This document shows, piece by piece, positions 1 through 29,436 of a stretch of 29,436 nucleotides of DNA. Position numbers and translations under genes: made by a program. This DNA is from Candidatus Aenigmatarchaeota archaeon (GTDB lineage: Archaea > Aenigmatarchaeota > Aenigmatarchaeia > GW2011-AR5), in NCBI GenBank assembly GCA_043799385.1, contig JAZDNV010000006.1, forward strand, positions 1 through 29,436, given 5' to 3'. Under the pieces are notes generated by a model that was not told the DNA's origin, searched no databases, and worked only from the letters and a program-made list of their open reading frames with translations. How positions within the stretch are numbered: the stretch's first letter is position 1; the number at the start of each line of letters is the position of its first letter.

Positions 1-61
1 GTTCTTGAAGTAAAGTCAAATTCTTCGAAGCGAATAAAAATCGGCTCAAGGGTGGTCTTCA

Positions 62-361
62 ATGAACTTCGATGAAAGAGTTCTCGCATTGCTGAAGAAA
101 ATACCGAAAGGCAAAGTCACTACATATAAATTAATCGCCAAAAAGATGAAAACCAGAGCATACAGAGCGATTGGCAGCGCGTGTCACAACAATCCTAAAC
201 CAATCGTCATACCGTGTCATCGCGTCGTGCGCAACGACGGAACGATAGCTTTCTGCTGCAATAGCTGTTACAGGAAAAGAATTCGATTGCTTAGGAATGA
301 TGGGATAAAAATAAGGAGAAACATGATTGTTGATTTTGAAAAAGTTCTTTTTAAGTTTTGA
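62..361 (+). CDS. ogt: MGMT/Ogt-family methylated-DNA-protein-cysteine methyltransferase (DNA-binding/catalytic domain only)
   Basis: IPKGKVTTY...RAIGSA...NP..IVIPCHRVV; contains the active-site PCHRV motif. Confidence 0.85.
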   Translation: MNFDERVLALLKKIPKGKVTTYKLIAKKMKTRAYRAIGSACHNNPKPIVIPCHRVVRNDGTIAFCCNSCYRKRIRLLRNDGIKIRRNMIVDFEKVLFKF

Positions 362-563
362 TGAACGTGAACCGCGGGACTTTTTTGCCGTCAATTACTA
401 CTTTCTCGAGAAACATCTTTTTCGGTCGAACCCAAAGCGAGCCTTCTCCTGAGCGATAGACGATGAATTCTTCGAGCGTCTCGCTGTGGCGAGCGACACC
501 GATGACTTCGTAGAACTTCCCCTTGTAGTGTTTGTATTTACCGGGCTTCACTTTCATGAACAT
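351..563 (-). CDS. DUF1653 domain small protein
   Basis: GKYKHYKG..YEV..VARHSETLEE..VYR....LWVRP..MF.E.V....PRF matches the DUF1653 signature. Confidence 0.85.
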   Translation of the reverse strand: MFMKVKPGKYKHYKGKFYEVIGVARHSETLEEFIVYRSGEGSLWVRPKKMFLEKVVIDGKKVPRFTFIKT

Positions 564-609
564 ACTACAGTCTAAAATTATAAAAATTAAGGAAAAGAAA
601 AAAATAAAA

Positions 610-738
610 TTAGATTTTTAGCATACCACTGGAACAAATAGGGCATTTCATTGCTTTGTAACAGCATTCGAACTCACAACCCTGGCATTTCCATAACTGA
701 ATGTATAATTTTTTGTATTTAGCTTTTTTCCTAGCCAT
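610..738 (-). CDS. Small zinc-ribbon/rubredoxin-like protein (42 aa), not in ORF track
   Basis: Translated by hand: MARKKAKYKKLYIQLWKCQGCEFECCYKAMKCPICSSGMLKI*; WKCxxC...CPxC motifs; GGGGGT SD-like sequence just upstream. Confidence 0.7.
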   Translation of the reverse strand: MARKKAKYKKLYIQLWKCQGCEFECCYKAMKCPICSSGMLKI

Positions 739-812
739 TCAACCCCCATTACAAAAACATCACGTTAGAACTAATATTATATATGTGCTTGCTTAGTATA
801 TATAGTTTAGAA

Positions 813-1991
813 TTACGCAAGCTTCAGAAGCGCTGGAACGTATTTTATCATCTTAGGATTCTTTCTCATCAATTTTACAAACGAGACGAATTTTCCTGCC
901 ATCAATTCCATAACATCCTCGCTATTTAACAATGCGGCTAATTCGTTCATCTCTTCGTCGCCTAATTTTTCAATAAATTTTCTCAGCGCCAGAAGTTTGC
1001 TCATCTTCTTGCCGAATTCCTTGTCCCATAGCTTGTCATACTCGTGCAGATTTTTTTCGCTGTAATCTTTTTCTTTCCATGCAGCGACTGCAACGCTGCC
1101 AACGATTTTCGCTGATGACATTGACAATCCGATGCCGCCGCCGTGTATCGGATTTACCTGCCTTGCTGCGTCGCCCACGACCATGAAATTATCCTTGACC
1201 CATTTTTCAGGCGGTCCGCCGACAGGCACGGCGCCTATGTTGACTTCGATTATCGAGCCATTATTATAATTCATTTTCTGCACGAAATTTTTCAGATAAT
1301 CAATCGCCGTTCTTGCGATTGATGCGCGGACACCAAGACCAACGTTAGCGCTATCGCCCTTAGGAAAGACCCATGCATAGCCGCCAGGAGCGATTTCATT
1401 TCCGAGATAGATTGCTATCTTTTTAGCGTCAGGAACTTCGACGTTGCTCATCTCGTACTCCGCGCAGGACGTTATGTCAAAAAGATTTATCGTAGTATTC
1501 AATCCGGCTTTTCTGGCGAGCACAGAGTCAACGCCATCAGCAGCGATAATCAAATCAGCATATATGCTTTCTTTTTTTCCTAGGTGGTCGACGACCACGC
1601 CTGAAATCTTTTTTCCATCCATTATCAAATCCATGACATCGTTCGCCGCCCTAACATTCGCACCGGCTTTTGCCGCTTCAATCGCGAGATATTTGTCAAA
1701 GACCTTTCGCTCAATGACGAATCCTTTATAACCGGTTACTTTGACGCTCGTTCCGTCTGGTGAATAAAGCAACGCGCCGTTTATGTTGCTCCTTATCCAC
1801 AAATCATTTGGCTTCATGCCGATTGCCTTCAGATTGTGCAAGCCTATTCCTTCGCCGCAGCGCTTGATATGGCCAATTTCAGTTTTTCTGTCGATGAGAA
1901 GAACTTGCATACCGGCTTTTGCCATAAATCTTGCAGCAGTAGAGCCAGCAGGGCCTGCACCTACTACAATAGCATCATATTTGGTGTTCAT
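813..1991 (-). CDS. Digeranylgeranylglycerophospholipid reductase (geranylgeranyl reductase family flavoprotein)
   Basis: YDAIVVGAGPAGS FAD-binding motif, CGEG, IIAADG, PGGYAWVFPKG, VGDAA..VNP.HGGGI; start placed at the ATG overlapping the ferredoxin stop (ATGA). Confidence 0.9.
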   Translation of the reverse strand: MNTKYDAIVVGAGPAGSTAARFMAKAGMQVLLIDRKTEIGHIKRCGEGIGLHNLKAIGMKPNDLWIRSNINGALLYSPDGTSVKVTGYKGFVIERKVFDKYLAIEAAKAGANVRAANDVMDLIMDGKKISGVVVDHLGKKESIYADLIIAADGVDSVLARKAGLNTTINLFDITSCAEYEMSNVEVPDAKKIAIYLGNEIAPGGYAWVFPKGDSANVGLGVRASIARTAIDYLKNFVQKMNYNNGSIIEVNIGAVPVGGPPEKWVKDNFMVVGDAARQVNPIHGGGIGLSMSSAKIVGSVAVAAWKEKDYSEKNLHEYDKLWDKEFGKKMSKLLALRKFIEKLGDEEMNELAALLNSEDVMELMAGKFVSFVKLMRKNPKMIKYVPALLKLA

Positions 1992-2149
1992 GCAATCACA
2001 CCCAACGGACACGCTTTAACGCAGATGCCGCATTTAGTGCATTTCTTTGCGTCAATAACAGCTGATTTATCTTCAACTATACGAATCGCGAAAAACGGGC
2101 AAACGGCAACGCAAGTGCCGCATGCGGCGCAGTTATCTCCTACTTTCAT
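1988..2149 (-). CDS. 2[4Fe-4S] ferredoxin (53 aa), not in ORF track
   Basis: MKVGDNCAACGTCVAVCPFFAIRIVEDKSAVIDAKKCTKCGICVKACPLGVIA*; two CxxCxxCxxxCP motifs. Confidence 0.92.
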   Translation of the reverse strand: MKVGDNCAACGTCVAVCPFFAIRIVEDKSAVIDAKKCTKCGICVKACPLGVIA

Positions 2150-2200
2150 CTTTTCTAATTGGATAAAAAGTTTTTAATTGTTTCTATTTGAATTGTTAGT

Positions 2201-3592
2201 ATGATGAGGTTCTTCAACACGATGACGAGAAGGAAGGAATCGTTCACAATAGGCAAGGAAGTCAGAATCTACACATGCGGTCCGACTGTCTATGACTTTG
2301 CGCACATAGGGAATTTCAGGACTTATCTATTCCAGGATATGCTCAGGCGCTATTTAAAATTCAAGGGCTTTGGGGTGAAGCAGGTGATGAATATAACAGA
2401 TGTCGATGACAAGACGATAAAGGGCTCGGTTAAAGAAGGAATAACGTTGAAAGGGTATACGAGAAGGTACACTAACGCGTTCTTTAACGACCTTGATGCA
2501 TTGAGAATAGAAAAAGCTGAATTCTATCCAAAGGCGACTGAGAATATAAAAGAGATGATAGAGCTAGTAAAAATACTTATTAAAAAAGGTTTTGCCTACA
2601 AGAGCAGTGACGGAATATATTTTGATATCTCGAAATTCAAAAACTATGGCAAGCTCGCAAATATGAAGACAAAGGACCTGAAAGACGGCGCAAGAATCAA
2701 TAATGATAATTATACCAAAGACGAGGCAAAAGACTTTGCGTTATGGAAATACTGGAACGCTGCGGATGGCGACGTTTTCTGGAGCGATGATGACATACAA
2801 AAAGGCCGACCTGGTTGGCATATAGAGTGCTCGGCAATGTCAAAAAAGTATTTGGGCGAAATTGACATTCATTCAGGCGGCGTCGATTTAATCTTTCCGC
2901 ATCACGAAAACGAGATAGCGCAGAGCGAGGCGGCGACGGGCGAGAAATTCGCAAGATACTGGCTTCATTCCGAGCATCTGCTCGTTGACGGCAGAAAGAT
3001 GAGCAAGTCCTTGAACAATTTCTTCACGCTTCGCGACATCATTGAGAAAGGATACGACCCAATCGCATTTCGCTATCTCTGCCTTTCTTCGCACTATCGC
3101 CAGCAGATGAACTTCACGTTCAAAGAACTAGACTCTGCCAAGAAAACGCTGGATAACTTCAACGACTTCATCAGGAAGGTAGAGTTCCTTATGGACAGGA
3201 CAAAGGCAAAGGAGAATGAAGAAATTCTGCTATTGGTCGATGAAACGAAAGAGAAATTCGAAGAGCATATGGACGACGATTTCAATTCGCCGATGGCATT
3301 AGCGGCGATATTTGACCTGATAAAGATTGTAAACAAGGAGATTGAAGAGAATCGTGCGGACGCAAAATCGCTGAAAAAGGTTCATGATTTTCTCATGAGT
3401 GTAGACAAGATTCTTGACATCATCGAAGAGCGCGAGCCGCTGACCGTTGCGGAAAAGAAGTTGATAGAAGAACGCGAGCAGGCAAGAAAGAAAAAGGATT
3501 TCAAAAAAGCAGACGATATACGCGAGAAATTAAAGAGGCGGCTGATAATTCTCGAAGATACACCTTATGGACCTGTCTATAAGAAGGTATGA
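2201..3592 (+). CDS. cysS: Cysteine--tRNA ligase
   Basis: YTCGPTVYD, HIGN, GRPGWHIECSAM, DLIFPHHENE, KMSKS. Confidence 0.97.
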   Translation: MMRFFNTMTRRKESFTIGKEVRIYTCGPTVYDFAHIGNFRTYLFQDMLRRYLKFKGFGVKQVMNITDVDDKTIKGSVKEGITLKGYTRRYTNAFFNDLDALRIEKAEFYPKATENIKEMIELVKILIKKGFAYKSSDGIYFDISKFKNYGKLANMKTKDLKDGARINNDNYTKDEAKDFALWKYWNAADGDVFWSDDDIQKGRPGWHIECSAMSKKYLGEIDIHSGGVDLIFPHHENEIAQSEAATGEKFARYWLHSEHLLVDGRKMSKSLNNFFTLRDIIEKGYDPIAFRYLCLSSHYRQQMNFTFKELDSAKKTLDNFNDFIRKVEFLMDRTKAKENEEILLLVDETKEKFEEHMDDDFNSPMALAAIFDLIKIVNKEIEENRADAKSLKKVHDFLMSVDKILDIIEEREPLTVAEKKLIEEREQARKKKDFKKADDIREKLKRRLIILEDTPYGPVYKKV

Positions 3593-3603
3593 GATATCTC
3601 TCC

Positions 3604-3846
3604 TCATTCTTTTCTGATTCTCTCCATCTTTGTTTTGCGCGACAGTGACTTGAACATAATTTCATGTTTCATTGCCTTCGACCTGCTAGGAAAAGACCAC
3701 TTAGCTACAATTTTCACGGGCAAACGGCTTCTCGTATATTTCGAGCCCTTCCCGTCATTATGCAGTTTCAGTCTTTTTTTCAAGTCATTCGTGTAACCCG
3801 TGTAGAATGAGCCGTCCCTGCATTTCAGGACATAAACGTAGAACAT
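3604..3846 (-). CDS. Small stand-alone GIY-YIG nuclease family protein (UPF0213/YazA-like)
   Basis: YVYVLKC.DGSFYTGYT.DL..R...HN.GKGSKYTR.R.P. Confidence 0.9.
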   Translation of the reverse strand: MFYVYVLKCRDGSFYTGYTNDLKKRLKLHNDGKGSKYTRSRLPVKIVAKWSFPSRSKAMKHEIMFKSLSRKTKMERIRKE

Positions 3847-3878
3847 TTGATTAATTCCTTAGTGATTTATAAAAAGAG

Positions 3879-3976
3879 TGGGCTCGCCCGGATTTGAACC
3901 GGGGTCTCATATGGGATTTCTCCGCTGAGAAATGCTCCCTAAGCACGGATCCTAAACCAAACTAGACTACGAACCC
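3879..3976 (-). tRNA. tRNA-Pro (anticodon AGG) with a 23-nt intron at 40/41 (3911-3933)
   Basis: Acceptor stem GGGTTCG/CGAGCCC-A; T-arm CCCGG-TTCAAAT-CCGGG; anticodon arm CGTGC-TT-AGG-GA-GC|ATG restored after removing the intron; clean bulge-helix-bulge (GGGA/TCCC); mature length 75 nt; CCA not encoded. Confidence 0.9.
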
Positions 3977-4022
3977 AATGTCTTGTAATTATTCATGTTC
4001 CCAAGATTTAAAAATAGTCGAG

Positions 4023-4129
4023 TGGGCTCGCCCGGATTTGAACCGGGGTCTCAATTAGGCTTCTATCAGCTTTTCGCTAATAAAATGCTCCCAAAGCTCG
4101 GATCCTAAACCAAACTAGACTACGAACCC
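4023..4129 (-). tRNA. tRNA-Pro (anticodon TGG) with a 32-nt intron at 40/41 (4055-4086)
   Basis: Same body as the neighbouring tRNA; anticodon arm CGAGC-TT-TGG-GA-GC|TTG after splicing; 10-bp intron hairpin; relaxed BHB; mature length 75 nt; TTTAAAT TATA-like box upstream. Confidence 0.92.
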
Positions 4130-4160
4130 TTCTAGAATAAAGTACAAAAGAGGATTTAAA

Positions 4161-4817
4161 TCATTTGTTCATGACATTGCAAATATTCCTGTAAACAATG
4201 TCCATTGGTTTCTTTGCATTAATCTCAATCAAAACGCCATGGTAATGAACGTCCAGGACATTTTCCAGCCCCTCGTATGAATCGAGTCTCTGTGAAAAAA
4301 GTTCTATAGAATCGCTGATTCTTCTTTGCAATCCGCTGCCGCACCTGTCGCATCTGCCTGGCACCTTTGGCGTAACAAGGGCAAGGTTGCATTCTGCGCC
4401 ACAACCGCTATTGCTGCAATATCGCCTGCTAGTCAGCCTTTTGAATGTCTCGTCGGTCATAACTTTCAATTTTATTACATAAGCTATATCCGCATATTTG
4501 TCCAGTTCCATTGCCTGGCCAAAACTCGAAGGAAACCCGTCAAGAACGAAACCGCGCGTTGCTTCTTTTACCTTTGGCAACACCACTGCATTCACTTTTT
4601 CATCTGGTATTACAATCAAATGGTTAAGCAGTACGCCCCTTTTATTTGTTAACTGCAGATACATACCCAATCTTTCATCGCTTTTAGCGGCTTCCCTGAG
4701 CAAATCGTCTGCAGATATTTTTTCCAATCCATAGTTCTTTGACAGCATTTCTGCCTGAGTGCTCCTGCCACTGCAGGGCGGTCCAATAAGCACTATTCTC
4801 ATGTCTTTTGATTCCAT
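4161..4817 (-). CDS. Adenylate kinase-like protein (bacterial-type with Zn LID), degenerate motifs
   Basis: RIVLIGPPCSGRSTQA, GFVLDGFP, RLTSRRYC...C...CDRCG LID; start chosen at the ATG after a GGTGA SD. Confidence 0.75.
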   Translation of the reverse strand: MESKDMRIVLIGPPCSGRSTQAEMLSKNYGLEKISADDLLREAAKSDERLGMYLQLTNKRGVLLNHLIVIPDEKVNAVVLPKVKEATRGFVLDGFPSSFGQAMELDKYADIAYVIKLKVMTDETFKRLTSRRYCSNSGCGAECNLALVTPKVPGRCDRCGSGLQRRISDSIELFSQRLDSYEGLENVLDVHYHGVLIEINAKKPMDIVYRNICNVMNK

Positions 4818-4935
4818 ACCAATCACCGATGCATTACTACAAATATCCCATGGTATGCGATAGGTATTTAACTACTGCGGTGTGACAGTAACTCTTAAAT
4901 AGTCATCCTGCATTTTCCAAAGAACCTAGTTTAAA

Positions 4936-5475
4936 TTAAATAACATTGATTATTTTCTTGACGCTTTCCCTTAATTCGTTTATCGAACCATCGTTCATTA
5001 CTTTGAAATCTGCATTCGCAATTGTCTTTTCCTTGTTCGTATTCATTATCTCTGCCATATCGCGTGTTTTTGCTTCGTTTTGCGTCAGAGGCCTTATCGC
5101 CCTCGCTGCCAATCTCTTGTATCTCAGTTCAGGTGCAGCGTTTATGGCGACGACACTGATGTTTGGGTATTTTTTCTTAAGGTACATGTATTCCTCAAGG
5201 CTGTACATACCGTCAATAACAACGTCTGACTTTTTCAATGCATCATCTATCCTTTTATCATTGAGCTTAGCGTATGCATCCATGCCACATTTTTTTCTTA
5301 ACGCCTCTCTAGCTGCTCGCTCGTTTTCCTCGTTCAGAAGCAATCCCTTCTTTTTGACAAACTCGTCTGTCACATCGCCGAACCTTATTTTCACGAAACT
5401 GTGTTTTTCAAAAATCCTTGCCGCTTCGCTTTTTCCGGAACCAGGCATACCGACAATTGCAACGAGTTTATTCAT
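4936..5475 (-). CDS. P-loop nucleoside monophosphate/dephospho-CoA kinase-like protein (UPF0200-like)
   Basis: VAIVGMPGSGKS, FGD, VVIDG, RYKRLAAR, RD..E, AD..V.NDGS..EL. Confidence 0.8.
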   Translation of the reverse strand: MNKLVAIVGMPGSGKSEAARIFEKHSFVKIRFGDVTDEFVKKKGLLLNEENERAAREALRKKCGMDAYAKLNDKRIDDALKKSDVVIDGMYSLEEYMYLKKKYPNISVVAINAAPELRYKRLAARAIRPLTQNEAKTRDMAEIMNTNKEKTIANADFKVMNDGSINELRESVKKIINVI

Positions 5476-5526
5476 TTTAATCATTTTTAAGCTCAAGCAT
5501 TAAAAACTTGATGCCATAAACTTATT

Positions 5527-6345
5527 ATGGCACTGCGCGATTTGCTGAAGAATAAACTGATTGATAAAGAACTCAATCTAGTGCCGACATCGTTCGACAT
5601 AATCGGCAACAAAGAAAAAGCCGTAGCGATAATAGAGCTGCCTGACGAACTGAAAAAGAGGCAGGAAATTGCCAACGCGCTGATGAAACAGCATAAAAAC
5701 GTGCGTTCCGTGCTGCTGAAGAAGTCGCCAAGAAGCGGCGTGTATAGAACAATGAAACTGCGTTTGATAGCCGGAGATAAAAACACAGTCGTAACGCATA
5801 GCGAATCCGGTTGTCGATTTCTGCTCGATCCGAGAAAAGTCTATTTCTCGCCGCGTGAATCCGCAGAACGTATGCGAATAGCAGAAAAGGTGAAAAGCGA
5901 TGAAACCGTAATGGTCTTCTTCGCCGGCATCGGACCGTTTGCAATAGTAATCGCAAAGAAATCAAAGCTGAAAAAAGTCATTGGAATAGAGATAAACCCT
6001 GCTGCAGTAAAATACTTCAAGAAGAATGCTAAGCTGAACAAAATAGAAGCAGAAATAGTGAAAGGCGACGTCAGGAACGCTGCAAAAAGATTTTATGGTT
6101 CCTGCGACCGCGTGATAATGCCATTGCCCGAGACATCGATAGATTATCTGGAAGAAGCAATAAACTGTTTAAAGTGTGATGGAATAATACATTATTACTG
6201 CTTTGCCGAAGAAGATAAAATAAATGAAGTGAAGAAGCGTATACAGGCAAAGACGAGGAAAAAGATAGAATTCATCGAAACGAAGAAAGTTTTACCATAC
6301 GGACCGAGGATATGGAAGTATAGGATAGATTTTGTGGTTAAATGA
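5527..6345 (+). CDS. Trm5/Taw2 (Met-10+) family tRNA-modifying SAM-dependent transferase
   Basis: SFDIIG, H.E.GC.F.LD..KVYFSPR...ER.RI, FFAGIGPF, EINP.A, DRVIMPLP, IIHYY. Confidence 0.85.
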   Translation: MALRDLLKNKLIDKELNLVPTSFDIIGNKEKAVAIIELPDELKKRQEIANALMKQHKNVRSVLLKKSPRSGVYRTMKLRLIAGDKNTVVTHSESGCRFLLDPRKVYFSPRESAERMRIAEKVKSDETVMVFFAGIGPFAIVIAKKSKLKKVIGIEINPAAVKYFKKNAKLNKIEAEIVKGDVRNAAKRFYGSCDRVIMPLPETSIDYLEEAINCLKCDGIIHYYCFAEEDKINEVKKRIQAKTRKKIEFIETKKVLPYGPRIWKYRIDFVVK

Positions 6346-7364
6346 ATCCAATTAAAAAATACCCTGAAATGGTATCTGAAGCGATAAGAGCTTCAAAAAA
6401 AATTAATTTACCAAAGTTTGATTTCGACAAGATAGTGTTCTTCGCTATTGGCGGTTCGGCGATAGTCGGTTATTTCATAAAAGATATGCTGAAATATGAT
6501 TGTAAAAAGCCGATAGAAGTCTTCATTGATTACCGCATTCCAAAGTTTGTAGATAAGAAAACACTGGCAGTTTTAATAAGCTACTCTGGAAATACGGAAG
6601 AACCGTTGAGCCAATTTGTAGAGGCATTGAACCGTAAATGCAAGATAATTGGCGTTACGTCAGGCGGAAAACTCGAGGAATGGTGCACTAAATTAAAATT
6701 GCCGCTCATTAAAGTTCCTGGAGGCTATGAGCCGCGCTACGCTGCACCACTAATGCTCATACCGTTGGTCGCATATTTTGAAAAGATCGGTTTGGGAAAA
6801 TTCAAAAAAGATGTAAACGAGTGCATCGGTGCCTTGAAAAAGATAAATCACAGCGAACTGGATAGGATTGCAAATAATCTGAACGGCCGTGACATAGCTG
6901 TTTATGGCCCGAACGACTTCGACGGCGTTGTCAGAAGATTCAAAAATGATTTCAATGAGAATTCAAAGCTTCTGATAGCTTGCAACACGTTTCCAGAGAT
7001 GGACCATAATGATATCGACGGTTTCGAAATACCAGAGAATAACAGGAATCGAGTCGTTCTTCTATTGAGAGACAGGGATGAAAGTTTCGAGATGAAAAAT
7101 CGCATCGATATAACGAGAGATGTCATAAGAAAAAATGTTAAATCAATAAACGAAGTATACGCTGTCGGAAAATCAAGACTGGCCAAAATCGTCTCCTTGA
7201 TTTACATGAGCGGCTACATCACCTGCAAAATCGCAGAGTTGAACAACTTAGATCCGAAGGAAACAAAACTCTTGCATGAAATGAAAAAACAGATGAAAGC
7301 TAAAGTTAACCTAGTTGAAAGGCTGGAAAAAAAGTTGAAATTACCTAAAAAATTATTAATATAA
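6342..7364 (+). CDS. Bifunctional phosphoglucose/phosphomannose isomerase (SIS domain)
   Basis: IGGSAI, ISYSGNTEE, TSGGKL, PR.A, NENSK, FPEM.HN. Confidence 0.85.
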   Translation: MNPIKKYPEMVSEAIRASKKINLPKFDFDKIVFFAIGGSAIVGYFIKDMLKYDCKKPIEVFIDYRIPKFVDKKTLAVLISYSGNTEEPLSQFVEALNRKCKIIGVTSGGKLEEWCTKLKLPLIKVPGGYEPRYAAPLMLIPLVAYFEKIGLGKFKKDVNECIGALKKINHSELDRIANNLNGRDIAVYGPNDFDGVVRRFKNDFNENSKLLIACNTFPEMDHNDIDGFEIPENNRNRVVLLLRDRDESFEMKNRIDITRDVIRKNVKSINEVYAVGKSRLAKIVSLIYMSGYITCKIAELNNLDPKETKLLHEMKKQMKAKVNLVERLEKKLKLPKKLLI

Positions 7365-9083
7365 TCCGAACGTGTCGTCCTTCTTTCGCTTGATCTCAAA
7401 GATCTCTTCGAGAACGGTTTTTTCGTGCTCAGTGAGAAGGTCCTCGTACTTCTTTAATTTCTGGTATTCGTCGTTGCTTATATCCGTGTAAAGAATGTCG
7501 CCCTCGTCCAACTGCCTTCCCATTACTATCTGGCCAACTATCGAGACTGCTACTTTATCGCCTATCTTTGCCTCATCGACGTCCTTGCCCTGGGACTGAA
7601 TCTGTTTGACACGACCGATCTTCTTGTCGTCCTTAAATAAATCTGCGCCTGGCTTAAGTATTCCTGCGATAATCTCGCATCCTGCTATCACTGGGTCGCT
7701 TGCTCGGAAAACGAGACCTGGAAGTATGCGGAACTTGCATGGTCTTGTTATTTCAGAAAGCTCTTCTTTTCTAAGTTCTTCGACCTTCCTTACTCGAAGC
7801 TTTTCATAATCCTCTATCAGTCGGTAGATGACGTCTGATGAAAGTATTTCCACACCCTTGTCTTTGGCACTGTCTCCAATCTCCTCTATCGGCTTGGCGT
7901 TAAAACCGATGACTACTCTTAGCAACGGGTCAACGTTTGCTTCGGCTCTAATAACTTCCTCTTTTGTTATCTGGCCGATAGTTGCCTGCTTGATAGGGTA
8001 ATCCTTGAAGATGTTTATCATTGCCTCCAAGCCGCCAATTGTGTCTGCTTTCAGTATCAAACCTGCGGTTTCTGTCTTTATTTCTATATCTTCTTTTTCG
8101 CTTTCCAGTTCTTTCAGCAAAGTTTTTGCTTCGTCCATGCTGTCGGCAGTCCTTACCTCGCATCCTGCGACGACGTCCTTTAGGTCAGGCGCCGATATCT
8201 TAACAACGCACGCCGCTTTGGCTTCTTCTATATTCGTGAATTTCTTTTCCAGGCGCATGTCCTTTAGCGGCGCCGGTACAAGCAGCGTGCGGATTCGCGT
8301 TATCATCGGCGGCTCTGATATAACGAGATAATCGTCCTTGCTTACCGTTCCGTCATAGACGATTACGTCTATTGTCGTACCTAAACCGACTAATTCCTTT
8401 GCTTCAAGTATCATGCCCTTTGACTCATGACCGGTTATCAGCTGCTGGCGCAAAAATTGCTGCGATAATCCCGTGAGCAAAGTCAATAGTTCTGCCAGGC
8501 CGTAACTGTTCTTCGCAGAAATAGGCACTATTGCAACGGTCTTCTTGAAATCAATTACCTTATCGTATCTTTCTGACTCGAAGCCGATTTCGCTCAGCTG
8601 AGCAACAACGTTGTAGAATTTTTCATCAAACAGCGACTTAGTTCTTTCGCTTTGCTCGTCATAGCTGCCAGGCAGCCAGCCCTGAATCCTGTCTATTTTA
8701 TTCAATGCGACAACGAAAGGCACGCGCGACTGCTTCAAGATACTAAGGCTTTCTTTGGTCTGGGGCATCAGGCCCTCGTTTATGTCTATGACTAATATTG
8801 CTAAATCTGCGATGCTACCGCCGCGGCTTCTCAGCGTTGTAAAGGCCTCATGGCCCGGCGTATCGATTAAAAGCAGGCCTGGAATCGATACGCTTATTTT
8901 GAATTTTTCTAGAAGCGTTCCGCAAAGATTTTCTATCGTATCAGCCGGTATGAACGTCGACGATATCGATTGAGTTATCTCGCCTGGCTCGCGAAGAACG
9001 ACAGCCGTGCCCCTAATGCTATCGAGCAAAGTCGTCTTTCCATGGTCTACGTGACCCAGCGTTACTATAATCGGCGAGCGCAT
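7356..9083 (-). CDS. infB: Translation initiation factor IF-2 (aIF5B)
   Basis: RSPI..LGHVDHGKTTLLD, GEITQ, IDTPGHEAF..LR.RGG, NKID, KADT.GGLEA. Confidence 0.96.
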   Translation of the reverse strand: MRSPIIVTLGHVDHGKTTLLDSIRGTAVVLREPGEITQSISSTFIPADTIENLCGTLLEKFKISVSIPGLLLIDTPGHEAFTTLRSRGGSIADLAILVIDINEGLMPQTKESLSILKQSRVPFVVALNKIDRIQGWLPGSYDEQSERTKSLFDEKFYNVVAQLSEIGFESERYDKVIDFKKTVAIVPISAKNSYGLAELLTLLTGLSQQFLRQQLITGHESKGMILEAKELVGLGTTIDVIVYDGTVSKDDYLVISEPPMITRIRTLLVPAPLKDMRLEKKFTNIEEAKAACVVKISAPDLKDVVAGCEVRTADSMDEAKTLLKELESEKEDIEIKTETAGLILKADTIGGLEAMINIFKDYPIKQATIGQITKEEVIRAEANVDPLLRVVIGFNAKPIEEIGDSAKDKGVEILSSDVIYRLIEDYEKLRVRKVEELRKEELSEITRPCKFRILPGLVFRASDPVIAGCEIIAGILKPGADLFKDDKKIGRVKQIQSQGKDVDEAKIGDKVAVSIVGQIVMGRQLDEGDILYTDISNDEYQKLKKYEDLLTEHEKTVLEEIFEIKRKKDDTFGLY

Positions 9084-9135
9084 AATACCACAGTAAGAAA
9101 TCTAACTAAAAAAGATTAAATAGCATCGACGCTGA

Positions 9136-9165
9136 CTAGCATTTTTTCTTTTTCTTCTTTGCCAT
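9136..9165 (-). CDS. Putative micropeptide MAKKKKKKC (9 aa)
   Basis: ATG GCA AAG AAG AAA AAG AAA AAA TGC TAG; GTGGT just upstream; upstream motif shared with the adjacent micro-ORF. Confidence 0.45.
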   Translation of the reverse strand: MAKKKKKKC

Positions 9166-9251
9166 ACCACACAACATAATTATTATGCCGCCAGAACTAA
9201 TAAAGATTTCCCAGAAAAGGGGAAATAAATATTAAAAACAAAAAATTTTAA

Positions 9252-9299
9252 CTAACAACAACAAGATTTCTTCTTTTTACTTACCTTTTTCTTTACCAT
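9252..9299 (-). CDS. Putative micropeptide MVKKKVSKKKKSCCC (15 aa)
   Basis: ATG GTA AAG AAA AAG GTA AGT AAA AAG AAG AAA TCT TGT TGT TGT TAG; shared upstream AATCTTTATTA..GCGG(C)ATAA motif; T-rich run downstream. Confidence 0.5.
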   Translation of the reverse strand: MVKKKVSKKKKSCCC

Positions 9300-9352
9300 A
9301 TCAATAACCTTATCCGCTCTGATTAATAAAGATTGGTGTCAATCTATTAATT

Positions 9353-9946
9353 ATGAGTAAGCGATGCCCGCACTGTCCTGGCGGGTTCGGCCTTAAATAT
9401 CCTCTTTTTCATGATGACTATTTCTGGATAGTATGCGATGCTCATCCGCTGACTGAAGGCCATATACTGGTTATACCAAAAGCGCATGTTCCATGCATGG
9501 CCGCGTTGGACAATAACGCCTTTGTTAAATTCAGGGAATTATACGAAAATGTATCGAACTTTTTAAACCGGGCTTACGGCAGAACGGCTGTATTCGAACA
9601 CGGTATTGCCGGTCAGTCTGTATTCCATGCGCATACTCATTTCCTGCCATTCGGCGGTTCAATTAACGAAATAATCCCAGAAAAATTAGCCAAAAGAATC
9701 TCAGATTTGGGTGAATTAAAAACAGAGTTCAATAAAGAGCATGAATATCTGTATTTTGCGATAGGTGACAACAAGCATCTAGTTGATACCAGAATAGCGT
9801 ACCCCAGATTCTTCAGGGAAAGGTTTGCAGAATCATTGGGCGTTGAAGAGCGTGGCAACTGGAAAAGAACTGAAAGTAATGCTGAATTAATGAGAGCCTT
9901 TGAGACGGAAATCCGCCAATTGAAAAACAAATGGTCGGGTAAATAA
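9353..9946 (+). CDS. HIT (histidine triad) family hydrolase
   Basis: N-terminal CPHC, PLTEGHILVIPK.H, FEHG..GQSVFHAHTHF. Confidence 0.8.
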   Translation: MSKRCPHCPGGFGLKYPLFHDDYFWIVCDAHPLTEGHILVIPKAHVPCMAALDNNAFVKFRELYENVSNFLNRAYGRTAVFEHGIAGQSVFHAHTHFLPFGGSINEIIPEKLAKRISDLGELKTEFNKEHEYLYFAIGDNKHLVDTRIAYPRFFRERFAESLGVEERGNWKRTESNAELMRAFETEIRQLKNKWSGK

Positions 9947-9979
9947 AAATTTTTAAGCTCAGGGGGTGATTATATACGC

Positions 9980-10111
9980 ATGAAAAAATGCCCTTATTTA
10001 TCCACGCGACTGGAATGCTTCGCGGGCGGATTCGGTACCTTGCACTGCATGACCGATCATCATGAGAATTGCGAACACAAAGCAAGACATGACAAGAGAA
10101 CTGCATCCTGA
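9980..10111 (+). CDS. Small Cys/His-rich hypothetical protein (43 aa), not in ORF track
   Basis: MKKCPYLSTRLECFAGGFGTLHCMTDHHENCEHKARHDKRTAS*; strong GGGGTGA SD at ~9963-9969; fills the gap between convergent genes. Confidence 0.6.
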   Translation: MKKCPYLSTRLECFAGGFGTLHCMTDHHENCEHKARHDKRTAS

Positions 10112-10113
10112 TT

Positions 10114-11075
10114 CTATACCAGCATCCATTGTAGTATGTTAAACACATAACCTGTCAGTATTATTGCAAAGGTTACTATAGCAAAGAAAATTGCAATCAG
10201 CTTAAGCTTCATGGCCCTTCTCAATATTATAGCTTCAGGCAGGCTCAGGGCAGCGACAGCCATCATAAAAGCCAGAGCAGTCCCCAGAGGTATACCTTTC
10301 TGGAAAAGAGCGACTGCAATCGGGACGATAGCCGCGCAGCTTCCATACATAGGAACGCCTATGAGCGTTGCTAATGGAACACTCAGGATTCCTGTGCTAT
10401 TTATGGCTCCCTGAATTAATTCATCCGGAACGTAGTTATGAATTATCGCTCCTATGCCGACGCCTATGACCACCCAAAACCATAATTTCCTTACAATGGA
10501 CACGGATTCATTAAGCCCAAACGATACCCTATCGATGATTTTATCATATTTTGCCCTTTGATTTACCTTTGTTCTTGAAGCAACGATATCCCTGACTAGA
10601 TACTTTTCAAGCCCCATCTTTCCTAAAACAATCCCGGATACAACACCTATTATTATGCCACTTATCACGTAGGCGAGAGTGATTTTCCAGCCAAAAATCC
10701 GAGCATCAGGACAACAAGATACTCGTTAATCAACGGCGAGGTTATCAGAAAGGAGAATGTCACTCCAAGCGGGACTCCTGCCTTGAGAAAGCTCAAAAAT
10801 ATTGGTATCGAAGAGCATGAACAGAACGGCGTTATAGCTCCAAACAACGATGCAAAAAGATTATTCAACCCATATCGTTTTTCACTGAGCCATTTCCTGA
10901 CCCTTTGCTCCGGCAGATATGTCCTGAGAAAACCGATAAAAGTTATCATGAAAAACAGAAGCAGTGTTATCTTTATAGAATCATACACAAAGAAGTTCAC
11001 AGTCTGGCCTAGCTTTGAAGCTGGGTCTAATCCGATAATATTGTACGTCAGCCAGTCAGCTATTATTTCCAGCAT
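10114..11075 (-). pseudogene. ArsP/DUF318-family permease split by a 1-nt frameshift (ORFs 10665-11075 and 10114-10668)
   Basis: [10 protein letters not shown] and LITSPLINE in the 5' half; GVPMY...[18 protein letters not shown] in the 3' half; adding one T to the T5 run (A5 at 10693-10697) gives continuous [16 protein letters not shown]. Confidence 0.8.
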
Positions 11076-11083
11076 TGCTCAGC

Positions 11084-11182
11084 TCACTTGCAGCAGCGAC
11101 ATGTTTTCTTTGATTTCTTCTCTATGTTTTTATCCAGCTTATCAAATAGTTTTTTAAAAAAACCTTTCCTGTTTTCAGACAT
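11084..11182 (-). CDS. Small basic protein with Cys-cluster tail (32 aa) upstream of the permease, not in ORF track
   Basis: MSENRKGFFKKLFDKLDKNIEKKSKKTCRCCK*; ends 8 nt before the permease start; GTGA upstream. Confidence 0.65.
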   Translation of the reverse strand: MSENRKGFFKKLFDKLDKNIEKKSKKTCRCCK

Positions 11183-11349
11183 TTTGAATCACATGAATTA
11201 ATCTTTAATTACTTTTAAAAACGTGTGTGTATACTTTCTATGGGGATTATAAATAACTGAACCAAAAAAAATATTTTGCAGAAATGCTCGCAAAAAATCT
11301 TTAAATATTTCACTGAAGTTATAACAATATTCAAATTCTAGTGATAAGG

Positions 11350-11967
11350 ATGGAACAAAAGAAGACTGGAACCACAACAGTTGGTTTGGTTTGCAAGGAT
11401 TGCGTTGTTTTGGCTTCGGAGTCCAAAAGTACTCTTGGCTACCTCGTGTCAGGCAAAGAAGCGGAAAAGGTATATCAGATAGCTGACCGCATGGTCGTCA
11501 CGACTGCAGGCGGTGTCGGCGACACGCAAACGATAATAAGAGTCCTTAGGGCAGAGATAAACCTGTACAAGCTTTCAAGGAATACGGATTTGACAACAAA
11601 GGCCGTATCAACGCTGCTGTCAAACATTTTGCAGTCAGCGCGCTACTATCCGTACATGGCGATGCTGATACTCGGCGGCGTTGACAAGGACGGCTACCAC
11701 ATATTCAGCATTGATCCTGTTGGCGGCGTGGAGAGCGATAAATACACGGCAACCGGTTCAGGTTCGCCTATTGCATACGGCGTCTTGGAGGATAATTACA
11801 AAGAAGGCATATCCAAAGATGAGGGCGTCCGCCTTGCTGTTAGGTCGATACGGTCCGCGCGCGAGCGGGACGTATTCTCTGGCGGAAAGTCGATCGTAGT
11901 TGCAACAATAAACGAGGATGGAGTGAACTTCGTTGACAAGGAAAAAATAAAAGAGATCATAGGTTAG
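11350..11967 (+). CDS. psmB: Proteasome subunit beta
   Basis: Short propeptide then KTG|TTTVG catalytic Thr; TAGGVGD, ATGSGS, RD..SG. Confidence 0.95.
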   Translation: MEQKKTGTTTVGLVCKDCVVLASESKSTLGYLVSGKEAEKVYQIADRMVVTTAGGVGDTQTIIRVLRAEINLYKLSRNTDLTTKAVSTLLSNILQSARYYPYMAMLILGGVDKDGYHIFSIDPVGGVESDKYTATGSGSPIAYGVLEDNYKEGISKDEGVRLAVRSIRSARERDVFSGGKSIVVATINEDGVNFVDKEKIKEIIG

Positions 11968-12041
11968 GTCATAGTTCTTGTTATATGGGTTTTTGAAAGA
12001 GAGTATATGATTTGTAGTTTTATGGTTCAACCGGTGACATT

Positions 12042-13904
12042 ATGACAATAATAGATGACATAAAGACAGATTTGCCGAAAAATGCGATGATAACCGATGT
12101 ATGCTATGAAGGCAGCGAGATAATATTCTACACAAAGAACCGCGAATTCTTCACAGACTCGACTGAATTAATAAAAAAGATAGTCAACAAAATAAAGAAA
12201 CGCATCGAGATTCGGGCGGACCCTTCAATTCTTCTTGACCAGGAAAAAACGACTGAAAAGATTCGTGCGACTGTCCCAAAAGAAGCTGGGATAAAGGATA
12301 TCTACTTCGAGCCGGAGTTCGCAAAGGTCGTTATACACGCAGAAAAGCCTGGACTGGTCATAGGCAAGAACGGTGACACGCTGATAGCGATAAAGGAGAA
12401 GACCTACTGGACGCCTGAAATAAAGCGGGCGCCTGTGATAGACTCAGAGCTGATTCGCGGCATCAGAAGAATGTTGCATGCCGAGACAGGATACAGAAAA
12501 AAATTCATGAACGAACTCGGCAAAAAAATCTATACGCCAGGCAAGGAAGTCGACTGGATACGGTTCACTGCATTAGGCGGTTTCCGCGAGGTCGGTCGCT
12601 CCTGCATACTACTGCAAACGCCGCAGAGCAAAGTGTTGATGGATTGCGGACTAAACGTCAGCGCGATATCAACAAAGCCTTTCCCGTATCTTGACGCGCC
12701 TGAATTCCATATACAGGATTTGGACGCGATAATCCTTTCGCACGCGCACCTGGACCACTGCGGTTTGATTCCTTATCTTTATGAATACGGCTATCGAGGA
12801 CCGCTGTACTGCACTAGGCCGACCAGAGATTTGATGGTACTACTGCAGCTGGATTACCTGCAAATCTGCCAAAGGGAAAACAAGAAGGCGCCCTACACAT
12901 CAAAAGGGATAGAAGAGATGATAAAGCACTGCATTCCTCTCGAGTATGGCGAGGTATCGGATATAACGTCTGACATGCGATTAACGCTGCAGAATGCCGG
13001 CCATCTCATGGGCTCGTCGAGTGTGCACGTGCACATAGGCGACGGTCTCTATAATGTTCTATACACAGGAGACATAAAATTCGAGAAAACAAAGCTCTTC
13101 GAACGAGCGTTCACAGACTACACCAGGGCAGAAACAGTTATCATAGAGTCAACCTACGGCGGAAACGAGGATTCTCTGCCGAGCCACAAGGACGGTGAAG
13201 ACTTTCTGTTAAACGAGGTAAAAAATGTTGTCGAGCGCGGTGGCCGCATATTGATACCGTCTTTTGCAGTCGGTAGAGCGCAGGATATAATAACTATTCT
13301 TGCTGACAGCGATATTGAAGTCCCTGTATACCTGGACGGCATGATATGGGACTCGACAGCCATACACACGGCTTACCCAGAGTTTATGGCAAAGAACGTG
13401 CAGACGCAGATACTGCATAAAGGCAAAAACCCGTTCATTGACCCGCGGATGAAATACATCGGCTCGCAGAAAGAGCGAGAAGAAGTCCTCAATAGCACTC
13501 ATCCAGCTGTCATTCTCGCAACGTCCGGCATGCTGATGGGCGGACCGGCGATGGAATACTTACATCATTTGGCAGGCGGCGAAAAAAACGAACTGCTATT
13601 CGTCGGCTACCAGGCAGAAGGCACGATGGGACGCAGAATACAGAAAGGTTGGAAGAACATCCAGGTGGAAAATGGAAAAACGCTCGAACTGAAACTGAGC
13701 ATCGCAACAGTCGAGGGCTTGTCTGGTCATTCGGATCAGAAGCAACTATTAGACTTCATCCAGCACCTGAAGACAAAGCCGAGAAAAATAGTCATCGACC
13801 ATGGCGAGAATACGAAATGCGTGGAGCTGGCAAGAACGATGCACCAAACGTTCAAGACAGAGACGAATACGCCCAAAGTTCTGGAAACAGTAAGGCTAAA
13901 GTAA
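12042..13904 (+). CDS. fttA: beta-CASP ribonuclease aCPSF1 (transcription termination factor FttA) with KH domains
   Basis: KPGLVIGK KH motif, LGGFREVGRS, SHAHLDH, NAGH..GS, IESTYG, GYQAEGT.GR, SGHSD, HGE. Confidence 0.95.
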   Translation: MTIIDDIKTDLPKNAMITDVCYEGSEIIFYTKNREFFTDSTELIKKIVNKIKKRIEIRADPSILLDQEKTTEKIRATVPKEAGIKDIYFEPEFAKVVIHAEKPGLVIGKNGDTLIAIKEKTYWTPEIKRAPVIDSELIRGIRRMLHAETGYRKKFMNELGKKIYTPGKEVDWIRFTALGGFREVGRSCILLQTPQSKVLMDCGLNVSAISTKPFPYLDAPEFHIQDLDAIILSHAHLDHCGLIPYLYEYGYRGPLYCTRPTRDLMVLLQLDYLQICQRENKKAPYTSKGIEEMIKHCIPLEYGEVSDITSDMRLTLQNAGHLMGSSSVHVHIGDGLYNVLYTGDIKFEKTKLFERAFTDYTRAETVIIESTYGGNEDSLPSHKDGEDFLLNEVKNVVERGGRILIPSFAVGRAQDIITILADSDIEVPVYLDGMIWDSTAIHTAYPEFMAKNVQTQILHKGKNPFIDPRMKYIGSQKEREEVLNSTHPAVILATSGMLMGGPAMEYLHHLAGGEKNELLFVGYQAEGTMGRRIQKGWKNIQVENGKTLELKLSIATVEGLSGHSDQKQLLDFIQHLKTKPRKIVIDHGENTKCVELARTMHQTFKTETNTPKVLETVRLK

Positions 13905-13956
13905 ACCATTTTCTGTGGTTTTAAAGTTTAAATAATTAATCAGATAGGTTGCTGTT

Positions 13957-14139
13957 ATGGTAGTCGGTTACGGTAAAAAGATAAGAAAAGAAGTCAGGGA
14001 AGCGGAGAGAAAGTCAAAGAAGCTGTACAAATGCCCAAAATGCTCGCGAACTGCTGTAAAACGTCTTTCACCGGCAATATGGGAATGCAAGAAGTGCAAG
14101 GCGAAATTCGCGTCCGGCACATACGAATTTAAGGAGTGA
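13957..14139 (+). CDS. rpl37ae: 50S ribosomal protein L37Ae (short N-terminus)
   Basis: YG.KIRK, CPKC..VKR...IWECKKC..KFA.G.Y. Confidence 0.9.
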   Translation: MVVGYGKKIRKEVREAERKSKKLYKCPKCSRTAVKRLSPAIWECKKCKAKFASGTYEFKE

Positions 14140-14188
14140 CCCCATTAGTTAATATTCGGAAGGTTAACATCTGGAAGTGTGGTTGATT

Positions 14189-14317
14189 ATGAATTGCAAA
14201 TGCCTTAATTGTAAAAAGGAGTTTGAAATTGACGATAAAATAAGGTGCCCTTTCTGCGGTTTCAGGATACTCGCAAAGCCAAGGGCCACTTTCAAGAAGA
14301 GGATTCGATCTCTATGA
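14189..14317 (+). CDS. rpoP: DNA-directed RNA polymerase subunit P (Rpo12), not in ORF track
   Basis: MNCKCLNCKKEFEIDDKIRCPFCGFRILAKPRATFKKRIRSL*; IRCP.CG.RIL.K.R motif; canonical position after rpl37ae. Confidence 0.92.
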   Translation: MNCKCLNCKKEFEIDDKIRCPFCGFRILAKPRATFKKRIRSL

Positions 14318-14649
14318 GCGAGCTAGAGGATTTATTGAATCAATTGCAGATGCAGAACCAGCAGCTGCAGGCAACAATAATGCAGAAACAGAGTTTATTC
14401 ATACAGGGCAAAGAGATAGAAAAAGCATTAGAAGAGCTGGAAAAATGCGGCGATGAGATATACAAATCCGTAGGTCCAATACTCGTGAAGACGGAAAAGA
14501 AAGATATAAAAATTGAATTAACTGAAAATAAGGAAGAGATTGATATTAAATTAAAGGCTATTGAAAAACAGGAAAAGAGGTTAAGGGAAAAGATGGCTGA
14601 AAGCCAGGGAAAATTCCAGCAGATGATTCCTAAAGGCGAGGGTGGGTAA
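14314..14649 (+). CDS. pfdB: Prefoldin subunit beta
   Basis: Q-rich coiled coil with ALEEL....IYKSVG.ILV; ATGA overlap with the rpoP stop. Confidence 0.9.
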   Translation: MSELEDLLNQLQMQNQQLQATIMQKQSLFIQGKEIEKALEELEKCGDEIYKSVGPILVKTEKKDIKIELTENKEEIDIKLKAIEKQEKRLREKMAESQGKFQQMIPKGEGG

Positions 14650-14672
14650 TAATAATGATGAAAGTGATCGTT

Positions 14673-14921
14673 ATGGAAATGAGTGCAATGAACAGGTTGC
14701 TCGACGAAATAAACGAGGACAGGACCGTTCCAAGAAACGTAAGAAACTCGATACAAATAGCCAAGAGTGACTTGAACAACGATAAGATGGACAGCAAGAT
14801 AAAGATAAACAACGCCATATCCATTCTGGACGAAGTCTCAAATGACCCGAACATACCAGCGTACACGAGAACGCAGATATGGAATATTGTTTCTATGCTT
14901 GAGACAATGAACAAAGATTAG
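14673..14921 (+). CDS. UPF0147 family protein
   Basis: D.TVPRNVR, AISILDEVSNDPNIP..TRT.IW.IVS.LE. Confidence 0.9.
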   Translation: MEMSAMNRLLDEINEDRTVPRNVRNSIQIAKSDLNNDKMDSKIKINNAISILDEVSNDPNIPAYTRTQIWNIVSMLETMNKD

Positions 14922-14942
14922 GAATTTAAGTTTGCGAGTGCA

Positions 14943-15275
14943 ATGATAATCATGTTTGGAAAGAAACCTGAAGAATACGTTGAACTTGGCTTGGACGGGG
15001 AGGAGAAACCGTTGGATAAGATTTTGCTAGAAGTAGATAAGATGACGTCCTACGAAGATTCAGAGCGAATACAGAGAAAAGTTCGCGACGGCACGATTCT
15101 GCTCGTTAAGGTCAAGGACCTGAAAGAAAAGGACATGGCAGAGCTTAGGCGTGCGTTGGAGCGCGTGAAGAAGACTTGCATGGCAATCGAGGGCGACATC
15201 GCCGGCATAGGCGACGACTGGGTTGTCGTGGCGCCGAAGGTAGCGAAAATCCACCGCGAAAAGTTAGAGGAATAG
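14943..15275 (+). CDS. sepF: Cell division protein SepF (archaeal type)
   Basis: VR.G.ILL, ELRRA...K......GDIAG....WVVV.P....I.R. Confidence 0.85.
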   Translation: MIIMFGKKPEEYVELGLDGEEKPLDKILLEVDKMTSYEDSERIQRKVRDGTILLVKVKDLKEKDMAELRRALERVKKTCMAIEGDIAGIGDDWVVVAPKVAKIHREKLEE

Positions 15276-15306
15276 ACTGATTTGTTTTTGGTTGATTAAA
15301 AATCCA

Positions 15307-16635
15307 TCAGAAGTACTTAGCTTTCAGGAAAATGGAAATGTTCTTGTTCTTCCTGACGAATTTCCAGAAATCATCGGATTCCAGAATCTTCGCTTTTACA
15401 AACTCTTTCGCTATGTTGTCAGGTATGCCAGCTGCAACGAGTTCCTTTGCTTTTTTGCCTATGAAGCTCTTCAGTAGCTGATGAGCCGTTTTGTAATCGC
15501 GGTCCTTTTCTGCGACCCATCTATCGCCTTCGACGGATGCTTTCTTGTATTTGCTCAGGAATTCCTTTGAGTGCTTCTCTGAAGATATAGGCGGACCGAC
15601 CATCTTTTTTATCACAGGCAGCTTCCATACCTCTGTTTCAAAGATTAGTGCCATCTCTTTTTCTGCGTATTCAAAATTTCTGATGATGATGAATTCGTTG
15701 TGCCTGAATAATGTTTCTAATCTAGCCATGGCGCGCCGCAGCTGCGGGTAGAGCGTATCGTCAATGACATCGGGCTTTTTCATCGTTATTGCAATGAATC
15801 GGGTTTCGCGGTTCTTGAGAATCTTTATCTCTCTTGCGCTTAACGGCGACATTTTTTTCGGGAAGAAGTAATCCTTGCTCGGTTTTTTCATGTATTCACG
15901 CGCTTTTTCAACGAATTTCATAAAATTCTCACAGCTCAAATTAGCGGCAACGTTTCTTTTTGAGTCAACTGGGTCTATTATAATAAGAGGCTGATCACTG
16001 AATTTTGCTGTACCGATTCCTTCAATATCGATTACCTTGCCTGGTTTCCATGCGCTTGCTGCATTGAGGACGTTTTCAAAAGAGCCGTACCTTATTATCA
16101 ACAATTCACAGATATAACCGGCAAAGCCCAAACGCTTGGCGTCGCTACCATAAACTGCGATTCCTTTGCAGAATTGCTTCAATAACCGCACATCATCGCG
16201 CAAATCAGGGTCCAATCGCTCTAGCACGTATTCTAGATGCAGCGGCGAACGATCGACCGCAGACTTAATCTTCTCGTTCTTCTTTATGTGGTAGCATGGA
16301 ACTATATCTACACTAAATCCGTTTATCTTCGCATGAACGTAGGGGTGCTCTGCGTACTTGATTACAAATTTTCCTTTCATTTCGTTTGCAAGCTTCTTGC
16401 CAAACGCTAAGCCTTTGTCTTCCAATTCTTGCCTCTCAACGTCAGGAAATAGCATGAACAAATCAACGTCATGGTCGCCGTGCAGCCATGTGAACTTGCC
16501 GATGCTTCCGACAACGACCGCATCGTAGCCGCTTATCGTCTTAGCTACCCGCACCATATCTCTTATGAAATCATTTGCAATCTTTTCCTCCCATTTCGTT
16601 GGCTTTATTTTCTTGAGCACGACATCGCGAAGCAT
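15307..16635 (-). CDS. cca: CCA-adding enzyme (archaeal class I)
   Basis: VGS..K.TWL.GD.DVDLF, YAEHPY, VDIVPCY, SAVDRSP.H, VRLLKQF.K...YG, GY.CELL, IDPVD..RNVAA. Confidence 0.95.
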   Translation of the reverse strand: MLRDVVLKKIKPTKWEEKIANDFIRDMVRVAKTISGYDAVVVGSIGKFTWLHGDHDVDLFMLFPDVERQELEDKGLAFGKKLANEMKGKFVIKYAEHPYVHAKINGFSVDIVPCYHIKKNEKIKSAVDRSPLHLEYVLERLDPDLRDDVRLLKQFCKGIAVYGSDAKRLGFAGYICELLIIRYGSFENVLNAASAWKPGKVIDIEGIGTAKFSDQPLIIIDPVDSKRNVAANLSCENFMKFVEKAREYMKKPSKDYFFPKKMSPLSAREIKILKNRETRFIAITMKKPDVIDDTLYPQLRRAMARLETLFRHNEFIIIRNFEYAEKEMALIFETEVWKLPVIKKMVGPPISSEKHSKEFLSKYKKASVEGDRWVAEKDRDYKTAHQLLKSFIGKKAKELVAAGIPDNIAKEFVKAKILESDDFWKFVRKNKNISIFLKAKYF

Positions 16636-16673
16636 AAATTAGATTTGTTTTCAGAAGATATAAAAGTGTAACC

Positions 16674-16763
16674 AGTATGGTGCGCATGAGGAGTATCATG
16701 TTTTCATGATACTCCTAGTTGTGGTATACGTCTACAGACGTATACCACTATGCGCGCCATACT
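16674..16763. repeat. Y-shaped nested inverted repeat element, copy 1
   Basis: 14-bp closing stem (16674-16687/16750-16763, one G-T pair) enclosing a 12-bp hairpin (16689-16716) and a 13-bp hairpin (16721-16748). Confidence 0.9.
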
Positions 16764-16800
16764 CACAACCAATTTAAGATTACGAGCCGCTTTGATACGT

Positions 16801-18327
16801 ATGGAGTTCGTCATTCATCCTTGGATAAACCAGAACGCTATAGAAAAAAGGGACTACCAGGACAACATCGTAAAAGTTGCAGTAACCGGCAATACGTTAT
16901 GCGTGCTGCCCACAGGCTTGGGAAAAACAAACATAGCAGCACTCGTTGCTGCTGATAGACTAATGAAGTTTCCTGACAACAAAATTCTTTTCATGGCGCC
17001 AACGAAGCCGTTGGTCGAGCAGCACAAGAAAACTTTTGAGAAATTCCTTAAGCTTGGCTTAGAATTGCGAATCGCTACGGGCAAGGACAATCCGGAAGAG
17101 CGTGCAAAACTATACAAAGATGGCAATATAATATTCGCCACGCCGCAGACGATAAGGAATGACATCAAAAGGGGGATAATTGATTTGAAAAGCTTCTCAT
17201 TGCTAATCGTTGATGAATGCCACCGCGCGATAGGCAATTACGCCTATCCTGCTGTCGCAAAGAGCTTCATCTACAATTCAAAAAGCCCGTTAATTCTCGG
17301 ATTAACGGCATCGCCTGGCTCGTTCCGCCAGAAAATCGACGAGGTGAAGAAAAGATTATTCATCGAGCACGTGGAGATACGCATGCGCGATGACGAGGAC
17401 GTCCGACCGTTCGTACAGGAATTGGAGCAGGAATGGGTTGAAGTAAAATTAAGCGAAAAAATGGGGGAGATGAAAAAAATTCTAGAGAATTTGAAGAACG
17501 AGAGGATTAAAAAATTGATGAACTGGAAGATACTGTTCGCACCAATAGCGACAAAATCGCGATTGATCGAGCTGCAACAAAGCCTTGCGAGGAAGAAAAC
17601 GGGCATGAGTTGGGCGGCGATGTCCGTGATCGCCGAGATAATGAAAATCGACCATGCATTGATATTGATAGAAACGCAATCGCTATACTCATTAAAAAAT
17701 TATCTTGAAAATCTGAGGGAGCAGAAAACGAAGGCGGTTGCACGTTTGTTCAACAACGAGGATTTCAATAAAGTCATTTCGATTGCAGACGAGCTCATCA
17801 GCAACGGCGATGAGCATCCGAAACTGCAGAAGCTGAGAGAGATTATAGAAGAATCTCTCGAAGACAACAAGTATGCGAGCATAATCGTTTTCGTGCAATA
17901 CCGCGACACGATAACAAAAATTCTGGAAATACTGAAAGGCATAAAATTCGCGTCGCCGATAGAGTTCATCGGCCAGACAAAGAAAGCCGGCAAAGGATTG
18001 AGCCAAAAAGAGCAGGTGCAGATACTGAACGAATTCAGGATGGGTTTTTACAACATACTAATTGCGAGTCAAATCGGCGAAGAAGGTTTGGATATTGAAG
18101 AAACAGACACGGTGGTATTCTACGAGCCGATACCATCGGCGATAAGGAAAATCCAGAGAACGGGAAGAACGGCCAGAACCAAACCAGGTAAGGTTATAAC
18201 TCTGATAACGAAAGGCACGCGCGACGAGGCGTATCACTGGTCCGGCTACCAGAAAGAGAAAAAGATGAAGAAAATACTGTACGGAATGAAAAACGAGAAC
18301 GAACAGAAAGATTTGACGAGTTTTTAA
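16801..18327 (+). CDS. Hef/FANCM-like DEAH-box helicase (helicase domain only)
   Basis: RDYQ, LPTGLGKT, APTKPLV.QH, TPQ, DECHRA.GNYAY, GLTASPG, HPKL, EEGLDI, YEP.PSAIR.IQR.GRT.R; ends QKDLTSF. Confidence 0.92.
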   Translation: MEFVIHPWINQNAIEKRDYQDNIVKVAVTGNTLCVLPTGLGKTNIAALVAADRLMKFPDNKILFMAPTKPLVEQHKKTFEKFLKLGLELRIATGKDNPEERAKLYKDGNIIFATPQTIRNDIKRGIIDLKSFSLLIVDECHRAIGNYAYPAVAKSFIYNSKSPLILGLTASPGSFRQKIDEVKKRLFIEHVEIRMRDDEDVRPFVQELEQEWVEVKLSEKMGEMKKILENLKNERIKKLMNWKILFAPIATKSRLIELQQSLARKKTGMSWAAMSVIAEIMKIDHALILIETQSLYSLKNYLENLREQKTKAVARLFNNEDFNKVISIADELISNGDEHPKLQKLREIIEESLEDNKYASIIVFVQYRDTITKILEILKGIKFASPIEFIGQTKKAGKGLSQKEQVQILNEFRMGFYNILIASQIGEEGLDIEETDTVVFYEPIPSAIRKIQRTGRTARTKPGKVITLITKGTRDEAYHWSGYQKEKKMKKILYGMKNENEQKDLTSF

Positions 18328-18342
18328 TGCAGATATAGCACA

Positions 18343-18621
18343 TCAGATTGAGTCAGAATATTTTTCGCCCAATTCTAATAAGAGTAAATATGCAATTGAA
18401 AAATTACCGAGATCTACACATTCAGAACAGCCTGTTTTGGTTCCCCTCTTTTTCATTTCTTTGTATATAGTTGCCACTTTCGGTTCTGATTGCTCTAATA
18501 ATTCTATAATTCGATCCCTGGCATCTGCACATCTTTTACAAGCATCCTTATTATTCAAATCTTTTCGAGCTAAAGGATTGTAATATATTATTACACGGAG
18601 TGCCTCTTTGATTTCATCCAT
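18343..18621 (-). CDS. Hypothetical protein with two CxxC motifs
   Basis: 92-aa ORF with CKRC and CSEC; AT-rich; fills the gap between hef and the TrmB-family gene. Confidence 0.55.
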   Translation of the reverse strand: MDEIKEALRVIIYYNPLARKDLNNKDACKRCADARDRIIELLEQSEPKVATIYKEMKKRGTKTGCSECVDLGNFSIAYLLLLELGEKYSDSI

Positions 18622-18668
18622 AAATCTCTAATCAAATATGAAAAATAGATTATTTAAAAAATCAGAAC

Positions 18669-19487
18669 TTACTTGACCGGTTTTGAATGATGCCAAACGA
18701 GCTCGAATAGTGGGTCAAGAACATTCGTTGATGCATGGCAGCTCTGCGTCCAGAAGGCGACGTCCTGCGTTGGATGCGTCTTTGTATCATCTGTAAGGCC
18801 GACTAGAAATTCTTCGCCATCGACCAGGCAAACGCGACCGACTAATTTTTCCACGTGCTCGACGTCATCGATGTCACGAACCTGGGCATATTTCGCCAGC
18901 TCTTTTGCAACGTTCGTTTTTCCAACAGGCGCGAGCAACTGTATTTTTACACCGTTTTCCGAGGCTTTTTTCATCAATGTAAGGTGGTTTTCTGCAAGCT
19001 CTTTTACTCCTGACTCGGTTGTTATGAGCTTTATTGATTTTTTAGCCTTTTTGAACATCGTCTCCATCTGCTGCAACATGGCGTATCGGCCTTTTAACGC
19101 GCCAGTGAGGTCTTCGGGCTTTACCGTCTTTATGTTGTCCTTGTAAAGCCTTTCCAACTCTCTTATTGCTTCAGACTTACTAAGCCTGTCCATCTTATTT
19201 CCCATCTCTACAGCGTCTTCCTGTATTTTTTTCTTCGCTCTTTCGACTGCTTCCTTTGGATTTATAGCCGCATACTTCATGGGTTTTCCCGGCTGTATTA
19301 CTATGAAACCACGACCTGCCAATGACTCAAGAACATCATAGCATCTCGATCTAGGAACGTTAGAAATATCAGAAAGTTCGCCAGCAGTCGAAGAACCGCG
19401 AGAAAGAAGAGCCGCCCACAAGTTTCTTTCGTACTTGTTCAGCCCTATTGACTTCAAAACATCAAGGGTTTTTGACGTGGCAATCAT
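18669..19487 (-). CDS. TrmB-family transcriptional regulator
   Basis: LKSIGLN.YE...W.ALL..G.STAGELS.IS.VPRSR.YDVL.SL...GF wHTH plus C-terminal effector-type domain. Confidence 0.9.
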   Translation of the reverse strand: MIATSKTLDVLKSIGLNKYERNLWAALLSRGSSTAGELSDISNVPRSRCYDVLESLAGRGFIVIQPGKPMKYAAINPKEAVERAKKKIQEDAVEMGNKMDRLSKSEAIRELERLYKDNIKTVKPEDLTGALKGRYAMLQQMETMFKKAKKSIKLITTESGVKELAENHLTLMKKASENGVKIQLLAPVGKTNVAKELAKYAQVRDIDDVEHVEKLVGRVCLVDGEEFLVGLTDDTKTHPTQDVAFWTQSCHASTNVLDPLFELVWHHSKPVK

Positions 19488-19499
19488 ACTATCAGTATA

Positions 19500-19679
19500 A
19501 ATTACATCTATAAAAAACTTTAAAAATGTTGTTTCTTAAGAATAACTAAAATTTTCACAAAAATTTCAATTACAAAGAGCCTCTTCCTCAATTACAACTT
19601 TTTCAGTTTTATGGGAGCAGCTGACCTCGATGATTTTTACCGAATATGACATTACGCTGAAATTACATTTCAATTACAA
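19500..19679. repeat. Cluster of short direct repeats (TCAATTACAA x3, AATTACA x2)
   Basis: TCAATTACAA at 19566, 19588 and 19670; AATTACA at 19500 and 19661; all in the same orientation in an AT-rich 200-bp intergenic region. Confidence 0.75.
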
Positions 19680-19690
19680 CAATTCTGCAA

Positions 19691-20857
19691 CTAGAACCAG
19701 CTTCCCTTTTTCTGCTTCTTCGCCTCTTCCTTATACTTCTTGTCCAGCTCTATGACCACATTTTTGACGTTTTCAACCGCCTTTTTGTTGTCGCCGACGC
19801 CGCATGAATTGCCGACGCCGATTATTATGATTTTTTCGTTCTTCTTCGAGCGGTTTACAGATTTATTTATCGCATTTTTTACGCTTGGCATCGAATTGAA
19901 TATCTCCTTTTTCATGGGAACTATCGCATCCTCCATGCCTACTTTCACCACGATACTGTCCATAGGTATCTTTTTCACGAGCAGAACATTCTCGATCATC
20001 TCTCTCTGGCCGATTCCGCCCATTGCAAAGCCGACACCCTCGGCGACGCTACCCGATTTTTCGCCCTCGAGCTTCTGCGCAGCGTCTATAGTTATTATTT
20101 TTCCAATCTTGTTTCTCTTCATTATTTTATTTATCGCCTCATCGATTCTACCTAAACTGGGCTCAGGTCCCTTTGCCTTGAGGACAAAACATTTTCTTCC
20201 GTTTATTATCGTCTCGCCATAAACGATTTCTTCAGCAATCTCTCTGCTACTGTCTATCATCGATGCAGCAACTAACGGACCAATCGAGTCGCCGATTGGC
20301 CATCCGTTTATGAATGCCTCTGTGCCCTTAAACTCGCTTTCTGCGATTTTCTCTATTATAGGCAACTGCATCTGGAGTATCATAGCAATCTGCAGGTTCT
20401 TGAACTTCTTTGACAATTCGACAAAGTGTCGCACCATCTTTGATATCTGGCGAAGGCCGATGGCCGCACGCAAGCTGTAATTCAGCTCCTTTTTTTCCTT
20501 TGCGTTCAGATTACTGGCAATGGAATCCGTGAATTCTGCAAAGCGCGTCTCCATGCTCCTTATTGTCTGGTCGATTTTCTTCACTAGGCCGAAAGGATCG
20601 ATGGCCGACGGCTCGACAACAAAGAAATCAGTGAATTCGTTTATCTCTTTTCTCAATTCCTTTGTCGGATGCTTCATTACTTTTTTCGAGACCATAACGT
20701 TTGCTCGCTGTGACATCTCCTCCATCTTTCTTGCTGACTGCTCGAGCTTGTATATCATCTGCGAAAGCATCAGGCGCGGATAGAAGAATATGAATACAAA
20801 AAACATGAGGAACCATATTATTGTTCCGATAGCGTCCGTCTGCATCAGTATAACCAT
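19691..20857 (-). CDS. DUF1512 family membrane-anchored archaeal protein
   Basis: N-terminal TM; FFVVEP..IDP.G, LQ.A..LQM.LP, PIGDSIGPLVA, IITIDAA.KLEGE.SG.VAEGVG, IIGVGN..G. Confidence 0.8.
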   Translation of the reverse strand: MVILMQTDAIGTIIWFLMFFVFIFFYPRLMLSQMIYKLEQSARKMEEMSQRANVMVSKKVMKHPTKELRKEINEFTDFFVVEPSAIDPFGLVKKIDQTIRSMETRFAEFTDSIASNLNAKEKKELNYSLRAAIGLRQISKMVRHFVELSKKFKNLQIAMILQMQLPIIEKIAESEFKGTEAFINGWPIGDSIGPLVAASMIDSSREIAEEIVYGETIINGRKCFVLKAKGPEPSLGRIDEAINKIMKRNKIGKIITIDAAQKLEGEKSGSVAEGVGFAMGGIGQREMIENVLLVKKIPMDSIVVKVGMEDAIVPMKKEIFNSMPSVKNAINKSVNRSKKNEKIIIIGVGNSCGVGDNKKAVENVKNVVIELDKKYKEEAKKQKKGSWF

Positions 20858-20919
20858 ATAATCACTCAAGAGCAAATGAATAAAGGAAAATAAAGTATTT
20901 AAAATGATTTTAATTTCTC

Positions 20920-21013
20920 TAGCTTTGCACAAAAAATGATGTGCATCTGTATGATGCACATCGATTGTAGGCTATCGTCGCAAAGACGATAGCCTGGTTT
21001 TTGTGCAAAGCTA
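20920..21013. mobile_element. Y-shaped nested inverted repeat element, copy 2; MITE-like with apparent target-site duplication
   Basis: Perfect 16-bp terminal stem (20920-20935/20998-21013); 10-bp hairpin (20938-20962); 11-bp hairpin (20969-20995); direct repeat TAATTTCTCT at 20911-20920 and 21012-21021. Confidence 0.7.
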
Positions 21014-23188
21014 ATTTCTCTTGTATCTTTTCATCAGCAGCGAGTTGCTAACAACGGAAACGGATGAAAATGCCATCGCTGCTCCGGCAACCATTGGGTT
21101 GAGCAAAAAGCCTGTGAACGGATATAATAATCCTGCAGCGATTGGTATTCCGATTGAATTGTAGAAGAACGCCCAGAAAAGGTTCTGCTTTATTTTCTTC
21201 ATCGTATAATTGCTAAGGTCGATAGCAGTAACGACGTCCCGCAAATCATTTTTTATCAGGACCATCTGTCCCGTCTCCAGAGCAATGTCCGTACCTGCGC
21301 CTATGGCAATACCGACGTCAGCAGCAGCCAAAGCCGGCGCGTCATTTATTCCGTCACCGACCATTGCGACGAATTTGCCAGCCTTCTGCAACTTTCTGAC
21401 CTCCTTTTCTTTGTCGCCTGGCAGAACGTCCGCCAGAACATTGTCTATTTCTAATTTCTTTGCCACTGCGCCTGCTGTTCTCTTGTTATCGCCTGTTATC
21501 ATCACGACTTCTTTGCCCATGTCATGCAATTGTCGAACCGCGTTTTTTGCGTTGTCCTTTATCGTATCAGCGACTGCGATTAATCCGATAATCTTCTTAT
21601 TCAGCGCGAGAATCATCACGGTCTTTCCTTCATCCTCCACGTTGCTTATCTTTTCATCGTCGACCGTTAACCTGTATTTTTTCATCAGGCTCCTGTTGCC
21701 GAAGAAAATCTCCTTTCTGCCATATCTCGCCCTGATTCCATGACCAGGTATTGCCTCAAAGAAATTGGCATCAGGAACGGTAATTTTTTCCTTTTTTGCC
21801 TTGTTCATAATCGCTTCCGCGAGCGGGTGCTCTGATTTTTTCTCTGCTATTGCGGCGTACTTCAAAATTTCTTTTTTCTTTGATTTTCCAAATTGAACTA
21901 TATCGGTAACTTCTGGTTTGCCTTTTGTCAACGTTCCTGTCTTGTCAAAAATTATTGTCGTGAGTTTGTGAGCATTTTCCAGGGCTTCGGCATTTTTGAT
22001 TAAGATTCCGTTCTCTGCTGCCTTTCCTGTGCCAACCATTATTGCCGTAGGCGTTGCAAGACCTAGCGCGCAAGGGCATGCAATTATCAGGACCGCTATG
22101 AAAATTCCCAAAGAAAAGACAAAGCCTTGGCCTAAAACAAGGTACCACAGCATGGAGGACATAACCGCTATAATAATGACTGCCGGCACAAAATAGCCGC
22201 TAACTTTGTCTGCTATCCTCTGTATTGGTGCCTTGCTGCCCTGCGCTTCTTCTACTAACTGCACGATCTGGTTCAGTACCGTGTCTTTGCCTATTTTCGT
22301 TGCCCTGAATCTGAACGAGCCGTGCTTGTTTATCGTTGCACCGATAACAGGAGAGCCTTTCTTTTTCTCGACTGGAATGCTCTCACCTGTAACCATCGAT
22401 TCGTCGACAGAAGAAAAGCCGTCAAAAACTATGCCGTCAACTGGTATTTTCTGGCCAGGCTTTACTACAACGATATCACCAACTACGACGTCTTCTATAG
22501 GTATCTGCAACTCTTTTCCGTTTCTTACAACAATTGCAGTCTTCGGCTGCAGACCTACAAGTTTCTTAATCGCTTCCGAGGCTTTGCCCTTTGTCACCGA
22601 CTCAAGCCATTTCCCGAGGATGATAAACGTGATAAGAATCGCAGATGTATCAAAATATGTATAGCTTCCAAATGACGTCAGCGTTGCTAAAACGCTGTAG
22701 AAATATGCAGCGCTCGTTCCTGTAGCCACCAACGTGTCCATAGTCGCAGTCCTTGCCTTCAGCGCCGCAAGAGCTCCTTCATAGAACCGGTATCCGACAA
22801 CGAATTGCACTGGCGTTGCTAGAGCGAGCAGTATAAAATTCTGGTTGGGTAGAATTATATTGAAAAATTCAGGAAATGACAGGATGAATATCGGCACTGA
22901 TAAAATCGTGGATGTGATAAACAATTTCTTTAACGTTGATATCTCTTTCTTTTTTTCCATTGCTGCATGGTCGTGCATCAAGGCACTGGCGACCTTGTAA
23001 CCCAACTTTTCAATCGCATTTATTATCCTGTCTTCCTTTATTTTTTTCTCGGTATATTCCACGGTCGCCTTCTCTGTTGCAAAATTTACGTTCGCGTCGA
23101 TGACTCCGTCTAATTTTTTCAATGCCTTTTCTATTCTCTGCGCACAGGATGCGCAGTGCATGCCCGAAACCGAGAATATCTTCTTCAT
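21011..23188 (-). CDS. copA: Copper-translocating P1B-1 type ATPase
   Basis: N-terminal GMHCASC HMA domain, [40 protein letters not shown] and MAFSS Cu(I)-type TM motifs. Confidence 0.95.
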
Positions 23189-23217
23189 ATTTTTATTCTG
23201 TTTGTCGATTTTTTATA

Positions 23218-24450
23218 TCACTTACTCCCACAGCCGCATCCGCAACTACCGGAACTGCCACTAAGCGCAGGTGCGATTCCTGTGTATGCTGCAACAGAGC
23301 CGTCTGAATTTTCTACAACTATCTGCCCCTGATACATGTTCATGGAACATGCAAACTTGAAGGTGCCTGATTTGTCTGGTGTAAATTCTATCACGTTGTC
23401 GCCTGTTTTCAAAGTCTTCTTTATGCCGTATTCAGGGATTACAATGCTTCTTGAACATCCTTTCACGCTGTTCATGTCAGCCACTAGCTGCACTGGAATC
23501 CCTTTCTTCACGCGTATTGGATTTGGGTAGTAGTTCGAGCCCTGCACGGATAACTGCACTATCTGGACGCCATCTTTTATCGCAGCAAGACTGCTGTCAG
23601 TACTTTTTCCGGTAATTGGGTTGCCACTATCGATTATCTGGTTGCTCGGTGATTCGCTCAATACTTTTGCAGGATACTCTTTGAAAACGTCCAGCGACAG
23701 CATTTTCTGTCTATCCGTTTTTGCCGAATCATAGCTCACATCAAATATATTCGGGAAAGAAAATTGCACGCCTGTAACGCCATCAATCGTTTTTAATTCA
23801 CTAGATATCAACGGCGCATGACCAGGGCATGGTATATCCACCTCCAGCCTTATCGAATCAGCGCCGATTGCGTACACGCCTGACGCCGATAAAGACACGT
23901 TCGCGAGAAGCGGGAATATCAGCATGAACAACACAAGGTTGATGCCTATCGTCGAGCCGTACATTGCTGAGAGATATTTCCATTTTCTCTTCATGCCGTC
24001 CAGCGATAACAATCCGTTCTTTCTGAGGTACCATGCTGATGAAAGCGTTGCAAACACCAGTGACAACAGGATAAGGGCATGGAAAAACCATCTGTTCATC
24101 AAGAGCGGTTTGAAGAACTCCATCAGCACGGTGACGCCCAGAACAGAACCTATTATAAATGCAATGCACCCTATGTGCGGTATGAGTCCGTAAACGATTC
24201 CCTGCCGGACAGAACTCTTTGCCTTGCCGCTACCGGTGTCATATCCTAAATTATCAATCTCTGCCTTTATTTCAGCTACATCTATTTGTGTACTATCAAA
24301 ACGGATGTGCGCCTTTTCTTTGGCGATATCCACATTTATGCTATCTACGCCATGCAGCTGCGATATCTTTTCTTCTATCTTTTGTTTGCAGGAAGCGCAG
24401 TGCATCCCCTTTATGCCGATTGTTTTCTCTTCATAGCCATCTTCTTCCAT
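23218..24450 (-). CDS. Multidomain metal-binding membrane protein (HMA - TM segments - HMA-like - cupredoxin-like - Cys tail)
   Basis: GMHCASC; three hydrophobic segments including PHIGC; IPCPGH; YYPNPI.VKKG.PV...GC...FACSMNM; tail SCGCGCGSK; GGTGG SD. Confidence 0.8.
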   Translation of the reverse strand: MEEDGYEEKTIGIKGMHCASCKQKIEEKISQLHGVDSINVDIAKEKAHIRFDSTQIDVAEIKAEIDNLGYDTGSGKAKSSVRQGIVYGLIPHIGCIAFIIGSVLGVTVLMEFFKPLLMNRWFFHALILLSLVFATLSSAWYLRKNGLLSLDGMKRKWKYLSAMYGSTIGINLVLFMLIFPLLANVSLSASGVYAIGADSIRLEVDIPCPGHAPLISSELKTIDGVTGVQFSFPNIFDVSYDSAKTDRQKMLSLDVFKEYPAKVLSESPSNQIIDSGNPITGKSTDSSLAAIKDGVQIVQLSVQGSNYYPNPIRVKKGIPVQLVADMNSVKGCSRSIVIPEYGIKKTLKTGDNVIEFTPDKSGTFKFACSMNMYQGQIVVENSDGSVAAYTGIAPALSGSSGSCGCGCGSK

Positions 24451-24481
24451 TCCGACCACCTTCTTAATTTTTCATCTGAAA

Positions 24482-24600
24482 CATCAAGGCAGGGATCACA
24501 CCTGCCGTGATGCCATGGAATACCGCTTATGATTGCAATTCAATCATATAGAAATATAGTACTGAAACGGCATATAATGCATTGTATGAAACTAGTTTCA
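24482..24600. promoter_or_regulatory. Promoter/leader region of the copper genes with several palindromes (candidate operators)
   Basis: TATGATTG-N5-CAATCATA (24528-24548); TGAAACTAGTTTCA (24587-24600); hairpin CATCA-GGCAGG/CCTGCC-TGATG (24482-24512); TTATAT box at ~24572-24577 on the minus strand. Confidence 0.45.
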
Positions 24601-25107
24601 CTCGTTCCTTAGAACAACCACGTTTGTCATGCCGCGCCTTCTTCTCTCGACCAGACGACGTCCCTCCAATTTATCGATGATTCTCGTGACCTTGACCTTT
24701 GAAAACTTCGTCTTATCAACTAAATCTGACTGGAAAATCGTTCCCTGCGATTCGATTATTTTTTCAAAAACAAACTTTTCATCTTTGCTCAAACTGCCAA
24801 GAATCTTCTGATAGTTTTCTTTCGTAATATTTTTCGGCTCAACCTGCTGGTGCACTTTTTTTATCTTTGTGACTATCTTTTCTTCCCTGCCGAAAAATAT
24901 CAGGTACAGACCGATTATTATAACAAAGGCCATCAACGCTATACCGACGTTTGTCTGGAAATCAATCGTCCCCCACATCGGGCAGCTCGACCCGTGCGAG
25001 CACTGTGTATTCACGATATCGGTCAGCGCCCGATTGAACGAGAACACTATGAAACCTATCAGGATTGCGATGCCGACTATCATTATCCCTACGACTCGGT
25101 TTTTCAT
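24598..25107 (-). CDS. Membrane-anchored winged-helix (MarR-like) transcriptional regulator
   Basis: Two N-terminal TM helices flanking CSHGSSCPM; C-terminal LS.DE......I....G.I.QSDLV..T.FSK.KVTR..D.LE...LVER.RRGMTN.V wHTH. Confidence 0.85.
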   Translation of the reverse strand: MKNRVVGIMIVGIAILIGFIVFSFNRALTDIVNTQCSHGSSCPMWGTIDFQTNVGIALMAFVIIIGLYLIFFGREEKIVTKIKKVHQQVEPKNITKENYQKILGSLSKDEKFVFEKIIESQGTIFQSDLVDKTKFSKVKVTRIIDKLEGRRLVERRRRGMTNVVVLRNE

Positions 25108-25188
25108 AGATTAGGTATGGTGGTTATTTATTTAAGCATTTCAGAAAAGGTTGAAAATCTTTTTATCTTGCTACCGCAATATATCCCT

Positions 25189-25809
25189 ATGGTATGGAAA
25201 ATCATCGCGACAATAGTGATAGTGTTCGGCGTGATAATCCTCGTATTGTCTTCCAATCCTGCTGTCTCAAGCTTTTTCCAGCAGGTCAATGAGAAGATAA
25301 CAAACGTTCTCGGCTATGAATTTGACGTCAACAGAAACGTGTCGTTCTCGCTGATACTAAACAGATACGTCGATGCGTCATTTTACGGAAAAGGATTAGT
25401 CCTTGACATAACCCCAAAAACGTTGACAGGCGAGATAAACGGCATGAAGATTGACACAAACAAGGGTATAAAGCTGATTGGCTTTAATGGTTCTGGTTCG
25501 ATTTCCGGTAATAACCTTACGTTAGACGGAAAATTCGAAAAACTGACGTCGGAAATGCTTATTGAGAGCGGAAGCATAAAAATCTCAACAGCCTTTGAAA
25601 ATCTTACTGTGGAAAATCTTGCACTGAAGGAGATAAAGGTCAAGGCAAGCGGCTACCTGGATGCAGGAGAGATAAAAACAAAGCTATCAGACACTATGAT
25701 AGAGTTATATTATCCCAGCGGGAAGTTCGAGTTTTATAATAATCAACTGAGAATCAACGGCCTTGCAAAGAAGATATCAATACCTGAAATAAAATTGGAG
25801 ATAGGTTAA
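25189..25809 (+). CDS. Hypothetical protein with N-terminal membrane anchor/signal and beta-rich ectodomain
   Basis: MVWKIIATIVIVFGVIILVLSS hydrophobic start; the longer ORF-track start overlaps the opposite-strand regulator. Confidence 0.7.
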   Translation: MVWKIIATIVIVFGVIILVLSSNPAVSSFFQQVNEKITNVLGYEFDVNRNVSFSLILNRYVDASFYGKGLVLDITPKTLTGEINGMKIDTNKGIKLIGFNGSGSISGNNLTLDGKFEKLTSEMLIESGSIKISTAFENLTVENLALKEIKVKASGYLDAGEIKTKLSDTMIELYYPSGKFEFYNNQLRINGLAKKISIPEIKLEIG

Positions 25810-26117
25810 TCCTTGCTCCGCTTTTTGCTTCTGCTCCTACCACTTGCCGCGCTCTCCACAGCGCCCAAAGCATTGTATACGATTCTTGCAAACAGGTAGA
25901 CGACGTACGAACCGAAGCCTATCATTATGAAAAACAAGATGTTGTTTATGCTTATCTCAACAGGAAAGCCGAGAAAATTCACGATTACCGGAAATATCGC
26001 CGATGCGAAGATTATTATCAGCGCATTGACGAGAAGCTTCAGGACGCTCTTCACCATGAGAATGAAGAGCATAAACAATACAAACAAAACCAAGACAGGC
26101 AGCGTATATTCTATCAT
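25806..26117 (-). CDS. Hypothetical membrane protein (3 TM)
   Basis: MIEYTLPVLVLFVLF... hydrophobic segments; ATGA overlap with the PHP gene stop. Confidence 0.7.
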   Translation of the reverse strand: MIEYTLPVLVLFVLFMLFILMVKSVLKLLVNALIIIFASAIFPVIVNFLGFPVEISINNILFFIMIGFGSYVVYLFARIVYNALGAVESAASGRSRSKKRSKD

Positions 26118-26950
26118 TTTATCCCCAGCAACTGCCTTGAAGCAGAGTAAGTTACAACGGAAAAGAAGGACATATAAGCAAACATTTTGAAAAGATAGTC
26201 TATCTTTCCAGGATGCCTGTTCACCAGTCTGAGCAGATTTCTTGCCACCGTGCGCTTTGGCCACGAATAGTTCTCGTTCATATAATTTATCACATACACA
26301 TAGGAAAGTTTAAGCCTTGTGACATACCATTCCATTATCGCATTTGTCGGTATGTATGTTCCAAGTATTACCGTCCTGCCATTTCTTATTGCCTTTATCG
26401 CGCTCGCTTCATCGTATGCGTCAATATCCGTTATGCCGTAACCTAGCATTTCTACGCAATGAGCATCGCTTCCAGCTGTTATAGGCATACCGTATCTCTT
26501 TGCAAGCTTTTTGTTATTGTAATTGGCTATTCTTTCGACGTTCAGCGCATTGAACGCCTCGACTGCGTCGCATTTTCTTGCTAATTCTCCTAATCCCTTG
26601 CGCTGTATGTCGAACGGATGAGAAGCGACTGCAACACCGCCCTGCTCATGAATCAGGTCTAAGGTCTCTTGCAGGTCCAGTTTTTTTTCTATTCGCTCGC
26701 GTATGCCCAATGCGAGCAGATGACCTTGTATAGTGCTTATCTCTTCGCCTACGATAACTGTTAAACCGTATTTTTTCTCCAGCTTCTTAGCTTCCAGCGC
26801 ACCTTTTATCTCGTTGTGGTCGGTTATCGCTAATGCATTCAATCCGATGTTCTTCGCCCGCATCAGCATCTGCTTCGGCGAATTCAACCCTTCGAGAAGA
26901 ACCTTTGTTCCCACAGAATAAGTTGTGTGGCAATGCAGTTCAGCAAGCAT
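26114..26950 (-). CDS. PHP domain metal-dependent phosphoesterase
   Basis: ELHCHT.YS, AITDHN, GEEIST..GHLL, ASHPF, E.FN, AGSDAH. Confidence 0.9.
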   Translation of the reverse strand: MLAELHCHTTYSVGTKVLLEGLNSPKQMLMRAKNIGLNALAITDHNEIKGALEAKKLEKKYGLTVIVGEEISTIQGHLLALGIRERIEKKLDLQETLDLIHEQGGVAVASHPFDIQRKGLGELARKCDAVEAFNALNVERIANYNNKKLAKRYGMPITAGSDAHCVEMLGYGITDIDAYDEASAIKAIRNGRTVILGTYIPTNAIMEWYVTRLKLSYVYVINYMNENYSWPKRTVARNLLRLVNRHPGKIDYLFKMFAYMSFFSVVTYSASRQLLGIK

Positions 26951-26996
26951 TTTTATCCTATGCCCGTAATTCTATTTAAAATTTAGCCAGAAATCG

Positions 26997-27242
26997 CTAT
27001 TTCTTCTTTTTCTTCTTGCCCTTGAAAAACCACTCGTATATTCCTAAAGCCCAACTGAATGTCAATGCAATAGAAGTCAAGAATACTCCCCACTGCTGGT
27101 TGAGATATGCCGTGATGAACCAGAATGGTTGAGCAAGAATACCTGTTACAAAACCCCACTTGTTCTTTCTAGCAACAAGTATTACTGCAGAGATGGTTAG
27201 TATAGTCAAACCGACCTGTGCAATAATGTCCCACATAGTCAC
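26997..27242 (-). CDS. Small membrane protein, PnuC/nicotinamide mononucleotide transporter-like half module
   Basis: Three short TM segments; LVARKNKWGF...L.QPFW.......QWG.......GIY.W. Confidence 0.65.
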   Translation of the reverse strand: MTMWDIIAQVGLTILTISAVILVARKNKWGFVTGILAQPFWFITAYLNQQWGVFLTSIALTFSWALGIYEWFFKGKKKKKK

Positions 27243-27270
27243 AACTTTGGCTCATAGTGTTTAAAAATCA

Positions 27271-28053
27271 TCACTTCACGTGTATCTCGACCGCGTCGCC
27301 ATCCTCCAGCCGATAATTCAATCCGGCCTGTATCACGCGATTGCCGCGCCAGACGCGAGCGAAGCGAAAATTCTTGATAAAGTCCTTGTGTATCCTCTGA
27401 CAGAAGTCCGTAACCGTCGAGCCGATAGGCAGCGCCATCGCGGTCTTTGTCTTCTTCGCATAGACTCTCATGAAGCCGAGCAGCGACCAGATTCTCTTTT
27501 TTATCTCGTCAGCGTTCTGGGATGAATTCACGAAGATGCGCTTTGTCCTGATGAAATTATCGCTCAATATGTCCTCCAGAATATCCCTGTCCTGCACGCG
27601 CCTGATAACCAAAACAATGGCATCGCTGCTCCTTGCAATGCTCATATATTCAGGACTGAACGTAGATGGTATTTCGACTAATTGCAATTTCACTCCGGAG
27701 TAATCCATCATGCCTATTTCCGGCTTAGTCGTCGTGTAGGCGTGACCGGCAATTGTTGGTTTTGCATCCGTAATTTTAGCAAGCATCGTTGATTTGCCGG
27801 ACTGCGTCAATCCGATAAGGCATATTTGCGCCTCGCCCTCCTTTGCGATGCCTTTCTTGCTAATCTTTTTTTTACCCGTTTTCTTCAGTTTCGACATCTT
27901 GCCCTTTAGTTGCGCAAGCACGTTCTCAGTGCCCTTGTGCTTCGGCAGAGTACGTATCATCTCCTCCAGGGCGGCTATCTTCTCTTCATTCGTCTTAGCT
28001 GAAAGGTATTTTCCCTCTGCCTTGAAATACTCGACCGTTGCGTTAATAGGCAT
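27271..28053 (-). CDS. DRG/OBG-family GTPase with TGS domain, shortened
   Basis: MP.NA..EY, PKHKGTE, KEG.AQ..L.G...SGKST, YTT..P..GM, IHKDF...FRFARVW, L.DGD.VE. Confidence 0.85.
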   Translation of the reverse strand: MPINATVEYFKAEGKYLSAKTNEEKIAALEEMIRTLPKHKGTENVLAQLKGKMSKLKKTGKKKISKKGIAKEGEAQICLIGLTQSGKSTMLAKITDAKPTIAGHAYTTTKPEIGMMDYSGVKLQLVEIPSTFSPEYMSIARSSDAIVLVIRRVQDRDILEDILSDNFIRTKRIFVNSSQNADEIKKRIWSLLGFMRVYAKKTKTAMALPIGSTVTDFCQRIHKDFIKNFRFARVWRGNRVIQAGLNYRLEDGDAVEIHVK

Positions 28054-28105
28054 ATATAATAAATTCAGAAGAAAGTGTTAAAAAGGTTTTGAACATCAGT
28101 TGGCT

Positions 28106-28474
28106 ATGGCATACGAGAGGAAGATACTGGTAATCGACGACGAGCCGACGATAGCTGACTTCACTGAAAGGTTTTTGCATATTGATGGCTATCCCACTGC
28201 AACCGCCAAAGACGGACAGATGGCGATAGAAAAAATGAAAGACGGTAGTAGCTACGGACTTATTGTCACTGACTTCAGCTATCCTGGCAGAAAGGATTTT
28301 GGCGATTATATAAGAGAAAACCATCTAGGCACGCCGGTAATCGCCATGACTGCTGTTCCAACGCCAGAAGTCGAAGCAATTGCAAGAAAAGAGCTTCGCG
28401 CAGTCAGACTTCTTGCAAAACCACTTGACATCAAAGAATTTCTAGGCATTGTCAAAGAGCTTTACGTGCCTTGA
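28106..28474 (+). CDS. Stand-alone response regulator receiver (CheY-like)
   Basis: KILVIDDE, A.DGQ.A, LIVTD..YP (phospho-Asp), PVIAMTA, LAKP. Confidence 0.88.
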   Translation: MAYERKILVIDDEPTIADFTERFLHIDGYPTATAKDGQMAIEKMKDGSSYGLIVTDFSYPGRKDFGDYIRENHLGTPVIAMTAVPTPEVEAIARKELRAVRLLAKPLDIKEFLGIVKELYVP

Positions 28475-28549
28475 CCGCTTTTTCTGATTCAGGGAAAAGT
28501 ATAAATATCGCCTTTTACATAATAAACTAAGTAATTGTTGCGTGATTGG

Positions 28550-29436
28550 ATGAACAAAGTCTTGATTCTTATTGTGGTATTTGCTCTGCTAGCTTCTACT
28601 ACCGCGTTTGCTGCACCAAACCTAACAGCTGTGAGCCCTACACCAGCCAACTTCACGAACCAGAGTTCTACATCAGTTACGTTGAATATCACGTCAAGCC
28701 TTGACATATCCCTGACGAGGTCGGCACTTCTCTGGACAAACCAGTCCGGTCAGATTTCAGATTTGAACTTATCAAACCTGACAATCGTGAATGGCAGTCT
28801 TGCTACACCGTATCTTGACGTTAATTATACATATATCACGATAAACGGAATGCTTAATGGTACTCACTCTTTCACATTCAGGATAGGCTCCAACACAACG
28901 GATGATAACATGACGCTCACCATAAACATAACAGTAGATAATGCCAATCCTCCAACTGCTACTGTCACAAACCCGATAAATGCGACGAATACAACGAATG
29001 CCACGCCCAATATAGAGATTACATTAGTAGATAGTTTTGCTACTGTCTTAAATTATACAATTTATGCTAATGGTGTGAGCAAGGCAAGCGGGCAGCTGGC
29101 TAACAACACCAGGACTAATGTAACGTTATCAGCATTGACTAACGGTACTTATTTAATAAATGTAGAAGCTGTTGATCAGGCAGGCACCAGAGCAAATTCA
29201 ACGCCTATGTGGTATTTGACTGTTGATACTCTAAAGCCTGTCATAGTTTTGACATCGCCTGGAAACACTACTTACGGCAGAAATATCACACTTAGCTATG
29301 TTGCAGCCGATGCGCATACCGCACTGGCATACTGCTGGTACGTCAATTCCAGCAATTTCAGGAAAAACCTGACATGCAACAGCACCATAACGTTCCTATC
29401 TGATTACAAGAACAGCCTGAACAACATAACGCTCTT
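28550..29436 (+). CDS. Secreted/surface glycoprotein with Ig-like repeats (runs off window end), not in ORF track
   Basis: Open frame from ATG 28550 to the window end: MNKVLILIVVFALLASTTAFA signal peptide; repeats such as SPTPAN.T, LTNGTY.I.VEAVD.AG...NST, VDT.KP.I.L.SP.NTTY. Confidence 0.85.
   Translation, partial: MNKVLILIVVFALLASTTAFAAPNLTAVSPTPANFTNQSSTSVTLNITSSLDISLTRSALLWTNQSGQISDLNLSNLTIVNGSLATPYLDVNYTYITINGMLNGTHSFTFRIGSNTTDDNMTLTINITVDNANPPTATVTNPINATNTTNATPNIEITLVDSFATVLNYTIYANGVSKASGQLANNTRTNVTLSALTNGTYLINVEAVDQAGTRANSTPMWYLTVDTLKPVIVLTSPGNTTYGRNITLSYVAADAHTALAYCWYVNSSNFRKNLTCNSTITFLSDYKNSLNNITL

Follow-up and report, generated by a model that had tools for sequence, protein, structure and literature searches.

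The Y-shaped intergenic repeats followed up here, in a 29,436-nucleotide stretch of contig JAZDNV010000006.1 from a Candidatus Aenigmatarchaeota archaeon (hereafter the window), are small non-coding mobile elements (MITEs). Elements of this kind are already known; what is unusual in this family is that two internal hairpins stay paired despite sequence change. The window contains two such structures. Very probably the second (element 2) is a MITE with IS903-type ends that was moved in trans, its hairpins belong to the DNA level, its copies are stranded, and the first (element 1) is a diverged look-alike. The main value of this reading is correct annotation, the palindromes being insertions and not RNA genes, origins or regulators.

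A preliminary description had quoted the hairpins of these two elements of about 90 bp. The quoted strings are in place in the sequence, and the three-way junction is the predicted minimum-energy fold of both elements, on both strands and with both RNA and DNA parameters. The fold energies of elements 1 and 2 are -55 to -62 kcal/mol (RNA), with z of -9.3 to -12.2, and none of 200 shuffles was as stable. The motif TTGT stands before the second hairpin in both window copies, as had been noted.

Element 2 and its family

Element 2 and its surroundings have the following features.

20921..21012, plus strand (the strand reading hairpin A first): element 2, a 92-bp MITE copy (covariance model, nhmmer)
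20921..20935, plus strand: left terminal repeat (TIR) AGCTTTGCACAAAAA, pairing perfectly with 20998-21012 (columns 1-15 of alignment A2)
20998..21012, minus strand: right TIR (pairing with the left TIR; alignment)
20938..20962, plus strand: hairpin A, 10-bp stem, loop TGTAT
20968..20996, plus strand: hairpin B, 11-12-bp stem, loop GCAAA
20912..20920, no strand: left copy of the target duplication (TSD), 9 bp, AATTTCTCT, 9/9 match with 21013-21021
21013..21021, no strand: right TSD copy, 9 bp, 9/9 match with 20912-20920
19691..20959, minus strand: neighbouring DUF1512 protein gene, whose longest ORF extends into element 2
21011..23188, minus strand: neighbouring heavy-metal P-type ATPase gene, ending at the element 2/TSD junction

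No other site in the genome scores as high against the covariance model as element 2 (108.8 bits), which matches the family profile in nhmmer with E = 2.3e-25; within its first-described limits of 20920 to 21013 it has a perfect closing stem of 16 bp around hairpins at 20938-20962 and 20969-20995. In the sequence, the TAG stop codon of the minus-strand ATPase gene is composed of the last two MITE bases and the first base of the right TSD, and insertion of element 2 recreated this stop codon. The true start of the DUF1512 gene, judging from its sequence, is probably further downstream than that of its longest ORF. All copies of the family are intergenic, and the ORFs that cross them are long-ORF artefacts entering from neighbouring genes; the earlier view that the elements occupy harmless sites thus holds.

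The family to which element 2 belongs has 28 copies on 14 contigs of the 786-kb archaeal genome, non-coding and 83-99 bp long (83-101 bp as nhmmer matches). At E<1e-5, nhmmer gave 29 matches that correspond to 28 distinct copies, and the covariance model R1 recovers the same 28. The TIRs are 15-16 bp long, and 96.7% of closing-stem cells are paired across the 28 copies. The family TSD is 9 bp, and in 21 of the 28 its two sides match at 7/9 or better: flanking 9-mers compared at zero offset agree at 9/9 in six copies, 8/9 in nine, 7/9 in six, 6/9 in two, and 5/9 or fewer in five. A recognisable TSD is absent in 5 of the 28 copies. A nested, 150-bp variant of the MITE was also seen.

Occurrence outside this genome is patchy. 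The preliminary description had proposed a scan of relatives, and the family is present in 11 of the 60 relatives searched, with copy numbers per genome from 1 to about 28; 10 of the 11 relatives' copies that were read have TSDs of at least 8/9. The covariance model also gave 13 matches on metagenome contigs, with a 9/9 TSD in 10 of 12 assessable matches, several of which represent the same site in different samples. A family pattern scan of viral contigs gave no matches. The palindromes had been considered as possible assembly artefacts; this is ruled out because the same family and architecture recur in 11 other genomes and in the 13 metagenome matches.

MITEs are recognised by size (short, under about 300 bp), TIRs, TSDs of fixed length, dispersed copies and an autonomous relative, and all of these are found for the element 2 family. 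The proposal of a non-autonomous mobile element is accordingly upheld by the TIRs, the 9-bp TSDs, the 28 dispersed copies and a genome with no PF01609 match. Non-autonomous TIR elements of archaeal genomes are the obvious comparison: the available part of PMC10969869 lists Sulfolobus SM1-4, Halobacterium and Haloquadratum as known archaeal MITE cases, and a 2024 MITE census (PMC11602168) reports, in the part available, that some DPANN genomes are densely populated with MITEs. Neither the present family, nor any IS903-like MITE of archaea, nor the hairpin core is described in the available parts of PMC11602168 (supplements aside) and PMC10969869, and our literature search found no description of the 28-copy family.

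Partner transposons and the IS903-like end

The preliminary description had seen no cognate transposase in the window, and this extends to the genome as a whole: PF01609 has no matches in the source genome (91% complete), PF01609 and PF01797 being the only transposase models used on it. PF01609 matches are present in 20 of the 60 relatives, and a transposase gene flanked by the same ends, which it had been suggested to look for, was found in relatives only (L190, L191, L192). An end beginning GGCTTTG... or AGCTTTG... lies just 3' of the transposase gene at 7 of the 8 loci read. The element in L191 measures 3686 bp and has perfect TIRs of 16 bp and a perfect TSD of 9 bp; that in L192 measures 5754 bp, also with a perfect TSD of 9 bp, and that in L190, of 3884 bp, ends on both sides in the same TIR. 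The partner transposases are DDE_Tnp_1 enzymes, 406-431 aa long, that have an additional SWIM zinc finger at the N-terminus, and one of the partner transposons carries a restriction-modification methylase as cargo.

The terminal repeat of the MITE is nearly the same as that of IS903/IS903B (IS5 family, enterobacterial plasmids). The MITE contains the IS903-type terminal sequence (GGCTTTGTTGAA...), and its end GGCTTTGTTGAAAAAG differs at only 2 of 16 positions (14 identical) from the IS903B end GGCTTTGTTGAATAAATC, which we read from NZ_CP037912.1. The transposases of IS903B and of the archaeal partners also have a common best NCBIfam model, NF033579. It is the best family for the archaeal enzymes by about 77-93 bits, although these three score 134.8, 132.9 and 121.9 bits, just below its cut-off of 140 bits, whereas the IS903B transposase scores 357 bits; for the E. 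coli IS5 transposase the best model is NF033581. Duplications of 9 bp are made by IS903 itself and are the hallmark of the IS903 group, and the archaeal MITEs and partner transposons likewise make 9-bp target duplications; the two plasmid copies that we read have no matching flanks.

There are also differences from IS903. The hosts here are archaeal and have genomes smaller than 1 Mb, the partner transposases, besides their extra SWIM zinc finger, are only 24% identical to that of IS903B (BLASTP over 269 aa, E = 1e-12), and the partners are cargo transposons of 3.7-5.8 kb rather than an IS of 1057 bp. An IS903-like end is thus used in tiny DPANN-type archaea with a 24%-identical transposase, and this shared end reflects either a striking conservation of end recognition or cross-domain transfer. 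The MITE core is unrelated to the partner transposons: the MITE interior gave no nhmmer match to L189-L192 at E<=10, and the link between MITE and partners is only about 16 bp of TIR.

Each copy consists, in order, of a 15-bp TIR, hairpin A, a short junction, hairpin B and a second 15-bp TIR. We propose that the TIRs are the ends on which a transposase of the IS5 family, IS903 type, acts. The enzyme would be supplied in trans and would cut the target with a 9-bp stagger, which would give rise to the 9-bp duplications. By the PF01609 search the source genome lacks such an enzyme, and therefore its copies are probably stranded. With 28 copies and no cognate transposase found, the family is relevant to the question of how mobile DNA is maintained in streamlined archaea that probably depend on a host.

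Hairpin pairing and its possible causes

All three helices covary, with both-sided change in 21 of the 37 pairs of the 28-copy alignment. Paired cells amount to 93.6%, a level reached by none of 500 shuffles with the copies treated as unrelated, and slid controls are 32-42% paired; that structure is conserved over sequence, as first proposed, is well supported by these values. The Y shape is retained in relatives with very different stems (L049, L050). The core motifs GATGG...CCATC and GGCTAT...ATAGCC also occur together with unrelated TIRs, L049 having the same core motifs with ends GACACCGTCTAAATAA and a perfect 9-bp TSD, and the Y core recurs with at least three unrelated end pairs (GGCTTTG..., GACACCG..., AGTATGG...). 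Some copies have lost hairpin A (e.g. C7:7593, C2:22692, C14:38108, C23:17134 and C23:5897) and C26:16651 is without part of hairpin B, and the hairpins are therefore dispensable for persistence.

The closing stem of the Y is simply the paired TIRs. In our interpretation the internal palindromes, which remain self-complementary as the sequence drifts, are a property of the element DNA rather than of a host RNA gene. Their upkeep would result both from selection on the element itself and from changes typical of palindromes (template switching or gene conversion between copies). A structured RNA family was raised at the outset; this alternative, that the elements are structured non-coding RNA genes or host-maintained cis-regulatory RNA motifs, would suit the very stable, strongly covarying predicted folds and the intergenic position of every copy. 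We consider this very improbable given the TIRs and 9-bp TSDs, the patchy presence and variable copy number among relatives, the occurrence of copies in both orientations relative to flanking genes (same in 10 and opposite in 7 tandem contexts), and the lack of a one-strand G-U excess (22 G-T versus 19 A-C mismatches among 983 cells). Rfam gave only two tRNAs at gathering score in the window and, at E up to 10, five matches in 16400-21300, all far below gathering scores and at chance level. Perfect hairpins and a three-way-junction shape would also suit HUH/Y1 single-strand transposase substrates (REP/BIME, IS200/IS605 ends) or ITR-like replication hairpins, an analogy that we find scarcely credible. 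IS200/IS605 and REP-RAYT systems are not known to have TIRs or TSDs and have subterminal hairpins and a Y1 transposase in the genome, and parvovirus-type ITRs are the termini of a linear ssDNA replicon with a Rep gene. The elements here have fixed-length TSDs and true TIRs, which are DDE features and which, to our knowledge, have not been seen for IS200/IS605. They are interstitial, in chromosomal gaps between housekeeping genes and away from replicon termini, their IS903-like partner elements encode DDE_Tnp_1 enzymes, and PF01797, found in 6 of 14 control genomes, has no match in the source genome. Both IS200/IS605 or REP-RAYT and a parvovirus-type ITR were rejected.

What maintains the hairpins of the MITE is a closer question. 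A substantial possibility, though not one that we hold to be probable, is that they are functionless and are kept perfect by intrastrand template switching and gene conversion between copies. Consistent with this, C29:19477 has in hairpin A the loop ATACA, an exact inversion of the consensus TGTAT (its reverse complement), variants of the TIR, hairpin A and hairpin B reassort among copies, and the mismatch types are symmetric. Where two copies share more than 90% identity, moreover, their differences are clustered in a single hairpin as compensated pairs (over 8 such copy pairs, 8 changes are compensated and 10 are single). Template-switch mutation at quasipalindromes is a precedent known from E. 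coli (PMC7202029, in the part available). The origin and persistence of two such palindromes across genera and TIR types are left unexplained by these processes, however. Palindromes are usually prone to deletion, so that long retention suggests some benefit. It is possible, if rather unlikely, that the Y core is instead a selected functional module, combinable with different TIRs and serving either as a hinge, with extruded hairpins or a cruciform letting TIRs about 60 bp apart meet in the transposase complex, or as a portable two-way terminator. The recurrence of the core motifs with unrelated TIRs, a core not derived from the partner transposons found, covariation in all three helices, the existence of the hairpin-plus-T-run pattern, and the persistence of the hairpins despite a 51-nt insertion within hairpin A all favour such a module, but hairpin A or B is missing from several copies that nonetheless persist, the TIRs of element 1 are free of T-runs, and palindrome-specific mutation could maintain paired stems without function. 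We regard it as unlikely that the two-hairpin Y core is an autonomous functional cassette rather than the leftover of a deleted transposon, a reading prompted because the core is dissimilar to the partners, recurs with unrelated ends, and stays paired through sequence turnover, loop inversion and the insertion of nested hairpins. If true, very short elements would depend on the DNA structure of the cassette to unite their ends for a DDE transposase or, alternatively, the cassette would be a portable two-way terminator by which insertions become harmless where about 90% of the genome is coding, and MITEs could exchange ends between transposase specificities. Whatever their end type, hairpins that stay paired across genera offer a clean natural setting in which selection on DNA structure can be told apart from mutation peculiar to palindromes.

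In most copies the T5-6 run of the TIR comes after each hairpin, reading outward, which gives such a copy the look of a transcription stop working in both directions; this shape may explain why insertion is tolerated in very short intergenic gaps. The two top terminator-like sites of 15000-23500 are the hairpins of element 2: hairpin B, followed by a T5 run on the plus strand, ranked first, and hairpin A, followed by a T6 run on the minus strand, ranked second. Bacteria have comparable MITE-like repeats in SPRITE, BOX and RUP of Streptococcus pneumoniae and in Correia and ERIC, all of them small, scattered between genes and stably folded as transcripts. According to the available part of PMC10969869, SPRITE includes terminator-like hairpins, as element 2 does, and no report of a conserved Y-shaped core was found there. 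The present family differs from these bacterial repeats in its domain of life and its parent IS family, in its three-way junction, where two hairpin-plus-T-run modules face outward, and in stems that covary across genera.

Element 1

Element 1 has the same architecture as element 2 and different ends; it is single-copy and diverged. Its features and neighbours are as follows.

16674..16763, minus strand (slightly better on the family model): element 1, single-copy diverged Y-shaped element (covariance model)
16689..16716, plus strand: first hairpin, perfect, 12-bp stem, 4-nt loop
16721..16748, plus strand: second hairpin, perfect, 12-bp stem, 4-nt loop
16670..16766, no strand: 97-bp stretch, comprising element 1 and 7 further bp, that one metagenome contig lacks (contig alignment)
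15307..16635, minus strand: neighbouring archaeal CCA-adding enzyme gene (Pfam PF09249, PF21133, PF01909)
16750..18327, plus strand: neighbouring DEAD/DEAH-box helicase gene, whose longest ORF begins within element 1

The closing stem (16674-16687 with 16750-16763) has 14 pairs including one T-G. The two window copies had been taken as homologous and in the same orientation, for which we find the case weak. Element 1 is unmatched by the family nhmmer profile at E<1, its terminal repeats are unlike those of the element 2 family, and a 9-bp duplication was looked for in its flanks and none was found; nor was a second paired copy of its terminal repeat found in the 44 family genomes searched. With filters off, element 1 scores higher against the family covariance model in minus-strand (48.1 bits) than in plus-strand orientation (40.3 bits). 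This score, on which a link to the MITE family depends, is driven largely by structure, and on the model element 1 would, if anything, be inverted relative to element 2. The terminator-like scan did not flag element 1, its TIRs having no T-run.

One metagenome contig joins 16669 directly to 16767. It is 260 nt long, with one mismatch in 221 nt, 39 nt past the joint and a depth of 2.4, and by this single low-depth contig element 1 is a present/absent polymorphism among closely related genomes. Five letters, AACCA, can be placed on either side of the joint (a 4-5-bp repeat), and the contig could equally reflect a slippage deletion between 5-bp repeats. The start of the CCA-adding enzyme gene is separated from element 1 by 38 bp, and on the other side the sequence makes an in-frame ATG at 16801 a likelier start for the helicase gene than that of its longest ORF.

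A dispersed family of Y-shaped elements with target-site duplications

The preliminary description reported two Y-shaped repeats, and reading the sequence confirmed both at the positions it gave. Each has a closing stem, formed by its paired ends, that encloses two adjacent hairpins.

Features of the two elements
16674-16763: element 1, closing stem, 14 pairs including one T-G
16689-16716 and 16721-16748: element 1, hairpins, both perfect, 12 bp
20920-21013 (MITE proper 20921-21012): element 2, closing stem, perfect, 16 bp
Within element 2: inner hairpins of 10 bp and 11-12 bp
20912-20920, repeated at 21013-21021: element 2, target-site duplication (TSD), AATTTCTCT, identical at 9/9 positions

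Both elements have the three-way junction as their minimum-energy fold on either strand, whether RNA or DNA parameters are used; z-scores lie between -9.3 and -12.2, and in 200 shuffles no fold was as stable. The Rfam search proposed in the preliminary description found no family for either element.

More Y-shaped elements were collected by scanning for adjacent perfect hairpins, and a profile built from 15 of these gave 29 matches at E<1e-5 in the host genome. One match is a contig-end duplicate of another, leaving 28 distinct copies, all of 83-101 bp, which share the plan of a 15-bp TIR, hairpin A, a junction, hairpin B and a second 15-bp TIR; element 2 is one of them. The covariance-model scan of the genome that had also been proposed, with a model from the 28-copy alignment, found the same 28 and one relative of 68 bp (C11:12309-12376), which is flanked by a perfect 9-bp repeat. 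We then compared the nine bases on each side of each of the 28 copies at zero offset.

Identity of the flanking 9-mers among the 28 copies
9/9: 6 copies
8/9: 9 copies
7/9: 6 copies
6/9: 2 copies
5/9 or fewer: 5 copies

In relatives the TSD is identical at 8/9 positions or better in 10 of the 11 copies read, and of the 12 metagenome-contig matches that could be assessed, 10 show 9/9; several of these matches represent one site in different samples, and one (L215) resembles a chimera of two sites. We conclude that these elements are MITEs, a known kind of element, with TIRs and 9-bp TSDs. The earlier inference of a mobile element was right, and the suggestion of an HUH- or parvovirus-like element is not supported.

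All 28 copies are intergenic. Coding sequence occupies about 90% of this genome on a crude ORF call, and two of the copies are overlapped by ORF calls that merely run through them. A P-type ATPase gene has its stop codon exactly where element 2 is inserted; the insertion rebuilt the stop as TAG, where an empty site would be expected to have TAA, and the protein is unchanged as a result. Of 60 relatives searched, 11 carry the family. Ten of these are among 36 genomes of the same taxonomic family and represent several genera; the eleventh is the one carrier among 24 genomes placed in other families of that order. This patchy presence fits a mobile element. A pattern scan of viral contigs for the family gave no matches; a pattern with 14 specified bases gave 120 matches in genome contigs, mostly bacterial and attributable to chance, and none of five tested fits the covariance model. 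Unpaired TIR matches in two relatives (G013 and G036) are truncated MITEs. A 49-aa ORF beside one of these (L175) was considered as a transposase and rejected, as it matched an ordinary gene that adjoins the CCA-adding enzyme gene in G013.

A MITE census, as far as its accessible text goes, reports that MITEs reach high densities in some genomes of DPANN archaea (PMC11602168). The family is not described in that text, nor in the accessible part of a review of prokaryotic MITEs (PMC10969869). Its unusual features are a Y-shaped core that stays paired across genera and is combined with different ends, and that is not derived from the partner transposons we found.

Conserved pairing in the hairpins

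The preliminary description held that structure is conserved, and the 28-copy alignment bears this out: 93.6% of cells are paired, and 21 of 37 pairs show changes on both sides (6/15 in the closing stem, 6/10 in hairpin A and 9/12 in hairpin B). None of 500 shuffles reached any of five covariation measures, and when the partner was slid by 1-3 columns as a control, pairing fell to 32-42%. Since the TIRs must be recognised by one enzyme, covariation in the closing stem is expected and uninformative on folding, and the two hairpins are the informative part. In two copies from relatives (L049 and L050) the hairpin stems are almost entirely different, with pairing kept.

The earlier suggestion of an RNA family is not supported: besides the lack of an Rfam family, the wobble pairs show no excess on one strand (the 983 cells comprise 898 Watson-Crick, 22 G-T, 19 A-C and 44 other), and the 17 copies between same-strand genes have the orientation of the genes in 10 cases and the opposite in 7. 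In one copy (C29:19477) the loop of hairpin A is inverted, matching the reverse complement of the consensus loop exactly, and an inversion of this kind bears the mark of palindrome dynamics at the DNA level. On this evidence the hairpin pairing is more likely a DNA-level than an RNA-level feature. Variants of the TIR, hairpin A and hairpin B occur in mixed combinations across copies, and differences between near-identical copies are clustered as compensated pairs in one hairpin; element 2 and C2:15913, for example, are 92.4% identical and differ by two compensated pairs in hairpin A. These patterns fit concerted change, either by template switching, a described mechanism of mutation at quasipalindromes (PMC7202029, in the part accessible), or by conversion between copies; selection on the element may be compatible with the same patterns. 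Several copies persist after loss of hairpin A or of part of hairpin B.

A 150-bp variant consists of a 99-bp form with a 51-nt insert within hairpin A (L211:200-349 compared with L219:4-102, both metagenome matches). The two have their left flank and TSD in common, and both forms therefore occupy one site in different samples. The insert forms two adjacent hairpins (-31.5 kcal/mol, z = -4.7) whose stems differ between copies with pairing kept. Listed with this variant are three further metagenome contigs (L208, L225 and L220) and matches of 126-153 bp in G013, G036 and G004.

When either hairpin of element 2 is read outward, the T5-6 run of the TIR comes next. In a simple terminator scan of 15000-23500 its two hairpin sites rank first, and the scan found 15 sites in total compared with 7.6 +/- 2.8 in shuffles. 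The MITE-like repeat SPRITE is described, in the accessible part of the review, as having terminator-like hairpins (PMC10969869), and those of element 2 are terminator-like by pattern. It is possible that members of the family, as predicted terminators, affect host transcription.

Partner transposons with IS903-like ends and transposases

IS903B, from an E. coli plasmid, is 1057 bp long, with one end reading GGTTTTGTTGAATAAATC and the other GGCTTTGTTGAATAAATC; a MITE subfamily end (GGCTTTGTTGAAAAAG) is identical to an IS903B end at 14 of 16 positions. The transposase domain PF01609 (DDE_Tnp_1) has no matches in the host genome and has matches in 20 of 60 relatives. An end beginning GGCTTTG or AGCTTTG lies directly 3' of the transposase gene in seven of the eight loci fetched. 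Local alignment within 400 bp of the transposase ORFs found no inverted repeats, because the transposons are much longer, and wider stretches gave whole elements.

Partner transposons with MITE-family TIRs
L191:4054-7739 (G009): 3686 bp; TIRs perfect, 16 bp; 9-bp TSD perfect (TTGTAACGT)
L192:1304-7057 (G026): 5754 bp; TIRs present; 9-bp TSD perfect (CGTTTTCAT)
L190:2390-6273 (G004): 3884 bp; same TIR at both ends; 9-bp TSD imperfect

A fourth locus (L189) has one end only. The transposases are 406-431 aa long and combine an N-terminal SWIM zinc finger with a DDE_Tnp_1 domain; the transposase genes of L191 and L192 span 6148-7368 and 5726-7021, respectively. Their best NCBIfam model is NF033579 (122-135 bits, cut-off 140), which the IS903B transposase also matches (357 bits), whereas the best model of E. 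coli IS5 is NF033581. By BLASTP, a partner transposase and that of IS903B are 24% identical over 269 residues (E = 1e-12). The partner transposons carry cargo genes, which in L192 include an N6-adenine methylase that is split and has Eco57I and TaqI_C domains. What they have in common with the MITEs is only the ends of about 16 bp; the MITE interior gave no match to them (nhmmer, E<=10).

The hosts of these transposons are DPANN-type archaea. L191 carries, as cargo, a 480-aa protein without a family and a HEPN-like match that is weak (E = 0.0085). In the L190-L192 transposons the TIR motif (TGTTTAAAAAGT-like) recurs subterminally at the ends, in two or three additional copies. At the transposase-proximal end (in L190-L192, and at gene 3' ends in L182-L187) one copy, inverted, extends over the final codons of the gene and is able to pair with the TIR.

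Element 1 and the host genome

Element 1 was missed by the sequence profile of the family. In a covariance-model search run without filters it scores 48.1 bits (minus strand) and 40.3 bits (plus strand), compared with 58-109 bits for true members. On the minus strand it has an AGTG junction, a CTGTA loop and an AGG..TATCAT hairpin in common with the family, and we therefore regard it as a diverged relative, its score being largely structural; it is probably inverted relative to element 2. Its ends (AGTATGGTGCGCAT) are unlike those of the family, and it has no 9-bp TSD. No second paired copy of these ends was found in 44 genomes of the taxonomic family, where pattern counts were close to those of the control. 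The ends resemble that of E. coli IS5 at 12/16 and 10/16 positions, which is a lead only; with one copy and an unclear TSD, element 1 was not placed in the IS5 group.

In a groundwater metagenome contig of 260 nt, which matches the left flank of element 1 with one mismatch in 221 nt, 16669 is joined directly to 16767; the 97 bp absent correspond to element 1 plus 7 bp, and five letters at the joint (AACCA) fit either side. Some close relatives thus have element 1 and others lack it; this polymorphism, seen in one low-depth contig, could reflect either insertion or precise loss by slippage between short repeats. None of the metagenome contigs placed on the window spans element 2. The CCA-adding enzyme and helicase genes start on either side of element 1 and run away from it, and A-T-rich, putatively TATA-like stretches flank it on both sides.

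Further Y-shaped elements with yet other ends are present in the host genome (C25:7994, C25:103832 and C4:13712; 30-41 bits), and an element with one hairpin (C11:44911) has a perfect 9-10-bp TSD. The motifs TTTAAAATnCAT and TTGAAATAGC underlie AT-rich paired hairpins that occur on three contigs (C10:18341-18425, C9:13655-13704 and C16:2316-2369) and have no relation to the MITE family.

The assembly, in which the window is contig C13, comprises 786 kb in 31 contigs and is 91% complete. One MITE copy is common to the ends or overlap of two contigs (C24:1-44 and C26:16651-16733) with identical flank, so that the family is one cause of assembly breaks. Archaeal genes in the window encode an archaeal-type CCA-adding enzyme, FttA/aCPSF1, aIF5B and TrmB, and two tRNA genes contain introns. 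These are tandem on the minus strand, at 3879-3976 (98 nt) and 4023-4129 (107 nt); the first is tRNA-Pro (ARAGORN) and the second has a near-identical body, each with an intron 3' of the anticodon that contains a hairpin. In one metagenome contig 18323 is joined to 18669 with 30 different letters between; this contig lacks a 92-aa ORF without a Pfam match (18343-18621), which appears to vary between close strains.
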